The notes under the pieces: generated by a model
Told to the model about the DNA's origin: nothing
The model's database searches: none
The model's input: the letters and a program-made list of their open reading frames with translations, nothing else
Translations under genes and position numbers: made by a program
Shown: one piece after another, positions 1 through 50,470 of the stretch
Numbering within the stretch: the stretch's first letter is position 1
Layout of the letters: each line of letters opens with the position of its first letter
IMG/VR virus record: IMGVR_UViG_3300025083_000060
Coordinates: 1-50,470 of that record
Origin: a virus
Taxonomy: Duplodnaviria > Caudoviricetes
Strand: one strand, 5' to 3'
Length of the DNA: 50,470 nucleotides

Positions 1-4
1 CATA

Positions 5-472
5 ATGATAGAAGTATTAGCTTTAGCAGGTGCAGTTACTAAAATAGCTGGTGCAGTTAGTTCTGCAGTTAAAGCTGGTGGTGATGTAGCAGACTTACTG
101 CCTCACTTTGGTAAGTTAGCTAAGTTAGAAGCTGACATAGGTTTAGCTGAACAAGGTAGACACAAAGGTCCTCTAGGTAGACTTACATCATCTGAAGAAG
201 AAGGCTTTGCAATTGCACAAGCCAAGATGAAACACAAAGAAGCACAGAACGAACTACGTGAAGTGTGTAGATTGTATGGACCGCCGGGCATGTGGGATCT
301 TGTTGTAAAAGAACAAGCAGCAGCTAGGGTCAGACAAAAAGAAGCACTAGAGGCCCAAGCAAAAGCAAGAGATAAATTGTTTTGGGGTATATCATTAACA
401 GTAGGTGTGCTATTATTCTTAGGTGGTACAGGTGCAATGATCTGGGGTCTTAACGAAGTAGTAAATGGTTAG
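5..472 (+). CDS. hypothetical protein with C-terminal transmembrane helix
   Basis: 155-aa ORF; coiled-coil-like middle; hydrophobic C-terminus LFWGISLTVGVLLFLGGTGAMIWGL. Confidence 0.7.
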   Translation: MIEVLALAGAVTKIAGAVSSAVKAGGDVADLLPHFGKLAKLEADIGLAEQGRHKGPLGRLTSSEEEGFAIAQAKMKHKEAQNELREVCRLYGPPGMWDLVVKEQAAARVRQKEALEAQAKARDKLFWGISLTVGVLLFLGGTGAMIWGLNEVVNG

Positions 473-506
473 TTATAAAAAGAAGACATGCAAGAAAGTT
501 TAAAAC

Positions 507-3221
507 ATGAGAAATAGTTTGTATAATCCTTTTATGCCATCCTTAAGTGTTAAGGATCTAATGGTTTATAATATGAGTTCTGGAGGTGTTGACCCAAGGT
601 TTCAACCCAAGCTACCTTTTGCTGAATTTAAAGAAGAAGAAGAAGATGTACAAAAGTCATCTCAAGATGAAGGTACTTCTGCCCCTACAGGCTTTGCTAA
701 GGGTGGTATGCCTAAAGCACCGGGTGTAGCTCCTACTCCTGTACAAAACCCCGGTGATTTCACTGAAAAAGATCCGGGGAAATGGGGGCATTCTCAGAAC
801 TGGATATCAGGAGGTAGAGAACGTGGAGAAATTAAGAACAAAAAAACAGGAGCTAAAAAGTTTACAGCGTACTTTAAAAAGGGTGACAAGAAAAGTATAG
901 CTAAAGCTGCTAAAGAGTTAATGGGTCCTTTAAATAAAGCTTACACTGAATACACAAAGAAAAAAGCAGCCCACACAAAAAAAGTTAATGCATTTAAAAC
1001 TTATCAAAAAGCACAAAAAGCTTATGATAAAAAAGCATCAGCCTATCAACAAGCTAATGTAAAAGGTCAGCAGGAGCTTGTACAATCTGCTTTAACTGAT
1101 CCCGGATCTTTAGCTGAAAAAGCAAAAGTAGATACTATTAGCGCTAAGACTAAAGGCACTACCATTGCTGCAGGTGTAGGAGATGCTGCAGGTAAAACCC
1201 CTCAGATGGGAGTTACTACAGCGGGCACTGCTGCTCAAGCAGGAGGTGTTGGTAAAGTAAAAGCAGAAACAGTAAGTGCAGACAAAGTAGCAGGTGATAC
1301 CCAAAAACTAATTAAGGATACAGGTGTAACAGGCGAAGTATCTGATGAATCTCAGATAGATGCTGCACAAGGTGAACTATCTAAAGATGCTATGGCTGAT
1401 GCAGCCACTATGGACCCTGAATATGTTCAAGAGGTTACTGCAGGAGAGCGTCAAGTTTCTTCAGAAGAGTTGGCTTCTGCTCAAGGGTTAGATGAAAAAG
1501 CAGTAAAGAGTCAGATAGCTCAAGCTAATGTTCCTGATAATATTAAAGCTGCTCAGACTTCTGTACAACCAGAAGAGATTCCACAACCAGCACAAATACA
1601 AGAGTCTGAAATGGCTGCTGCTGAAGCTATGACTATGGACGGTCTTAGTGACGATGCTACAGCAGTTGCAGCTAAACTTGAATCTTTTAACGTAGACGAT
1701 GGTACACTAGCAGAGTTTAAAGAAGGTAAGATTGAAGCGCAAGATACTGTACAAGGTCAGCTTGCAGGTCTTATGAAGCAGTTTGATGATGGCACACCAG
1801 CATGGGCTGCAGGTGCTATGCGGGCTGCTAACTCTGCAATGGCGGCTCGTGGTCTAGGCTCTTCGTCTATGGCAGGTGCTGCTGTTCTTCAAGCAGCTAT
1901 GGAATCAGCTTTGCCTATTGCATCTAAAGATGCTGATGCTTTCCGTAGCATGAAGATGGACAACCTTAATAGACAACAGCAAATTTCATTAGCTAATGCG
2001 GCTGCACAGCAAGGCGTAGAGCTTGCAAACTTTAATGCTGAACAACAAACCGCATTACAAAACTCTCAGAATGCTTTCTCACTGCAGTCACAGAACTTGT
2101 CTAACATGCAACAGACTGTTCTAGCTAACGCACAAATCAAAGCATCTTTGCAAGGACAGAACTTATCTAACCAACAACAATCTAACATGGCTGAAGCTGC
2201 TCGTTATGCAGAGGTTAATAATCTTAACCTTAATAACCGTCAGCAAGCTGTCTTACAAGATAATGCTAATGAGATGCAAGTCAACTTAGCTAACATGAAC
2301 TCTAAGCAACAAGCTTACTTAGCTAATGCGCAGCTAGAGGCTGCACTACAAGGTAAGAAGATTGACAACAAACAGCAGACAGCTATGGCTAATGCTGCAC
2401 GATTTGCTGATGCTGCTAATCTTACATTCACTGCGGCAGAGCAAGCTAAGATCCATAACTCAGAGCTTATGAAAACAGTAGGACTTGCAGAGCTTAGCTC
2501 AGAACAAGCGGCTACATTACAGAATGCTGCAGCCGTGGCTTCTATGGATATGGCTAACTTAAGTAATGAGCAGCAAGCTAAAGTTCAGAATGCTAAAGCT
2601 TTCCTTGATATGGATATGGCTAACTTAAACAATGAACAACAGGCTGTTATGTTTAAGCGGCAAGCTATGCAGCAATCTCTGTTGTCAGATCAGGCTGCTG
2701 AAAATGCTGAGCGTCAGTTTAATGCGTCATCTAAAAATCAAACTAAACAGTTTATGGCAACTACTAAGGCACAGATTAATCAGTTTAATGTGGCGCAAAA
2801 TAATGCTATGAAGCAGTTTAACGCAGGAGAGAAGAACGCTGCTGCAAAGTTTAATGCAGAAATAAAGAATCAGAGAGCACAATTCAACGCCTCTAATAGA
2901 TTAGTTGTAGCACAAGCTAATGCTCAGTGGAGACAGAATGTAGCAACTCTTAATAGTGCTGCAAAGAATGAAGCTAATAGACAGCACGTCATGACAGCTA
3001 ATGCTATGACTCAATCGACTATGGATCAGATATGGCAACGAGAGCGAGACGTTATGTCTATGGCATGGAAGTCTCATGAAAGTAATAAAGATAGAGCTAA
3101 CGCAATTATCATGGCTCAGATGAGTGCTGACGCTCAAGCAGCCGCCCTTAAAGCGCAAGAACGTGCCGCTAATAGTAGATCAATAGGTAACTTTTTTGGT
3201 GGACTTATCTTCAGCGGTTAA
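507..3221 (+). CDS. putative internal virion (ejection) protein, Q/N/A-rich coiled coil
   Basis: 904 aa with long low-complexity A/Q/N helical repeats (ANLNNEQQA-like); sits with other large virion-type genes at the end of the late arm. Confidence 0.6.
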   Translation: MRNSLYNPFMPSLSVKDLMVYNMSSGGVDPRFQPKLPFAEFKEEEEDVQKSSQDEGTSAPTGFAKGGMPKAPGVAPTPVQNPGDFTEKDPGKWGHSQNWISGGRERGEIKNKKTGAKKFTAYFKKGDKKSIAKAAKELMGPLNKAYTEYTKKKAAHTKKVNAFKTYQKAQKAYDKKASAYQQANVKGQQELVQSALTDPGSLAEKAKVDTISAKTKGTTIAAGVGDAAGKTPQMGVTTAGTAAQAGGVGKVKAETVSADKVAGDTQKLIKDTGVTGEVSDESQIDAAQGELSKDAMADAATMDPEYVQEVTAGERQVSSEELASAQGLDEKAVKSQIAQANVPDNIKAAQTSVQPEEIPQPAQIQESEMAAAEAMTMDGLSDDATAVAAKLESFNVDDGTLAEFKEGKIEAQDTVQGQLAGLMKQFDDGTPAWAAGAMRAANSAMAARGLGSSSMAGAAVLQAAMESALPIASKDADAFRSMKMDNLNRQQQISLANAAAQQGVELANFNAEQQTALQNSQNAFSLQSQNLSNMQQTVLANAQIKASLQGQNLSNQQQSNMAEAARYAEVNNLNLNNRQQAVLQDNANEMQVNLANMNSKQQAYLANAQLEAALQGKKIDNKQQTAMANAARFADAANLTFTAAEQAKIHNSELMKTVGLAELSSEQAATLQNAAAVASMDMANLSNEQQAKVQNAKAFLDMDMANLNNEQQAVMFKRQAMQQSLLSDQAAENAERQFNASSKNQTKQFMATTKAQINQFNVAQNNAMKQFNAGEKNAAAKFNAEIKNQRAQFNASNRLVVAQANAQWRQNVATLNSAAKNEANRQHVMTANAMTQSTMDQIWQRERDVMSMAWKSHESNKDRANAIIMAQMSADAQAAALKAQERAANSRSIGNFFGGLIFSG

Positions 3222-3242
3222 GTATAATAAAGGTATAACATA

Positions 3243-4190
3243 ATGTCAAAAGAAACTAGAAAATCTTTAATGAGCCTTCGTCAATCTATGGCTTTACTGG
3301 GTGCAGCAGGAGGTGCGCAAGCTGGTATAGGTGCGTCTATTGCGGCTCAGATAGAACAAGATAAACAGGGTGGCTTTATGTCTGGTACAGAAAGATCTAG
3401 AAAAGCTAGAGCAGATATAGAAAGTATAGATACTAAACCTATAGAAACCTCAGAAGGCTTAACTAGAAGCAAGGATGATGAGCCTCTTAAATTAAAGGAT
3501 TCAATAAAAGATGCAATCAGTGGTTGGTTTTCTGTGCAGAATGATCCTGAGATACAAGCAGAGATAGATAAAGCTGCTCCTAAAAAGGAAGACACAACAT
3601 CCTACAAAGGCCCTTCTCAAAACAAAGCCACTAATCCTGACCCCGTAGTGGCTAAGGAGAAGCCTCTTGTAAAAGCTCCTGCTCCTCAGAAACCTAAAGG
3701 AGACATGCCTGAGCCTCTTGTTCTGAGTGCAGAAGATGCGGAGCTACTGGAGACTGTTGTATGGGCTGAAGCTGAAGGCGAAGGTATTGAAGGACGTAAT
3801 GCAGTACGTGGTGTTATCCTTAATCGCATTGCATCTGGTGAATTTCCTGATACATTAGAGGGTGTGTTGAAGCAGAAAAATCAGTTTGAACCCGTAGGTA
3901 AGGCTAAAGGAAATATAAGAAACGTCACACTTGCAGGTAAGACTATAGATCCTAAACTTTTAGATCAACGTAAGTTTGAATTAGATAGCTATCTTAGAGA
4001 GGGTGTGGATGCTTCTCAAGGAAGTACCTTCTTTCTTAATAAAGAAGTAAGTGAAAAACGTGGTACAGATTTTTATGGAGCTAATCCTATTACCATAGGA
4101 CAGCATACATTCTATTCTAGCTACAAGAAAAATGCACCTGTGGTTGTGCCTTACTACTCCCATAATGTTGTTATAGAAGGTTTACAATAA
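3243..4190 (+). CDS. virion-associated protein with C-terminal SleB/Hydrolase_2 cell wall hydrolase domain
   Basis: AEAEGEGIEGRNAVRGVILNR...FPDTLEGVLKQKNQFEPV...IGQHTFY matches the SleB-type lytic transglycosylase pattern. Confidence 0.85.
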   Translation: MSKETRKSLMSLRQSMALLGAAGGAQAGIGASIAAQIEQDKQGGFMSGTERSRKARADIESIDTKPIETSEGLTRSKDDEPLKLKDSIKDAISGWFSVQNDPEIQAEIDKAAPKKEDTTSYKGPSQNKATNPDPVVAKEKPLVKAPAPQKPKGDMPEPLVLSAEDAELLETVVWAEAEGEGIEGRNAVRGVILNRIASGEFPDTLEGVLKQKNQFEPVGKAKGNIRNVTLAGKTIDPKLLDQRKFELDSYLREGVDASQGSTFFLNKEVSEKRGTDFYGANPITIGQHTFYSSYKKNAPVVVPYYSHNVVIEGLQ

Positions 4191-4774
4191 TGTTTGAAGC
4201 ACCCATCCCCGGACAGTCGCTGACGGATGAACCCGGAAACTTTGACTGGGAGCAACCCCCTACAATTACAGATCCAGATCCCGCTATTGTATACCACTTA
4301 GATAGATTATACACAGAGGAAGTGGCAGAGAGTGCTCTGTTTATGTTGGAGTTTGGATTTTCTGTAGAGTTGTTGGTAGATAGTATTCTTACGGGTGCTG
4401 TTGGTCAAGGTATGCACAGTATTGATATGAGCTTGACTATTGCACCAATCATTCACGAAGAGATTACTTGGATGGCAAAGACTGCAGGAATAGATTTTGT
4501 GGAGTTCTTTAGTGGCGACGATGAAAAGAAGCAAAAAGAAGAAGACAAGCTGGAAGCTCTTATTAAGAAAAGTTTGGAAGACCAACTGTCAGAGGAAGAA
4601 GACGAGATAGATGAAAGCTTTGTTGAAGAAACAGCGGAAGCTTTCGGTACTCCTCAAAGAGAGAAGCTGACTGAGATGCGAGAAGAGCAGCCGCAACAAC
4701 CCCAAGAACCAGAAGTAAAACCTGATGCAGCGCCTAAAGCTAGTGGTCAAGGACTTATGAGTAGAGGAGCTTAA
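4190..4774 (+). CDS. hypothetical phage protein (virion module)
   Basis: 194 aa; translationally coupled (TAATG); acidic; N-terminal FEAPIPGQSLT. Confidence 0.7.
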   Translation: MFEAPIPGQSLTDEPGNFDWEQPPTITDPDPAIVYHLDRLYTEEVAESALFMLEFGFSVELLVDSILTGAVGQGMHSIDMSLTIAPIIHEEITWMAKTAGIDFVEFFSGDDEKKQKEEDKLEALIKKSLEDQLSEEEDEIDESFVEETAEAFGTPQREKLTEMREEQPQQPQEPEVKPDAAPKASGQGLMSRGA

Positions 4775-4777
4775 GCT

Positions 4778-6151
4778 ATGAGTTGGATGAATTTTATGGC
4801 GGGGGTTGCCGAAAAAGGCACTGAAATAATGGACGAAAGACGTAAGTACATTAGAGACAAGCGTCAAGCAAATCAAGATTGGCTAGATACTTATGGCAGA
4901 AAGATCGTAGCAGAAAGACAAGAAAGTATTAATAATGTTTTAAATATGTCTAACTACATTTTAGGTAGAGGCGTAGAGAAAAATTTTGTAAACTACTTGT
5001 ATGAAACTGGTGGCGTTCCCGCTATCAGTAGTACGTATAATGCTATTAAAGATGACACCTCAATAACAGGACAAGATATCCAGTCCTTCATAGGTGATAT
5101 TGGTACATACACTTCTCCAGAAACACCTCTGGGTGACAGAATTAAAGATAGCTTTAATAACTTTTCTAGAGCAGAGCGCCCTGAAGATCAAGAAGAAAAG
5201 AACTTTATGGCAAGTCTTGGTGGTGGCTTTGGACTTTTATTTGGGGATGAAACAGAAGCAGTTTCTAGAGATCTAGATGAAATGATGATTGGCGAGTATA
5301 CAGGTACTGAAGTTAAGGCTATGGCAGGGCTAACCTCAACACCAAAAGCACCGGGTCTTGTAGAGTTTAACTATAGTGCCTTACCTGCTTCTCAAGCAAG
5401 TGCTACAGAGAAGAAAGCAGTGGCGTCCGAAATAGAAAGTAACTTAAAGACTATAATAGAAGATAAGATTAAGGATCTTAGAATAGCTTCAGATACTGCG
5501 TCTCAACTGGAATTGCAGGATCTACTTGATATTGAAGATTATGCAGGTATCGCAAAAAAATATCCAGATCTGTTACAACCTGTGCTAAATGCTGCAAAAA
5601 GATTTGAAAAAAAGTATCCGGGATCTATGACAGATCCTACTTTTATAGATCAATCTTTTGTAGACTACTACATAACAGCGTCTGCACCTTTAACTTTAGA
5701 AGACAAGCATAAAAACATAAAAGATGCGGGGTATAACATACCACCCCTAGATACTCTACGAGAGTTCGACAGTGATGAGGCCGCTGCAGAAGAGTTGGGA
5801 CCTGATACATATTATCTTGTAGGGGATGAAATAAGAAGGACAGAGCCTGACGATAACGGTGACGATAACGGTGAAGATGACGGTGAAGACGGCGGTGAAG
5901 ACGGCGGTGACAATGAAGGAGACGATACAGGGGTAGACTTGACACAACCTACAGACCCCCGTCCTACAATGTCACAGCTTATCCTTAAGTTTAAAGAAGA
6001 GAACGACATAGCTTCTAGGCGGCGCTTAACTCCTGCGCAAAAGCGCCCATTACAAAAACAAATTGATGATTGGAATGCCACATATGGAGCTACCCATAAC
6101 CCCGTAACAGGCGAGCTTAAAAGAAAAACAAGGCAGAGAAGGCCCCGCTAA
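4778..6151 (+). CDS. putative internal virion protein
   Basis: 457-aa ORF with RBS between virion genes; function inferred from position. Confidence 0.55.
   Translation: MSWMNFMAGVAEKGTEIMDERRKYIRDKRQANQDWLDTYGRKIVAERQESINNVLNMSNYILGRGVEKNFVNYLYETGGVPAISSTYNAIKDDTSITGQDIQSFIGDIGTYTSPETPLGDRIKDSFNNFSRAERPEDQEEKNFMASLGGGFGLLFGDETEAVSRDLDEMMIGEYTGTEVKAMAGLTSTPKAPGLVEFNYSALPASQASATEKKAVASEIESNLKTIIEDKIKDLRIASDTASQLELQDLLDIEDYAGIAKKYPDLLQPVLNAAKRFEKKYPGSMTDPTFIDQSFVDYYITASAPLTLEDKHKNIKDAGYNIPPLDTLREFDSDEAAAEELGPDTYYLVGDEIRRTEPDDNGDDNGEDDGEDGGEDGGDNEGDDTGVDLTQPTDPRPTMSQLILKFKEENDIASRRRLTPAQKRPLQKQIDDWNATYGATHNPVTGELKRKTRQRRPR
5849..5920 (+). repeat. degenerate 12-bp tandem repeat encoding DDNG/EDGG acidic linker
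   Basis: gacgataacggt gacgataacggt gaagatgacggt gaagacggcggt gaagacggcggt gacaatgaagga. Confidence 0.85.
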
Positions 6152-9100
6152 ATGGCAATAACATATGAACAAATGATGGCCGCTGCCCGAAAAGATGAGG
6201 ACCGTCAAACAGAAGATGTGTTTGGTCCTGCAGATGCTTCTTCTGTAGGAGATCTTACTGAAGATCAAAACTTTAACATTGTTGAAAAGTATATGAACCA
6301 ACGCTTTGGTATGAGTGAGATGACTCATGACAGACAGAACATTGTTGATTCCTATGTCAATCATATGCGTAAGTTTAACTTCGGTCAGTCTGTTACCACA
6401 CTAGGTGAGATGACTTACCTGCACAACCCAGCTAAAGAAGAGGGTGAGATAAACTCTAGACGTGCTGCTGCTGCAGATGCTTATCAGTTATTTGATAACA
6501 TGAAGGGTGCCTTCTCTGATGAAACTACCTTCGGTCAAAAGGTAGATGCTGTAGGTGATTACGCTAGAGCTTTGATTATAGACCCTGCTAACCTTGCATC
6601 TTTGGGTGTAGGTAAACTAGCTGCACAAGCTGGTATGAAAGGTGTGACAGCCGCAGCCAAGAAAGCTGCTATGTCTTTCGCTAAGAAGCAGCTTAGAGAG
6701 AGAGGCATAAAGAAGCCTACTGAAAAACTATTACGGGAAGAAGCTTTCAAGCAAGAGCGTAAGATCCTAGCTCGTATGATGCAGTCTGAGGCTGGCAAGG
6801 AAGCAGCACAGAAGTCTGCCAAGATGGAGATAGGTGCAACAGCTTTATCAGATGCAGCCTTTGGGTTGAGTGTTGACTGGGCTTACCAAGAATCCTTTGA
6901 GAAGGCAGGACTTCAAACAGACTATGATGCGGTGCAAGGTAGTGTTGCATTTGCTGGGGGATTGTTTGGCGGTGGGATTGCATACGGTTTAAATCGTATA
7001 TCTAAAGGTGGTCCTGAATCCATAGGTGCTTCAGCTAAATTCTTTGCAGACGCTGCAGAAGCTAAAGCTAAAGCTGCTGACTTAGCAGGAGAAGAAGTAC
7101 GTAGACAGACTAAAGAAGCTACAGAAAATCTAAAGGCAGACCCTGAAGCTGTAGAATCCTTGTCAAGAGACTTGGCTGATACAAAAGCTAGATTAGGTGA
7201 CTGGTTTAATAAAGTCCAACGTGGGGATATGGCAAGGGCTGTACCACTAGAGCCGGGTTCACCCGGTACACCTCGTAGTGATATCATTTTAGATTTGTTT
7301 CTAAGGGGATCTCCTCAAGATGGCTTTGAGGGTGTGTCAACTATCCTAGCTAAGCGAGGTATCAAACAGCCTATAGGCCGTGAAGGTTTTGCTAATCACT
7401 TTGACTGGTTGTCTAGCACTGTGATGGAAATGCCTGACAGTGTTATAGATGACATACAAGGTATCTTTGATGAAACTCTAGGCAAATTCATACCAGACTT
7501 TAAAGGCAAGACCCTTGAGCAAGGCTTAGATGTTCTGTCTTCTGAGGTTAGTCAGAGTGCTAGATACTTAAATATTTTATCTAAGACTAGTCGGGCTATA
7601 GGTTATGAGCCTGAGACAGACGAACCCTTGCAAAGACTTATTGGCGCAGCTAAGGCAGAGCTAGATTCAAAGCAAGCTGAGATGTCTGCTAAAGAAATGA
7701 TTGCTGAAGGTATGACACCCTTTGCTGCACGTAAAGCGGCTGTCTCTAAAGGCGCTGCCAAGTTTCAAAACAACTTCATTCGTACTTTGGTTACGCATCC
7801 GGGCACAACTATGCTCAACTTGATTGGTTGGACACAGGCATCTGCATTACAAAGTATAACTGATACTACTCGTGGTGTACTATACGGTCCTGCATCCTTT
7901 GCATATTCTGTGATGGGCAGGAAAGCTGACGCTGTACAAGCTCGTAACAAAGGCATACAGTTACTCAAGCTGCAGAAGCAGAAGATATCTAACATCCTAG
8001 ATCCTAACGCCACGTTCAACGAAGCAATGGACTTCTTTGCTCACAACCCTAAAGCGCAGAAAGAAATGTTTCGCTTTATGGCGGGTGAAATTGAGATGGA
8101 AGACACGCTCAAACAGTTGAACATTAAAATAGATGACATGGATAAGCCCGGCGTCCCTGAGAAAGTAATGGACTTCTTCCAAACAGTCTATGGTGTTAAG
8201 GCGCAAGACTTCTTAACTAAGACGCAAGAGTTTATGTACAACATAGATAAACAGGTACGTCTTAAATACAACATGTCTTACTCTGAGTTCATTGCAGATG
8301 CAGATCTATACAAGAAGATGGATGGAGAAGAGTATGCAGAAGTAACAGCTACTGCTGTGTCTGATACCTTACGCACTGTATTTTCTAAATCATATAAACC
8401 TAAGTCAGAAGACATTGATAAAAGTGCATTGGGCTATGTAGCTGCTGCTATCGAAGATGCACGTAGAGTTCCTGTTGTTGGTGCACTTGTACCTTTCGGT
8501 AAGTTCTTTAACAACACTGTCGTACACATGGCAGATTACACAGGCATAAGCTTTATGCATAAATATTTAGGCAAGTCTGAGAGAGATCCTTATGAGCTTG
8601 CTATCAAAGGTGCAGTAGGACTAGGTTTAATAGGGGCTTGGGGAGCTTACGACTATAAGAATATGGAAGAAGGTCTTGCTTGGAATGAAGATCGTATGAG
8701 TGACGGCACTATACGAGATCGTAAGTATGACTTCCCTTTCAGCTTCTATAAGGCTATGGGTCGTATGGCAGCGCATCAATACAGAGATGGTTATGTACCG
8801 AAAGAACTAGTCGCAGATATTACTGCCACTTTTGGTATTGAATCAATCACAAGACAATTAGGTGAAGTCAGTAAAGCACCCTATCAACTTCTACTAGATC
8901 TCTCTGCAGGTGATATAGATGCAGTTAAGTCTAATGCAAGTTCTGCTGTAGGTGGTGCAGTATCTATGTACATATCAGGATATACACGTCCCTTAGATCC
9001 TATCAATCAAGTAGCCGCTATCTCTCGTGGAGAAGATTATATAGCAGTAGATCGTAATGATGGTAGCAAGTGGCTAAACAATTCAGTGCGCTACGTAGAT

Positions 9101-9697
9101 CAAATGTTTGATGCTATGGATCTGTCCGTACAAGAAATGGTAGGGCAGAAAGCACCCCAAGAAAAGAATAGAGCTTTATCTGATACTCCGGGTAGAGCAC
9201 CTATAGGAAGACTGTTTGGTTTTAGGGAGAAAGATGCACCTTCCACTATCAATAGAATGTTTAATGAGATAGGTTTACCTGAGTGGAAGTCTAACATCAA
9301 AGCTGACATTGCTGTAGCTGATAATAGAATGAATGAAATAATTGTAAACTATTTAGATTACTATTCTGAAAATGTCGTAAACTCTGCTAAGTGGCGGGAT
9401 GGTACAGATGAAGAGCGTAGATATTTAGTTAGTCGTGTTCTGTCTGTATCCAAAAAGCAAGCAATGAAAACTCTACAGCTTCACGGTAGGACAGGGGATC
9501 GTCGCATGGAAATCATGTACGACATCAGTAAGCGAGGCGGCTCTATCAGTAAGAGAGAACTAGCTGATGGTATGGAAGCTTTGGGTATGAAAGGAGAAGT
9601 AGAAGATCTTTCTAACGAGGCACTAGAACTCTTATACTTCTATCTCAAGGATGAGAACAACAGAAAGAAACTACTTCAAACACAAAGTAACCTATAA
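6152..9697 (+). CDS. large putative internal virion (ejection) protein
   Basis: 1181 aa, last gene of late arm; size and position analogous to podovirus internal core proteins. Confidence 0.6.
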   Translation: MAITYEQMMAAARKDEDRQTEDVFGPADASSVGDLTEDQNFNIVEKYMNQRFGMSEMTHDRQNIVDSYVNHMRKFNFGQSVTTLGEMTYLHNPAKEEGEINSRRAAAADAYQLFDNMKGAFSDETTFGQKVDAVGDYARALIIDPANLASLGVGKLAAQAGMKGVTAAAKKAAMSFAKKQLRERGIKKPTEKLLREEAFKQERKILARMMQSEAGKEAAQKSAKMEIGATALSDAAFGLSVDWAYQESFEKAGLQTDYDAVQGSVAFAGGLFGGGIAYGLNRISKGGPESIGASAKFFADAAEAKAKAADLAGEEVRRQTKEATENLKADPEAVESLSRDLADTKARLGDWFNKVQRGDMARAVPLEPGSPGTPRSDIILDLFLRGSPQDGFEGVSTILAKRGIKQPIGREGFANHFDWLSSTVMEMPDSVIDDIQGIFDETLGKFIPDFKGKTLEQGLDVLSSEVSQSARYLNILSKTSRAIGYEPETDEPLQRLIGAAKAELDSKQAEMSAKEMIAEGMTPFAARKAAVSKGAAKFQNNFIRTLVTHPGTTMLNLIGWTQASALQSITDTTRGVLYGPASFAYSVMGRKADAVQARNKGIQLLKLQKQKISNILDPNATFNEAMDFFAHNPKAQKEMFRFMAGEIEMEDTLKQLNIKIDDMDKPGVPEKVMDFFQTVYGVKAQDFLTKTQEFMYNIDKQVRLKYNMSYSEFIADADLYKKMDGEEYAEVTATAVSDTLRTVFSKSYKPKSEDIDKSALGYVAAAIEDARRVPVVGALVPFGKFFNNTVVHMADYTGISFMHKYLGKSERDPYELAIKGAVGLGLIGAWGAYDYKNMEEGLAWNEDRMSDGTIRDRKYDFPFSFYKAMGRMAAHQYRDGYVPKELVADITATFGIESITRQLGEVSKAPYQLLLDLSAGDIDAVKSNASSAVGGAVSMYISGYTRPLDPINQVAAISRGEDYIAVDRNDGSKWLNNSVRYVDQMFDAMDLSVQEMVGQKAPQEKNRALSDTPGRAPIGRLFGFREKDAPSTINRMFNEIGLPEWKSNIKADIAVADNRMNEIIVNYLDYYSENVVNSAKWRDGTDEERRYLVSRVLSVSKKQAMKTLQLHGRTGDRRMEIMYDISKRGGSISKRELADGMEALGMKGEVEDLSNEALELLYFYLKDENNRKKLLQTQSNL

Positions 9698-9700
9698 GAC

Positions 9701-9735
9701 AAAAAAAGAGGGGGCAACTAAGCCCCCTTTTATTA
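9701..9735. terminator. bidirectional rho-independent terminator between converging arms
   Basis: A-tract, agggggc-aactaa-gccccct stem-loop, T-tract; lies between convergent stop codons at 9697 and 9733. Confidence 0.9.
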
Positions 9736-9972
9736 TTTTAAACCTGTTGTTTCTGCAGCATACTTACTTATCATAGCCACATCTTCTACTCTTTCTAATG
9801 CTCGTTCTTTTACTTTAGATTCTTGCAAGTTAAATTGTATGTGGTTTCGTACAGGCTCTAGAAGTCGTAAGATTTCCTCATTAAATCTTCTTTGTCGAGC
9901 TTCTGTATGTCTCTTTGCTTCTTCCTCAATACGACTTATCAATGTTACGTACTCTCTGGTAGCTGTAGACAA
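9733..9972 (-). CDS. hypothetical protein
   Basis: 79-aa ORF, last in replication arm; start uncertain. Confidence 0.65.
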   Translation of the reverse strand: MSTATREYVTLISRIEEEAKRHTEARQRRFNEEILRLLEPVRNHIQFNLQESKVKERALERVEDVAMISKYAAETTGLK

Positions 9973-10133
9973 TAGACATTAGCATATGAATTTACTGAAG
10001 GTCTAGTGTCAATTAGCTTTTTATATACAAGAGCAGAAACTCTTTCGCAGTGTTCTGATGTTTCAAACAGCTTCTCTATTGCTTGTACTTTTACTTCACC
10101 TAAATGAAACAGAACTATAAGTAGTGCATACAT
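9945..10133 (-). CDS. hypothetical protein
   Basis: 62 aa; AGGAG RBS; hydrophobic N-terminus and two Cys. Confidence 0.65.
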   Translation of the reverse strand: MYALLIVLFHLGEVKVQAIEKLFETSEHCERVSALVYKKLIDTRPSVNSYANVYCLQLPEST

Positions 10134-10142
10134 TTTTATCTC

Positions 10143-12041
10143 CTATGTTAGGTCTACAATTTCACATACATCTCCCGTACACGCCATAGTCTGCATGGCA
10201 ACAGTGTTATCTTCTTTCTCGTAGTTAGAAAGCTCGCTCCAAGCAATACTAGAAGGCATCAAAGAAAGTAAGTCTTTGTATTTAACTTCTTCAACCTCTT
10301 GATAGGGTGCTTGTTGATAAGTGTGCTCGTTGTAAGGCAAGAAGGATACGCCCGACATTTCGTCAAAGTATTTGTACACAAAGGCACCCACTTCAAACCA
10401 CTCATCCTTACGTACATTGATTGTTACTGAGGGTTTATGCTCACACCAATGTCGTTGATACATCAGCCAAGTTTCTAGCTGCTCAATGGCTGTCATATCT
10501 TCAGTAACCACTGCCTTAGTCGGAGACTTCACAGGGAAACTAAATACTGTTGTTTGATCTGGCTTCATAACACACGGCTCACTAGGTATACCTTGATCTG
10601 TCATGAACTGTGTTAGGGGATCTTTATTATCACCACGCACAGTACGGATATAATAGGGACTATGGCGAGCATGTATGCCACTGGCACTATCCACCAACTG
10701 GGAGACTGTGCCCGATGGTTTAATGCAGCTAATCGCAGCAGCAACAGGTATACCAAGACGTTCAGCCCATTCAGCATTAGTAGAAACACAAATCCCACGA
10801 AGATGTTCAAGAGTCTTCTCCAAGCCTTTGTTCTTAGTAGTCATCAAAGGATTGTCCATTATCCCTGTAAGTGACACACCCAACAGACGCTCTTCTTCTG
10901 TGTTCTTGTTCCACACCTTACGCAAGTATGGAAACTTGGTGTAGGTGGATTGTATGGTTCCCAGAATCGTAGCCAGTCTAACCTTACGTTCAAGGTCTTC
11001 AATAGTATCTGTCGCACGGATAACAACTTCCGTAAGATTACAGAACTGATTTGGGCGCAAGATGATTTCGCTGCAAGGGTTAGTCCCAAACTCATAGTTA
11101 GGATCACGCCTACCATTTTTTGCAGCTTGTGCTTTACTTGCTTGACGATTAAATACACCACGTTCTCCACTTCCTGATTCTACTAATGCCATCCACTCAC
11201 GCATAAACGACACAGCATCTGGCTTCTCTGTATAGCTCACAGAGTTATTAGCTAAGGCCCGTTGTGGGTCATTCTCCCACCATGCACCTGACTTAGCATG
11301 ACGCATACGATCATCTGACAAGTTAGATAAACTAATCATGGCTGACCTACGTACACCACCTACGACAACTACCTCACCAATCTTACACATGATGTCGTGA
11401 CACTCAATGCTAGATAGCTTACGTCCTTGTGCATTCTTGAATGTATTAATAACAAAGTTAAACAACTCAACAAGAGGTGCTGGCCCAGAGGCTCTGCCAC
11501 CAAAGGTCTTAAGCTTTGCACCTGCAGGACGTACCAAACCAATATCCCACTGAGGGATTTCACCAGCCCAGAGGAGAGCAAGAACTTGACGAAGAGCTTT
11601 AGCCCAACCTTCCTTACTGTCTTTAACAACGATAGTAGTCTCACTGTCGAACAACTCAGGGATCTCAGGAAGCTTACTAATGAACTGACGCTCGACACTG
11701 AAGCCGACTCCCGTACCGCACAAGAGAATGAACATAGCCTCATCGAAGGACTTAGGGTCCTCTACGGGTAGGTAACTACAGTTATACATGCAAGTGTTGT
11801 CACGGTTAGCTGCTGGACCTGCGGTCATCATGGCTCGCATGGAAGGCATAACCTCTAGGTTAAGAATAGAAAACATTAAATCATCCTTAGTGTTCTCATC
11901 AATCTTATGCCCTACTACATTGTTAATGTAACGATCTACTGTTTCGCCCCAAGACTCTCTTCGTCCTTCATCATCAAGCCATCGTGCATACCGTGAGGTA
12001 TGAATAAAAGCTTGGTAGTCTGTTGGTAGGTAGTTATTCAT
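10143..12041 (-). CDS. nrdJ: class II (adenosylcobalamin-dependent) ribonucleotide reductase
   Basis: 632 aa; YNC, GGVRRSA, TNPCSEI, CIKPSGT motifs and C-terminal CTGDVC; no beta-subunit gene nearby. Confidence 0.92.
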   Translation of the reverse strand: MNNYLPTDYQAFIHTSRYARWLDDEGRRESWGETVDRYINNVVGHKIDENTKDDLMFSILNLEVMPSMRAMMTAGPAANRDNTCMYNCSYLPVEDPKSFDEAMFILLCGTGVGFSVERQFISKLPEIPELFDSETTIVVKDSKEGWAKALRQVLALLWAGEIPQWDIGLVRPAGAKLKTFGGRASGPAPLVELFNFVINTFKNAQGRKLSSIECHDIMCKIGEVVVVGGVRRSAMISLSNLSDDRMRHAKSGAWWENDPQRALANNSVSYTEKPDAVSFMREWMALVESGSGERGVFNRQASKAQAAKNGRRDPNYEFGTNPCSEIILRPNQFCNLTEVVIRATDTIEDLERKVRLATILGTIQSTYTKFPYLRKVWNKNTEEERLLGVSLTGIMDNPLMTTKNKGLEKTLEHLRGICVSTNAEWAERLGIPVAAAISCIKPSGTVSQLVDSASGIHARHSPYYIRTVRGDNKDPLTQFMTDQGIPSEPCVMKPDQTTVFSFPVKSPTKAVVTEDMTAIEQLETWLMYQRHWCEHKPSVTINVRKDEWFEVGAFVYKYFDEMSGVSFLPYNEHTYQQAPYQEVEEVKYKDLLSLMPSSIAWSELSNYEKEDNTVAMQTMACTGDVCEIVDLT

Positions 12042-12424
12042 CTATTATCTCCGCTTCCCTTTAATACACCACGTTGTTCTCTATCGTCTAACTTTGCCAT
12101 GTTCATCTCCATGACCTTCTTTAGGTTGCCCCCAAAGATATTGGCTAACGCTACAGTATAAAACAATACATCACCCAGTTCTTTAAGGACTTCTTCATCT
12201 GTAAATTTATTCTTATCTCTAAATAGTTTCTTTACCTTTTCTGATACTTCTCCTGCCTCTCCTACCAGACCCAAAGTATTTTCTACTAAGCGCTCTCTCC
12301 CTTTAGTGAACACCTTATCCTCTACAAATTGACTGTAGAATCTTACAGGGTCTTGATCGTATTCAGTACTATTCTGAAACATATCGAAATATCCAAACGC
12401 CTCTAAGTCACTCTTGTTAATCAT
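12038..12424 (-). CDS. mazG: MazG-like nucleotide pyrophosphohydrolase
   Basis: LGLVGEAGEVSEKVKK...ELGDVLFY...NMAKL...GSGDNR. Confidence 0.9.
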   Translation of the reverse strand: MINKSDLEAFGYFDMFQNSTEYDQDPVRFYSQFVEDKVFTKGRERLVENTLGLVGEAGEVSEKVKKLFRDKNKFTDEEVLKELGDVLFYTVALANIFGGNLKKVMEMNMAKLDDREQRGVLKGSGDNR

Positions 12425-12591
12425 GGTCTATCCCTTACCAATAACTTTGATATTGTCACATCATCTACGTCATAGAACATATTTAAAACTAACTCTTCTA
12501 TATCTTCTTTGTGTGCCTCTTGTAGAGATGATAGTAGATTGTTATCCTCGTCTACTTTAATTACAAAAGAAACAGTGTAGTCATGTGTCAC
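12421..12591 (-). CDS. hypothetical protein, 56 aa (not in ORF track)
   Basis: GTG start; MTHDYTVSFVIKVDEDNNLL...VRDRP; 4-nt overlaps with both neighbours. Confidence 0.75.
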   Translation of the reverse strand: MTHDYTVSFVIKVDEDNNLLSSLQEAHKEDIEELVLNMFYDVDDVTISKLLVRDRP

Positions 12592-12827
12592 TTGTGAATC
12601 TCCTTTAATGTTTCTACTAACTTGTTGAGATAGTACTGTGCTTTTTCCATATCCTCTACAGGCTTGCCTTTATATCCATGCCTATGTTGATACTTAATTA
12701 AGTTGCCGTGGCAGTAACCTTTGAACTCCTCTGGGGTAAGTACTTGTTTGATATACTCAATACACTCCACTCCATTTCCTATTGTGTAGTGCGGCGGGCT
12801 ATTAACAGGATCAAACTGTTTTGACAT
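12588..12827 (-). CDS. DUF3310 (SaV-like) protein
   Basis: VNSPPHY...ECIEYI...GNLIKYQHRHGYKGKPVEDMEKAQYYL; start moved to MSKQF. Confidence 0.85.
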   Translation of the reverse strand: MSKQFDPVNSPPHYTIGNGVECIEYIKQVLTPEEFKGYCHGNLIKYQHRHGYKGKPVEDMEKAQYYLNKLVETLKEIHK

Positions 12828-13186
12828 CAAGCATTCCCTTTTGTTTTTGTCCATGCATCTAATCGTATAACTTTACCGCTGCTAGTCTTTACATCTACAG
12901 GGGGTAGACCTTCTTCCTCTTCTATAAAATCCATATCTTCCAGATGTTCCAAGTCTAACAAAGCGTTTCTATATTCCATAACTTGTTTGCGTAAAGTTTG
13001 ATTTCTCTCTGCTAAATGTAGGAATGATGTAAGGAATGTAGTTACGTTTAGTAATTCGTCAAGGGTATCCCTATCTAAATCACAATCCTTGGGTACATAA
13101 GTAACTACACTCAACGCATCCTCTTCTTCTGAATCATCTAAGGATAGAATGATAGCTACTTCTTGATTGGATATTTTTCTAACCAT
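12827..13186 (-). CDS. hypothetical protein
   Basis: 119-aa acidic ORF in operon. Confidence 0.7.
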   Translation of the reverse strand: MVRKISNQEVAIILSLDDSEEEDALSVVTYVPKDCDLDRDTLDELLNVTTFLTSFLHLAERNQTLRKQVMEYRNALLDLEHLEDMDFIEEEEGLPPVDVKTSSGKVIRLDAWTKTKGNA

Positions 13187-13633
13187 TTATATTTTCCTTT
13201 GTACAGTAATCTTATCTAAGTTTATGTCAGTAGTAGGATCTTCTTTTAACCATTCTTCCGGGATAACTCTGTGCGCCCATTTAAAATTGTTCTTGTCGCA
13301 CCATTCCTGATACATTGTTTTAGCTCCTTTGTAAAGCTTAGATCTTGAGTTACTAAATACAAACCTAATGTCTAGATGAGGGTGTTGCTTTTTTATCTCC
13401 AAGTGTTTGCGTCTATCTTCACTATCAAAGATACCTTTGGTTTCAATTATTATGTTGTTATCCAACACAAAGTCAGGGGTATAAGTTCTATATCTAAAGT
13501 CTTCCCATTCTATCTTTAGTTTCTCATACCTTACAGACTTCTGATTACTACTCAAGAATGCAGCGACTTCTTTCTCTAAGCCGCTGCGATACCTTCTTGA
13601 GTTATGCCTTCTAGGTTTCTTCTTTGGTGGCAT
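13187..13633 (-). CDS. endonuclease I (T7 gp3-like Holliday junction resolvase)
   Basis: YRSGLE...YTPDFVL...IIETKG...DRRKH...LDIRFVF. Confidence 0.92.
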   Translation of the reverse strand: MPPKKKPRRHNSRRYRSGLEKEVAAFLSSNQKSVRYEKLKIEWEDFRYRTYTPDFVLDNNIIIETKGIFDSEDRRKHLEIKKQHPHLDIRFVFSNSRSKLYKGAKTMYQEWCDKNNFKWAHRVIPEEWLKEDPTTDINLDKITVQRKI

Positions 13634-13820
13634 TAGCGGGTTCCAAAGAAGATTTTAACTCGTTTGTTTTTAACTGCTGCACCGCTTGTACACATTGTGT
13701 AATGTGATTCAAGAGGGCAGATGCATTGGAGCCTATGTTTAATACGTTTAGTATCTCCTTCTGATCCTCTGTCATATCTTCTATATCATATTCTTTGTCG
13801 TCTAGAGTTAGCTTAGTCAT
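13611..13820 (-). CDS. hypothetical protein
   Basis: 69 aa with AAGGA RBS. Confidence 0.7.
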   Translation of the reverse strand: MTKLTLDDKEYDIEDMTEDQKEILNVLNIGSNASALLNHITQCVQAVQQLKTNELKSSLEPANATKEET

Positions 13821-13831
13821 GTCTTTCCTTT

Positions 13832-14677
13832 CTATAAGATGTAATCGACTAGGGGTGCTTCTTTGTTTCCTGAGTAGACCTTAGAGGGTAACGTCTGCAT
13901 AGTAGGCCAGCACTTACGCTTATGTGAACAGAACCTACAGGAAGAGTTTAACTTCATGTTACCTGATGGTTTCTTTCTATACGTTTCTGGTACTGCCCCA
14001 AAGCAGCGCTCAAAAGGTTCATCATTATTAATGTAATCATATGTTCCTTCTATGTCCTCTATTACCTTCTCTTCATTGACACCCTCTGCTGATACGTATT
14101 TAAACTCGCCATTGGATTTGTTGACAACCCACCAACCACCTACACCTACGTTAGCTGCCTTAGCATAACCAACCAGTTGAGGTACATACCCAAATGAGTC
14201 TCCTTGGGCAAGTGTTTCAAAGTTAGTGAACTTGTTAGTGTAGGACCACGGCGATGCAGACTTAACATCATCAAGCTTATTGTCCAGTATCATATCAAAC
14301 TCACCCTTGATATCTTTACCTTCACCTAAGTTCAATGTTACCTTGTCATTGTCTTTAAACTTAACACCAGCTTCACGAAGCAGCCCTTTGAATAACGCCT
14401 CAACAAAATCGCCTAGCATCATCTGTAGTAGGAATGATGTAGGCTTATGCTCATCTGTCTCAGGGTCATTCTTTTCAAACCAGAGTTGGCACTTAGGACG
14501 CCCGATATTAGACATCCTAAGTTTAAATGCATCTCTTGGCCCGCCATTAAACTGCTTCTCTAAAGCCTTAGCAACGTCTGCTACTATGGCTTCAATGTTT
14601 TCTTTAGACATACCTGCATCACCATCTAAGGCTTTGCGTAGATACGAATGTACGGACAGTTCTGCGGGGTGCATCAT
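13832..14677 (-). CDS. PD-(D/E)XK (Cas4-like) exonuclease
   Basis: RMSNIGRPKCQLW, GEFD...DDVKSAS, GYVPQLVGY, C-terminal CRFC...C. Confidence 0.85.
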   Translation of the reverse strand: MMHPAELSVHSYLRKALDGDAGMSKENIEAIVADVAKALEKQFNGGPRDAFKLRMSNIGRPKCQLWFEKNDPETDEHKPTSFLLQMMLGDFVEALFKGLLREAGVKFKDNDKVTLNLGEGKDIKGEFDMILDNKLDDVKSASPWSYTNKFTNFETLAQGDSFGYVPQLVGYAKAANVGVGGWWVVNKSNGEFKYVSAEGVNEEKVIEDIEGTYDYINNDEPFERCFGAVPETYRKKPSGNMKLNSSCRFCSHKRKCWPTMQTLPSKVYSGNKEAPLVDYIL

Positions 14678-15525
14678 TACTCTGCTTCTTGTACTTCTAC
14701 GATTGAAGAAACAAGATCTGCATCACTAGCACTCAATGCTGATGAACTATTCTCCTGCCACTTCTGAGATACATAACTGTTGGAGTACTCTACCCAGTTC
14801 AAGAAGTCCTGTAGTGTAGCACTGTCCTGCTCTTGAAAGTTTACCTTGCTTCCTAAATCAGCCACTAACACAGCGTACTTAGCACCTGTAGGCAACTCAC
14901 GCTTAGCACTAGAGAGTGCAACAGTATGCTCTACTGGAGTGAGCTTCTTAGACATGATCTTACTTAGTGCATTGTCTAATGACTTCATGCTCTCTGTATT
15001 CTTGATGTCCATAACAAACGGAATCTCATCCTCGTAACCTTGTAAAGGATTACCCGAATAGTCCATTGGATTGTCCAGAATAATCATACCCAGCGTAACC
15101 TTTACACGTTTGATGCTGCGAATAAGATTCTTCGTTGCCTCTGGTAAAGATTGAAAGTCTTCAATGTAACCACTAGGTCGGCCCAAGTTGAACTTACCTG
15201 TGGTATCTTTTAGATCCCCATTCAAACTATTAGACATGAGACTTTTGTTCATTGTCTCTGATGCTGAATCCCAGCGCTGCCACTGCTGACGCTGTGCAAA
15301 CACACGAATAGATGCCTTGCGAGTATAGACAACTTCCCCGTCAGGCATTGTTACTTTGAATGCACCTACAGGTACGGTGATCTTCTCATCATCACCAATA
15401 GATACGGTGATAGGATTGTGCACCTGTGCTACACGAGCAAGGGTTGATGCGGTGGGTGTAGATGACATTCCCATTGCCTCTGATAAAGACATACCATCTA
15501 CGGATAATGCTACTGATGTACTCAT
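14677..15525 (-). CDS. putative single-stranded DNA-binding protein
   Basis: 282 aa between Pol A and exonuclease, acidic tail, own promoter; function inferred from synteny. Confidence 0.55.
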   Translation of the reverse strand: MSTSVALSVDGMSLSEAMGMSSTPTASTLARVAQVHNPITVSIGDDEKITVPVGAFKVTMPDGEVVYTRKASIRVFAQRQQWQRWDSASETMNKSLMSNSLNGDLKDTTGKFNLGRPSGYIEDFQSLPEATKNLIRSIKRVKVTLGMIILDNPMDYSGNPLQGYEDEIPFVMDIKNTESMKSLDNALSKIMSKKLTPVEHTVALSSAKRELPTGAKYAVLVADLGSKVNFQEQDSATLQDFLNWVEYSNSYVSQKWQENSSSALSASDADLVSSIVEVQEAE

Positions 15526-15560
15526 ATTTATTTTCCTTTGTTGAGTTTGTCGGAAGTGAA

Positions 15561-15589
15561 GTTATATCATTAAACGTCTTTTGTGTCAA
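15561..15589 (-). promoter_or_regulatory. sigma70-type promoter for putative SSB
   Basis: minus strand TTGACA-N17-TATAAC. Confidence 0.8.
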
Positions 15590-17648
15590 GCCAATTAGGA
15601 CCAATCTTGGCTTCTAATAACATAGGCACATTCATTTCTACGCCGTATGCTTCGTATATAATTTTGTCTAAGTCCTCGTTAAGATCTGTTATCATTTGTA
15701 TTACATAATCTGTCTCCTCTGGATGTACATCTACCACCATTGAGTCATGCACTGTGTTCACAACTTTAGATTGTAAGGGCATAAGTCTGTTCTCTAGCTC
15801 CATAAGAATGACAGGAGTGACATCCCCTGTAGCAAAGCCCTGCACTGGATAGTTTTTTATGGTAGTAAAATTAGTAGGTGTGCCATTCATACGTCTCTCT
15901 GTATTAGGGAAAGCATACTGTCGGCCTGACACATTGGTTATCTTCTGGTAGCGAACTGCCTCATCTCCTAACTTCTTATGCCAAGCAGCTATACCTTTGT
16001 ACTTCTCGTTGAAGTGCGTGTAGTACGCAGCTTCTGCCTTACTCCTGCCATACCCACTAGCACCAAAGAGAGGAGCAAAGGTATGAGCCTTAGCTTCTTG
16101 TCTGCCCGTAGGTTGCCCTGCATCAGTGATAACCTTTGCAGTGTAAGCGTGTACGTCAAACCCTGTGGCAATCTCTTCCATAGCTACCTTGTCCTGAGAC
16201 AGGAATGCTGCCGCCCTAAATTCAAGCTGGGCAAAGTCTGCTTCCATAACGCTCCCGTCTTTCCAGCGTGAAACAAAGACACGTTTGACTGGGAATGTAT
16301 TACCTCGTGGCATGTTCTGCATGTTAGGGTTACGCCCACTGAACCTGCCCGTTGAAGTTATGTGCTGGGTAAGACCTACATGAAGGAATCCATCAGGCTT
16401 AGTATAAGTACGTATGCCATCAACAAAACTAGAAAGGTAAGAACTGATAGCGCTAAGCCGCTTAAGATCTGAAAGAAAAGATACTGCACTTTCCATGTTA
16501 TTTGTTTTAGCCGTTGCAATAAGTGCATCCATGTTATCCTTTCCTGTACTGAAACCATTGGCACTAACCCATGATTTACTAGGTGGGAAGAAGCCTAAGC
16601 CTGCCATCTCGTTTGTCTGCTGTAGCTGGTAGCCTCGTGCATCACAGTCCTTACACTTGTTAGCTTTGCTGTATCTTGAACCATCTTTCTTCTTCTTGAA
16701 AGCCTTGCCTTCTCCATCACAAGTAGGACAAGTAAAAGCCTTAGTCTTACGTAACAGGGTACTGTTTTTGTTTACTGCGTCTTTATACTCTTCAGCAGTA
16801 GAAGTATATTCAAACAGATCTGCCCATTCCTTTTTGTTGTTTACCTTTCTACTGAACAGTACCTGAGAGGATTGCTCTGGACTATTAAGATTGATAGGCG
16901 TGTCACCCATAAGCTCTCTTGTTTTCTTCTGTAGTCTTTCTTCTATCTCTGCTTTCTCTTTCTCAAACTCCTGTTGCACTACATCTAAAGCATCCTGATC
17001 TATCTTGATGCCATTCATATAGATACGAGTAAGTGTCTTACAGACGTTGAACGTGATATCCCGGATAGTATGTAAAGACTTTGACTCTGGTGCGTTGTAG
17101 TCTACCTCAGTAGCTTTATACAAAGCTGCAGTTGTTTTTAGATCACACGATAAGTAATGTGTTAGTTCATCTAGAGGTATCTGATTTGTACCATAGCCAT
17201 CCTTGAAGTATCTCTTTAGGGTATCGTCCTTCTGATAGTACAACTCTCTACGCTTAGCACAATTGTCTAAGCTCAGTGATTTCTTTTTAACACTACCTGT
17301 AACTAATATCTCTAAGTGATCCCCTCGCATTAGTACATACTCTGCCAGCATAGTATCATAGATCTTACCGTCATACTTGAAACCACTAGCCCATAGCCAC
17401 GCCAAATCATGCTGTGCATTGTGCATGATAAGTAGTGTGGTAGTATCTAATATAGCTTGTACAGCTTTGAATGCATCTCCACTATAATCTTGCTGCTCCT
17501 CATGATCAAACGTATAGATGTATTGACGGTGAGTATCTACATCCTGCACACCTACTTGTGTCAGTGTATTGTCTGACTCAAAGGGGTCCATGTGTAGTTT
17601 GTTGTTTCGTTTGGTAGTTGTATTCTCGACATCAAGAACACGCTTCAT
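15570..17648 (-). CDS. polA: family A DNA polymerase with 3'-5' exonuclease and DnaJ-type Zn-finger insertion
   Basis: DVE/HNAQHD exonuclease motifs; CPTCDGEG and CKDCDARG; TGRFSGRNPNMQN; DFAQLE; NYPVQG; VHDS. Confidence 0.95.
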   Translation of the reverse strand: MKRVLDVENTTTKRNNKLHMDPFESDNTLTQVGVQDVDTHRQYIYTFDHEEQQDYSGDAFKAVQAILDTTTLLIMHNAQHDLAWLWASGFKYDGKIYDTMLAEYVLMRGDHLEILVTGSVKKKSLSLDNCAKRRELYYQKDDTLKRYFKDGYGTNQIPLDELTHYLSCDLKTTAALYKATEVDYNAPESKSLHTIRDITFNVCKTLTRIYMNGIKIDQDALDVVQQEFEKEKAEIEERLQKKTRELMGDTPINLNSPEQSSQVLFSRKVNNKKEWADLFEYTSTAEEYKDAVNKNSTLLRKTKAFTCPTCDGEGKAFKKKKDGSRYSKANKCKDCDARGYQLQQTNEMAGLGFFPPSKSWVSANGFSTGKDNMDALIATAKTNNMESAVSFLSDLKRLSAISSYLSSFVDGIRTYTKPDGFLHVGLTQHITSTGRFSGRNPNMQNMPRGNTFPVKRVFVSRWKDGSVMEADFAQLEFRAAAFLSQDKVAMEEIATGFDVHAYTAKVITDAGQPTGRQEAKAHTFAPLFGASGYGRSKAEAAYYTHFNEKYKGIAAWHKKLGDEAVRYQKITNVSGRQYAFPNTERRMNGTPTNFTTIKNYPVQGFATGDVTPVILMELENRLMPLQSKVVNTVHDSMVVDVHPEETDYVIQMITDLNEDLDKIIYEAYGVEMNVPMLLEAKIGPNWLDTKDV

Positions 17649-17662
17649 ATTAATATACCTTC

Positions 17663-18898
17663 CTACGCAGAATACTGCGCTCTAGCTCCATCTAACTCGC
17701 AGGGTATCTTACCATGCCAGCCACCTTTTAACTTGTTCTTAGCCAGTACAAGATAGCGCTGATTGTCTACCTCATCCTCATCCCCTAGCTCTGCCATTGA
17801 AGGGTTCTTAGATATAAGAATCATGAGGTCTGCCTCTGCAGCCTTGCCTGTTTTACTCCCTTCAAGCATAGACTGGTCTACGTTAATCCTATTCTCTGCT
17901 GCTGCAGACAATTGGGACATCCATATAATTGCTGTGTTGTATTGCTTTGCAATGTTACGTGCATGAATAGCCGCATCCTTTAGGTACACGTCTGACTTGT
18001 CACTGGTACGAGGTGCAAACTTATCACCCATGTCAAGTACCACAATGTCAGGCTTGTAGTTTTTAATAGCCGCCTCTACCCATACCATGTCTTTACCCGT
18101 ACTGTCGTACAGATCTATGTTATCTCTAACACGTTGGTATCTTGTCGAAGCTAAAGGAAAGTTATCTTTAACTTCTTCCATAGTCAGGCTGGTAGCAGCA
18201 GTAAGATAGCGAAAAGCTACACGTTCATACGCCTCTTCATTACAAAGAATAAGACAACGTGCACCCTGCTTCGCAAAACCATTAGGCCCTGCAATAAGAG
18301 ATGCATGAAAGCTTGTCTTACCTGTGTTAGGCCGTGCGCCTACAATTAAGAAGTGCCCACCACTAATACCCTCAACCTTACGGTGTAAGCTAGGGATGTT
18401 GAACTTCCACTGAGATTGTTTCTCGTTAGCCTTGAGCAGTGTCTCAATAGATATATCACAGAAATTTAAGTTAAGGCTTGGGGTAAAGTCATCCTCGTAA
18501 TCACTCAGTAGTTTTCTCAGTGGCTCAAGACTTTTCTGTGTACCATTAACATAATCAAAACCTATGTTGGCTACCTCTTCCCCTACCATCTGCTGAAAAA
18601 GTTTAGACAAAACTTCCTTGGCGATAGGCTTAGACATAGGTTCTTCTTTGCGGATCTTGTTAAAGATTTCCTTATATACTGTCTTGTTAGATGTAGTAAG
18701 TGTTGCGTTGGAAGAGAAGAACAAGCCCTCTACTTCCGACACAGATAGATCCTTATCATACTCCTGCATAGCCATCTCTACGGTGTGTTTAATCTTTCTA
18801 ACATCTTTCGTAAAGAGTTTGTCTGGGGTACGGATACCCTTATGTCCCTCATAAAATTCTTTATTCATGAGAGATCTTATGAGTGCTAATTCCATCAT
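17663..18898 (-). CDS. DnaB/gp4-like replicative helicase
   Basis: Walker A GARPNTGKT; VVLD; SQL; AEADL; KNK. Confidence 0.9.
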   Translation of the reverse strand: MMELALIRSLMNKEFYEGHKGIRTPDKLFTKDVRKIKHTVEMAMQEYDKDLSVSEVEGLFFSSNATLTTSNKTVYKEIFNKIRKEEPMSKPIAKEVLSKLFQQMVGEEVANIGFDYVNGTQKSLEPLRKLLSDYEDDFTPSLNLNFCDISIETLLKANEKQSQWKFNIPSLHRKVEGISGGHFLIVGARPNTGKTSFHASLIAGPNGFAKQGARCLILCNEEAYERVAFRYLTAATSLTMEEVKDNFPLASTRYQRVRDNIDLYDSTGKDMVWVEAAIKNYKPDIVVLDMGDKFAPRTSDKSDVYLKDAAIHARNIAKQYNTAIIWMSQLSAAAENRINVDQSMLEGSKTGKAAEADLMILISKNPSMAELGDEDEVDNQRYLVLAKNKLKGGWHGKIPCELDGARAQYSA

Positions 18899-19440
18899 AC
18901 TTTATTGGCCTCGCTTCTTTCTATGGCACGTTTACGTTCTTCATCAGTCATGTCTGATATAGATCTACTCTTTACCTTTTCAATAAGCTCTAATGCATTT
19001 TGCCATGAAAGCTTGAACCATTCTTTAACGTAGTCATTGGACATAGATTTAGCAAGGTCGTGTACATCTGACTCTGCCTTACGTCTGTCACTGAAATGGG
19101 CATACCCTCGTAGGTGAAAGTCTCTGAAGGGACTAGACGTTTGATATGCATTAACCCTATCCTCAACATCAATAGCCATACCAATCTTAACCCAGTCACG
19201 CCATGCAGGATTAGTCAGAGCATATACATAGCCTTCCTTGGTGTTAGAGTACTTACCTAACCCTTCAAAGGCTGCATCATTAAAAGATTTATATCGTCCC
19301 GGCTTATGTAAGTCATGCGTCTGTGGAATATACTTACCGTTGACCCACATACGGCTCTCATTTCTTTTACGCATAGCATCTGGGCTATCCTTGTAATACT
19401 TATCACGGCCTGTCGTATCGTTATGTTCTTTCTTATACAT
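18895..19440 (-). CDS. GIY-YIG superfamily (T5orf172/MUG113-like) protein
   Basis: GYVYALTNPAWRDWVKIGMA...RVNAYQTSSP...E...H...EWF. Confidence 0.8.
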   Translation of the reverse strand: MYKKEHNDTTGRDKYYKDSPDAMRKRNESRMWVNGKYIPQTHDLHKPGRYKSFNDAAFEGLGKYSNTKEGYVYALTNPAWRDWVKIGMAIDVEDRVNAYQTSSPFRDFHLRGYAHFSDRRKAESDVHDLAKSMSNDYVKEWFKLSWQNALELIEKVKSRSISDMTDEERKRAIERSEANKV

Positions 19441-19621
19441 GTTTTTCTTTCCCTATATAGGCTGAATAGTTTATTACTCGTCCTGTATTCCACCTTGCAG
19501 CTTCTGTCTCTGCTTCTTTTTCCGTACTGAATGTGCGTACCTCTGTGTCATACGTCCAAGGATCTTCCTTTCTTACTAAGGTGTATTCACCTTTCTCTAT
19601 TTCAATCTGAACTGCGTACAT
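19433..19621 (-). CDS. hypothetical protein
   Basis: 62 aa with AAGGA RBS. Confidence 0.7.
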   Translation of the reverse strand: MYAVQIEIEKGEYTLVRKEDPWTYDTEVRTFSTEKEAETEAARWNTGRVINYSAYIGKEKHV

Positions 19622-19775
19622 CTTTAATCCTTTCTGATTCTAAACCCGCCTTAACTAAGGCAACAAACCCTACGTTAAAGATAGCTGCGAATATCTCAGG
19701 GGCACATTCTATTTGTAGAGTAGCGCTACCATCACGATGTTCTTCTACATCTATTACTTTTATCTCATTCATCAT
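19602..19775 (-). CDS. hypothetical protein, 57 aa (not in ORF track)
   Basis: MMNEIKVIDVEEHRDGSATLQIEC...RSSD; GGAG RBS. Confidence 0.7.
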   Translation of the reverse strand: MMNEIKVIDVEEHRDGSATLQIECAPEIFAAIFNVGFVALVKAGLESERIKDVRSSD

Positions 19776-19920
19776 TCACTCCTATACATGGTAACAAGAT
19801 AGACAGCTTGCAGTACTTAGGGTACTCATCATATGTCATAGCTATCAGCACGGGTGGTGCTGCTATAAGTAAAGCTACAATAGCTGACGCCTTGATTGCA
19901 CCATTGATGTTACCCCTCAT
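19765..19920 (-). CDS. small membrane protein, 51 aa (not in ORF track)
   Basis: MRGNINGAIKASAIVALLIAAPPVLIAM...; TAATG coupling with thyX stop. Confidence 0.65.
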   Translation of the reverse strand: MRGNINGAIKASAIVALLIAAPPVLIAMTYDEYPKYCKLSILLPCIGVNDE

Positions 19921-20588
19921 TAGTCATTCTCCCTTAATGATTCCCATGACACAGGAAATAATTTTACCATTACACGATCAATCTCCCATGCTACCTCTGC
20001 TGTCTCTGCTTGTGTGTCAGGCGCACAGCGAAGCTTACACATGTCAGCAAAGGCATCCAAGCTACCTGACCAGTACCACTCAGTCATCATGCTCTGTGGT
20101 AGTACCATACGTGCTTGCTCTGGACATACACCCTTCTCAAGCAACTCTTTGTAGTCGTGTAGACAAACTTTGTGACAACTCTCAAGTAATAGATCCATAT
20201 CCTCATCATACCACTCGCCAGTACTGCCTTGCTTCTTATCCTCGCTACGTCCACGCCAAGACTTAGGCACATAAAACTCAGGCTCACTATCCACATACCT
20301 ACGGCTAATCTCATTCCACCGTAGGAACTTATGCTTGACTAGCTGTCTAGCTACAAAGACTGGTGCCTTGATGTGGAAGCTGGCAAAGCAATGCCCAAAT
20401 GGGCTGATGTGCTTGTGATTGGCTAGGTATTGTATAAGCTTCTTATCCCTAACTTTCATGTGTTGCTTGAAGCTGTAAGCATCTGACTCTTCATAGTCCC
20501 ACTCACTCTCCTTGCCAAAGCTTACTCGTGCAGCATTGACTACAGTCAAGTCGCTACCCATGCTACCTTTATATGTTACTTCAATCAT
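19920..20588 (-). CDS. thyX: flavin-dependent thymidylate synthase
   Basis: VVNAARVSF, HISPFGH, VARQLVKH, NEISRRY, EQARMVLP, AQAET-type motifs. Confidence 0.93.
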   Translation of the reverse strand: MIEVTYKGSMGSDLTVVNAARVSFGKESEWDYEESDAYSFKQHMKVRDKKLIQYLANHKHISPFGHCFASFHIKAPVFVARQLVKHKFLRWNEISRRYVDSEPEFYVPKSWRGRSEDKKQGSTGEWYDEDMDLLLESCHKVCLHDYKELLEKGVCPEQARMVLPQSMMTEWYWSGSLDAFADMCKLRCAPDTQAETAEVAWEIDRVMVKLFPVSWESLREND

Positions 20589-20718
20589 TATCTTTACCTT
20601 TATGTTTTTCTTTTCTTTTAGTTACAGGTTTTTTCTTATCAGGTATAACCTGTTGTTTATACTTAGGCTGTCTTACATCCTTAGCCATAGGATTTTGTTT
20701 ATTATTAAACTTTATCAT
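20581..20718 (-). CDS. small basic protein, ArfA-like, 45 aa (not in ORF track)
   Basis: MIKFNNKQNPMAKDVRQPKYKQQVIPDKKKPVTKRKEKHKGKDND; ATGA overlap with primase stop. Confidence 0.7.
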   Translation of the reverse strand: MIKFNNKQNPMAKDVRQPKYKQQVIPDKKKPVTKRKEKHKGKDND

Positions 20719-21503
20719 AATAACATTTCCCTTAACCGCTTTACATCGGATTGTAATCTGTATTTGATGTCATCGTCAAGTCTAAAAGCTTGTGTTCGTA
20801 TGCCTGTCCATGCCTCTACCTCTCTCCTATACTGAAGTGTCTTGGTCATGGCATCAGGGTCTAACGCTATGATAACATTAGAAAATTCTCCTATGTGTTC
20901 CATGTGTTCATGCCCTAGTGACGTACCCATAATAGCCAAGCCTGTGACTTGGGGTAGAAGCTTAGCAACTGTGATAGCACTTATAACATCCTCGACTATA
21001 ACTGCTGTACCGTTTGGTTTACCTACTATCCTTTTGTATACACTAGCCTTTCCGGTATATCTGTACCACTTTGGTATAGCATTGTGCAATGCTCTGCCTA
21101 CCGCATCAATGATAGAACCTTTGTGTTTAATAGGAAACACAGCACGTTTCTCACTTACATCATATAAGACACGCTCGCCTTGTAGATCCCACTTATCTAG
21201 GAATGAATCAAGTAACGTGTATTCCCGGCCAACAGGTTCAACCACATACTCAGGTATTACCATACACTCAGGCTCAGGCTTAACGTATGCCTCTGCAGTA
21301 AGCTTAGCTTGTATCTCTGCTGCTGTCAGGTTGACATGCACTGCACCTCTAGATCTACAGCCTAGCTTGTAGCAGTTGTATATCATGGAGCCAGATCTAT
21401 TTACTACAGTAAATGTATTGGAGCCACGGCATGACGGACAGTCAGATCTGTGTGTCTCACCATCACCCAAACTTAATGACTTAACGTAATCACTTATCGT
21501 CAT
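20715..21503 (-). CDS. DNA primase (Zn finger + TOPRIM)
   Basis: CPSC...CYKLGC zinc-binding domain; IVEDVISA, ALDPDA TOPRIM motifs. Confidence 0.9.
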   Translation of the reverse strand: MTISDYVKSLSLGDGETHRSDCPSCRGSNTFTVVNRSGSMIYNCYKLGCRSRGAVHVNLTAAEIQAKLTAEAYVKPEPECMVIPEYVVEPVGREYTLLDSFLDKWDLQGERVLYDVSEKRAVFPIKHKGSIIDAVGRALHNAIPKWYRYTGKASVYKRIVGKPNGTAVIVEDVISAITVAKLLPQVTGLAIMGTSLGHEHMEHIGEFSNVIIALDPDAMTKTLQYRREVEAWTGIRTQAFRLDDDIKYRLQSDVKRLREMLL

Positions 21504-22425
21504 TGGATCTCCTTTGCGCTAATGCAGCAGACGCACCACTGAATGTGTTTACCAAGTAAGGCTTAACACTTTGGGGGTTGGTGTGTCCACTGACTTGCAT
21601 AATACCTGCCATGTCTACGCCTGACTCTACCATCTCTGTAATGCCAGTACGCCGTAAGTCTCGTGCTTGTAGCACAAAAGGTAATCCTGCAGCTTCCTTA
21701 ACTTGATTGACTAGCACATGTATCTCTTGATCGTCGTAAGGTGTGTGTGCCCCTGCTCTGGGGAGTACACGAGGCGCTACGTAGTCTTGGAAGTCAAAGT
21801 CTTCCTTCTGCTCTCGGAGCATCTGACACAAGCTTTCATCTGTAATAGGTAAGTGTACATCGGCCCTACGTTTACTCTGCTCTAAGTCTAGGCGCTTGGC
21901 ATCTAAGTCTAGGTTGTCCCACCTGAGGAGACGCATGTCACCTACACGCTGTGCCCACTCGTATGCCATGTGAACGATCAGGCCAACGCTACGCCACTTC
22001 CACTCAGAGTATGCGGTATCTAAGAAGAGACGCACCTGATCCTTAGTCCATTTAATTTTACGAGGCTTATCCGTTGTACGTTGTAACAATGTCACAGGGT
22101 TAGAGAGTATAGCCTCATGTCGTATGGATGTATTGAATACAATACTGAGACACGTAGCCATATAGTTAGAGCTACGTACCCCATGCACGAGAAGCCACCT
22201 GTCATATGCGGTAGTCACATGTTTGAAACGTACATCCATAAGCTTGATGTTACCTAACTGCTTACCCTTTTGCACAGGGGTATCGCATACCTTAGATAGG
22301 TACATCATGTAATCTTTCTGAGTACGAGGACGCAATGCAGCAAACTTAGGTGTGTGCATATAGAAGTCACATGCTTGCTTTATTGTGTGCTTACCTTTTA
22401 GTTCTACTACATTGCGTTTCGCCAT
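21490..22425 (-). CDS. int: tyrosine recombinase / integrase
   Basis: QRVGD (R), QSKR (K), RDLRRT, SGH, PYL (Y) catalytic pattern. Confidence 0.9.
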   Translation of the reverse strand: MAKRNVVELKGKHTIKQACDFYMHTPKFAALRPRTQKDYMMYLSKVCDTPVQKGKQLGNIKLMDVRFKHVTTAYDRWLLVHGVRSSNYMATCLSIVFNTSIRHEAILSNPVTLLQRTTDKPRKIKWTKDQVRLFLDTAYSEWKWRSVGLIVHMAYEWAQRVGDMRLLRWDNLDLDAKRLDLEQSKRRADVHLPITDESLCQMLREQKEDFDFQDYVAPRVLPRAGAHTPYDDQEIHVLVNQVKEAAGLPFVLQARDLRRTGITEMVESGVDMAGIMQVSGHTNPQSVKPYLVNTFSGASAALAQRRSNDDK

Positions 22426-22437
22426 TGCGGTTCCTTT

Positions 22438-22527
22438 CTATAACAGTCCTGTGCCTAGCCCAAAGAATATGATAGCCATGATAAACATGAAGATGTAGTT
22501 CAATAGCTTATCAAAAAAGCGGCTCAT
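22438..22527 (-). CDS. 29-aa membrane peptide (not in ORF track)
   Basis: MSRFFDKLLNYIFMFIMAIIFFGLGTGLL; GGAG RBS. Confidence 0.55.
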   Translation of the reverse strand: MSRFFDKLLNYIFMFIMAIIFFGLGTGLL

Positions 22528-22684
22528 ACATATCTCCCTGTGCTATACGTCCTTTGATATACTCAAGCTCACGTTCCATGTTCTCTACGTCCTCGTCGAT
22601 CCACAATAGATCGTCAATGCTGCGAGCAAGATCATCGTGATATCGCTGTAAAGGTACAACATATTTATTACCTACACTTTCCAT
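22511..22684 (-). CDS. hypothetical protein, 57 aa (not in ORF track)
   Basis: MESVGNKYVVPLQRYHDDLARSIDDLLW...YEPLF; AAGGGA RBS. Confidence 0.7.
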   Translation of the reverse strand: MESVGNKYVVPLQRYHDDLARSIDDLLWIDEDVENMERELEYIKGRIAQGDMYEPLF

Positions 22685-22696
22685 TATCTATTCCCT

Positions 22697-23020
22697 TTAT
22701 CCGTTTACACAGTGGTCGTGGTTGATGTAGTAGGACACGCCAATCTCGTAGCTGTCATGATCGTACTGATACAGTGCAACCAAAGAGTCACATACATTCT
22801 TGACTAGCTTGTACTTATCTTCGTCATCTAGCTCATGGCTGTACCCAAAGTCTACAGGGATAGCTGTCAGTACATCTTTCCAGTGACTGTATATATCAGT
22901 ACCTGATTCAGTCTTCTCACCTGTCTTTTCGTAGCGCTGTTGAGTTACAAACACTACTGCATCGTGGTGATCCCATACTTTTACTTCTAAAGTTTGTGTC
23001 TCAATCTTCATATCTATCAA
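22697..23020 (-). CDS. hypothetical protein
   Basis: 107-aa ORF in early operon. Confidence 0.7.
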   Translation of the reverse strand: MIDMKIETQTLEVKVWDHHDAVVFVTQQRYEKTGEKTESGTDIYSHWKDVLTAIPVDFGYSHELDDEDKYKLVKNVCDSLVALYQYDHDSYEIGVSYYINHDHCVNG

Positions 23021-23358
23021 TCCATTCTTGTTACATAGTGTCCATTGTCTGTAGGTAATGCTACCATACCATAGGGGTAAAAGTAAACATCACCCTTCTT
23101 GAGTTTGACCTTAGCAATAGGATTAAGGTCATCATCTTCTGGATAGGTGTATGTACCATTAGGTAATACCTTACCCTTGAACTGGTACAGCTTACCGAAT
23201 CCATACGCTTCTGTCATGTGGTCTACAAGATCAAGACCTTCTTCGTCACCGCCATCTTCTACATAGTCGGCAACCCAATGCGGTAATAAACCCAACCACT
23301 CTACGAGTTGATCTTGTGTGTAGTCAGGGTAAGCTTCTGTGTTAAGTAGTAGTCTCAT
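23017..23358 (-). CDS. hypothetical protein
   Basis: 113 aa; coupled to neighbours; YTYPEDDDLNP...YFYPYG...VTRMD. Confidence 0.75.
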   Translation of the reverse strand: MRLLLNTEAYPDYTQDQLVEWLGLLPHWVADYVEDGGDEEGLDLVDHMTEAYGFGKLYQFKGKVLPNGTYTYPEDDDLNPIAKVKLKKGDVYFYPYGMVALPTDNGHYVTRMD

Positions 23359-24128
23359 AGTACATTCTCCATTGTTAATTCTTTACTGTCGGACGGTCCG
23401 TCACCAGAGTTGAACTCATAAACTGCACGAGCAAAGCCACGGGGTGTAGCACTGCGAATGTTCTTAGTCTTAACAGACTTACCACCAAGTTTCAAGTGTT
23501 GTCTGCTGTGCCCTTGCTCTGGCTCTACTGGGTCAGTCCACGGCATAGTGAACCCATTGCCTGTCCAGAGGCATGTCTTCTTAGGGTATGCATCACGAGG
23601 TGCAATGTAGTCAGGCCACAAGGGATGCTCTGCCTCACTGTCAGCGATGTACTTGCCGTACTCATAGGGGTGGAATGAGTAGTTAGGTTTACGCCACAAC
23701 GTAGACAACACACTGACAGGATTCTCTATGAAGTAAGGTACGCCTAGCTCATTGAAGAACTGCGAGCACATCATAGCATAGCTTGCTGCTTTAGTCTGAA
23801 ACTCAGGGTCACGCTTAGCCTTAGCCTTGAAGTGTGGCGCACCTGATACAGCCAAGTCAGTACACACAGGAAACGCCATGCCGAATACAACACTCTCAAA
23901 CTGAAAGTTTACAGCTATCCTGTTGAGAGTGCTTTGATCGTGAAGGTCTGCATGAACATAACGGATCAGACCACCGCCCTCAAAATTATCTATACATATT
24001 TTTTCTGCATCATGCTGTATGTCAAAGGCATAGCAAATATATCCTGCTTCTGCCCACGGCTTGAGTGCCTCACCTGTGTAGTCATATAGGCTTATGACAT
24101 ACTTACCTGCGTTAGGATTCGTCATCAT
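23355..24128 (-). CDS. phage-type DNA cytosine methyltransferase-like protein
   Basis: ISLYDYTG (motif I-like), FPVCTD (catalytic PC-like), IENPV (motif VI), KKTCLW, RSATPRGF; start moved to MMTNP. Confidence 0.75.
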   Translation of the reverse strand: MMTNPNAGKYVISLYDYTGEALKPWAEAGYICYAFDIQHDAEKICIDNFEGGGLIRYVHADLHDQSTLNRIAVNFQFESVVFGMAFPVCTDLAVSGAPHFKAKAKRDPEFQTKAASYAMMCSQFFNELGVPYFIENPVSVLSTLWRKPNYSFHPYEYGKYIADSEAEHPLWPDYIAPRDAYPKKTCLWTGNGFTMPWTDPVEPEQGHSRQHLKLGGKSVKTKNIRSATPRGFARAVYEFNSGDGPSDSKELTMENVL

Positions 24129-24267
24129 CAAAGTTCCCTTCTTCAAATATAACTTTATACCCTGCATCTAATAGTTCATGCGCTCTGTCAAGAGCATTCT
24201 CACGATCAAGAGTCCACATCTTATTATAATAGAAACCATCCTTGCCTATCGTAGCTACGTAGTACAT
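24112..24267 (-). CDS. hypothetical protein, 51 aa (not in ORF track)
   Basis: MYYVATIGKDGFYYNKMWTLDRENAL...DDDES; GAGG RBS. Confidence 0.65.
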   Translation of the reverse strand: MYYVATIGKDGFYYNKMWTLDRENALDRAHELLDAGYKVIFEEGNFDDDES

Positions 24268-24268
24268 C

Positions 24269-24634
24269 TCACGATACCTCTTCAAACATTTCTAAAGCTT
24301 GATTGTGTGTAAGCTTCCACTGCTTGTCACTAGTCAAAGACTTAACTTGCCACGGCATTTTCTTAGCGTTGGTGTTGTACCCTACGAGAGTAACCTTCTG
24401 CCCACCAATCTCAGAGATACGAGTAGTGTCTAACTTGTAGAACTGTGCAAAATGTGTAAGCGCAATCTGCTCTTGTGTATCCGCACCATCAAGCAATACC
24501 TGTACCTTGTATGTAGCTTCACCGCCTGAGTAGGAGCAGTTACCTACCTTGATAGTCACATCGTGTATGCCAGCATTCTCTAATGCTTCCTGCATTGCTT
24601 CACGTATTTGTCTTAGCTTTTGTTTGTCAAACAT
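24269..24634 (-). CDS. hypothetical early protein
   Basis: 121 aa; AAAGGA RBS. Confidence 0.8.
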   Translation of the reverse strand: MFDKQKLRQIREAMQEALENAGIHDVTIKVGNCSYSGGEATYKVQVLLDGADTQEQIALTHFAQFYKLDTTRISEIGGQKVTLVGYNTNAKKMPWQVKSLTSDKQWKLTHNQALEMFEEVS

Positions 24635-24704
24635 AATGTAATCCTTTCAATGAGTTAGTGACGGACGGTCCGACAGTAAAGCCAGACCGCCCTGCTAGGG
24701 AGTG

Positions 24705-24932
24705 CTACCCTGCGAAGTGTTGCAAGCGGCGCTCAGTGTTACGGTTACGCTTGTGCTCAAAGTACACAGTGCGTTTGCCTAAGTGATAGGCAGTCATGCA
24801 ATCGCCTAGCTCACGGCGCAAGCCACGGCTGACCACCTTACGCTTACGTGTCAGGCCCTTGATGCCAGCGAAGTTGAAGCGAAAACCTTTAGTACCATCG
24901 TTAAGTTTTTTGGTTGCGAATAATACGAACAT
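24705..24932 (-). CDS. hypothetical basic early protein
   Basis: 75 aa; AGGAG RBS; R/K-rich. Confidence 0.75.
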   Translation of the reverse strand: MFVLFATKKLNDGTKGFRFNFAGIKGLTRKRKVVSRGLRRELGDCMTAYHLGKRTVYFEHKRNRNTERRLQHFAG

Positions 24933-24933
24933 A

Positions 24934-25071
24934 TCATTTCTCCTGTGTGAGTTCGTTACGGATCTGGGTTAGTAGTTCTTTTAGTTTGGCATCGTTTGCC
25001 ATACGTGTACTTGGCAGTATTTTTTCACACATGTCAAGTACCTTCAAGTTAAGTGCATTAGAAATGCTCAT
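24934..25071 (-). CDS. hypothetical protein, 45 aa (not in ORF track)
   Basis: MSISNALNLKVLDMCEKILP...LTQEK; GGAGG RBS; ATGA overlap. Confidence 0.65.
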   Translation of the reverse strand: MSISNALNLKVLDMCEKILPSTRMANDAKLKELLTQIRNELTQEK

Positions 25072-25349
25072 GCTGTAAGACCTCCGTCAATCACGATAAG
25101 CTTAGGTTTCTTAGCAACAGCGCTGGGCTTTGTCAAGAGGCAGTAGATATCTGCATAGAAAGCAGGGTCGTGATCCTTGAGGTGTAGTGACGGACGGTCC
25201 GACAGTACATCCCACCACAGCATGTCGTATTCTGTAGACAACATGTCGTATATGTTAGATGCATTCTCTTCACTGCGACATGCAGCGACAAGGCAGGTAT
25301 CTGCCTCATCGTAATCCATAACGCATACATAGTGCATGTTTGGTTTCAT
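25068..25349 (-). CDS. hypothetical early protein
   Basis: 93 aa; AAAGGA RBS. Confidence 0.75.
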   Translation of the reverse strand: MKPNMHYVCVMDYDEADTCLVAACRSEENASNIYDMLSTEYDMLWWDVLSDRPSLHLKDHDPAFYADIYCLLTKPSAVAKKPKLIVIDGGLTA

Positions 25350-25369
25350 TAAGTAATATCCTTTCGTTG

Positions 25370-25984
25370 TTATGTCATTACTACAGCATCAACATGATAG
25401 CGTGACACTGCATCACCAGTAGGCAGGGACTTGTTCATACCACCACGATCAGCAACAAAGTTGCACCATGTGTCCCACCAGTATTCGGAACCCTTGCGGC
25501 GGCATAGCTTGACGTACTCACGTATCTTTTTGAGACGTACTTCTTGCGATGCTTTCTTGTTGATACGCAAGGCTGACTCACTCAACCCTAACGCCCTGAC
25601 ATTGTGTCTGTCAAGACATGCTACTTGAAAGCCTAGCATCTGACCAATGAAGCCAGCCTTGACCATACCAATGCTAGGTATACGCATAAACAGATCTACC
25701 ACAGCTTGTGCACCATCAATGGTGTCACATCCAGCAGTCTCACGTATGTTAAGCATGAGTGTGTGCAACTCTACCTTGTGCTCTTGTGCATAGGTAATGC
25801 CTTGAGCCTTAGTACTGCTGACCCACTTGGACATGATGCCATGCAGCTTGATAGACTTGCGTTGCTCTATCACACGAGACAACGGCATGTTGATCGTGCA
25901 TAAGGTGAACTCAATCACGTCATACAATCCATCAGGGGATTGCAATGCGTGTTGTACGATTTCTGTGCAGTCACGTTGGTACAT
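25370..25984 (-). CDS. helix-hairpin-helix DNA glycosylase-like (Ogg-type) protein
   Basis: LFMRIPSIGMVKAGF...VACLDRHNVR resembles HhH plus catalytic Asp of Ogg-type glycosylases. Confidence 0.65.
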   Translation of the reverse strand: MYQRDCTEIVQHALQSPDGLYDVIEFTLCTINMPLSRVIEQRKSIKLHGIMSKWVSSTKAQGITYAQEHKVELHTLMLNIRETAGCDTIDGAQAVVDLFMRIPSIGMVKAGFIGQMLGFQVACLDRHNVRALGLSESALRINKKASQEVRLKKIREYVKLCRRKGSEYWWDTWCNFVADRGGMNKSLPTGDAVSRYHVDAVVMT

Positions 25985-26027
25985 AGGGAAGCACTCCTGT
26001 TGTTATGTCGGATCGTCCGACAGTAAG

Positions 26028-26444
26028 TTAAGTCGTTGATAAGTAACGTATTTTAGGTTTGATGTCTGTATCAACCACCTTAGATAAGCATACCATATCT
26101 GATTTGTCAATAGGTTCCAGAGTTTTGCTATCAACAAAGCTTGTGAATTTGTACGGGTTGTACGTTGCCTTGCCATGTAAGCGCCAAGCTGGACCCATCA
26201 ATGGGTCACTATCATCTCGCTTGCTGTAGCCACTGACCTGTATGAAATCACCAAGCGTACCACGCACAAAGGCATGCACATTTTTCTTGCCCTCACGTAG
26301 TACACGCTTACGTCCAGACTGACGCACCACAAATTGCGCATCATCTATCCACACTTCATCAGCGTGAAAGAGTACACGCCCTGTCTTAGTATTACGGACA
26401 GAGAATGTATGCTTGTGCAGGTTCCAGTAAACTTCAACTCGCAT
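26028..26444 (-). CDS. conserved phage hypothetical protein
   Basis: VYWNLHK...FSV...FVVRQSGRKRVLREGKKNVHAFVRG...YNPYK; a pattern I recognise from phage hypotheticals. Confidence 0.8.
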   Translation of the reverse strand: MRVEVYWNLHKHTFSVRNTKTGRVLFHADEVWIDDAQFVVRQSGRKRVLREGKKNVHAFVRGTLGDFIQVSGYSKRDDSDPLMGPAWRLHGKATYNPYKFTSFVDSKTLEPIDKSDMVCLSKVVDTDIKPKIRYLSTT

Positions 26445-26457
26445 GGTAGTCTCCCAT

Positions 26458-26916
26458 TTATGCAGATTGTTTTAGTGACGGACGGTCCGACACAACACCA
26501 TTACATACTAGGGATGAGCGCCATCCGTTAAGTTTCAATTCTATGTCAAGCTCCTGCCATCCAAAGGACAAAACCACGAAGGCTCTACGTAATTGTAGAC
26601 ACAGCACGATGTCACCCACCGACATACTAGGGGAGGGCCTGATGGTCGTGCGCCTAAGCTTGCCACTGCCGTAGCCATTGCACTCATCAAAGATCCACTC
26701 AAGTACGTCATCCATGTCATGACTAGTCTGCGCTGTCATCACACCCATATGTAAGAAAGATGTCGGCTCATAGAAATCTTTAGCTAAGGCTTTCTGTATT
26801 ACATCCACGCCATTTCCTGCAGGTAAACTACGCAAGGACACATACATATCTATGTCATCCTGCCTAATGATTTCACTCTTGGGTTGATAGACTAAGAACG
26901 ATTGCGATGCGGTCAT
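26458..26916 (-). CDS. hypothetical protein, possible YodL-like domain
   Basis: LEWIFDECN...SMSVGDIV...FVVLSFGW resembles the YodL-type signature. Confidence 0.55.
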   Translation of the reverse strand: MTASQSFLVYQPKSEIIRQDDIDMYVSLRSLPAGNGVDVIQKALAKDFYEPTSFLHMGVMTAQTSHDMDDVLEWIFDECNGYGSGKLRRTTIRPSPSMSVGDIVLCLQLRRAFVVLSFGWQELDIELKLNGWRSSLVCNGVVSDRPSLKQSA

Positions 26917-26920
26917 GGTA

Positions 26921-27100
26921 TTACTCCTCTTGCGGGTTAAAATAGGGCATTGACAAGTTATCCATGAGGATATCTTTCACTTCTCCACCAGTCATGCCAA
27001 GCATTCCAGCATATGTCAAGATAGAAATGTTAGGGTTGAGATCATAGAAGTCACGTATCTCATCATCAGTCCACTCATGTATGTATTTTAGATCAGGCAT
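26921..27100 (-). CDS. hypothetical protein, 59 aa
   Basis: start re-assigned to MPDLKY after AAAAGGAATCATGAC RBS. Confidence 0.75.
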   Translation of the reverse strand: MPDLKYIHEWTDDEIRDFYDLNPNISILTYAGMLGMTGGEVKDILMDNLSMPYFNPQEE

Positions 27101-27373
27101 GTCATGATTCCTTTTCAGTGATTTCATTTTGTTAGGTCCAACGTTGGACTTAAGTTTCAATTGAGCAGGTAAAAATACACTTGGGTTGTAGACTGTCGGC
27201 CTATCTCCACACCATTGATTATGTATAGTGAAAGTTAAATATAACTTCCAAGTGTACTTATATCTGCCTAACAAACAGGCCAGTATTTGCTAAGGCTGCT
27301 GGGCCACGCCATTTTACGAAGGCTTTTGAAGTGTCGGACGGTCCGACAGTAATGCCAAACCGCCCCATGATTG

Positions 27374-27625
27374 TCAATAGATTTCGTCTAGCTCTTCATC
27401 AAAGCCGAACTCTTCGTCCCACTCTTCGGGTGTCATACCTGACATCAAGAACTCACGCTGTTCTGCTGACAGGTCAGGCATAACATTCTGTATTAGATCA
27501 CCTGATGCAAGCCAGTACTCAATCACACCTTGAGTGGTAGGCAAGAGCATGTTGTTTATCTTGCCAGTCATCATAGACTTTTTGTGCACCAAAACTTTAT
27601 TCTCTGCTATATGTTCTATCTGCAT
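27374..27625 (-). CDS. hypothetical protein, 83 aa
   Basis: start re-assigned to MQIEH after the same AAAAGGAATCATGAC RBS; LIQNVMPDLSAEQREFLMSGMTPEEW. Confidence 0.8.
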   Translation of the reverse strand: MQIEHIAENKVLVHKKSMMTGKINNMLLPTTQGVIEYWLASGDLIQNVMPDLSAEQREFLMSGMTPEEWDEEFGFDEELDEIY

Positions 27626-27695
27626 GTCATGATTCCTTTTTACTTGGTTGTTTTGAAGTTGAAGTGTCGGACGATCCGACAGTAGAAGTCCCATA

Positions 27696-27724
27696 ACTGT
27701 CAGCCATCCATGCTAGATTGTCAA
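27696..27724 (-). promoter_or_regulatory. candidate early sigma70 promoter just upstream of a palindrome copy
   Basis: TTGACA-N17-GACAGT on minus strand; palindrome at 27665-27681 immediately downstream. Confidence 0.5.
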
Positions 27725-27832
27725 GGGGTTTGGGATGTTTGCGCTGCTGCATATTACACAGCCACCTGCTACGCCACACCTTATCAGCACGGCGAGCGTA
27801 CCTGTCACGTCTGCTCACACCTAACATGTACG

Positions 27833-27961
27833 TCACCCCCCATGCATGGCATAGAGCATGCCACAAAAGAACATCATACCTGACGTGCTGACGTAGGTAA
27901 GAAAGTAAGCAAAGTTTTGAAGGCGAGTAGGTCTAAGAATGTATTTTGTACGATGGCGCAT
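27833..27961 (-). CDS. small hydrophobic protein, 42 aa (not in ORF track)
   Basis: MRHRTKYILRPTRLQNFAYFLTYVSTSGMMFFCGMLYAMHGG; same ACAAGGAATTGACCC leader as 28037-28276. Confidence 0.6.
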   Translation of the reverse strand: MRHRTKYILRPTRLQNFAYFLTYVSTSGMMFFCGMLYAMHGG

Positions 27962-28036
27962 GGGTCAATTCCTTGTGTGTGTGTTTGAAGTGTCGGACGG
28001 TCCGACAGTAAAGCCAGACCGTTGATACTGGTATCA

Positions 28037-28276
28037 TTACCAAGCTTCTGATTGGATCTCTTTGCGATGGTCATCATAAAGCTTTACAGCTTTGTGCATA
28101 CGCTTGAGGGCGGTTTCATACTTGCGACAACCTTGTATTTCTTGAAGTATTTCTTTGAGGGTCCAACATTCAACCAGCACATCCCAACCGTCTTCTTCGT
28201 AATGCGCCTTAGCGTGATCCTGAATTTGTGTGGCAAAGTAAAGCGGGACATTAAATGTTTTTTCTAGATCTGTCAT
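28037..28276 (-). CDS. hypothetical early protein
   Basis: 79 aa; HAKAHYEEDGWDVLVECW; strong RBS. Confidence 0.8.
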   Translation of the reverse strand: MTDLEKTFNVPLYFATQIQDHAKAHYEEDGWDVLVECWTLKEILQEIQGCRKYETALKRMHKAVKLYDDHRKEIQSEAW

Positions 28277-28346
28277 TGGGTCAATTCCTTGTATGTATGT
28301 GAGAGAGAGTGATGCGCCCCGCTGTGATGCAGGGCGCTTGACTGTG

Positions 28347-28934
28347 TTAGCCTACGATTTCAGCGTGTAGGGCCTTGAGGAAAGCGCTGGTGTTCAACCC
28401 GTTGCTTTCGAGGGCGGCTTTTACGAATGTCGCAAGCTCCGCTTCAGTCTGAAATTGCTTGGTGTCGGACGGTCCGTCAGTAGCAGCCTCTGGCTTGGCT
28501 TGGGCTTTTCCTGCAGATGTATTACCTGCAGACTTAGGCGCTTTCGGCTCCGCTGGCTTGCTTGCCTTGGTGATCCGCTTACGGATGGCGCTCATCCCTA
28601 GACCGTCAAGTTTCCCGTCAGTGTTTAAGCGCTGCACAAGCTCCCAGTTTTCCGCAATCTTTTTGCAATCATTGTAATCTTGCCGACTAATAGTCGTATG
28701 CTGAGCCATTGCTTGGCCGAAAAGCTTGTCAGATTTGTACAAGGGACGAAGCTGGATCACAAGCAATCCGATTTCTTTGTAGCAATCCAATTGCTGCTCT
28801 TGCAAGAGCCACATACGATCATGAACCGCTTCCATCTGAGCAAAGGCGGCGCTTGCTGTGAACGTCTGACCGTTGTGTGTTACCTTGCCGTCCAAGTGTA
28901 CTTTTGCGTTTGTGTTTGTTTTTGCGTTTGTCAT
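28347..28934 (-). CDS. first early gene, hypothetical protein (195 aa)
   Basis: start re-assigned to MTNAKT after AAAAGGAA RBS; GC-richer codons than rest of window. Confidence 0.8.
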   Translation of the reverse strand: MTNAKTNTNAKVHLDGKVTHNGQTFTASAAFAQMEAVHDRMWLLQEQQLDCYKEIGLLVIQLRPLYKSDKLFGQAMAQHTTISRQDYNDCKKIAENWELVQRLNTDGKLDGLGMSAIRKRITKASKPAEPKAPKSAGNTSAGKAQAKPEAATDGPSDTKQFQTEAELATFVKAALESNGLNTSAFLKALHAEIVG

Positions 28935-28984
28935 CGAAGTATTCCTTTTTTGCTGTGGCCGGTGTTGGCCGTTTCGATGCAATC

Positions 28985-29013
28985 AATCTGGCCGATGGTC
29001 GAGGGAATGTCAA
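28985..29013 (-). promoter_or_regulatory. candidate first early sigma70 promoter
   Basis: TTGACA-N17-CAGATT on minus strand, ~50 nt before the first gene start. Confidence 0.6.
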
Positions 29014-29102
29014 CGGCTTTTGGTGCGCATTATGCGCAAGGAAAAGGAAGCAGTGTCGGACGGTCCGACAGTAGGGTAGGGTAAAAGCAGAACATCCGGT
29101 GA

Positions 29103-29117
29103 GAACGAATCAGGAAC
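29103..29117. promoter_or_regulatory. candidate alphaproteobacterial LexA box
   Basis: GAAC-gaatcag-GAAC (GAAC-N7-GAAC) in the divergent control region. Confidence 0.4.
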
Positions 29118-29542
29118 AGCCTCGTGCGTGATCATGTGTGTGATCATATGTGCATGCATGTGTGTTTGTGCATAAGCGATGCATGATCGCATCACGCTGC
29201 AGATGTGCGCATAGCAGGCCTATATGTGCGGCTTGCAGATACACAATCGGTAGAAAAAGCGTGTAAAAACAAGCGTTTAGCCCTATGCACATGCGCAGAA
29301 TGCACACACACGGCCCCACATACACCCCCCTGCGTGGGCCACCCCCCCGGTGTACGTACGTATATACATACTCTGCAACAGAACTGGATTTTACTTTTCA
29401 TGTACGAGCACTTACACACAACTATACCGTGTAAACAGTAATGTTATACTATAACAATGCTTAAAGCTGTGCATAAAGTTGTAACATAGATCACGTTTTG
29501 TTACAATTGTTACAAATGCATCACTTTTTGGCGAAACAAGGA

Positions 29543-29570
29543 TTGACAATGGGGGTGCTTTGTGTAAAAC
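29543..29570 (+). promoter_or_regulatory. candidate late-arm sigma70 promoter
   Basis: TTGACA-N16-TAAAAC. Confidence 0.55.
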
Positions 29571-29579
29571 TACGTAGTA

Positions 29580-29850
29580 GTAGTAGGTAAGTTAAACTTA
29601 AAAGTTAAACTCTTTAGAATACAACTAATAATACTTAACTTAAATAACTAAACTATATACAGTTACACTTATATCATTGGACTTAGGAAGAGTTAGACAT
29701 TAAAGTTAAACTTTAATGTTAGACTTACAAGTTGACAGCTTTATATTTGTATGATAGTATACTTATATGAGTGGTATTGATAATTATAACTATAAATATA
29801 CCACTATACTTTAACTTAACGTGTGACTTTAAAGTTTAACTATCACTAAT
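29580..29850. repeat. AT-rich region with AAGTTAAACT repeats (possible origin or packaging/terminal region)
   Basis: AAGTTAAACT at 29589, 29602, 29703; inverted copy at 29832. Confidence 0.65.
29732..29760 (+). promoter_or_regulatory. candidate late-arm sigma70 promoter
   Basis: TTGACA-N17-TAGTAT. Confidence 0.6.
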
Positions 29851-29886
29851 TTTTTAGTCGCACGTAATTTCCCTTGTAATTACCCC

Positions 29887-30150
29887 TTGACTCTTATGAA
29901 AAAACAAGTAAAACTATACCCTAGTGAGGATGTATTAGTACAATTCTATAGTGCTTTAGCGTCTAATAACTCTGATGCACTTAAAAAGGTACATATTCCT
30001 AAGAGTGATGTATTCTATGTACGTGAAAAGATATTTCAGGACACTGGAGAGAAGTATACGTTAGATAGAGTTGAAAGAGCTATGTACTTAGAGGGTATGA
30101 TTGACTCTAGAGACGTACTTGATCCTAAAAGAAAGAGGGACTGGGAATGA
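29887..30150 (+). CDS. hypothetical protein, first gene of late arm
   Basis: 87 aa; likely ATG start at 29896. Confidence 0.75.
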   Translation: MTLMKKQVKLYPSEDVLVQFYSALASNNSDALKKVHIPKSDVFYVREKIFQDTGEKYTLDRVERAMYLEGMIDSRDVLDPKRKRDWE

Positions 30151-30350
30151 CTGTAGCAATGGAACGTATTTTAGCGTGGAAAATTATGCCACGTTTAATG
30201 ATGTTAGTTATGACTGTTATGTATATCCGCTGTATTGAGTGGGCCTTATCACAACCAGACTTGTCTACCCAACAATCAGCTTTAATATCTGTAGTTACTG
30301 GTGCTATGACTGGTGCTTTTGCTGTATGGCTAGGAAATGAGAACAAATGA
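30147..30350 (+). CDS. small 2-TM membrane protein (lysis module)
   Basis: two hydrophobic segments; coupled to holin-like gene. Confidence 0.7.
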   Translation: MTVAMERILAWKIMPRLMMLVMTVMYIRCIEWALSQPDLSTQQSALISVVTGAMTGAFAVWLGNENK

Positions 30351-30700
30351 TTGGTCAAATCTTAGGAGCAGTTGGTGGATTAGCTACAACATACTTGGAT
30401 GGCAAGGTAGCAATACAGAAAGCTAACGCAGAAATCAAAGTAAAGCAAGCTACTGGTGAGATTGACTGGGATTTAGCTGCAATTCAAGCTACTCAGAATA
30501 GCTGGAAAGACGAATGGATAACATTACTTTTCAGTATTCCTCTTATTCTGGCGTTTTGTGGTGACTGGGGGAACAGTATAGTACAAGCTGGCTTTGCTGC
30601 ACTGGAGTCTATGCCTACGTGGTATCAATACAGCCTTGGTGGTATAGTATCAGCCAGTATAGGCATTCGTTCTGTAAGTAAATTCTTTGGGAAAAAATAA
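30347..30700 (+). CDS. putative holin (3TM/GTA-holin-like)
   Basis: SWKDEWITLLFSIPLILAF...PTWYQY...IGIRSVSKF; directly upstream of endolysin. Confidence 0.7.
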   Translation: MIGQILGAVGGLATTYLDGKVAIQKANAEIKVKQATGEIDWDLAAIQATQNSWKDEWITLLFSIPLILAFCGDWGNSIVQAGFAALESMPTWYQYSLGGIVSASIGIRSVSKFFGKK

Positions 30701-31209
30701 TGAAAAAGAACTTTGACAAATGCCTATCAATGCTACTTCATCATGAAGGTGGTTTTGTAAATCATCCTCAAGATCCGGGTGGAATGACTAACTTAGGTGT
30801 AACTAAAAGAGTATATGAAGCTTGGGTAGGACGTGAAGTAACAGAAGGTACTATGCGTGACTTGACGTTTGTAGATGTTGCACCTATATACAAAAAGAAT
30901 TACTGGGATAAGGTACGTGGAGATGATCTTCCTAGCGGTGTAGACTGGTGTGCCTTTGATTGGGCTGTGAACAGTGGATCTGGACGCCCAGCTAAGGCTA
31001 TTCAACGTGCAGTGGGTGCTACAGCAGATGGAGCTATTGGACCTAAAACACTTCAGTCTGTTATGAATCATGAACCTAAGATGATCATTGAGAGTGTATA
31101 CACTCAACGACAAAGTTTTTATGAGTCACTAGGACACTTTGATACTTTTGGCCGTGGTTGGACCAGAAGAAATAAAGAGACGCTAGACCAAGCTTTATCA
31201 ATGATTTAG
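30700..31209 (+). CDS. endolysin, glycoside hydrolase family 108
   Basis: HEGGFVNHPQDPGGMTNLGVT...FDWAVNSG...FGRGWTRR. Confidence 0.93.
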   Translation: MKKNFDKCLSMLLHHEGGFVNHPQDPGGMTNLGVTKRVYEAWVGREVTEGTMRDLTFVDVAPIYKKNYWDKVRGDDLPSGVDWCAFDWAVNSGSGRPAKAIQRAVGATADGAIGPKTLQSVMNHEPKMIIESVYTQRQSFYESLGHFDTFGRGWTRRNKETLDQALSMI

Positions 31210-31226
31210 TTTTAGAGGAATATAAA

Positions 31227-31748
31227 ATGCGAAGACAACAACCTACAACAGGTATGCCTAAAGGCCGTGCTGGTAAACTTACCCCTGCTCCGGGCGCAGG
31301 TAAACCAAAGCAAGCTGTGGGCGTAGGTAAACTCAAACCCCCAAAGGGTATGCCAGCACCTGCACCGGGTCGAGGTAGAGGCAGAGGTAAACCATTGCCA
31401 GCACCACTACCATCACCGACTCCGGGTCGTGGTAGAGGCGGTAGACGCCCTACTCCTATGCCAGCACCTGCGCCGGGTAGAGGCCAAGGCAGAGGTAAAC
31501 CATTACCAGCACCTGCGCCGGGTAGAGGTAGAGTTAAACGTCCTATGCCAGTACAGGCAGGTCAAGCACAACAAAAAAAGTTGACCCCTGTACAGTTGGC
31601 CCGTAAAAGGCAGATGGCTGCTAAAAGAAGACCTGCTCAATTAGCAAGAGCGCAAGCTCAACAAAAGAGAGCTTTAAACAGAGCAAACCGTGTAGCACAA
31701 AGAAATAATAGGTCTACCACCCCCACTCAGGCAGCACGTAGGCGGTAA
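31227..31748 (+). CDS. Pro/Gly/Arg-rich low-complexity basic protein
   Basis: repeated MPAPAPGRGRG; DNA duplication 31350-31405 / 31458-31513; GAGG RBS. Confidence 0.75.
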   Translation: MRRQQPTTGMPKGRAGKLTPAPGAGKPKQAVGVGKLKPPKGMPAPAPGRGRGRGKPLPAPLPSPTPGRGRGGRRPTPMPAPAPGRGQGRGKPLPAPAPGRGRVKRPMPVQAGQAQQKKLTPVQLARKRQMAAKRRPAQLARAQAQQKRALNRANRVAQRNNRSTTPTQAARRR

Positions 31749-31751
31749 TAA

Positions 31752-32048
31752 ATGGCTATTCCTGAACGAGTCAAAACTAAGATGAAGGATGCAGGACTTA
31801 AGGCGGTGAATAAACCCCAGCGCCTTAAGGATGGCAGTGGTAAGTCACATCACGTTATGGCTAGTGAGGGTGGTAAGTATAAATATATTAAGTTTGGTGA
31901 AAAGGGAGCCAGTACTGCAGGTAAGCCAAGGGAAGGTGAATCTGAGAAGATGAAGAAGAAACGTGCAAGCTTTAAAGCAAGACACGCTAAGAATATCAAA
32001 AAAGGCAAGATGTCTGCTGCATACTGGGCAGACAAAGTAAAATGGTAA
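31752..32048 (+). CDS. conserved basic hypothetical protein
   Basis: KYIKFG...RASFKARH...SAAYWADKVKW. Confidence 0.8.
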   Translation: MAIPERVKTKMKDAGLKAVNKPQRLKDGSGKSHHVMASEGGKYKYIKFGEKGASTAGKPREGESEKMKKKRASFKARHAKNIKKGKMSAAYWADKVKW

Positions 32049-32069
32049 ACACATAAAGGAAACTAAGAA

Positions 32070-32435
32070 ATGAAAACTCTAGCAATCGCATTAGGTCTTA
32101 CTGGTTTGTTGGCTACGTCAGCCACAGCAGCGGATTTTCCAATCGCAGGACAAGCAGTAGAACTGGGTGCAGAATCAGATACAAACTATACGACAGGCAT
32201 TGAAGATTGGGATTGGGAACTAACTCCATATGCCGCTATCACTATGAATAACCTTCGCTTGGGGGTAGAGACAGACATTGATATGTTGAAGTTGGATGAA
32301 GATAAAGTATTTCAAGGTGTAGATCTAACTGCAGATTATCCGTTATCTACATCTGTAAATCTTTATGGGGAAGTATCCTCAGACGATAGCTTTACATTTG
32401 GTGACGTTAAGTTAGGCGCTACTGTAAAGTTCTAA
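32070..32435 (+). CDS. secreted small outer-membrane beta-barrel-like protein
   Basis: signal peptide ending ATA-A; alternating beta pattern; C-terminal LGATVKF. Confidence 0.65.
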   Translation: MKTLAIALGLTGLLATSATAADFPIAGQAVELGAESDTNYTTGIEDWDWELTPYAAITMNNLRLGVETDIDMLKLDEDKVFQGVDLTADYPLSTSVNLYGEVSSDDSFTFGDVKLGATVKF

Positions 32436-32677
32436 TGTCTTTAATATCTCACCTTCCCTTACCTAACATGCCATTCCAGACACATGTAAATATTGTGTTT
32501 GAGAATGGTGTGGGAGAGCCTGTAAAAAAAGATGTAGATACAAAAGAACCTAACAAGATTACTCCTGATACACCAGTAGAAGATCTTAAGATAGTGAATC
32601 AGATGTATGCCTACAATCCTAATCCAAATAAACTACGAACTCCTGATGGACAGATCGTAGACTTTATTATAGCCTAG
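32435..32677 (+). CDS. hypothetical protein
   Basis: 80 aa; TAATG coupling. Confidence 0.7.
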   Translation: MSLISHLPLPNMPFQTHVNIVFENGVGEPVKKDVDTKEPNKITPDTPVEDLKIVNQMYAYNPNPNKLRTPDGQIVDFIIA

Positions 32678-32690
32678 ATAGGAATTACTA

Positions 32691-33023
32691 ATGCCTAAAA
32701 CAGAAACATCTCGTGCTGATCAAAAGGTAAAGCAGTTACGAAAGCGTATATCAAATTTAGCACCTGTACATAAGCGTAAATTATTAAAAGAAAACACTGT
32801 CAGTAATGTTATTGAAGGTTTAAGGGCTACAGGTACTGCAGCTAAATCTGCTTGGAACTCTAAAAAGGTAAGTGCTCTTGAGGCTAAGATAGTTAAATTA
32901 GAAGCGGCTAAAGAAGAAGCTCGCCAGTTGAAAGAAACAAAAGCTTTTAACAAGGGTAAACCTTTTGCGGAATACCACGGTAAATCTGCTAAGCTATTAA
33001 AAAAAGCTAATGCAAAAAAATAA
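32691..33023 (+). CDS. basic hypothetical protein
   Basis: 110 aa; K-rich. Confidence 0.7.
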   Translation: MPKTETSRADQKVKQLRKRISNLAPVHKRKLLKENTVSNVIEGLRATGTAAKSAWNSKKVSALEAKIVKLEAAKEEARQLKETKAFNKGKPFAEYHGKSAKLLKKANAKK

Positions 33024-33045
33024 TAATTACTTATAGGAGAAGCGC

Positions 33046-33216
33046 ATGAATAAGAAAATGAATAAAGGAATGGCCGCATTAAAAAAAGAAGCACCAGCAG
33101 TAGCAGCAAAGATGGGCTACAAGTATGGTGGCATGGCTAAGAAAAAATCGGGTTATAACAAAGGTGGTATGGCTAACTGCGGTGCTTCTATGAAAGCTAC
33201 ACAGGGGAATAAATAA
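33046..33216 (+). CDS. small basic protein with two YxxGGM motifs, 56 aa (not in ORF track)
   Basis: MNKKMNKGMAALKKEAPAVAAKMGYKYGGMAKKKSGYNKGGMANCGASMKATQGNK; AGGAG RBS; TAATG coupling. Confidence 0.8.
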   Translation: MNKKMNKGMAALKKEAPAVAAKMGYKYGGMAKKKSGYNKGGMANCGASMKATQGNK

Positions 33217-33800
33217 TGGCTAGTTATAAAGATTATAAAAGTATCTCTGCTGCACGAAAAGCAGGATCTATGTACTACACAGATAAGAATGGTAAGAAAG
33301 CTTTAGCTGTAACCAAAGAAACACTAGATGCTTGGAAAAAGAAAAACAAGGGTAAGTTTAAAGGTTCTGCTTTAACTGCTTGGGCTAATGCTAAAGGTAA
33401 GAACATTGGTGCCTCTGCTGGTACAGCCCCACCTAAGAAACCTTCTGTTCCCGGTGCAAAGCGTCCACCTAAACGTCCTGTAGATCCACGTTCACAGCGT
33501 CCTAAACAGCCTAAAGGTGCACCAACTCTTAGAGAAAGAAACCCTGTAGAGACAGATTATCTTCTTCCGGGTACAGATAAAACTCTTAAAGATGTCTTTA
33601 CTAAAGCAGAGATTGATGCAGCTTCTAAACGTGCACGAAAGCAGTTGGGTACGGATGCTAAGCCTTACACCAAACCTGTTCCGGGTAAAGCTATTTACGA
33701 TGCTATTAAAGAACGCACAAGTGTTTCTGAAATTAAAGCACGGGCAAAGCGGGAATCAGAGAAGCGGTCACGTTATAAGCGTGGTGCGAGTGCTGGATAA
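33216..33800 (+). CDS. Lys/Pro-rich hypothetical protein
   Basis: 194-aa ORF in operon. Confidence 0.75.
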   Translation: MASYKDYKSISAARKAGSMYYTDKNGKKALAVTKETLDAWKKKNKGKFKGSALTAWANAKGKNIGASAGTAPPKKPSVPGAKRPPKRPVDPRSQRPKQPKGAPTLRERNPVETDYLLPGTDKTLKDVFTKAEIDAASKRARKQLGTDAKPYTKPVPGKAIYDAIKERTSVSEIKARAKRESEKRSRYKRGASAG

Positions 33801-34172
33801 ATGCCTGATCTAACTAATTCAAAGTTTCATACGCAAGGGTACACTATTGCATCTACTTCGGCAGATGCTAGTGCTACCGTTGTGTATACTTGCCCTGCTA
33901 ACTTCAGTTCTATTACTAGGTATCTACACATTAGTAACAGTTCTAATTCTACTAAGAAAGTGTTTGTACAGTTTTACCATGCTGACGACAACGAATATCA
34001 CTATATAGCTAATGGACTTAGTATGGCAGGACACTCTGTAACTAATTTAGTTAATGGTGGATACTTTAACCTACACTCAGGCGATAAAATTTTAGTGTAC
34101 GGTGAAACTACTAACACTATGGAAGTACTTGTTTCAGTAGAGGAATACTTTGACCCTGCAAGGAGAGCATAA
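33801..34172 (+). CDS. hypothetical beta-rich protein (possibly structural)
   Basis: TVVYTCP...LHSGDKI pattern resembles ORF 49717-50061 (VIYTV...MEATDVI). Confidence 0.7.
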   Translation: MPDLTNSKFHTQGYTIASTSADASATVVYTCPANFSSITRYLHISNSSNSTKKVFVQFYHADDNEYHYIANGLSMAGHSVTNLVNGGYFNLHSGDKILVYGETTNTMEVLVSVEEYFDPARRA

Positions 34173-34177
34173 CGGGG

Positions 34178-34206
34178 TTGCAATCTTATCTATAGTATGA
34201 TATAAC
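34178..34206 (+). promoter_or_regulatory. sigma70-type promoter for DUF1127 gene
   Basis: TTGCAA-N17-TATAAC. Confidence 0.7.
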
Positions 34207-34252
34207 TAAATATGGTAAAACTATTCCTGCACAAGACAAAAGGAGTAGTGCT

Positions 34253-34393
34253 ATGTTTAAGAATATCTTAAAGAAGTTTCAAGAAAATCAACAACGAAGA
34301 GCAGACTATTGGATACTCATGAATCTGAGTGACAAAGAACTGCATGATATGGGGATCAGTAGAGGTGAAATCAGGCAAAAAGTCTACGGTTAA
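34253..34393 (+). CDS. DUF1127 (YjiS-like) small protein, 46 aa (not in ORF track)
   Basis: MFKNILKKFQENQQRRADYWILMNLSDKELHDMGISRGEIRQKVYG; LSDxELxDxGISRxEI signature; AGGAG RBS. Confidence 0.88.
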   Translation: MFKNILKKFQENQQRRADYWILMNLSDKELHDMGISRGEIRQKVYG

Positions 34394-34550
34394 TGCAGCG
34401 GGTAATTATACTAAGCCTAGTATGCGTAAGCGCCTCGTTGCTTCCGTCAAAGCTGGCGGGAAAGGTGGAGCACCCGGACAATGGAGCGCCCGCAAAGCAC
34501 AGATGGTTGCAAAGCAATATAAAGCTAAAGGTGGAGGATACAAGTCGTGA
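34365..34550 (+). CDS. small basic hypothetical protein
   Basis: probable GTG start; NYTKPSMRK...GQWSARKAQ...YKAKGGGYKS. Confidence 0.75.
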   Translation: MKSGKKSTVNAAGNYTKPSMRKRLVASVKAGGKGGAPGQWSARKAQMVAKQYKAKGGGYKS

Positions 34551-34699
34551 AAGTAGATGCACCTAAAGGTTATCATTGGATGAAGCAGAAAGATGGTGGC
34601 CTAAAGCTAATGAAACATAAAGATAAGTTTGTACCTCATAAGGGTGCATCTCTTACTGCTAACTTTCCTGTACAAAAGAAACACGATGCCAAAAAGTAA
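34547..34699 (+). CDS. small basic hypothetical protein, 50 aa (not in ORF track)
   Basis: GTG start after GGAGG; MKVDAPKGYHWMKQ...HDAKK. Confidence 0.7.
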   Translation: MKVDAPKGYHWMKQKDGGLKLMKHKDKFVPHKGASLTANFPVQKKHDAKK

Positions 34700-34946
34700 A
34701 AGTCAAAAGAGCCTGACCAGTTGGACCAAGCAGAAGTGGAGAACCAAAAGTGGTAAGCCATCGACGCAGGGTCCAAAGGCTACAGGTGAAAGGTATTTAC
34801 CTGAGAAGGCTATTAAGTCTCTTAGTGCTTCTGAGTATGCCGCTACATCACGAGCAAAACGAAAAGGCACTAAGGCGGGTAAGCAGTTTGTGGCTCAGCC
34901 TAAAAAAGTTAGAGCCAAAGTAAAACCGCATAGGAAGATAACATGA
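34686..34946 (+). CDS. basic hypothetical protein
   Basis: start re-assigned to MPKSKSQ; WTKQKWRTKSGK...GERYLP. Confidence 0.75.
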   Translation: MPKSKSQKSLTSWTKQKWRTKSGKPSTQGPKATGERYLPEKAIKSLSASEYAATSRAKRKGTKAGKQFVAQPKKVRAKVKPHRKIT

Positions 34947-35311
34947 CTCGTACACTTACAGAGAATCAACAAAGATTTATGGAAGTTCTCTTTGAAGAGG
35001 CTTCGGGTGATGTGGTACGTGCTAAGAAGTTAGCGGGTTACAGTGAGAATACTCCTACTCGTATGATTGTTGAATCTTTAAAGGATGAGATATTTGACGC
35101 AACTAAAACGTATATGTCTCGCTTGGGTCCTAAAGCGGCTTTTGCTTATTCAAGTGCTTTGGATGATCCTACCCAGTTAGGGATTAAGGAAAAGATGGTA
35201 GCTGCAGGTCAAGTATTAGATCGTGCTGGTGTTGTTAAGACAGAGCGTGTTTCTGTAGAAAGCTCTGGTGGTCTGTTTATTCTACCGCCTAAAGAAAGTG
35301 ACGATGGCTAA
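34943..35311 (+). CDS. putative terminase small subunit
   Basis: LTENQQRF...AKKLAGYS HTH-like N-terminus; upstream of TerL. Confidence 0.6.
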   Translation: MTRTLTENQQRFMEVLFEEASGDVVRAKKLAGYSENTPTRMIVESLKDEIFDATKTYMSRLGPKAAFAYSSALDDPTQLGIKEKMVAAGQVLDRAGVVKTERVSVESSGGLFILPPKESDDG

Positions 35312-35723
35312 GTACACTAAGAAGGAAGACTTAGGTTATTGGATGTTACCTAAGCCTGACTTTAAGAAAAGACAATGGGAAAAGATCCCTAGATTAACTA
35401 AACAATATGTTCCCTTCGGTTATGAGATAGACCCTGAAGACGATTCTTGGTTGATTCCTATAGTTAAAGAACTAGAACTATTAGAGCTTGCAAAGAAACA
35501 TATAAAGCAGTATAGTTATAGAGAAGTATCTGCATGGTTATCCACTCAGTCTGGTAGATACATTTCTCATATGGGATTAAAGAAGAGAATAGATGTCGAA
35601 AGAAGACGTAAATCAGTTGCTCAAATTAAGCGCAAGCTTGCCCAAAGGTACAAAAAAGCGATCCAGCAGTACGAAACGCTTGAAAAAGAAAGGGTCGGCT
35701 ACCACACCTACACCCAAGAGTAA
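35304..35723 (+). CDS. hypothetical DNA-binding protein
   Basis: VPFGYE...YSYREVSAWL...ISHMGLKK resembles a recombinase-domain/HTH segment; overlaps TerL start. Confidence 0.6.
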   Translation: MAKYTKKEDLGYWMLPKPDFKKRQWEKIPRLTKQYVPFGYEIDPEDDSWLIPIVKELELLELAKKHIKQYSYREVSAWLSTQSGRYISHMGLKKRIDVERRRKSVAQIKRKLAQRYKKAIQQYETLEKERVGYHTYTQE

Positions 35724-37182
35724 GGCTGAGTCTGCACAGGAAACAGTACCTGCAACAGTAATATCAGCGCCTTATGACGAAGAGGTAGCACAGAACGTAG
35801 TATTTAAGCCTAATCCCGGCCCTCAGACACAGTACTTAGCTTCAAGTGAACGTGAGGTCTTGTATGGTGGGGCAGCAGGTGGTGGTAAGAGTTACGCAAC
35901 TCTAGCTGATCCTTTACGTAGTTTGAATGACCCTGACTTTAGTGGGTTACTTGTACGTCACACAACAGAAGAGTTGCGTGAGCTTATACAAAAAAGTCAG
36001 GAACTTTATCCTAAAGCTATTCCGGGGATCAAGTGGTCTGAACGTAAGAGTCAATGGACTACACCTAGAGGTGGCAAGCTTTGGATGTCTTATCTAGATA
36101 GAGATACTGATGTTATGCGGTATCAAGGTCAGGCATTTAACTACATAGCATTTGACGAACTTACTCAGTGGTCTAGTCCTTTTGCGTGGGATTATATGCG
36201 CTCACGTTTGCGTACAGCTTCGCCTAACTTGAGCTTGTACATGAGAGCAACAACTAACCCCGGCGGTAGCGGCCACTCATGGGTCAAGAAGATGTTCATT
36301 GATCCTGCTAAGCCTAATACACCTTTTTGGGCTACTAATATAGAAACAGGTAATAGGCTAGAGTTTCCTAGAGGTCACTCCAAAGAAGGTGAGCCTTTAT
36401 TTAAAAGACGATTTATTCCTGCCAGTTTGTTTGATAACCCTTACTTAGCTGACAGCGGTGACTACGAGGCAATGCTTTTATCTTTGCCTGATCATCAGAG
36501 AAAGCAATTACTAGAAGGTGACTGGGATGTAAATGAAGGAGCAGCGTTTCCTGAGTTTAATAGAAAAGTACATGTAGTAGATAGCTACGATATACCTAGA
36601 AGCTGGACTAAGTTTAGATCATGTGACTACGGTTATGGAAGTTGGACAGGAGTTTTATGGTTTGCGGTAACTCCTTCAGAGCAACTAGTAGTGTACAGAG
36701 AGATGTACGTAACTAAAGTCACAGCTACAGATTTAGCTGATATGATACTAGAAGCAGAAGAAGATGATGGAACTATAAGATACGGCGTACTTGACTCGTC
36801 CCTCTGGCATAAAAGAGGTGATACTGGCCCGTCACTTGCAGAACAGATGAACATGAAGGGATGTCGCTGGAGGCCCTCAGATCGTTCTCGTGGTTCAAGG
36901 GTAGCAGGTAAGAACGAGATACATCGCCGTTTGCAGGTGGATGAGTTCACTGAAGAATCCCAACTCGTGTTCTTTTCCACCTGCACTCATACTATAGCGC
37001 AGATACCTAGTATTCCTCTAGATAAAAGAAACCCAGAGGATGTAGATACAAACGCAGAAGATCACTTGTATGATGCTTTGCGGTACGGTATAATGACACG
37101 CCCAAGAAGTTCCTTATGGGATTATAATCCTGCAACATCACGATCAGGCTTTCAAGCATCTGATCCAACATTTGGATATTAA
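35593..37182 (+). CDS. terL: terminase large subunit
   Basis: YGGAAGGGKS Walker A; IAFDE Walker B; ATTNPGG; nuclease DYGY and DHLYDALRY. Confidence 0.95.
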   Translation: MSKEDVNQLLKLSASLPKGTKKRSSSTKRLKKKGSATTPTPKSKAESAQETVPATVISAPYDEEVAQNVVFKPNPGPQTQYLASSEREVLYGGAAGGGKSYATLADPLRSLNDPDFSGLLVRHTTEELRELIQKSQELYPKAIPGIKWSERKSQWTTPRGGKLWMSYLDRDTDVMRYQGQAFNYIAFDELTQWSSPFAWDYMRSRLRTASPNLSLYMRATTNPGGSGHSWVKKMFIDPAKPNTPFWATNIETGNRLEFPRGHSKEGEPLFKRRFIPASLFDNPYLADSGDYEAMLLSLPDHQRKQLLEGDWDVNEGAAFPEFNRKVHVVDSYDIPRSWTKFRSCDYGYGSWTGVLWFAVTPSEQLVVYREMYVTKVTATDLADMILEAEEDDGTIRYGVLDSSLWHKRGDTGPSLAEQMNMKGCRWRPSDRSRGSRVAGKNEIHRRLQVDEFTEESQLVFFSTCTHTIAQIPSIPLDKRNPEDVDTNAEDHLYDALRYGIMTRPRSSLWDYNPATSRSGFQASDPTFGY

Positions 37183-37184
37183 GT

Positions 37185-39347
37185 ATGGACCCTAAAGATT
37201 TTGACGATACCTACGAGGAAAACATTGAATCCTCTGACTCTTCTTTTATTAAGGATGTATCAAACGCTGATGCACTTTTTGACGAGAAGGTAGGAACTAT
37301 TACTGGTTTCGTTAGCGAGCGTTACAAAAAAGCGGAGGATGCTCGTCTTGTAGATGAAGAGCGTTGGATGCGGGCTTACCGTAACTACCGTGGTATGTAC
37401 AGTTCAGATGTACAATTTACAGAAGCTGAGCGTTCTCGTATCTTTGTTAAGGTAACTAAGACTAAAACTTTAGCAGCTTACGGACAAGTAATTGACGTAC
37501 TGTTTGGTAATTCTAAGTTTCCTATTAGCGTAGATCCTACTACTTTACCTGAAGGTGTTGTTGAGTCTGTACACTTTGACGCTAATCCGCAAGCAGAGCA
37601 AGGTAAAGACGAACTTACTTCTGCATTTGAGCCTATGAAAACACCTTTCACAGGTGATGAAAAGCTTCAGCCCGGCGAGACTTTAAACGACTTACAAGAG
37701 CGTTTAGCAGGTATGAAGAATAAACTGGCTCCTGTACAAGAGAAGCTTGTTGAGGGTTCGGGTACGTTACCTACTAGTGTTACTTTCTTTCCTGCACAAG
37801 TGGCAGCTAAGAAGATGCAAAAGAAAATTCATGATCAACTAGAAGAAAGCGGAGCCAATAAACAGCTTCGCCTTAGTTCTTTTGAACTAGCTCTTTTTGG
37901 TACAGGTATTATGAAAGGACCTTTTGCTGTCAATAAAGAATATTCTAATTGGAATGAAGAAGGTGAGTATACGCCTGTAATTAAAACAGTACCTTCTACA
38001 AGTCATGTTTCTATCTGGAACTTCTATCCTGATCCTGATGCAGCAAACATGGATGAAGCAGAGTATATTGTTGAGCGTCATAAGATGTCTCGCTCACAAC
38101 TACGTGCTCTCAAGGGGCGTCCCTTCTTCCGTGACAATGCTATCGACATCTCGCTTAACTTGGGTGAGTCCTACGACAAGAAGTGGTGGGAACAGGAGAT
38201 GGAAGATGATAAGCAAAGCAGTAAAGCAGAACGCTATGAAGTGTTTGAGTTCTGGGGTTTTGTTGATAAAGAAGTACTAAAAGGGTATGACATAGATATC
38301 CCTAAAGAGTTAAAAGATTCAGATCAACTTAACGTAAACATTTGGGTATGTAACGGACAAGTACTACGTTTGGTTATGAATCCATTTAAACCTGCACTGA
38401 TTCCTTACTATGCTGTACCCTACGAAGTTAATCCTTACTCATTCTTTGGGGTAGGTATTGCGGAGAATATGGATGACACACAGACCCTTATGAATGGGTT
38501 TATGCGTATGGCGGTAGATAACGCAGTACTTTCGGGTAACTTGTTGATCGAAGTTGACGAGACTAACTTAGTACCGGGACAGGATATGTCTGTGTACCCG
38601 GGCAAGGTGTTTCGGAGACAGGGGGGTGCCCCGGGTCAAGGCATTTTTGGGACCAAGTTTCCGAATGTCGCTGGCGAGAACATGCAACTATTTGATAAAG
38701 CAAGAGTATTAGCAGATGAGTCAACTGGATTCCCATCTTTCGCACATGGTCAAACAGGCGTTACGGGTGTTGGTCGTACTGCTAGTGGCATTAGCATGCT
38801 TATGGGTGCAGCCAACGGCTCTATACGGAATGTAATCAAGAACGTAGATGACTATCTGCTTAGCCCTTTAGGTAAAGCTTTCTTTAATTTCAACATGCAG
38901 TTTGATTATGATCCTGAAATTAGAGGTGACTTAGAAGTAAAATCTCAGGGTACTGAAAGCTTAATGGCTAATGAAGTACGCTCACAACGCTTGATGCAGT
39001 TCTTGCAAGTTGCACAGAACCCAACACTAGCACCGTTTGCTAAGATGGATTACATCATTCGTGAGATTGCTATCAGCATGGATCTGGACCCCGATAAGGT
39101 TACTAACTCTATGCAAGACGCAGCTATCCAAGCAGAGATCCTAAAGGGGTTCACAGCGCCTCAACAGCCGCCGCAAGGGGTGCCTAGCCCAGAAGGTGGA
39201 GAGGCTCCTCAAGGCGCTCCTCAAGCGGCCCCTGAAGGTGCACCACCACAGGGCGCAGCAGATATGAGTGGCGGTGGCGGTGGTAACATTGGTATCGGTG
39301 GTGCAGCAGCGCCGGGTGAACAAGGCTTTAGCGGGAACGTACAGTAA
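37185..39347 (+). CDS. portal protein
   Basis: 720 aa directly after TerL; FGTGIMKGP, FFGVG motifs; P/Q/G-rich tail. Confidence 0.88.
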   Translation: MDPKDFDDTYEENIESSDSSFIKDVSNADALFDEKVGTITGFVSERYKKAEDARLVDEERWMRAYRNYRGMYSSDVQFTEAERSRIFVKVTKTKTLAAYGQVIDVLFGNSKFPISVDPTTLPEGVVESVHFDANPQAEQGKDELTSAFEPMKTPFTGDEKLQPGETLNDLQERLAGMKNKLAPVQEKLVEGSGTLPTSVTFFPAQVAAKKMQKKIHDQLEESGANKQLRLSSFELALFGTGIMKGPFAVNKEYSNWNEEGEYTPVIKTVPSTSHVSIWNFYPDPDAANMDEAEYIVERHKMSRSQLRALKGRPFFRDNAIDISLNLGESYDKKWWEQEMEDDKQSSKAERYEVFEFWGFVDKEVLKGYDIDIPKELKDSDQLNVNIWVCNGQVLRLVMNPFKPALIPYYAVPYEVNPYSFFGVGIAENMDDTQTLMNGFMRMAVDNAVLSGNLLIEVDETNLVPGQDMSVYPGKVFRRQGGAPGQGIFGTKFPNVAGENMQLFDKARVLADESTGFPSFAHGQTGVTGVGRTASGISMLMGAANGSIRNVIKNVDDYLLSPLGKAFFNFNMQFDYDPEIRGDLEVKSQGTESLMANEVRSQRLMQFLQVAQNPTLAPFAKMDYIIREIAISMDLDPDKVTNSMQDAAIQAEILKGFTAPQQPPQGVPSPEGGEAPQGAPQAAPEGAPPQGAADMSGGGGGNIGIGGAAAPGEQGFSGNVQ

Positions 39348-40915
39348 TGTCATCAATCAGTAGGCTTATATCTAAAGAACTTAGGAATGCATTTAACATG
39401 CCTTCGGGCGCTATTGATAATCCTAAGTATAATCCTCTGTTTAAAGAAGGTAAAAGAGATCCTGTAAAGCTGTCTGAAGAGGATGAAAAACTTACTTGGG
39501 ATATGGTTGGTTTAGAAGATACTGTAGTTGCAGAATTTTATAGTCCTTTAGAATCCGCTATACAGGAAGCACCTATAGGTAAAAAGGGTACTAAAGGTCA
39601 GAACATAGAAGCGTTTGTGCGTAAACGTGCACCTAAAGTTTCTCAAGGAGAATTAGACTTTAGGCAGTTTGGATTAGAACCTGAAGAAAAGTATACTAAG
39701 GATGTGATAAGCGGAGCTTTTGAATTAGATCCTCTAAAGATACAAGCTTTAAAAAAAGCACCTAAATATAGAGGTACGCAAAGACAGACAGACCTAGAAG
39801 ATTTAGATATAGGTTATCAGGAAATAGGCATTGATGTTATACAAAAAGACTTAGGTTTAATGACGCATCATGGACCTTCTACACTAGCACATGCTAGGTA
39901 TAGCTATAGACAAGAAACTCCTTTGTATAAAACAGAGGCAGAAAAACTTTCTAATGTAAGATTCGATGAAGATGCTGATTATCTTTTAATAGAAGAACTT
40001 CAATCTGATGTAATTCAAAAAATGGTAGACAACCCTGAAAAAGCTAAAGCAGAATCTATACAAAAATATAGAAAACAATTTGAATCAGATATAGATGATA
40101 TAGCCTTTAACAGAGAGTTTGCACAACCCGGAGACTTATTTGAAGAATTTGAAGATTACGTATTTGACAAATATATACCTATAATGACAGACAAAAAACT
40201 TACAGAGGTAGAAAAGTCAGAAAAACTTAAAAAAATATTAGGTGAAAATACACCTGACACCGCTAATAAATTTTATGACGTAACATCCCCTCTTACACTC
40301 CGAATGTATTTTGATGTGTTAGCCGCTAAAAAACTTAATGTATTTGATTTCCCCGATAGATCTGATGTATTACAGAGTATCGTGTCAGGGGCGAATGAAG
40401 TTATAAACAATAGTCGAATGGCTACATCTAAAAAAGACACTCCCTTACCTAAGCTTACAGATTCTGTAAGAGTCTTATTGCAATCTATTATTGCAGATGC
40501 TAAAGCTAATAATGTTGATGAAATTGTATTACCGCCTATTGAAAAGCTTGCAGAAAAACGCTTCTCGAAAGGTTCAAAAGAATATGAGAGTGCTATAAAA
40601 AAAGGTTCAGGTTTCTACAATACATACGTTACCGCTTTTGATAAAGCACTTAAGCAATTAAAAGATGAACTAGGCGATCAAATAAAGATAGGCAAAAAAG
40701 ATTTAAACTATAAACGTACTGGTATGAGTAAAAAAGATCAGTTACTAGCTGAGCGTTTTCCTAGAGGGGATTTGGCTAAAAGATTAAAAGCAGCAGCAGA
40801 AAAACCTGAAATACTACAAGGTAAGTCTATTAACATTAAAGATTTAAAGCTAGATCCTAAAAAGCAGAAACTACGGTTTAACCAAGGTGGCTTAGTACAA
40901 AGACCCAACAAATGA
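39347..40915 (+). CDS. hypothetical protein (possible virion-packaged enzyme)
   Basis: 522 aa; FYSPLE, LLIEELQSD motifs; ends in FNQGGLV. Confidence 0.7.
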   Translation: MSSISRLISKELRNAFNMPSGAIDNPKYNPLFKEGKRDPVKLSEEDEKLTWDMVGLEDTVVAEFYSPLESAIQEAPIGKKGTKGQNIEAFVRKRAPKVSQGELDFRQFGLEPEEKYTKDVISGAFELDPLKIQALKKAPKYRGTQRQTDLEDLDIGYQEIGIDVIQKDLGLMTHHGPSTLAHARYSYRQETPLYKTEAEKLSNVRFDEDADYLLIEELQSDVIQKMVDNPEKAKAESIQKYRKQFESDIDDIAFNREFAQPGDLFEEFEDYVFDKYIPIMTDKKLTEVEKSEKLKKILGENTPDTANKFYDVTSPLTLRMYFDVLAAKKLNVFDFPDRSDVLQSIVSGANEVINNSRMATSKKDTPLPKLTDSVRVLLQSIIADAKANNVDEIVLPPIEKLAEKRFSKGSKEYESAIKKGSGFYNTYVTAFDKALKQLKDELGDQIKIGKKDLNYKRTGMSKKDQLLAERFPRGDLAKRLKAAAEKPEILQGKSINIKDLKLDPKKQKLRFNQGGLVQRPNK

Positions 40916-41103
40916 TAATAAAAAAACTAGTAAACGATAAACCTCTATGGGATTCTTTTTGTGAAACTGTTGATAATAAAATCAGTCAGGTACATAAGAA
41001 CATGGAACAATTAAAATCACCAGAAGAGTTGTTTCGCTGTCAAGGTGAGATAGCTGCTCTACGTAAACTCAAATACTTGAGGGATGAAATAAATGGCTCT
41101 TGA
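40912..41103 (+). CDS. small hypothetical head-module protein
   Basis: 63 aa; FRCQGEIAALRKL. Confidence 0.75.
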   Translation: MIIKKLVNDKPLWDSFCETVDNKISQVHKNMEQLKSPEELFRCQGEIAALRKLKYLRDEINGS

Positions 41104-42736
41104 AGATCAGATGAACGAAATGATAACAGAACCTTCTGTTGATCCTGTTAGTGGAAACGAAATACCTCTAGGCTCTACTGCTGAAGAAGTACGAGATGAC
41201 ATAGACGCTAAACTTTCTGAGGGTGAGTATGTTGTACCTGCAGATGTATTACGTTTCTACGGTGTAAAGTTTTTTGAGGATTTGCGTGACAAGGCAAAGT
41301 CTGAGTATGCTGAAATGGCAGAAGAAGGACGCATAGGTGGAGAGCCTGTCTCTGAAGAAGGTCCTGAAGATGTAGAGATTTCTGACGAGGATATGATGGA
41401 AGGCATCTCTGATGAGGACATGGCTGACATAAAAGCGGTATTGGAAGGTACAGCTTCTTTGCCTATGGATGCCAGTGATGAAGATATGGCTGAAGTACAA
41501 AGCGTTATGGAAGGTGAAGCTACAACGACTATGGCACAAGGTGGTATTACTTCTATGCCTAAAGCCTCTCAGATGAATGTACGAGAAGATGTAGACGGTA
41601 TGATAGACCGCATGTATGAGATGGTTAAGAACAACCCAGAGGTAAAAAAGAAACTGGATGCTAAAGGTATTAAGATGGCAGAAGGTGGTTATGTAAAGGG
41701 TTACGCAGATGGCGGCTTTGAAGATGGCTCTGAACCTGACTTTTTATCAGGCTCTAATACTGGTCCTGTTCCTAGCTTTCTTTCAGGTATGGGTGCATTA
41801 GGTTTTTCCCAGACTTTAGGTGCTACACAAGGTTACTCAGGTCCTAGAGCTACAGAGCTTGTGGACTACTATAATCCTTCTACAGGTGCTACTATGCAGA
41901 TTTCTGTATATTCCGACACTAAGCAGCCTGTAACTCCTGTACCTCAAGGGTTTCAATTAGGTAAACCTCAAGCTCCTTCTCGGAGGGATTCTGATGACGA
42001 TGATGACGATGATAAACCACCAGCACCTAGATGGTATGATGACATAGAGTTTGGTAATTCTGAGTCTGTTTCTGAGTGGGCTAAGACACAGAAGGGTCCA
42101 CCTTCTTTACTGAGAGCTTCTGCTATTGGTGCTGCTGGTACAGTTAGTACTGTAGCAAACTTACGTGCTGCTGCTATACTAGAGAAAGCTAAGAATGGCG
42201 GTAAAGATAACAGCACTAGTACTTCTTTGAATGAACAAGCTAATGCTATGCAAGAAACGTATAGCCCTTTTGAGAAGTTTCTCTCTAAGATGTTTGGTGA
42301 TTCAGGTGAAGTACAAGCTAAGTTTGCATCTTCGCAGGTAGGAATTAACTTGGCAGATCCTACTAAGAATACTATTGAGCCTACTCCACCAGAGAAAGAT
42401 AATAACGGCGGTGGCGGCTCAGATAATAACGGCGGCGGCTCAAATGATGATCCAATCACACCAACTCCCCCTTCAACACCCAGCAAGGATAGTTCAGGTA
42501 GTGGTTCAACAAATCCCGGAGACAGAGGATTTACGCCCGGAAGTCAAACACCTCCTTCTGCCTCTTCAGATGTAGGTAATGATGGTATGACAGATGCAGA
42601 AAGAGAATCTGGTGCTGGATCATATAGTAGAGACACAGAAGATGATAATAAGGGTTTATCTGGTAGTGCATCAAATGTTGCTGATGCAAAGGACTTAGGC
42701 TATAACAAAGGCGGCTTGATGAAGAAACGAAAGTAA
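41093..42736 (+). CDS. acidic head-module protein with DDIDAKLSEGEYVVPA domain and multiple xxxGG motifs
   Basis: 547 aa between portal and scaffold; low-complexity C-terminus. Confidence 0.75.
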   Translation: MALEDQMNEMITEPSVDPVSGNEIPLGSTAEEVRDDIDAKLSEGEYVVPADVLRFYGVKFFEDLRDKAKSEYAEMAEEGRIGGEPVSEEGPEDVEISDEDMMEGISDEDMADIKAVLEGTASLPMDASDEDMAEVQSVMEGEATTTMAQGGITSMPKASQMNVREDVDGMIDRMYEMVKNNPEVKKKLDAKGIKMAEGGYVKGYADGGFEDGSEPDFLSGSNTGPVPSFLSGMGALGFSQTLGATQGYSGPRATELVDYYNPSTGATMQISVYSDTKQPVTPVPQGFQLGKPQAPSRRDSDDDDDDDKPPAPRWYDDIEFGNSESVSEWAKTQKGPPSLLRASAIGAAGTVSTVANLRAAAILEKAKNGGKDNSTSTSLNEQANAMQETYSPFEKFLSKMFGDSGEVQAKFASSQVGINLADPTKNTIEPTPPEKDNNGGGGSDNNGGGSNDDPITPTPPSTPSKDSSGSGSTNPGDRGFTPGSQTPPSASSDVGNDGMTDAERESGAGSYSRDTEDDNKGLSGSASNVADAKDLGYNKGGLMKKRK

Positions 42737-42801
42737 AGACTAACCATAATAACTATAAGGCTACCCAGCTACGGCTGGCCCCAACATAAAGGAACTAAAC
42801 T

Positions 42802-43680
42802 ATGGCACAACTAGAGAGTGTAGAACAACCAAAAGTAGCAGGATTTGTAGATTCTAATTACAGCAATGCTAATAAGAGACGTATTGAAAAAGAGGAAGAG
42901 GAACTTCAGAAGCTTGTAAATGGAGAGACTACTGAAGAAGATCAAAAAGTAGAAACCAAAGAAGCCTCTGAGGAAGAAACCAAAGACGAGAAACTTTCTG
43001 GTGAAGAACGTACATATAAGAAACGCTATAGTGATTTACGTAATCATTTAAACAAGCAGTCAGAAGAACTAAAGAAGCTAAAGACACAGTTAGAAAATGC
43101 GCAGGAACGTGGTGAGATACGTGCACCTAAGTCTGATGAAGACATTGCTAATTGGGCAGAGAAGTACCCTGATGTCGCAGCTATCGTTGAGACAATTGCA
43201 GAAAAGAAAGCTCAAGAGAAGTTTAACTTAGCTGAAGGGCGTCTACAAGAACTAGACCGTATGTCTGCAGAAGCTGAGCGTAACAAGAATGAAGATGCTA
43301 TTCGTGATGCGCATCCTGACTTTGATGATTTACGAGAGAGTGATGCCTTTCATGATTGGGCTGGAGAGCAACCTAAGTGGGTACAAGATGCTATCTACGA
43401 GAACAGTGATGATCCAAGATCTGTAGTTCGTGTTATTGATCTATATAAAGTAGATAATAATATGGACACCAAGTCTCGTAAGAAGTCTAGTAAGGAAGCA
43501 GCATCTGCTGTGGTCACTAAACGAACAACTAAACCTGAATCAAACGACTCAGCAGGACGATTCAGTGAATCTCAAGTTAATAGCATGTCTGTGCATGAAT
43601 ATGAAAAGAACTCAGATGCTATTATGGAAGCTATGCGCACTGGTAAGTTTGTCTACGATATGACAGGCGGCGCACGGTAA
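42802..43680 (+). CDS. capsid scaffolding protein
   Basis: acidic coiled coil (YKKRYSDLR, HPDFDDL, FHDW) directly upstream of MCP. Confidence 0.8.
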   Translation: MAQLESVEQPKVAGFVDSNYSNANKRRIEKEEEELQKLVNGETTEEDQKVETKEASEEETKDEKLSGEERTYKKRYSDLRNHLNKQSEELKKLKTQLENAQERGEIRAPKSDEDIANWAEKYPDVAAIVETIAEKKAQEKFNLAEGRLQELDRMSAEAERNKNEDAIRDAHPDFDDLRESDAFHDWAGEQPKWVQDAIYENSDDPRSVVRVIDLYKVDNNMDTKSRKKSSKEAASAVVTKRTTKPESNDSAGRFSESQVNSMSVHEYEKNSDAIMEAMRTGKFVYDMTGGAR

Positions 43681-43694
43681 ATCAAAAATTGTTA

Positions 43695-43722
43695 TTGACA
43701 ACCTATATTTAGTAAGTATAAC
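43695..43722 (+). promoter_or_regulatory. sigma70-type promoter for capsid operon
   Basis: TTGACA-N16-TATAAC. Confidence 0.75.
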
Positions 43723-43947
43723 TATAGGTGTTATAGGAGTATAGTACAAGCCTCTGAAAAGACTACCTTGTATTATACTCAACTCACTAAGCTAAAAACT
43801 AATAAGTTAAGACTTACCTGTTAGAATAGGCCCGTTGTTTTGTTGGTTGGCCGACTGACATAATATACGCACCCTAGAAAGACAGCCTCTTACTAAATGT
43901 TACAAGCTTAATTAAACCTAAGCCAAACATCTATGGAGGATTATATC

Positions 43948-45021
43948 ATGGCTTTTACATCAGCAGCAGGTTACGGGAATTTGCCAAACGGCAATTTTAG
44001 CCCAGTAATCTATTCAAAAAAAGTACAGCTTGCTTTCCGCAAGAGTACAGTATGTGGTGACATCACCAACTCTGATTATTTTGGGGAGATTTCTGCCCAA
44101 GGTGATACAGTGAAAATTATCAAAGAGCCTGAAATTTCTGTAAGCTCATACGCTCGTGGAACACAGGTTTCAGCACAAGACTTAGACGATGAGGATTTCT
44201 CCTTAGTCGTTGATAAAGCTAACTATTTTGCCTTCAAGATGGATGATATTGAGGAAGCGCACTCCCATGTCAATTTCATGTCTCTTGCAACGGATCGTGC
44301 AGCTTATCGTCTTGCTGATCAGTATGACCAAGAAGTTCTTGGCTATCTGTCAGGCTATAAACAGTCTGCTTTGCATGCAAATGCTGGCGCTGTTAATGAC
44401 CAAGTAAACGGCACTAAAGCTGTTGCTACTGCTGGCTCAGATGAGTTGTTGACTTCAATGAAACTCCGTAAGGATTCATTTGGCAACATCACAACTGGCT
44501 CTGCTGGGGATCACTCAATCCCATTGGCAGCACGTTTGCCCGGCGCTACTGAACTACCGACTGCAACTGCTTCACCTGTAATGGTTGTAGCACGTATGGG
44601 TCGTTTGTTGGATCAACAGCAAGTTGATACTGCAGGGCGTTGGCTGGTTGTTGACCCGGTATTCATGGAGCTACTTCGTGACGAAGATAGCCGCTTCTTG
44701 AACGCCGATTTCGGTGACTCAGGCTCACTTCGCAATGGTCTAAACCTCAACAACTTCTTTGGTTTCCGCTTGTACGTATCAAGCAACTTGCCTTCAGTAG
44801 GCACTGGTGCTGGAACTACAGGTTCTGCAAACCAAAACGCCAACTATGGTGTTATTGTTGCGGGTCATGATTCTGCTGTAGCAACTGCTGAGCAAATCAA
44901 CAAGACTGAAACTTACCGTGACCCTGACAGCTTTGCTGACATTGTTCGTGGTATGCACCTTTACGGTAGGAAGATTCTTCGCCCAGAAGCTCTTGTTACT
45001 GCTAAATATAACGCAGCTTAA
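43948..45021 (+). CDS. major capsid protein
   Basis: 357 aa; FSPVIYSKK, GDTVKI, RGMHLYGRKILRPEAL; start at MAFTS after GGAGG. Confidence 0.92.
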   Translation: MAFTSAAGYGNLPNGNFSPVIYSKKVQLAFRKSTVCGDITNSDYFGEISAQGDTVKIIKEPEISVSSYARGTQVSAQDLDDEDFSLVVDKANYFAFKMDDIEEAHSHVNFMSLATDRAAYRLADQYDQEVLGYLSGYKQSALHANAGAVNDQVNGTKAVATAGSDELLTSMKLRKDSFGNITTGSAGDHSIPLAARLPGATELPTATASPVMVVARMGRLLDQQQVDTAGRWLVVDPVFMELLRDEDSRFLNADFGDSGSLRNGLNLNNFFGFRLYVSSNLPSVGTGAGTTGSANQNANYGVIVAGHDSAVATAEQINKTETYRDPDSFADIVRGMHLYGRKILRPEALVTAKYNAA

Positions 45022-45034
45022 GGGAGAATACAAG

Positions 45035-45448
45035 ATGGCTTTACAATCCCCCGTCCGTATTGAGACTGCCGTGATTGCTCACGGTGATCTCACCACTAGT
45101 TCAACTCATGACATTGGTACAGTCCCAGACAATTGTGTGGTACTTGCTGCTGGCGCTGAGTGTACTGCTGCAGCTACCATTGGTGGTGCTAACGCAGTGA
45201 GCTTTGGTGTAACAGGTGGTGACGTTGATCTGCTAGGTACTGCAGATATTAACGGCGCTAAAACATTGGCTGCTACCACTACTACAGTGAATGGCATCAC
45301 AAATGTTACTGTTGCTGACACTGTTATCACAGCTAAGCTGGCTGGCTCAAACGCACCTTCTGCAGGTTCGTTCAAGTTCTTTGTAATGTACATGCCTATG
45401 GGCGCTACAAAGGCAGCGGCAGAAGTAGATCGTGATACGCTTGCATAA
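45035..45448 (+). CDS. putative capsid decoration/minor head protein
   Basis: 137 aa from MALQSP after GGGAG; beta-rich; between MCP and terminator. Confidence 0.65.
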   Translation: MALQSPVRIETAVIAHGDLTTSSTHDIGTVPDNCVVLAAGAECTAAATIGGANAVSFGVTGGDVDLLGTADINGAKTLAATTTTVNGITNVTVADTVITAKLAGSNAPSAGSFKFFVMYMPMGATKAAAEVDRDTLA

Positions 45449-45461
45449 ATGAACTAACTTT

Positions 45462-45487
45462 AGGGGCTGCTTTCTAGTGGCCCCTTT
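45462..45487 (+). terminator. stem-loop / probable terminator after capsid genes
   Basis: aggggctgc-tttcta-gtggcccct-tt. Confidence 0.65.
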
Positions 45488-45508
45488 AGGCTATCTTAGG
45501 GAAATATA

Positions 45509-46216
45509 ATGGCTTACACTTATCTTGATCTTACAAACGAAGTACTAGCTAGGTTTAATGAAGTAGCTTTAACTTCATCTAACTTTGTCAACTCTCGTGG
45601 GTTTCAAACTCAGTGTAAGAACGCTGTAAACGATGCCATTAACTATATTAATACTCGTGAGTTTAGTTGGCCTTACAATCACGCTACGCAGACAGAGACA
45701 CTTGTAGCGGGAACAACTAGATATACTATACCTACAAATGCTAAGCATGTAGATTATGATACATTTAGACTTGTAGATGATTCTTCTCTAGGAGTAGAAG
45801 GTAAATCTCTTACTATTATTGACTATAAAGATTACTTAAATAAGTTTATTAATCAAGAAGACAGATCAGATGTTGGAGGCGTACCCTCTCATATATTTAG
45901 AACACCAGATAATAACTTTGGTTTATATCCCTACCCCGACAAAGCATACTCTTTAAAGTTTGAATATTACATATACACTACTGCATTAAGTGCATCAACT
46001 GATGTACCTACTATACCTGCACAATATCGGCAAGTAATTGTGGACGGAGCTACCGCCTTTGGTTATCAGTATAGAGGGGAAGGTGGCGAATATCAATTAA
46101 ACTTTGCAAGGTTTGAGGACGGTATTAAAAGCATGCAAACTTTACTGTCCAACAGAGCCGATTACATTCGCTCTACAGTAATATACAAATCATCCGTAGG
46201 AAGTTCTTTAGTATAA
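45509..46216 (+). CDS. head-tail adaptor (tail tubular protein A-like)
   Basis: 235 aa; TYLDLTNEVL, LYPYPDKAY; first gene after capsid. Confidence 0.75.
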   Translation: MAYTYLDLTNEVLARFNEVALTSSNFVNSRGFQTQCKNAVNDAINYINTREFSWPYNHATQTETLVAGTTRYTIPTNAKHVDYDTFRLVDDSSLGVEGKSLTIIDYKDYLNKFINQEDRSDVGGVPSHIFRTPDNNFGLYPYPDKAYSLKFEYYIYTTALSASTDVPTIPAQYRQVIVDGATAFGYQYRGEGGEYQLNFARFEDGIKSMQTLLSNRADYIRSTVIYKSSVGSSLV

Positions 46217-47940
46217 TGGCAGATGAAGCAGGTCTTAATCCTTTTATCTTTCCGTGCCAAGGTGGACTAGTCCTTAATAGGTCTACGTTTACTATGCAAC
46301 CGGGACAGGCTTTTGAGTTGCAAAACTTTGAGCCTGATATTAAAGGTGGGTATAGACGTATCAATGGATATGCTAAATGGAATACTAATATTGTTCCCCA
46401 ATCTGCTACTGATACTGAAAAAGTTCTTATGTCAGCTTTTCATAGAGATGAAATTATAGCTGCTAGAGGTACTAAAATATATAGAGCAGCTAATGGTAGC
46501 AGTAATACTAATGGCGCTACTACTAACTCAGCCACAAGTATTACAGTAAACAGTACTGCAGGGTTTAGTGCTACTGGTACTATTTTAATTGGGTCAGAAC
46601 AAATTACTTACACTAGTATTGACTCCGTTACTTTCATTGGTTGCACTCGTGGTGCCAATAGTACAAGCGCAGCAGCACACGCAGATGATGTGGTAGTAAC
46701 TCAATACTGGACTGAGATTGACACAGGACGTACAGGTGCAAAAAAGTATTCGCACTTTAGGTATAATATAGACGGTAATCCTACTCTTGTTTTTGCTGAT
46801 GGGGCCAATAGTGCATCTTTATATACAACAGGAAACTCCGTAACCGATATTAATACTACTAATGCTCCAGCAGATCCTCAGTTTGTAACAGGATTTAAGA
46901 ATGCTTTATTCTTTGCGGGTATGACATCTAATCCCCAAGAGTTAATATTTAGTGCACCTTATGGTCCTACTGATTTTACACCTGCTAATGGTGCTGGATC
47001 AATACGAGTAGATAGTCCTATTACTGGTATATTTCCTTTTCGTGATTCTTTATTTATTTTTTGTGAAGAACGTATTTTTAGACTTGATGGTAATACTATA
47101 GCAGACTTTCAGCTACAGCCTGTATCAAGAAACATTGGTTGTATGAATGGTTTTACTATACAAGAATTTGCAGGGGATATTGTATTCTTAGGTAGAGATG
47201 GTTTAAGAACTGTTGCAGGAACTGAACGTATTGGTGACGTTGAACTTGGATCAATTAGTACCCCTGTTCATCAACTATTTAATGTCTATTCTGATATTTC
47301 TGAATTTGATTCAGTTATTGTTCCAGATAAAACTCAATATAGAATATTCTTTTGTGATACGTCTGGTAACGATGCAAGAACTAAAGAACGTACTAAAGGT
47401 GTAATCTGCCATAGAACTGCAGAGGGTTACGAGTTTGCGGAAACTTTAGGTATTCAACCTTCTTGCACAGATCACATAAATGAAGATGGTGTTGTATATG
47501 TAATACACGGCGGTTATGACGGTTATGTATATCAACAAGAGCAAGGTAATACTTTTGATGGTACTACTATTATTGGTAGATACAGATCCCCAGATATTAC
47601 TATGGGGGACGCAGGTATAAGAAAACAATTTCAACGTGCAGTAATTAACTATGCACCAGAAGGTTCTATAAACTCAGATTTATTTGTGAGGTATGATTAC
47701 GAAGATCCTAACTCAGCAAGACCTGCAGCTTACCCTTTTGATTCAAGTAAGGTTGTGGCTTTGTATAGCGTGGGTGAGTACGGAACAGTTACATATGGCG
47801 GTCAGTCAAACCCATTGATTAGACAACCAATAGAAGGTTCAGGTTTTGCGATAGCATTGCGTGTTGTGGATAATGGTGTATCAGTACCTTATTCACTTAA
47901 AGGCTTTCAGTTAGAATTTAAAGCAGCCGCTAGGAGATAG
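46216..47940 (+). CDS. tail nozzle / stabilisation protein (tubular B-like)
   Basis: 574 aa, beta-propeller-like; follows adaptor. Confidence 0.7.
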   Translation: MADEAGLNPFIFPCQGGLVLNRSTFTMQPGQAFELQNFEPDIKGGYRRINGYAKWNTNIVPQSATDTEKVLMSAFHRDEIIAARGTKIYRAANGSSNTNGATTNSATSITVNSTAGFSATGTILIGSEQITYTSIDSVTFIGCTRGANSTSAAAHADDVVVTQYWTEIDTGRTGAKKYSHFRYNIDGNPTLVFADGANSASLYTTGNSVTDINTTNAPADPQFVTGFKNALFFAGMTSNPQELIFSAPYGPTDFTPANGAGSIRVDSPITGIFPFRDSLFIFCEERIFRLDGNTIADFQLQPVSRNIGCMNGFTIQEFAGDIVFLGRDGLRTVAGTERIGDVELGSISTPVHQLFNVYSDISEFDSVIVPDKTQYRIFFCDTSGNDARTKERTKGVICHRTAEGYEFAETLGIQPSCTDHINEDGVVYVIHGGYDGYVYQQEQGNTFDGTTIIGRYRSPDITMGDAGIRKQFQRAVINYAPEGSINSDLFVRYDYEDPNSARPAAYPFDSSKVVALYSVGEYGTVTYGGQSNPLIRQPIEGSGFAIALRVVDNGVSVPYSLKGFQLEFKAAARR

Positions 47941-47943
47941 AAT

Positions 47944-49707
47944 ATGGCAGGTTACGCACGGCAGAGTACGTATACAGACGGTGACATTATTCAGGCATCA
48001 GACTCTAATGACGAGTTCGATCAGCTTGTTGCTGCATTTAACGCACTTAGTGGACACAAACATGATGGTACTGCAGCAGAAGGTCCGATTATTGGCTTCT
48101 TAGGTGATCCCGGTGTAGGTACAGCCCTAAACAAAATTGAAGTAGATGCTACCAATAGTAGGATTAAATTTTCTATTAATGTTTCTACTGTATCTACAAA
48201 CAAAATCTTTTTTCAATCAGAAGGTATTATCCCTGCAACGAACAATGATATTGATTTAGGCAGCAGTTCTCTAAAGTTTAAAGATGGTTACTTTGCAGGT
48301 AATCTTGATGTAGCTGGTAACATTACTCTTGGTGGTAACATTACATTAGGTGATGCAGATACAGATGGCATTACACTAAACTCTGAGATTGCATCTCATG
48401 TAATTCCTGATGCAGATGATACTTACGACTTAGGCGAGGTAGGTAAAGAGTGGCGTAATCTTTATATTGATGGCACTGCTAATATTGACTCTCTGGTAGC
48501 TGATACTGCAGACATCAACGGTGGTACTATTGATGGTGCTACTATTGCTACCTCAGACATTACAGTAGGCTCAGGCAAAACACTTGATGTATCTGCGGGT
48601 ACACTTACACTAGCTGCTGATCAAATCTCTGGTGATAAAGTTGAAGGTGGTACAATTAATGCTATCACCATTACAACACTAGCATCTACCACAGGCAACA
48701 TTACAAATGTAAATGCTACTACAGTAGATACTGCTAATATTGAAGTAACTAATATTAAAGCTAAGGATGGCACAGCAGCAGCTACAATAGCTGACTCTAC
48801 TGGTGTTATTACAGTACCATCTGCAGTACTAACTACAGCAGACATCAACGGTGGTACAATAGACGGTGTAACTATTGGTGGCTCTAGTGCAGGTGATATT
48901 ACTTTCGCTAATCTGTCGGATGGTACAATCACTGCTACAGCATTTGTCGATGAAGATGATATGTCTTCTGACTCTGCTACACTTATTCCCACACAGCAAT
49001 CAGTTAAAGCTTACGTAGATGCACAAGTAACTGCACAAGACCTTGACTTCCAAGGTGATAGTGGTGGTGCATTAAGTATTGATTTAGATAGTGAAACCTT
49101 GACAATTGCAGGTGGAACTGGTATAACTACCACGGGTTCTGGTAATACAGTAACAGCCGCTATTGACTCTACTGTAGCTACGCTTACTGGCACTCAAACT
49201 ATTACAAACAAAACTATTGATGTAGATAATAATACTGTATCTAATATTGAAGTAGATAACTTTAAAGCTGCTGCTATTGTAACTGAGTCAGAAGGTATTG
49301 CTTCTAACGATAATGATACTACATTACCTACCAGTGCTGCAGTAAAAGATTATGTAGATACAGCAATTACTGCAGAAGATCTTGACATCACCACAGATTC
49401 TGGTACAATAGCTATTGATTTAGATAGCGAGACACTTACTGTAGCTGGTGGTACAGGTCTAGCTTCAAGTGCTACAGGTAATACAGTAACTCTAGCAATT
49501 GATAATACAGTAACTACACTTACTGGAACACAGACGCTAACCAATAAGACTTTGACATCACCTACAATAAACGGTGGTTCTCTTGACAGTGCTGTAACTG
49601 GTGCCACTCAAAGCTCTGGTACTAACAACACTACAATCGCTACTACAGCTTTTGCAACTACGGTAGCTGTAGACGAAGCGACAGCATTAGCCATCGCATT
49701 AGGATAG
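47944..49707 (+). CDS. tail fibre/spike protein
   Basis: T/D/G-rich; GHKHDG, ADINGGTIDG repeats, LTGTQTLTNKTL; ends ALAIALG. Confidence 0.8.
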   Translation: MAGYARQSTYTDGDIIQASDSNDEFDQLVAAFNALSGHKHDGTAAEGPIIGFLGDPGVGTALNKIEVDATNSRIKFSINVSTVSTNKIFFQSEGIIPATNNDIDLGSSSLKFKDGYFAGNLDVAGNITLGGNITLGDADTDGITLNSEIASHVIPDADDTYDLGEVGKEWRNLYIDGTANIDSLVADTADINGGTIDGATIATSDITVGSGKTLDVSAGTLTLAADQISGDKVEGGTINAITITTLASTTGNITNVNATTVDTANIEVTNIKAKDGTAAATIADSTGVITVPSAVLTTADINGGTIDGVTIGGSSAGDITFANLSDGTITATAFVDEDDMSSDSATLIPTQQSVKAYVDAQVTAQDLDFQGDSGGALSIDLDSETLTIAGGTGITTTGSGNTVTAAIDSTVATLTGTQTITNKTIDVDNNTVSNIEVDNFKAAAIVTESEGIASNDNDTTLPTSAAVKDYVDTAITAEDLDITTDSGTIAIDLDSETLTVAGGTGLASSATGNTVTLAIDNTVTTLTGTQTLTNKTLTSPTINGGSLDSAVTGATQSSGTNNTTIATTAFATTVAVDEATALAIALG

Positions 49708-49716
49708 GAAAAGAAA

Positions 49717-50061
49717 ATGGCAAATACATTTAAGGTCATAACTAAGGCAGGGGTTACATCAGAAGATGTTATCTATACTGTTGCAAGTTCTACTACTGCA
49801 GTAATCCTTGGGTTAGTTTTAGGCAATACTACAGGCTCACAGATTACTGGTACAGTTACACTATCAAGTGATACAGCTAACAGATCAGGTGCTAACGATG
49901 AAGCAAACCAAGATGTAGAACTTGTAACTAACGCAGCTATACCTGCTGGATCATCACTCTCTGTATTAGATGGTAAAGTAGTTATGGAAGCAACAGACGT
50001 AATTAAAGTTACAGCATCTGGTGCAACAGATATTGTAATCAGTGTAATGGAGCAAACCTAA
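49717..50061 (+). CDS. small tail-associated structural protein
   Basis: 114 aa; MANTFK...IPAGSSL...KVVMEATD. Confidence 0.7.
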   Translation: MANTFKVITKAGVTSEDVIYTVASSTTAVILGLVLGNTTGSQITGTVTLSSDTANRSGANDEANQDVELVTNAAIPAGSSLSVLDGKVVMEATDVIKVTASGATDIVISVMEQT

Positions 50062-50470
50062 TGGCAGGATATATCGGTTCTAAGGCGGTCAACCTCAGTA
50101 CCACTGGGGCTGATATTAATGGTGATGCCAATATAGATGGTAATCTCTCCTTCGGCGACAACGACAAAGCCGTCTTCGGTTCAGGGTCTGACCTACAGAT
50201 TTACCATGATGGATCGAATAGCAATATATACGATGCGGGTCAAGGAAACTTAATCTTAAGAACTAATGGGGTTGCGTCTCTTTTTACAGATGCTAACAAC
50301 AAAATCCTTGGTAGCTTTAACGGAACATTAGGTGCGGTATATCTTAACCATGTTAGTGGCGGCGTGGCAAGCACTCGCCTCGCCACCACCAGCACAGGTG
50401 TAGAAATCACAGGCTCTTTAGGCATTGGCACATCAACACCCCGCACAGGCTTGCACCTATACGGCGCAGG
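50061..50470 (+). CDS. tail fibre protein, truncated by window end (not in ORF track)
   Basis: MAGYIGSKAV...LSFGDNDKAVFGSGSDLQIYHDGSNS; open to the edge. Confidence 0.8.
   Translation, partial: MAGYIGSKAVNLSTTGADINGDANIDGNLSFGDNDKAVFGSGSDLQIYHDGSNSNIYDAGQGNLILRTNGVASLFTDANNKILGSFNGTLGAVYLNHVSGGVASTRLATTSTGVEITGSLGIGTSTPRTGLHLYGA

Follow-up and report, generated by a model that had tools for sequence, protein, structure and literature searches.

A 45-residue DUF7230 peptide encoded between phage primase and thyX genes appears to belong to the ArfA superfamily

A conserved small gene in the replication module

The stretch of viral DNA analyzed here (the window; 50,470 nucleotides) carries on its minus strand a 45-codon gene at positions 20581..20718 (taken from the ORF list, ATG start, product MIKFNNKQNPMAKDVRQPKYKQQVIPDKKKPVTKRKEKHKGKDND), which encodes a DUF7230-type basic peptide that resembles ArfA. 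The ORF is present between primase and thyX, as the earlier note had claimed, and includes the protein stretch quoted there. The upstream neighbor, a primase-like gene of 262 aa (20715..21503, minus strand), matched PHROG 47 (DNA primase; E = 4.8e-17), with weak Pfam matches to Toprim and DnaG, and the downstream neighbor thyX (222 aa; 19920..20588, minus strand) was identified by Pfam Thy1 (E = 4.1e-46) and PHROG 85 (E = 1.9e-66). Both junctions overlap. Read from the sequence, the ATG of the small gene (20718-20716) and the TGA of the primase gene (20717-20715) have 4 nt in common, which form an ATGA overlap at 20715..20718 of the minus strand. At the other end, the TGA of the small gene (20583-20581) lies 8 nt within thyX, whose ATG occupies 20588-20586; the resulting 8-nt overlap (ATGATTGA; 20581..20588, minus strand; sequence and ORF list) comprises the last codons and the stop of the small gene together with the start of thyX. 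A Shine-Dalgarno-like AAGGGA (20728..20733, minus strand), proposed from the sequence alone, precedes the ATG by 9 nt and is located in the 3' end of the primase gene. No Rfam families and, with ARAGORN, no tRNA or tmRNA were found in the window, and a megablast search with positions 19900-21600 returned no matches to phage records.

The 45-aa ORF is a real and strongly conserved gene, because pN/pS amounts to 0.146 across 50 unique 33-codon cores and relatives of the protein are encoded in 496 of 583 candidate stretches of viral contigs. Variable sites are distributed over the codon positions as 13/11/33. The identical protein is present on 86 contigs, 71 homologues were detected at E <= 0.01, and the family profile matches 198 representative clusters. 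In 80 fetched loci, in which the ORF was located by pattern, the upstream gene encodes a primase (29) or an integrase (22) and the downstream gene thyX (28), T5orf172 (23), or DnaB (7); the labeled neighbors are all on the same strand in 72 of these loci, and a placement in the replication module was seen in all 72 loci with a pattern-located ORF.

The capsid protein of the phage shows 81% identity to those of the roseophages CRP-9 and CRP-13 and 72.5% identity to that of the SAR116 phage HMO-2011. The phage is a marine representative of the HMO-2011 type, and because of this capsid resemblance its hosts are likely to be found among the Alphaproteobacteria. In the survey reported in PMC11633108, arfA was present in none of the 2,376 Alphaproteobacteria genomes covered.

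Assignment to DUF7230

The best Pfam match of the 45-aa protein is DUF7230 (PF23876; 22 bits, E = 1.8e-4, profile positions 2-37 of 42), just below the gathering cut-off of 27 bits. The same family was matched at E <= 10 by all 35 aligned members, i.e., the 45-aa protein and 34 relatives (best E = 9.5e-8), homologues at 90% identity bear a precomputed PF23876 tag, and its nearest ESM-Atlas clusters are those of DUF7230 (0.95 and 0.92). The hallmarks of the family, namely, a size of about 35 to 70 aa, an NP.A..LR.PKY..V core, and a basic tail, are all present. Among 142 family sequences, P[KR][YF] is found in 121 and RK.KH in 71.

Pfam assigns no function to DUF7230, and the word was not found in the literature searched. 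NCBIfam contained no family for the protein at E <= 10, and PHROGs yielded only weak matches, to phrog_1359 (E = 0.0035) and phrog_2701 (E = 0.021), neither of which has a known function. A PF23876 search of the phage's own record gave no match despite the 22 bits obtained by hmmscan; since the first pass of this method misses the short gene, negative results of genome-level searches were given little weight. Three long tandem-repeat proteins (P0195, P0203, and P0279) were removed from the representative search as repeat-summed false positives.

Relationship to ArfA

ArfA is generally seen as belonging to the gammaproteobacteria and part of the betaproteobacteria. This protein of E. coli and other gamma- and betaproteobacteria (YhdL; PF03889) is an RF2-dependent alternative ribosome rescue factor. 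The stretch of E. coli ArfA that the earlier note had given corresponds to residues 14 to 45 of the arfA product of NC_000913.3, and the alignment proposed there could be reproduced by BLASTP with 13 of 39 identities, one gap, and an E value of 0.001 for a single comparison. The positions common to both proteins are N, P, Y/F, K/R, Q, V, KK, RK, and KH. Like ArfA, the phage protein is small and basic and combines the core N..L..P.[FY][KR]Q.V with a tail, KK...RK.KH, that is long enough for the mRNA tunnel; unlike ArfA, it is phage borne, and its likely hosts belong to a class in which arfA was not found.

Short lysine-rich peptides might come to resemble each other by convergence or chance, in which case DUF7230 would be unrelated to ArfA. 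Both peptides are indeed about 40 residues long and highly basic, ArfA was chosen as the target after the fact, and searches of HMMs against sequences yielded no cross-matches. At E <= 10, Pfam ArfA matched neither the 45-aa protein nor any other of the 35 aligned members, and DUF7230 matched none of the 28 cellular ArfAs that served as the reference set for profiles; an HMM of these 28 ArfAs did not recover the ORF from the six-frame translation of the window at E <= 100. With the narrow alignment of 35 close sequences, the hhalign probability against the 28 ArfAs reached just 46.8% (P = 2e-4).

Against convergence stands, first, that the score is lost when the columns are shuffled with their composition preserved, as none of 200 shuffles attained the real hhalign score (22.6, compared with a shuffled mean of 7.5, a standard deviation of 1.8, and a maximum of 13.6). 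Second, there are intermediates that match both profiles along the same stretch. Four proteins (P0236, P0240, P0325, and P0332), which were retrieved by the family profile of the 45-aa protein with library-wide E values of 2.9e-6 to 3.9e-4, have KGKGS-type loops and score 41.5, 33.8, 28.1, and 35.1 bits, respectively, on Pfam ArfA (PF03889), the gathering cut-off of which is 25.5 bits. The 138-sequence family alignment without these four members gave an hhalign probability of 84.8% (P = 6.5e-6) against the 28 ArfAs, and the alignment including them gave 88.5%. Third, in the 4.6 Mb of E. coli K-12 chromosomal DNA the DUF7230 model has a single match at E <= 10, which falls within arfA (12.6 bits), and the sole match in a second Escherichia genome is again located inside arfA. 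Finally, genes with KGKGSY and genes with PDKKKP at the same site coexist in one phage group, the HMO-2011 type. The earlier note had named a lack of profile similarity beyond a Lys/Arg bias as the outcome that would speak against the resemblance; the profile-profile comparison gave the opposite result, because the hhalign score exceeds such a bias and the intermediates, which pass the Pfam ArfA cut-off, link both families.

Judged by these profiles, the 45-aa protein is homologous to ArfA and can be placed in the ArfA superfamily as a minimal member carried by a phage, which Pfam files under DUF7230; convergence appears very improbable. The ArfA cluster of ESM-Atlas (rank 25; score of 0.89, under the 0.9 line of the tool) was taken as a lead only. 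Searching the PDB with the family profile at E <= 10 revealed no ArfA chains, and the best matches were to uL16 (E = 0.9 to 4.5); as these are not significant, a reading as a ribosomal protein was dropped. The label "ribosomal protein L44E" of one JGI homologue and the Ribosomal_L44 matches of 2 of the 35 members (best E = 0.0089) were attributed to composition.

Related proteins of other phages

Annotations of phage proteins as ArfA have already been published. The ArfA-domain protein gp30 of pelagiphage HTVC027P, reported to be expressed early and late (PMC12753301), is a direct tblastn match (H7) of the 45-aa ORF and reaches 20.2 bits on Pfam ArfA, under the cut-off. It has a KGKGS-like loop and a separate conserved N-terminal extension, whereas the 45-aa protein has neither. 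Another ArfA-domain protein with a KGKGS-like loop, known here from its publication, is g10 of Citromicrobium phage RXM (PMC8953757). In CRP-212, which also belongs to the HMO-2011 type, an unannotated 41-aa ORF (L202:604-729) contains KGKGSY and scores 33.3 bits on Pfam ArfA, above the cut-off; this sister phage hence keeps a KGKGS-like loop, in contrast to the PDKKKP of the 45-aa protein. The ArfA-domain proteins of the three phages have lengths of 41 to 58 aa and share the NP.AK..RTPKY core with the 45-aa protein. An ORF above the DUF7230 cut-off (30.2 bits) is present in CRP-9.

Retained and lost parts of ArfA

The conserved core of the 45-aa protein (residues N9-I25; 20644..20694, minus strand) aligns with N14-E30 of ArfA by both BLASTP and hhalign. 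The ArfA elements matched by this segment, as described in PMC5378476, are the end of the helix, a proline stacked on A1492/A1493, and the partner strand of RF2 residues 213-217. Across 35 sequences, no variation is seen at A12, K19, and Y20 and hardly any at P10, R16, Q17, and P18 (P18 is conserved in at least 90%). P18, Y20, and K21-Q22-Q23-V24 align, as a sequence match only, with Pro23, Phe25, and the strand 25-29 of ArfA, which according to PMC5378476 constitute the mid-region in the A site, with the strand pairing with RF2 213-217. The core is followed by a basic tail (P26-D45; 20584..20643, minus strand) that aligns with the mRNA-tunnel segment 31-51 of ArfA and in which K, R, and H make up 10 of the 20 residues. 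RK.KH is retained, i.e., R35, K36, K38, and H39 correspond to R41, K42, K44, and H45 of ArfA, and six residues follow. As described in PMC5378476, residues 31-48 of the ArfA tail occupy the mRNA tunnel, and truncation is tolerated at N47 but not after M40; the tail of the phage protein extends past the equivalent of N47.

Other parts of ArfA are missing or altered. The KGKGS loop is not conserved, just as the earlier note had it: all 28 cellular ArfAs in the sample have it unchanged, and the corresponding positions of the 45-aa protein read K-K-K-P-V with a one-residue gap, so that PDKKKP occupies the loop site. A KGKGS-type loop is present in only 4 of 142 family representatives. Individual KGKGS or basic residues of ArfA were reported as nonessential for activity (PMC6299226). 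The N-terminal minidomain (ArfA residues 2-16), the ordering of which accompanies the open, active form of RF2 (PMC5378476), is absent, with just 8 variable residues preceding N9. The hydrophobic patch of ArfA that binds Trp319 of RF2 (L19/L24/F25; PMC5378476) is represented by D14, the invariant K19, and Y20, and hence by its aromatic residue alone, and A18 of ArfA aligns with K13. The exchange A18T in ArfA was described to permit binding of the ribosome and RF2 while blocking release (PMC5378476).

The retention of the tunnel tail and the A-site core together with the loss or alteration of the RF2-activating parts (minidomain, L19 to D, L24 to invariant K, A18 to K, KGKGS) would fit an ArfA-derived mimic that binds ribosomes and does not promote release, similar to the A18T variant. 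Such a peptide might fill the empty A site and the tunnel and thereby block or compete with tmRNA-SmpB or ArfB of the host, or it might park ribosomes. However, sister phages and other family members combine a short N terminus with a canonical KGKGSY and pass the ArfA cut-off, which suggests one shared activity. Some cellular members of the ArfA family, e.g., L111, have R or K at the position of L24, and a rescue block would sequester ribosomes that the phage itself needs. Moreover, the 40-aa ArfT recruits release factors despite its very short length (PMC6299226). We regard a nonreleasing binder as unlikely.

A still less probable reading is that of a general nucleic acid-binding basic peptide, acting on phage DNA, RNA, or the virion, which would be a true descendant of ArfA with a job off the ribosome. 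It would be in line with a tail that is half K, R, or H and with an AlphaFold2 model (35-sequence alignment; mean pLDDT of 69.1, pTM of 0.17) that is an extended chain without secondary structure. In CRP-9, CRP-13, and CRP-212, furthermore, the homologue sits within genes of the structural module, and P0282, P0229, and P0290 appear to be fused in frame with structural-module proteins. Yet ArfA is disordered off the ribosome, too. Conservation is not confined to basic residues but includes N9, P10, A12, P18, Y20, and P26-D27, all invariant or nearly so, and the nonbasic core aligns with the decoding-center segment of ArfA. The position in the replication module of the 72 loci described above also disagrees with this reading.

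Proposed role in ribosome rescue

Homology and anatomy together point to ribosome rescue or ribosome binding, and in our estimate the chances are about even that the 45-aa protein is a phage-supplied, release factor-dependent ribosome rescue factor. As such a factor, it would be made from the transcript of the replication module, apparently via translational coupling between primase and thyX. The lysine-rich tail P26-D45 would slide into the mRNA entry tunnel when the A site of the 30S subunit is empty because the mRNA has been cut or lacks a stop codon, and the core N9-I25 with its P-K-Y-K-x-x-V segment would come to lie in the decoding center, where its strand could dock a class I release factor. 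By analogy to ArfA, this would be RF2, but RF1 is possible as well. The release factor would then hydrolyze the peptidyl-tRNA, and the ribosome could rejoin the pool available for phage messages. ArfA is translated from a nonstop mRNA under the control of tmRNA, whereas the phage gene ends with an ordinary TGA and has neither an RNase III-type hairpin nor a C-terminal hydrophobic extension; no arfA-style internal hairpin or terminator was detected on the minus strand of the small gene (fold z-score of -0.6). Because of the ordinary stop codon and the missing hairpin, the peptide is presumed to be produced constitutively during infection and not just under tmRNA overload.

That minimal factors can work is exemplified by ArfT of Francisella tularensis (40 aa), which recruits RF1 or RF2 and is chromosomally encoded rather than phage borne. 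In ArfT, a basic stretch at the C terminus takes the place of a canonical KGKGS and was proposed as the sensor of the empty mRNA channel (PMC6299226); the likeness to the 45-aa protein is a functional analogy only.

A broader proposal, which we hold tentatively and at somewhat less than even chances, is that the DUF7230 peptides constitute a phage-spread, mechanistically distinct, minimal class of rescue factors without KGKGS and minidomain, perhaps using both RF1 and RF2 and serving in Alphaproteobacteria that possess only tmRNA and ArfB. The phage might thereby regain ribosomes once host mRNA has decayed or has been cut by a defense system, and the benefit would be large enough for the sister phages to keep the gene overprinted in acidic linkers of structural genes. 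A large family of "unknown function" that is common in marine phages thus proves to be a relative of ArfA. If it is active, phages would import their own rescue factor into hosts without an ArfA pathway, and ribosome recycling would have to be added to the steps that are seized by abundant ocean phages. A natural minimal version of 45 residues could then reveal which parts of ArfA are needed for tunnel sensing and release factor recruitment.

The motif is also present in longer proteins, eight of which (P0210, P0239, P0277, P0282, P0300, P0310, P0272, and P0287) contain no informative partner domain; the sole domain matches among them are DUF6197 in one protein and, in a second one, a weakly matched zinc ribbon.

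A small conserved gene between primase and thyX

The ORF listing places the small ORF (45 aa, ATG start) at 20581..20718 on the minus strand, exactly where the earlier note had located it, and its described position between primase and thyX is borne out by the sequence. The start codon shares an ATGA with the stop codon (TGA) of a 262-aa primase-like gene upstream (PHROG 47, E 4.8e-17), AAGGGA lies 9 nt 5' of the ATG, and the 3' end of the small ORF, with its TGA, overlaps thyX downstream (Pfam Thy1, E 4.1e-46) by 8 nt. It is a single stand-alone copy, and a second one was not found in the window. A sigma-70-like site (TTGACG, 18-nt spacer, TACAAT; 10 of 12 matches) is present in the 3' end of the primase gene (20750-20779, minus strand), about 30 nt before the ATG, but may be due to chance because the whole region, with three such sites, is poorer in them than its shuffles (mean, 5.7).

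The small ORF represents a real gene. By word-index searching, 71 homologues of 34 to 72 aa were retrieved at E<=0.01, many of them tagged as PF23876 (DUF7230); the identical 45-aa sequence is recorded on 86 contigs, the longest of 56,904 bases, and a relative is encoded in 496 of 583 candidate stretches from IMG/VR. Codon analysis comprised the window and 74 of the 80 fetched loci, all with an ungapped 33-codon core (50 different nucleotide sequences, encoding 34 different proteins). The pooled pN/pS was 0.146. Excluding saturated pairs (810 of 1,225 kept), the median dN/dS was 0.072, a value that is only rough because dS is high. Third positions varied in 33 of 33 codons, first positions in 13, and second positions in 11. 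Invariant in the alignment of 35 sequences are A12, K19, Y20, P26, K28-K30, P31, R35, K36, K38, H39, and K40, while P10, R16, Q17, P18, D27, and G41 reach a conservation of 90% or more.

The window record, a viral contig of 50,470 bases with an estimated completeness of 91%, encodes a capsid protein that resembles those of roseophages CRP-9 (80.9% identity) and CRP-13 (80.7%) and of SAR116 phage HMO-2011 (72.5%), together with terminase, portal, DNA polymerase, DnaB-like helicase, ribonucleotide reductase, integrase, and ThyX. Capsid identities and gene content identify an HMO-2011-type podophage, whose host we infer to be probably an alphaproteobacterium. In a survey of 15,259 genomes, arfA is reported from 0 of 2,376 Alphaproteobacteria genomes, arfB from 2,022, and ssrA from 2,293 (PMC11633108).

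The small ORF was found by pattern in 72 of 80 related loci; the remaining eight, confirmed by tblastn but missed by the regular expression, were left out of the neighbour counts. Its nearest labelled neighbours are on the same strand in all 72 loci, i.e., primase (29), integrase (22), or an unlabelled gene (21) upstream and thyX (28), T5orf172 (23), small conserved ORFs (11), DnaB (7), or none (3) downstream, which indicates a stable place in the replication module. The same module of the window contains a T5orf172/MUG113-domain gene (18895-19440, minus strand) and a tyrosine integrase gene (21490-22425, minus strand), either of which can directly adjoin the small gene in relatives. The module has thus been shuffled around a constant small gene.

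DUF7230, a probable branch of the ArfA superfamily

The best Pfam match of the window protein was DUF7230 (22 bits, E 1.8e-4; cut-off, 27 bits), which was matched by all 35 aligned members, none of which matched ArfA (PF03889) at E<=10. NCBIfam gave no match, and PHROGs gave two weak ones to families of unknown function. On these profile matches, the window protein is assigned to the DUF7230 branch and not to ArfA as defined by Pfam. The name DUF7230 was not found in the literature searched. Among the 401 Pseudomonadota genomes sampled, the cut-off was passed by DUF7230 in at least 2, a lower bound because the first-look profile screen is insensitive for such a short family (it gave no PF23876 candidate in the window record, where hmmscan reports 22 bits), and by ArfA in 37. 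Chromosomal DUF7230 copies (L117:1480-1710 and L118:1435-1884, the latter on the minus strand) are rare in this sample (2 of 401); one of them, a 76-aa ORF, is extended at the C-terminus and flanked by a Fic-like gene and an Mrr-like restriction gene.

The ArfA stretch quoted in the earlier note represents residues 14-45 of the E. coli K-12 arfA product, and its one-gap alignment was reproduced by BLASTP (13 of 39 identities; E 0.001, for one comparison only). The 28 distinct ArfA domains from the 37 genomes served as a reference set, against which hhalign gave 46.8% (P 2e-4) for the 35 close relatives. When 1.84 billion representatives were searched exhaustively with the family profile in HMMER, 198 proteins were retrieved at E<=0.001. 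A broad alignment of 142 sequences was obtained from the best 150 of the 198 once three proteins with tandem repeats and another six exceeding 90 aa had been removed. The tandem-repeat proteins P0195, P0203, and P0279 (1346, 645, and 363 aa) scored via 21, 9, and 6 weak stretches, respectively; they seem unrelated and were not counted as family members. The comparison with ArfA yielded 88.5% with four ArfA-like members included and 84.8% (P 6.5e-6) for the 138 rows without them. With the alignment cut back to 46 core columns, none of 200 composition-keeping column shuffles (mean, 7.5; sd, 1.8; maximum, 13.6) reached the actual score of 22.6, and the reversed alignment scored 9.4. The profile similarity thus exceeds Lys/Arg bias, and a chance likeness to ArfA appears highly improbable.

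Four proteins retrieved by the window family profile (P0236, P0240, P0325, and P0332; library-wide E 2.9e-6 to 3.9e-4) have KGKGS-type loops and exceed the Pfam ArfA cut-off of 25.5 (41.5, 33.8, 28.1, and 35.1 bits, respectively), with both matches covering the same stretch; P0307 stayed under the cut-off on both models. In the reverse direction, a view equivalent in information to the pairwise P-values, the DUF7230 model has a single match at E<=10 on the E. coli K-12 chromosome, inside arfA (12.6 bits), and again matches inside arfA alone among 24 candidates scored in a second Escherichia genome. Two results count against a relationship: none of the HMM-to-sequence searches directly bridges the DUF7230 family and ArfA, and in ESM-Atlas the ArfA cluster comes only at rank 25 (score 0.89). 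Overall, sequence comparison makes it very probable that DUF7230 and ArfA represent one superfamily. According to pattern searches of the 142 family sequences, 64 have the P[DN]KKK loop of the window protein, 4 have KGKGS, 21 retain Tyr-x-Arg-Lys as in ArfA but lack the glycines, and 53 fall outside these patterns.

Anatomy and putative function

Pro23 of ArfA, which stacks on A1492/A1493, and residues 25-29, which pair through their backbone with RF2 213-217 (PMC5378476), are kept in the window protein as P18 and Y20-K-Q-Q-V24. Likewise, the tunnel-tail residues R41, K42, K44, and H45 correspond to R35, K36, K38, and H39. ArfA is still active when truncated at N47 but not after M40 (PMC5378476), and the window peptide extends beyond the N47 equivalent. 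In contrast, where 28 of 28 ArfAs have an invariant KGKGS, the window protein has KKKPV and is one residue shorter, in agreement with the earlier caveat that KGKGSY is not conserved. Eight variable residues take the place of the N-terminal minidomain (aa 2-16), which is ordered alongside open RF2 (PMC5378476), the patch residues L19 and L24 are changed to D14 and the invariant K19, and A18 aligns with K13. With an ordinary stop codon and no hairpin or terminator inside, the small ORF furthermore lacks arfA-style non-stop control. In one study, no basic or KGKGS residue of ArfA is reported to be individually essential, and the 40-aa ArfT is described as recruiting RF1 or RF2 despite a different basic stretch (PMC6299226).

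The best-supported reading, for which we see roughly even chances, is a putative release-factor-dependent rescue peptide of the phage. Its tail would sense the empty mRNA tunnel, while the core would occupy the decoding centre and dock a class-I release factor, so that the nascent chain would be freed. Constitutive production from the replication-module transcript would allow ribosomes stuck on cut or stop-less mRNAs to be recycled during infection of a host without ArfA. The loss of the ArfA activation elements favours a putative ribosome binder without release activation, which we regard as unlikely; a general nucleic-acid-binding peptide is less probable still. AlphaFold2 predicted an extended chain for the peptide alone (pTM 0.17), as expected if it folds only on its target.

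Relatives in cultured phages

Phage genes annotated as ArfA have already been published, i.e., g10 of Citromicrobium phage RXM in 2022 (PMC8953757) and gp30 of pelagiphage HTVC027P, called an ArfA-domain protein in 2025 and highly expressed at 3 h and 12-15 h post infection (PMC12753301); the latter scores 20.2 bits on Pfam ArfA, under the cut-off. The peptide of the window is a variant of such phage ArfA-like peptides that lacks both KGKGS and the minidomain. A tblastn search of 50,697 phage records returned seven at E<=10, namely, roseophages DSS3P8 and V10, Rhodobacter phage RcXuper, HTVC027P (gp30), CRP-13, CRP-9, and CRP-212. The matches in DSS3P8, V10, and RcXuper lie under genes annotated as hypothetical (DSS3P8 and RcXuper inspected).

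The homologues of CRP-13 (L001:2992-3117), CRP-9 (L201:583-726), and CRP-212 (L202:604-729) are unannotated and nested, in a different reading frame, within genes of the structural module. For CRP-13 and CRP-9 this is the acidic N-terminal linker of a scaffold-like gene upstream of the coat gene, and for CRP-212 the acidic C-terminal part of gp38. Their lysine-rich frame overlies a glutamate-rich linker of the enclosing gene, and they are possibly overprinted genes. The CRP-212 ORF has KGKGSY and, at 33.3 bits, lies above the Pfam ArfA cut-off; the CRP-9 ORF exceeds that of DUF7230 (30.2 bits), and the CRP-13 ORF scores 13.3 bits. The presence of both loop types in one phage group speaks for a common function.

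Three metagenomic proteins look like the DUF7230 peptide joined in frame to a gp38-like C-terminus (P0282) or to scaffold-like sequence (P0229 and P0290). The fusions may be genuine, or they may stem from frameshifts or errors of gene calling; if they are genuine, the peptide could belong to a virion protein. In a pelagiphage-type subgroup, comprising HTVC027P gp30 (L115:2441-2617), P0319, and P0328, the NP.AK core is preceded at the N-terminus by a separate conserved extension (W-D-G-R-S-R-P ... I-F), which differs from the ArfA minidomain.

Follow-up and report, generated by a model that had tools for sequence, protein, structure and literature searches.

Palindromes dispersed over the early arm of an HMO-2011-type podovirus as candidate operators of a predicted dimeric early protein

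The window analysed here, an HMO-2011-type podovirus contig of 50,470 bases that is 91% complete, carries in its early arm ten copies of a 17-base palindrome. These are probably, though by no means certainly, the cognate double-stranded DNA sites of the product of gene X, and would form a distributed, stoperator-like operator array for an autoregulated early regulator. Both the binding of X to the sites and an outcome of repression rather than activation are what we infer. The original prediction of a binding-site array under selection at the DNA level has held up; its link to a recombinase and its statement that no repressor is recognisable have not. The module of regulator plus sites recurs, with other site sequences, in related and very abundant ocean phages, and is without description in the literature that we searched.

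The palindrome, TG(T/A)CGGA-NNN-TCCG(A/T)CA, occurs exactly ten times in the whole window, over a span from 23387 to 29070 (Table 1). Searches with TGTCGGACGGTCCGACA at up to two mismatches and with TGWCGGANNNTCCGWCA at up to one mismatch returned the identical ten starts, all of them those listed beforehand, and no further match in the other 44.8 kb; none of 100 dinucleotide-preserving shuffles of the window contained any match. Since the window is the entire record, the confinement to the early region that had been proposed is true for all existing sequence. Neighbouring sites are 0.3-1.3 kb apart. Three copies are perfect, five carry TGAC instead of TGTC in one arm only, and in the other two the differences are restricted to the central three bases. 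As noted before, the copy at 26006 is the reverse complement of that at 27665. On the plus strand AG stands to the left of seven copies and GTA to the right of eight. The flanks of eight sites point the same way, reading TAC-site-CT on the coding strand, a regularity beyond what a purely symmetric operator requires.

Table 1 The ten palindromes, gene X and its presumed promoter. Copies are numbered from 29054 downward; minus is the coding orientation.
Feature	Position	Strand	Form	Context
TTGACA -35 hexamer of the presumed X promoter (P_X)	29008..29013	-		-10 weak: CAGATT after 17 nt
Gene X	28347-28934	-		195 aa; first recognisable gene of the early arm; candidate palindrome binder
Copy 1	29054..29070		perfect	40 nt ahead of the P_X -35 box (TTGACA), in minus (coding) orientation
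Copy 2	28463..28479			within the linker-coding part of gene X; read TDGPSDT
Copy 3	27991..28007		perfect	some 30 nt ahead of the start (ATG) of the 42-aa ORF 27833-27961
Copy 4	27665..27681			starts 43 nt downstream of the first base of TTGACA (27724-27719); a phrog_20898 gene probably begins ~40 nt downstream, at the ATG at 27625
Copy 5	27332..27348		perfect	directly adjoins TTGACA-N17-CATTAC (27377-27349), the classical operator position; one breakpoint of an 856-bp deletion and beside a 394-bp indel in relatives
Copy 6	26476..26492			covers the final codons of 26458-26916; 31 nt upstream of the L5-gp82-like gene; second breakpoint of the 856-bp deletion in relative L074
Copy 7	26006..26022			intergenic; the ATG of 25370-25984 follows 21 nt downstream
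Copy 8	25188..25204			mid-ORF in the 93-aa 25068-25349; read SDRPS
Copy 9	24659..24675			intergenic; the ATG of 24269-24634 follows 24 nt downstream
Copy 10	23387..23403			C-terminal tail of the DNA methyltransferase ORF 23355-24167; the next ATG follows 28 nt downstream

In most cases a ribosome-binding site follows the copy at a distance of 0-45 nt, and copy 10 is the final one ahead of the integrase and replication genes. The in-frame readings described earlier were recovered, DGPSD in ORFs 23355-24167 and 28347-28982 and SDRP in ORFs 25068-25349 and 26458-26916. Two of these four copies (23387 and 26476) sit within the final few codons of their ORFs. The PHROG match of the methyltransferase stops at residue 256 of 270, and in relative L017 the homologue of site 23387 is located past the methyltransferase stop codon. 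ORF 25068-25349 has a good ribosome-binding site, with homologues in close relatives only. SDRP is additionally read in two ORFs missing from the earlier list, 27374-27694 and 27874-28077; these look like spurious N-terminal extensions, or spurious ORFs covering 5' leaders, since the PHROG match of the former spans residues 22-101 only and the latter lacks a ribosome-binding site. The ORFs merely overrun the sites. Across phages the arms are conserved, with centre and flanks variable, and the arms are kept between phages that retain 35-50% identity in flanking DNA and proteins, which bears out selection on the DNA.

Comparison with relatives links the site to X. In all 47 viral contigs fetched, each chosen through X itself, the early arm is headed by X. 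A single palindrome class is present in 46 of them, the remaining one, cut at the X gene, is without a site, and no contig mixes classes. The class of the window (class I) is found in 17, TGTCGAA-NN-TTCGACA (class II) in 25 and TTGACnGAATTCnGTCAA in four. HMO-2011, in which gp74 is X, has five copies of a separate class, TAGTCCG-ACAG-CGGACTA, and CRP-1 and CRP-345 have another, GTCCAA-NN-TTGGAC. There are thus at least five site classes in total, each paired with one X clade. Site class tracks the clade of X and is discordant with that of the terminase TerL: the TerL of class II phages is 70-74% identical to that of the window, versus 64-68% for class I-c, and the corresponding values for X are 25-42% (partial, over 55-144 residues) versus 35-41% (over 180-198). 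This co-variation is confounded by common ancestry of the entire early arm.

Thirteen cultured relatives were picked by TerL, and their arrays were sought in the first 7-12 kb. Arrays were present in all three phages with X and in none of the ten without it, in a panel that represents two or three independent X lineages; none of 260 shuffles held an array, and the absence of X was checked on complete records (positive control 3/3). X is the sole early-arm protein cluster found in all 23 genomes compared, which cover all four classes in that comparison. A neighbouring 87-aa gene likewise tracks X, yet CRP-207 has this gene without an array. A cognate palindrome also recurs at the matching place inside the X gene in class I-b (L076-L079 and L081), in class II, where it reads TVExST, and in CRP-1 and CRP-345.

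X has a helical domain at the N terminus (residues ~25-128) and a two-helix domain at the C terminus (164-194), joined by a disordered Lys/Ala/Pro linker (130-158). In the AF2 model (pLDDT 76.9) the residues ahead of the helical core form only a short beta-hairpin. Pfam, PHROGs and PDB sequence searches gave the family no name, and none of 42 family members matched ParBc or KorB in Pfam at E <= 1. Modelling predicts a symmetric homodimer. The dimer model scored 0.66, against 0.02 for the best control, a mark reached by 20 of 30 solved pairs and one of 23 single chains; the runs agreed on at least 74% of contacts, with partner pLDDT of at least 68. For two independent AF2 models, DNA-binding domains of KorB, SopB, P1 ParB and VirB recurred in the top 50 of 48,161 chains, with seven such rows for one model and six for the other, aligned to the conserved core. 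These ParB-type matches (KorB, SopB, P1 ParB, ParB-parS and VirB) are weak (Z 3.4-4.9, rmsd 2.9-4.5 Å over 74-82 residues) and stand no higher than unrelated helical rows, and Foldseek returned nothing at E <= 0.001, so that X may be said to resemble these domains only weakly. Its most class-specific conserved segment is the helix 114-125. Its co-occurrence and co-variation with the palindrome class, together with the predicted dimer, make X, which had earlier been proposed as a pull-down candidate only, the best candidate binder.

The presumed promoter of X, whose activity we infer from sequence, has its TTGACA at the same position in class I relatives despite otherwise diverged DNA, and the gap from the palindrome to this box is 30-41 nt in all eight class I relatives compared. 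TTGACA lies within 100 nt upstream of 14% of 99 sites in 22 genomes, versus 6% of random positions; most sites are therefore away from recognisable promoters. Coding-strand TTGACA boxes are enriched early, with 12 in 24025-29013 versus 11 in the remaining window.

In the mechanism that we propose, X would act as a symmetric dimer: its helical core, of KorB/SopB-like type, would bind DNA, and past a flexible linker a second, small domain would serve dimerisation. Each 17-bp site would be occupied by one dimer through two 7-bp half-sites, TG(T/A)CGGA, leaving the central 3 bp unread. The putative operators are found ahead of P_X, within or shortly past the X gene, and in the leader sequences of most of the small early genes downstream, and from this placement X occupancy is expected to feed back on X. 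Occupancy would shut down or block host RNA polymerase across the first ~6 kb of the early arm, with an operator-type block at a small number of promoters and a roadblock at the other sites, by analogy with mycobacteriophage stoperators or KorB operators; repression by roadblock is our assumption. The other site sequences in relatives (at least five classes) could represent co-evolving specificities of regulator and operator. X might serve lytic timing or lysogenic immunity. One peptide pattern found no X homologue in 185,579 species genomes, so lysogens with the module are undocumented.

The sites might be RNA hairpins, either 5'-leader or intercistronic stem-loops for mRNA stability or processing, or translational operators with X possibly as the RNA binder, a reading that we consider unlikely. 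Their position ahead of ribosome-binding sites would suit it, and in class I-c relatives the palindrome directly abuts that element (site-GTAGGAGAA-N-ATG); perfect copies fold at -9.1 kcal/mol, with 7 bp in the stem and 3 nt in the loop. However, half of the window copies have a change in one arm, and the two such variants that were folded reach -5.4 and -6.5 kcal/mol, which is no improvement on shuffles (z -0.19 and -0.14). Nor is there any enrichment of compensatory double changes (1/79 in class I and 0/86 in class II). The 79 class I sites include 44 perfect copies, 24 single-arm variants and one double variant, against ~2.5 double variants expected under independence, and the arm variation is sequence-specific (T/A at arm position 3). 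In addition, copy 1 is upstream of the conserved P_X -35 box and may be untranscribed, flank orientation relative to transcription is inconsistent both between and within relatives, and no Rfam family matches. Intrinsic terminators were rejected separately: no T-run follows any of the ten palindromes, and none was flagged as terminator-like.

Against relatives that are more than 95% identical, two of three indels break in a palindrome or at most 6 nt from one, an outcome in favour under the breakpoint test proposed earlier. The 856 bp that L074 lacks run exactly from copy 27332 to copy 26476, and its junction carries a hybrid palindrome; the 394-bp indel relative to L073 and L075 begins 6 nt past copy 27332; the third is not at a site. 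In L076 the genes around the gp82-like gene are ordered differently, and a palindrome marks the boundary. Such breakpoints would be expected if the palindromes were mainly recombination or module-boundary elements that, like PeSLs, shuffle early accessory genes without a dedicated binder. We judge this improbable, as it leaves unexplained the identical 7-bp arms amid unalignable flanks, the strict link with X, the copy conserved within the X gene and the indel that is off-site. PeSLs of T4-type phages are, in the accounts consulted, composite promoter/terminator motifs at indel points (PMC4122927, PMC2839356). The palindromes are like them in being repeated short elements that border small early genes, where indels and swaps occur (PMC4122927). 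A PeSL, however, combines an early promoter with a terminator stem-loop and has, as far as these accounts go, no known dedicated binder, whereas the palindromes are tied to X, show no such composite and no T-run, and have a -35 box nearby in a minority only. With X as the binder, the repeated sites would, as a side effect, offer short homologies for deletion or exchange of early gene cassettes. The core site of a tyrosine recombinase has inverted arms around a 6-8 bp spacer or overlap region. The palindromes, with 7-bp arms and a 3-bp centre, do not look like such a site, and the suggested connection with the tyrosine recombinase is not supported: seven X-less cultured relatives have an annotated integrase and no array.

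The binding sites of phage lambda O lie within the stretch of its own gene that encodes the linker, and ParB/SopB proteins use scattered centromere sites, as in N15. By this precedent X could serve to initiate replication or as a segregation protein, with the palindromes as origin or centromere-like sites; we see little likelihood in this. The cognate site kept in the linker-coding part of X across several classes favours it, as does the weak predicted likeness to partition-type DNA-binding domains. On the other hand, the sites are 0.3-1.3 kb apart and do not cluster next to an AT-rich region; a scan of 55 window proteins found neither a ParA-type ATPase nor a ParB N-terminal domain; the primase/helicase/PolA set is the same in ten X-less relatives, which have no arrays; and the phage has an integrase, so a plasmid prophage is unexpected.

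It is very improbable that a host protein (a global regulator, a nucleoid protein or a defence factor) binds the sites as decoys or in a regulatory hijack. Class II sites do fit TGT-N10-ACA, and ten of 20 class II relatives have a sigma-54-type -24/-12 motif at -140 to -147 from the X start, which in L097, for example, is preceded at ~108 nt by the upstream palindrome, an enhancer-site position. However, none of 185,579 species genomes repeats the exact class I site; the 45 matching stretches, all single sites except one with two, are near the chance estimate of ~69. Moreover, the phages with these site classes, at least five in number, include some isolated on related Roseobacter hosts, and arrays are lacking in X-less phages of those hosts. 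It is scarcely credible that the sites are promoters of the phage N4 kind, hairpins with a 5-7 bp stem and a 3-nt loop that serve an RNA polymerase carried in the virion: size and early location fit, but the scan of 55 proteins recognised no RNA polymerase, PDB sequence searches matched the 1181-aa virion-module protein to none, site orientation relative to genes is unfixed in relatives, and the TTGACA boxes enriched on the early coding strand are of host type.

The array of candidate X operators has parallels in known regulatory systems. In phiC31, a temperate Streptomyces siphovirus, ~18 copies of a conserved 17-bp inverted repeat at intergenic positions of the early region are bound by the phage repressor, whose gene lies elsewhere and which has several isoforms. 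The window likewise has repeated 17-bp inverted repeats in its early region; unlike in phiC31, the candidate regulator gene is within the array. A palindromic operator at many promoter-proximal and distant places is also described, in the account consulted, for KorB and its OB operators of plasmid RK2 (ParB family), with KorB controlling its own operon (PMC11790492), as we propose for X, and having a DNA-binding core to which that of X is weakly alike in models. KorB differs in its N-terminal CTPase/clamp domain, none being recognisable in X, which is about half its size and without sequence similarity, and in its partners KorA, TrbA and IncC; Pfam showed no ParA/IncC or co-repressor among the 55 window proteins. 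In the Cluster A mycobacteriophages L5 (gp71), Bxb1 and TipsytheTRex, stoperators are, as far as the cited accounts describe them, dispersed in transcription units, mostly off-promoter, some overlap gene ends, and their consensus differs among phages and tracks the repressor (PMC6550527, PMC9283540). L5-type stoperators, at which bound repressor blocks transcription elongation, are 13-bp asymmetric sites in one orientation, genome-wide and up to ~30 in number, bound by a monomer of the gp71 family with two DNA-binding domains, whereas the sites here are 16-18 bp palindromes of varying flank orientation, confined to ~6 kb, with no lysogen known, and X is a predicted dimer of an unrelated family. 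What the two arrays share, on these accounts, is one short site in many dispersed, mostly off-promoter copies (ten in the window), some of them over gene ends, and a consensus that co-varies with the regulator, here a candidate one with five classes discordant with TerL.

The window, which is the complete IMG/VR record and is rated 91% complete, derives from an HMO-2011-type podovirus with weak DNA matches to the cultured relatives HMO-2011 and CRP-207. It encodes a family-A DNA polymerase with a DnaJ-type CXXC insert, a DnaB-like helicase, ThyX, RNR, endonuclease I, a tyrosine integrase, TerL and an SU10-type portal. The genes of the leftward arm are on the minus strand, and the plus-strand lysis and structural genes lie beyond a largely non-coding divider. 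The original prediction placed ten copies of a 17-bp palindrome in the early region; a search for the 17-mer at ≤2 mismatches returns exactly these ten coordinates and no others among the 50,470 bases. Searching with the degenerate TGWCGGANNNTCCGWCA, one more mismatch being allowed, gives the identical ten, and 100 dinucleotide-preserving shuffles give no match to the 17-mer. Three copies are perfect, five carry TGAC for TGTC in one arm only, and two differ solely in the central three bases. Since the leftward early arm starts near 29.0 kb, the ten sites occupy its first ~5.7 kb, ending just before the integrase and replication genes. Alignment around the ten copies reveals no similarity past ~4 nt on each side. 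A reading of the TAC...CTA flanks as the target-site duplication of a mobile element was dropped, as all copies share these flanks and keep their synteny across relatives.

In the direction of the genes, most copies are found 20–45 nt upstream of a start codon that has a ribosome-binding site. The TTGACA box that follows the first copy, at 29054, is kept in diverged relatives at an equal relative position and is probably part of the promoter (P_X) of the first gene, X. The proposal that selection acts on the DNA rather than on the peptides encoded across the sites is supported by this placement: copies 23387 and 26476 fall within the last codons of ORFs that merely run over them, and the site that follows the methyltransferase gene in a relative (L017) is between genes. 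The sole copy in mid-ORF is 25188, in an otherwise unsupported 93-aa ORF. The early arm carries 12 TTGACA hexamers on the coding strand, seven of them preceded by C (CTTGACA), and the remaining 45 kb of that strand holds 11. This enrichment, only about twofold in relatives, suggests a dense set of host-type early promoters.

Coordinates of the palindromes and of other features of the window
Feature	Position	Strand	Remark
17-bp palindrome	start 23387
17-bp palindrome	start 24659
17-bp palindrome	start 25188
17-bp palindrome	start 26006
17-bp palindrome	start 26476
17-bp palindrome	start 27332		directly adjoins TTGACA-N17-CATTAC
17-bp palindrome	start 27665		starts 43 nt after a TTGACA
17-bp palindrome	start 27991
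17-bp palindrome	start 28463		inside X
17-bp palindrome	start 29054		40 nt upstream of TTGACA box
Gene X	28347-28934	minus	195 aa
-35 box of presumed P_X	29008-29013	minus	TTGACA
13-bp palindrome	29025-29037		between first 17-bp palindrome and P_X -35 box
Minus-strand genes	~9.7-29.0 kb	minus
TTGACA-rich stretch	24025-29013	minus	12 hexamers
Divider between arms	29071-29886
AT-rich right half of divider	29420-29886
Ribosome-binding module	~27625-27650
Ribosome-binding module	inside 26921-27274
Indel	24126-24264		139 bp
T5orf172/MUG113 (GIY-YIG-like) domain gene	18895-19440		inserted between helicase and small genes
Basic low-complexity protein	31227-31748
Basic low-complexity protein	32691-33023
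Basic low-complexity protein	33216-33800
Basic low-complexity protein	34329-34550
Basic low-complexity protein	34629-34946

The exact motif occurs in 23 viral contigs, some near-identical to the window and others HMO-2011-type with only ~65% TerL identity; the latter hold several copies each, often directly against the ribosome-binding site. The motif-bearing HMO-2011-type relatives all share a homologue of X. Eleven small contigs (L005-8, L012, L014, L015, L018, L021, L025 and L026) have no X and a single shared copy with identical flanks, and were treated as one chance occurrence; the large ORFs of L007, the one inspected, look like a head-gene module. In 47 viral contigs fetched through alignment of X, and hence selected through X, this gene heads the early arm in all 47 and each contig has a single palindrome class. 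One contig has no palindrome because it ends inside X. Class I, TG(T/A)CGGA-N3-TCCG(A/T)CA, comprises 17 contigs with X 35–99% identical; class II, TGTCGAA-N2-TTCGACA, 25 contigs; class III, TAGTCCG-ACAG-CGGACTA, HMO-2011 with five copies; class IV, TTGACnGAATTCnGTCAA, four contigs; and class V, GTCCAA-N2-TTGGAC, CRP-1 and CRP-345. The layout is common to all classes, with a copy upstream of X, a copy in the linker-coding part of X or just past its stop, and more before downstream genes. Gp74 of HMO-2011 is a distant X (profile E ~1e-7), with one copy before it, one just after it and three further downstream. The 13-bp palindrome of the window, GCGCATAATGCGC, may serve another factor as a second operator; class I relatives keep a near-identical block, TTCCTTGCGCATTATGC, but upstream of their palindrome.

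We prefer to read the palindrome as a double-stranded DNA site. The main rival is an RNA hairpin, for which the perfect copies would provide a 7-bp stem and a 3-nt loop (-9.1 kcal/mol). Two one-arm variants, a type that makes up half of the window's copies, do not fold better than shuffles (-5.4 and -6.5 kcal/mol), and compensatory changes are scarce across relatives. The T/A change is present in one arm in 24 of 79 class I sites and in both arms in one, and a one-arm change in 38 of 86 class II sites, with none changed in both. As one-arm changes are common and double changes this rare, the alignments indicate that base identity is maintained and pairing is not. The flanks read TAC-site-CTA or the complement, with an orientation to transcription that varies in relatives; the first copy is upstream of the conserved -35 of P_X; and the window has no match to Rfam families. 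Together with the weak folding of the variants and the uncompensated changes, these observations favor a DNA site over a hairpin.

The candidate binder of this site is X. By TerL, the class II phages are closer to the window (70–74% identity) than those of class I-c (64–68%), whereas for X the order reverses, with 25–42% for class II (partial matches of 55–144 residues) vs 35–41% for class I-c (180–198 residues). With this reversal and a panel of 13 cultured relatives picked by TerL, which holds few independent lineages, we argue that the link between X and the sites exceeds shared descent. X is present in three of the 13, and precisely these three have an array, defined as one palindrome with at least three early-arm copies. 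The ten phages without X have none in their first 7–12 kb, and their whole records lack X (0/10; positive control, 3/3); shuffled panel sequences gave no array in 260 trials. Of the early-arm protein clusters, X alone is common to the 23 genomes compared. The neighboring 87-aa gene was rejected as the partner because CRP-207 carries it without an array, and a methyltransferase target because four methylase-bearing phages (CRP-2, CRP-603, CRP-207 and CRP-9) have no arrays. Nor is the site a host REP-like element, since 596 Gb of species genomes contain 45 stretches with the exact sequence, almost always as one copy, close to the ~69 that we estimate for chance. The only bacterial stretch with two exact copies, 26 nt apart, is at 1790-1832 of a Streptomyces MAG contig (L038).

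Searches with X returned nothing from Pfam, from PHROGs or, as a single sequence and as a profile, from PDB, and neither did tblastn of the window X against cultured phages. Its 87 database clusters are all unnamed. The protein Atlas search gave unnamed viral clusters and, at rank 29, a cluster of which 27% of the members carry DUF3102, which we take as a lead only. A single peptide pattern found no X in 185,579 bacterial species genomes (prophages). The AlphaFold2 model of X (42-row alignment, pLDDT 76.9) presents a short beta-hairpin, a 39-residue helix, four short helices, a disordered linker (130–158) and a C-terminal two-helix unit. Foldseek found no match in PDB at E ≤ 0.001. An exhaustive VIA search gave weak scores only, with partition-type DNA-binding domains among the top 50 of 48,161 chains: SopB (Z 4.9 and 4.6), KorB (4.7 and 4.4), P1 ParB (3.8), ParB-parS (3.6) and VirB (3.4). 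The SopB, KorB, ParB and VirB alignments all fall on residues ~47–134. The model of a class II member returned KorB (3.9 and 3.7), SopB (3.6 twice), VirB (3.5) and P1 ParB (3.4). It is the recurrence of these proteins in two models, and not the Z values alone, that is suggestive. The two-copy complex prediction scored 0.66 vs 0.02 for the best control, a mark reached by 20 of 30 solved homomers and by one of 23 single chains; at least 74% of contacts are common to the runs, with partner pLDDT of at least 68. The contacts are symmetric and involve the long helix as well as the two C-terminal units, and a symmetric dimer, as predicted, would suit a palindromic site. Among classes, helix 114–125 is the segment with the most consistent differences (GVSAIRKR in class I, SASYLRQ in class II and NSVNVLRK in class IV), and we infer it to be a recognition helix.

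In the regulation that we propose, X would be made first among the early proteins and its dimers would bind the palindromes; occupied sites would feed back on P_X, and in the accessory early arm they would block or occlude the RNA polymerase of the host. X may serve lytic timing or lysogenic immunity. An integrase is present in the window phage, but also in relatives that lack X. One parallel to the array is the phiC31 repressor and its set of 17-bp repeats. Two systems resemble it most closely: the stoperators of Cluster A mycobacteriophages, whose motifs likewise follow the divergence of the repressors (PMC6550527), and the dispersed operators of KorB (PMC11790492).

X may, however, activate the early genes rather than repress them. 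The first site is ~80 nt upstream of the presumed start by our count, and 10 of 20 class II relatives (L090, L095, L097, L100, L101, L103, L105, L106, L107 and L109) have a sigma-54-type -24/-12 motif, TGGCAY-N5-TTGCW, at a fixed distance (-140 to -147) from the X start. Contigs L113 and L114 have it at ~-351 to -354. The upstream palindrome of L097 is ~108 nt before the motif, with three ~20-nt direct repeats (CCGTTCGTCRG...) in between. The motif is absent upstream of X in the eight class I and two class IV loci examined, and dependence on sigma-54 would be unusual for an early promoter of a phage.

The original prediction also offered recombination sites that shuffle early cassettes beside the tyrosine recombinase. 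Comparison with relatives >95% identical to the window gave three indels, two of them at or within 6 nt of copies. An 856-bp segment bounded exactly by copies 27332 and 26476 is missing from L074, whose junction palindrome joins the left flank of one copy to the variant right arm and flank of the other. L073/L075 differ by a 394-bp segment beginning 6 nt after copy 27332. The third indel (139 bp) is not at a site. In L076, the gene order around the gp82-like gene differs. From these breakpoints and this gene order, the palindromes are joints for cassette change. That part of the prediction stands; the link to the recombinase is not visible, as X-less relatives with integrases have no arrays. 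PeSLs of T4-type phages are described as elements of this sort (PMC4122927), but have a promoter-plus-terminator make-up that the window palindromes lack. A repeated ribosome-binding module, AAAAGGAATCATGAYATG, is found before several early genes, also around 2230 of contig L011; it accounts for a shared peptide, KRNHDM, that is spurious, and appears to be another joint for recombination.

Returning to repression by X, a broader version, which we consider rather improbable, would have X found a new, CTPase-less family of ParB/KorB-like bridging regulators. With its two dimer interfaces joined through the flexible linker, X would bridge the dispersed palindromes and so bring the entire accessory early arm into one silenced complex; each of the at least five specificities would mark an "immunity" or incompatibility group blind to the others when HMO-2011-type phages co-infect, and protein-marked sites would be the cassette-swap joints.

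A regulator with a dispersed operator array is a known kind of system. The text of the main HMO-2011-type comparative paper, in which "palindrom", "repressor" and "promoter" have no occurrence, does not describe the X family or the palindromic sites, nor that such sites occur within the gene of the regulator itself and are present in this marine group; titles and abstract beginnings of the HMO-2011 literature gave nothing relevant on such a motif. These phages are among the most abundant marine viruses (PMC9038755). If the operator code of their regulator can be read, the timing or silencing of their early genes becomes approachable for the first time, and the code would allow uncultured genomes to be sorted into specificity groups from sequence alone. 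The classes would constitute a natural set of at least five orthogonal protein-site pairs, and, for the hypervariable early region, the module would connect the shuffling of cassettes with gene regulation.

Other elements of these genomes deserve mention. In class II relatives (e.g., L097, L100 and L110), a conserved ~70-nt inverted repeat (TTTATAG...CCCCTCACTGAAAGTGAAGGGG...CTTGTTTATAAAC) is ~20–110 nt upstream of the X start; in this presumed 5' leader it could be an RNA structure. The AT-rich half of the divider has no convincing ORF, contains repeated AAGTTAAAC words and paired TTGTAACA/TGTTACAA motifs, and could harbor an origin, genome ends or switch operators. The GIY-YIG-like gene may be a homing-endonuclease-like element. 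A 1181-aa protein was rejected as a virion RNA polymerase, with no supporting PDB sequence match. Between the lysis genes and the terminase is a run of very basic, low-complexity proteins rich in Lys, Arg, Pro and Gly (e.g., PAPAPGRGRG repeats); with no family match found for the run, they may be DNA-condensing or internal virion proteins.

Follow-up and report, generated by a model that had tools for sequence, protein, structure and literature searches.

Four copies of a near-palindromic repeat in the early region of an uncultured marine phage are each preceded by a short arm that pairs, on the transcribed strand and partly through G-U wobbles, with the 5' part of the palindrome. The reading that we favour, tentatively and at slightly under an even chance, is that these copies join a regulatory and recombination motif to a lineage-specific arm, giving a constitutive stem-loop between cistrons of the early mRNA rather than an RNA switch.

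The DNA analysed (the window, 50,470 nucleotides in its whole length) belongs to an HMO-2011-type marine podophage of ~55 kb, which is temperate, as judged by the tyrosine integrase gene at 21490-22425. The core GTCGGAC-S-GTCCGAC, searched for with up to two mismatches, occurs 10 times in the window against 0 copies expected by chance, and all 10 lie within a 5.7 kb early region, from 23388 to 29069. The basic unit is a near-palindrome of 20-21 bp, which reads ACTGTCGGAC-C-GTCCGACACT on the transcribed strand and, within a clade of HMO-2011-type marine podophages that are uncultured, precedes early cistrons. Together with 115 copies from 33 related loci, the window copies formed a sample of 125 distinct copies. 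A ribosome binding site and start codon were found within 120 nt of the motif in 81 of the 125, at less than 40 nt in 71 of these 81 (median, 20 nt); in most cases 10-39 nt separate the end of the motif from an early-gene start in the related uncultured phages. Both orientations relative to the genes occur.

The long form of the unit, with an arm, is found at four sites, all on the minus strand and named here by the first position of the core. The 24660 copy (24657-24677, a 21-mer; core 24660-24674) lies 22 nt before the ATG at 24634; its arm, GGGCGGUCUGGC (24681-24692), pairs with GUCGGACCGUCC over 12 bp, three of them G-U, around a 6-nt loop, and is located 12 nt after the stop codon of the upstream ORF (24705-24707). 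The 27992 copy (27989-28009; core 27992-28006) lies 27 nt before the ATG at 27961, and its arm, ACGGUCUGGC (28013-28022), forms 10 bp, two of them G-U, with a 6-nt loop, 14 nt after the stop at 28037-28039. For the 27333 copy (27330-27350; core 27333-27347), the arm GGGCGGUUUGGCA (27353-27365) forms 13 bp, four of them G-U, with a 4-nt loop, 8 nt after the stop at 27374-27376. This arm sits in the 17-nt spacer behind a TTGACA that overlaps the upstream stop codon.

An initial annotation, made from the letters of the window, had described these three copies, their minus-strand sequences, their position after a stop codon and the full pairing of the 10-13 nt upstream with the 5' part of the palindrome, all of which we found exactly as written (12, 13 and 10 pairs at 24660, 27333 and 27992). 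A leader and ribosome binding site follow directly after the 24660 and 27992 copies, as had also been noted; after the 27333 copy they follow directly only in the relatives, because the window carries an insertion there. The number of long-form copies had to be raised from three to four, since the 27666 copy (27663-27683; core 27666-27680) has an analogous arm, GGAUGGCUGACAGU (27696-27709), of 14 bp with three G-U pairs, one bulge and a 12-nt loop. The 27666 arm resembles a partial inverted copy of the motif.

The six other window copies have no significant arm. One, of opposite flank polarity, lies in the 3' end of a methyltransferase gene (23388-23402; peptide ...GDGPSD...), and the remaining five are on the minus strand: at 25189-25203, inside a 93-aa ORF (25068-25349); at 26007-26021, 6 nt past the stop of the ORF 26028-26444, with the end of the 21-mer 19 nt before the ATG at 25984; at 26477-26491, before the ATG at 26444; at 28464-28478, in frame within a disordered linker of the first early gene (peptide ...TDGPSDT...); and at 29055-29069. 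The latter is the first motif copy, its centre lying 49 nt upstream of the TTGACA (29013-29008) that precedes the first early gene (28347-28982, minus strand, 211 aa), and its arm is weak and non-significant (p 0.13, shuffle test).

Folding was performed on 66-nt minus-strand RNAs. The pairing of the arm with the 5' part of the palindrome was the minimum-energy structure at 24660 (12 pairs, -24.4 kcal/mol, z -3.2), 27333 (13 pairs, -21.2 kcal/mol, z -2.5) and 27992 (10 pairs, -18.7 kcal/mol, z -3.3). The 27666 arm gave 14 pairs around its 12-nt loop, with -18.9 kcal/mol (p 0.000). When the energy of the arm-core duplex was compared with 300 dinucleotide shuffles, p was 0.003, 0.000 and 0.007 for the 24660, 27333 and 27992 copies. 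An upstream arm on the sense strand was thus found at p <= 0.007 in 4 of the 10 window copies, and the other three categories of flank and strand yielded a significant arm in 0 of 10.

Wherever the four arms depart from Watson-Crick pairing, the pair on the sense strand is G-U (2-4 such pairs per arm); there is a single bulge, and mismatches do not occur. The strand preference of the duplex results from these pairs: at 24660 and 27333 the plus strand reached only -11.8 and -12.6 kcal/mol, against -23.6 and -22.3 for the transcribed strand, in agreement with the proposal that the hairpin forms well on this strand only. The proposal does not hold for 27992, where the difference is small (-17.6 against -18.7). 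The arms depart from the motif at C14/C15, and the same changes keep the RNA pairing. Differences between copies likewise preserve pairing, as the initial annotation stated, but they are one-sided single transitions between paralogous copies (G-U to A-U; C-G to U-G) and do not amount to covariation. Three of the four arms are paralogues with a common CGGTYTGGCWTTACT, and TTGACAATC is found upstream of both the 27666 and the 27333 copies; hence there may have been only one or two independent origins, and the pattern of G-U on one strand rests on roughly 4-7 substitutions.

These energies bear on the suggestion that the element is a two-state RNA or single-stranded DNA switch, in which the arm hairpin and the palindrome hairpin would take turns, a protein perhaps driving the change, to control the gene downstream. 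Folding of both confirmed that either hairpin precludes the other, and with DNA parameters the two states come out nearly equal (about -8.0 to -6.8 against about -7.4 to -7.0 kcal/mol). On RNA, however, forcing the palindrome's own hairpin costs 14.4, 9.9, 8.9 and 6.7 kcal/mol at the four arm sites, and the arm is transcribed first, so that the RNA would sit in one state. The downstream ribosome binding site, 15-25 nt past the stem, stays free of pairing in either state, and a terminator is present in neither, leaving no obvious difference in output. Moreover, neither state is backed by covariation, and the majority of motif copies have no arm. We regard a switch as very improbable.

Homologues of the four sites were compared. 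Compensatory changes on both sides were seen in 0 of 12 pairs and the covariation term was +1.2, in a test of low power, as the orthologues are only 2-5% diverged. The arms are invariant in all relatives of 95-98% identity, which at 2-5% divergence says little. In small samples of 4-6 distinct orthologues per site no internal arm substitution was found, while 2 of the 12 columns of the 27666 loop were variable and the stretch directly upstream of the 24660 arm varied heavily.

Outside the orthologues of these four sites such arms are all but absent: among the 115 other copies of the family, at most 3 of 115 reached p <= 0.01 in any category of flank and strand (~1 expected by chance), and the relatives overall gave 8 of 460 arm tests at p <= 0.01, near the ~4.6 expected. 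The arm is a trait of the window phage lineage, not of the wider repeat family. Since arms are absent from 6 of the 10 window copies and near chance level in relatives, the motif works without them. Two distant relatives carry a comparable arm on the downstream side (L105:8335 and L112:8661), with the two strands about equal (-18.1 against -17.1 kcal/mol). Some relatives have separate hairpins between the stop codon and the motif, and flank hairpins with z <= -2 occur upstream of 20 and downstream of 10 of the 115 copies. A search of Rfam with both strands of 22000-30500 gave no match at E <= 1.

The motif marks junctions at which gene cassettes differ between near-identical phages. In relative L093 a clean deletion runs from motif to motif, exactly between the 27333 and 26477 copies, which are fused; the 27333 copy shows four different right-hand junctions among phages of 95-98% identity; and two of the three indels that separate the window from L091 or L093 abut the motif. 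As a repeated sequence, the motif would be a point at which early-gene cassettes are gained, lost or swapped by recombination.

Such recombination could also have left the arms behind as neutral relics: partial inverted motif copies that spread with the repeat unit and are now decaying, the G-U pattern reflecting transition bias and chance and the RNA hairpin having no selected function. Each arm is similar to the motif itself: GGGCGGTCTGGC and GGACGGTCCGAC agree in 9 of 12 positions, and ...GACAGT has been kept in the 27666 arm. Partial and tandem motif copies are known in relatives (L124:7292/7328; half-motifs in L117, L118, L123, L125 and L129). Frequent recombination at the motif, the lack of covariation and the limitation of the arms to one lineage would all be expected of a relic. 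What it does not account for is that, wherever complementarity is imperfect in the four arms, the deviation is a G-U on the sense strand and in no case an A-C or some other mismatch, and that, in the small samples of 4-6 orthologues per site, the arms have no internal substitutions while their neighbours vary. We consider this explanation unlikely, though it deserves weight.

The motif itself is best read as a protein-recognised regulatory site and a recombination junction. The first early gene is preceded, in 11 of 11 group-A loci, by a perfect TTGACA, probably the early promoter, and a motif copy is centred 46-49 nt upstream of this hexamer. Motif changes from clade to clade are symmetric: GGA/TCC becomes GAA/TTC with the centre one base shorter (3 nt or 2 nt, depending on the clade), together with flips of G-C to C-G and of T-A to A-T. 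All 51 group-A copies are symmetric at core pairs 6/16 to 9/13, and pair 5/17 is broken on one side only. Position +/-9 is a conserved non-pair (47 of 51 group-A and 56 of 72 group-B copies), which, with the clade-dependent length of the centre, fits uneasily with a simple symmetric dimer on duplex DNA.

The presence and type of the motif track the first early gene, and the two diverge in step: each relative found to bear the motif also has the gene in conserved form, and five cultured HMO-2011-type phages have neither. The gene product, a candidate binder of the motif, has no Pfam or PHROG match, and its structure model gave weak matches to DNA-binding domains of KorB, Spo0J, ParB and VirB (Z 5.5, 5.4, 4.8, 4.3 and 3.8), values within the range common for unrelated helical bundles.

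If the motif is an operator, the arm could be a weak auxiliary half-operator at the DNA level, to which the regulator would bind cooperatively with the motif at selected junctions. The operator-like character of the motif, with its fixed distance to the putative early promoter in 11 of 11 group-A loci, would suit this possibility, as would the spacing of 21 bp (two helical turns) between arm and motif centres at 24660, 27333 and 27992 and the resemblance of the right half of the arm, GTCTGGC, to GTCCGAC. The spacing differs for the 27666 arm, however, and the 27992 copy lacks a conserved left half. C14/C15, the positions altered in the arms, are invariant in 51 of 51 genuine group-A copies, which makes the arms poor candidates for protein half-sites, and the strand-specific G-U pattern would be left unexplained. 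The chances of a half-operator seem slim.

The arm region of the 27333 and 27666 copies could instead be mainly the spacer and -10 element belonging to an internal promoter of the sigma-70 type, and be complementary to the motif only incidentally. TTGACAATC stands before these two copies; a TTGACA overlaps the upstream stop, with CATTAC or GACAGT 17 nt further on. A TTGACA followed after 17-18 nt by a TAnnnT-like hexamer also occurs upstream of several motif copies in relatives (e.g. L112:10227, L112:8129 and L171). Yet a consensus scan called no promoter at 27333 or 27666, and none of the 11 promoter-like sites in 22000-30500 fell on any motif or arm. Only these two copies are preceded by TTGACA, both with poor -10 candidates; the 24660 and 27992 arms have no -35-like hexamer, and the pairing statistics would remain without explanation. 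An internal promoter is accordingly an improbable account of the arms.

Our preferred reading, a regulatory motif with an added RNA stem-loop, can be summarised as follows. The four copies at 24660, 27333, 27992 and 27666 would be the long form of a lineage-specific repeat unit. Most likely a protein encoded by the phage recognises the basic unit, with duplex DNA a more probable target than a hairpin, and the unit might thus serve as an operator or roadblock common to the early genes. The arm, G/U-rich, 10-14 nt long and placed between the upstream stop and the motif, probably derives from a partial inverted motif copy. On the polycistronic early mRNA, pairing of the arm with the 5' two-thirds of the motif would yield a single stable stem-loop that lacks a U-tract (-19 to -24 kcal/mol). 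With the arm transcribed ahead of the motif and its stem much more stable than the hairpin of the palindrome alone, the structure would be constitutive. An intrinsic terminator scan called none at the four arm sites, and the sequence past each stem is GAC/GUC-ACU-(UCAAA/AACUC), with no T-run. The stem-loop may then protect the 3' end of the upstream cistron or form a barrier to its processing, leaving the downstream ribosome binding site free; a role as stabiliser, processing site or insulator, the first two already proposed in the initial annotation, is possible.

Several known systems resemble parts of this arrangement. In cluster A mycobacteriophages the stoperator, a protein-binding site, is present in many copies across transcribed regions, mostly in short intergenic gaps and with a bias in orientation relative to transcription, and the putative protein site of the window, likewise from a temperate phage, shares this distribution. 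Each stoperator is asymmetric, 13-14 bp long and occupied by a repressor monomer; the window site is near-palindromic. The KorB and ParB parS systems are a further parallel, with about a dozen palindromic sites centred on S that lie partly upstream of promoters and partly within genes, the gene of the binder (here a candidate) among them, and the model of the first early gene weakly matches DNA-binding domains of this type (Z <= 5.5); its product, however, has no ParB N-terminal domain and no Pfam or PHROG match. Integron attC sites are imperfect palindromes with conserved unpaired bases that a dedicated integrase recombines as folded single strands; what might hint at such a site here is confined to the conserved non-pair at +/-9, the cassette polymorphism and the tyrosine integrase gene, and attC is far longer than the 20-21 bp of the window motif. 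The T7-type intercistronic RNase III sites are stable stem-loops between early cistrons, after the stop and before the next ribosome binding site, as here; RNase III usually needs roughly two helical turns, and the window stems are shorter (10-14 bp).

The SAS (start-associated sequence) of cluster K mycobacteriophages is a 13-bp asymmetric sequence containing the ribosome binding site; the extended form, ESAS, consists of imperfect inverted repeats of 17 bp that lie directly upstream, are separated by a spacer of 4-13 bp and have one half better conserved (PMC3203893). In both cases the repeats accompany the translation starts of some of the genes, and one-sided asymmetry is also seen in the window motif (pair 5/17); the window unit differs in being a single compact near-palindrome with a centre of 2-3 nt, found in either orientation. 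In the PeSL (promoter-early stem-loop) cassettes of T4-type phages, a strong sigma-70-like promoter is joined to a stem-loop for which transcription termination has been demonstrated (PMC2839356, PMC4122927). Compared with these cassettes, the window motif has no recognisable -35/-10 pair, its arm hairpin has no U-tract, and its conserved part is a 20-21 bp near-palindrome adjoining the ribosome binding site. Both are short, conserved and intergenic, comprise a stem-loop and stand between early ORFs that are small and variable, and in both, recombination between copies explains insertions, deletions and replacements among near-identical phages. In the window phage too, the stem-loop stands between small ORFs of a variable early region and the copies are the end points of indels.

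The near-palindrome copies starting at 24660, 27333 and 27992 (20-21 bp, core GTCGGAC-S-GTCCGAC) were found to read exactly as the initial annotation had given them, and each is preceded by the stop codon of the upstream ORF, with a gap of 8-14 nt. In the minimum-energy fold of the 66-nt minus-strand RNA of each copy, a G/U-rich stretch upstream of the palindrome (the arm) pairs with the 5' part of the palindrome: 12 pairs with -24.4 kcal/mol (z -3.2) for 24660, 13 pairs with -21.2 kcal/mol (z -2.5) for 27333 and 10 pairs with -18.7 kcal/mol (z -3.3) for 27992. A duplex test of the 45-nt flank against the 21-nt core, using 300 dinucleotide shuffles, yielded p values of 0.003, 0.000 and 0.007, respectively. 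The observation of arm-extended copies was thereby confirmed and slightly extended, since a fourth arm, GGAUGGCUGACAGU, was detected at 27666 (14 pairs, 12-nt loop, p 0.000). For the downstream flank or the opposite strand, none of the 10 window copies reached p <= 0.01, the nearest values being 0.017 (24660, sense strand, downstream) and 0.023 (27992, antisense strand, downstream), and the 29055 copy carries a weak arm only (p 0.13-0.15). Between the 27992 and 27666 copies, a 42-aa ORF overlaps a 79-aa TTG-start ORF which reads through the 27666 motif (27627-27961, minus strand); the two may represent one gene that is frameshifted or in decay.

The arm hairpin excludes the palindrome's own hairpin, and the initial annotation had proposed a possible two-state switch. 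The four invariant pairs of the palindrome hairpin were forced and the RNA was refolded. The cost on sense RNA was 14.4 kcal/mol for 24660, 9.9 kcal/mol for 27333, 8.9 kcal/mol for 27992 and 6.7 kcal/mol for 27666; on antisense RNA it was 0-5.8 kcal/mol, and with DNA parameters the arm and palindrome states were about equal and both weak. Being located 5' of the palindrome, the arm is available before the palindrome's 3' half is transcribed. The next ribosome-binding site, 15-25 nt past the stem, is unpaired in both states; no T-run follows the arm stems and the terminator scan called none of the four arm sites. Given the forcing costs, the order of transcription, the free ribosome-binding site and the lack of a terminator, the RNA would sit in the arm state. 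The switch is thus unsupported: the arm fold wins by 6.7-14.4 kcal/mol on sense RNA, and no basis was seen for two functional states. The arm element behaved in these tests neither as an intrinsic terminator nor as a bistable switch; a structured RNA at the arms, the more general form of the proposal, is possible.

The window comprises a whole IMG/VR virus record (50,470 bp), its completeness being estimated at 91%. Genes for ribonucleotide reductase, family-A DNA polymerase, DnaB-type helicase, ThyX, a tyrosine integrase and a DNA methyltransferase are located on the minus strand, and those for endolysin, terminase, portal and major capsid protein on the plus strand; judged by this gene content, it is an HMO-2011-type marine podophage. 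The major capsid protein shares 78-81% identity with its counterparts in Roseobacter phages CRP-9, CRP-13 and CRP-1, and 72.5% with the one in Puniceispirillum phage HMO-2011. A gene for a T5orf172/MUG113-domain protein (18895-19440, minus strand) lies in the replication block, directly upstream of the helicase gene and with thyX further upstream, and may be a homing-endonuclease-like insertion. The motif copies lie at the start of the leftward (minus-strand) operon, where a first gene of 211 aa (28347..28982) is followed by many small uncharacterised ORFs. Comparison of the DNA of positions 23000-30000 with the phage collection gave no near match, the more distant search retrieving the methyltransferase gene only, and tblastn gave no match to the first early gene in the same collection. 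Scanning the cultured HMO-2011-type phages CRP-9, CRP-1, CRP-13, CRP-345 and HMO-2011 for GTCGRA-N2-3-TYCGAC yielded one match, in one of the five records; the reversed control gave an equal count, and the motif was therefore taken as absent. Both the motif and the first early gene are missing from these five phages. Across the region, an identity of 95-98% to the window was found for five viral contigs and for several contigs from metagenomes. For wider comparison, 40 related loci were gathered through the conserved first early gene, and exact-motif matches were added.

The core, allowing up to two mismatches, occurs 10 times in the window, always within 23388-29069, and had no match in any shuffle; read on the transcribed strand, the longer consensus is tACTGTCGGACCGTCCGaCACT. 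Three clade-specific versions were distinguished according to the identity of the first gene to that of the window: GTCGGA-N3-TCCGAC (identity of at least 36%), GTCGAA-N2-TTCGAC (27-33%) and a different near-palindrome, ATTGACGGAATTCAGTCAAC (24-26%). Further symmetric changes were seen within the first clade, namely a flip of G-C to C-G ([A/C]TCGGAC...GTCCGAG) and one of T-A to A-T in the flank. The four innermost pairs are symmetric in 51/51 and 70/72 copies; position +/-9 is mostly a non-pair (47/51 and 56/72 copies), as C-C, G-G, A-G or A-A. Pair 5/17 is often broken, on one side only, so that the motif has polarity. The core contains CGGWCCG, and a restriction-site cluster was among the readings set aside. 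A perfect 22-bp palindrome, TTAGGTCCAACGTTGGACTTAA, is located at 27132-27153, inside an insert that follows the 27333 copy in the window and is missing in close relatives; the core of this palindrome, GTCCAAC/GTTGGAC, resembles a further variant of the motif's half-site.

Both polarities relative to the genes occur, at times in one genome: the window copies have mostly one polarity, with one reversed, and in some other genomes all copies are reversed. For 81 of 125 distinct copies, a start with its ribosome-binding site (ORFs of 35 aa or more) was found within 120 nt; in 71 of them fewer than 40 nt separate this start from the motif end (median 20 nt). In all 11 first-clade loci one copy is centred 46-49 nt upstream of a perfect TTGACA that precedes the first early gene, although the intervening sequence has diverged. 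A few copies are in-frame inside genes. One of these, at 28464-28478, lies where the first early gene encodes a disordered linker, and it recurs in other lineages (loci L188, L199, L147, L161, L182 and L193); the linker is Lys/Ala/Pro-rich, with the peptide ...TDGPSDT... in the window and ...TVGPSDTK... elsewhere, and in the second clade the peptide differs, fitting that clade's own motif. This pattern suggests selection on the nucleotide sequence within the coding region.

The exact 15-mer core is also present, once each, in many viral contigs (most 4-11 kb, two of about 22 kb), where its end is followed, after 41-43 nt, by a ribosome-binding site and a ATGAAATC... start. These contigs form three sequence groups (L018, L022, L024, L035, L043, L048 and L085; L009, L058, L074 and L083; L015, L069, L072, L076, L081, L082 and L087). 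Such single-copy matches in G+C-rich viral contigs are probably due to chance. In a distant relative (L113:14100-14160, equivalent to L096:9150-9215), a motif copy follows a tRNA-like T-arm and 3' end (GGTTCGAGTCC...).

A direct repeat, GTTC-N7-GTTC (29103-29117, minus strand), precedes the window's first motif copy by about 35 nt and has the form of the alphaproteobacterial LexA box. It is the sole match in the window, the chance expectation being about 1.1, and occurs in the same place in diverged relatives, exactly in two (L166 and L198) and with one mismatch in three (L197, L164 and L100). Beyond it, approximately 750 bp of A+T-rich non-coding DNA (29130-29886) separate the divergent early and lysis/late operons; this stretch contains repeated words such as AAGTTTAAC and TTAAGTT and a CA/TG-rich part at 29133-29170, and could be an origin or control region.

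The fixed distance to the putative early promoter, the operator-like length, the indifference to orientation and symmetric changes in step with a conserved early protein indicate that the motif is most likely a site read by a phage protein controlling the early genes, duplex DNA being the simplest form of such reading. A promoter for a phage RNA polymerase was rejected, as no RNA polymerase was found among the large ORFs and the motif is present in both orientations; the motif end ...CACTAA is reminiscent of T7-type promoters. A sigma-70 promoter inside the motif was not called by the scan, and a LexA-type or CRP-type operator was set aside because the spacing of the motif is unlike that of their consensus sequences.

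The product of the first gene is a candidate binder. Its predicted structure (pLDDT 71) is helical and includes a disordered linker as well as a small C-terminal domain. A wide VIA structure search gave Z values up to 6.4, with the DNA-binding domains of KorB, Spo0J, ParB and VirB at 5.5-3.8, among unrelated helical proteins; these weak matches are a lead and not a result. The first-gene profile matched PDB sequences at noise level only (E > 0.5), Foldseek against the PDB gave nothing at E <= 0.001, and the Pfam and PHROG scans detected no DNA- or RNA-binding family among the early ORFs. In the protein atlas the matches were unnamed viral clusters, DUF3102 (56% of members) with a score of 0.91 and one T4-type translational repressor cluster with 0.90; we consider these leads only.

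Alternatively, the motif could be read as a folded single strand and not as duplex DNA, in the form of a short RNA or ssDNA hairpin in which one position close to the base must stay unpaired. The unpaired position is C-C, G-G, A-G or A-A according to clade, the loop varies in length and the stem covaries. Compared with a symmetric dimer on duplex DNA, a folded strand fits better the conserved non-pair at +/-9, a centre that differs by one base between clades and the closeness to ribosome-binding sites. Both forms of recognition are conceivable; the reading as a whole, with its reader and its role for the arm, is held to be improbable. Were it true, the reader could possibly be a regulator or nuclease dedicated to early mRNAs that acts next to every ribosome-binding site, or a hairpin-directed, integron-like recombination system swapping early-gene cassettes, either of which would be new for tailed phages. 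The arm would then be a built-in anti-hairpin, permanently masking four chosen copies on the transcript and exempting those junctions.

Motif copies were also found at recombination junctions. In one of the 95-98% identical relatives the left part of the 27333 copy is joined to the right part of the 26477 copy, with the intervening DNA deleted, and among these phages four arrangements follow the 27333 copy: the insert of the window, either of two different genes, or the next motif. Two of the three indels between the window and the related contigs L091 or L093 abut a motif. Junction behaviour of this kind is described for the PeSL cassettes of T4-type phages (PMC2839356, PMC4122927).

The distribution of the arms differs from that of the motif. 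The duplex test was extended to 127 pattern matches distinct by sequence context (200 shuffles each), namely the 10 true window copies, 115 copies from relatives and two spurious window matches to the clade-B pattern. Values of p <= 0.01 were obtained for four of the 10 window copies, all of them sense-strand upstream arms, and for 3, 2, 2 and 1 of the 115 copies from relatives in the four flank-and-strand categories, the expectation being about 1.15 in each. A metagenome scan for the motif in the window orientation retrieved 69 loci (62 distinct contexts), with arms in orthologues of the window's four sites only. A downstream arm of like build (12 pairs, 6-nt loop, p 0.02-0.045) was seen in two distant relatives (L105:8335 and L112:8661). 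A sense-strand advantage was rejected for it, as its stability on the two strands is nearly equal (-18.1 vs -17.1 kcal/mol), a difference of only about 1 kcal/mol. In some relatives a separate G+C-rich hairpin occupies the position between stop codon and motif, and flank folds with z <= -2 were found upstream of 20/115 copies vs downstream of 10/115. By these sequence comparisons the arm is a feature of one lineage, not of the motif element.

Within that lineage, the orthologous arms (4-6 distinct sequences per site) showed no internal change, and one terminal G to A change was found in one contig; variation is seen, by contrast, in 2 of the 12 columns of the 27666 loop and, heavily, in the sequence directly upstream of the 24660 arm. 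Such invariance amid 95-98% identity is weak evidence of conserved pairing. The pairing-preserving differences between copies pointed out in the initial annotation are real; they are single transitions between paralogues, and covariation analysis of six arm-bearing sequences found both-sided change in none of the 12 pairs (covariation term +1.2). Three arms have CGGTYTGGCWTTACT in common, and upstream TTGACAATC is common to the copy of the fourth arm (27666) and to 27333, so that the arms may have just one or two origins.

The arm differs from the motif at C14/C15, which is invariant in 51/51 true copies, making it a poor half-site for the motif reader; these changes are exactly the ones that keep G-U pairing on the transcript. 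On the best reading, this lineage would have retained a partial inverted motif copy that supplies the 5' strand of an intercistronic stem-loop formed constitutively. It is nearly as likely that the arm is a neutral relic. If functional, the stem-loop would illustrate how a phage can convert a repeated regulatory site, at selected junctions between genes, into a structure on the mRNA.

The motif family is of more interest than the arm. It marks the early region in a clade of abundant, uncultured marine HMO-2011-type phages, offers a handle on the regulation and shuffling of their "host take-over" genes and, in annotation, is a practical marker for early-gene starts and cassette boundaries in such contigs. 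No Rfam family matched, and among the papers listed for HMO-2011 under intergenic, promoter and palindrome topics none dealt with the motif (judged by title and abstract for the palindrome topic). The closest known kinds are PeSL cassettes, SAS/ESAS repeats, stoperators and KorB/ParB operators. The motif/arm element differs from PeSL in testing negative as a promoter, and resembles them in its stem-loop and its place at recombination junctions; SAS/ESAS are start-associated repeats of cluster K mycobacteriophages (PMC3203893). Set beside these systems, the motif family is a previously undescribed member of a known, ordinary-looking kind of phage intergenic repeat.
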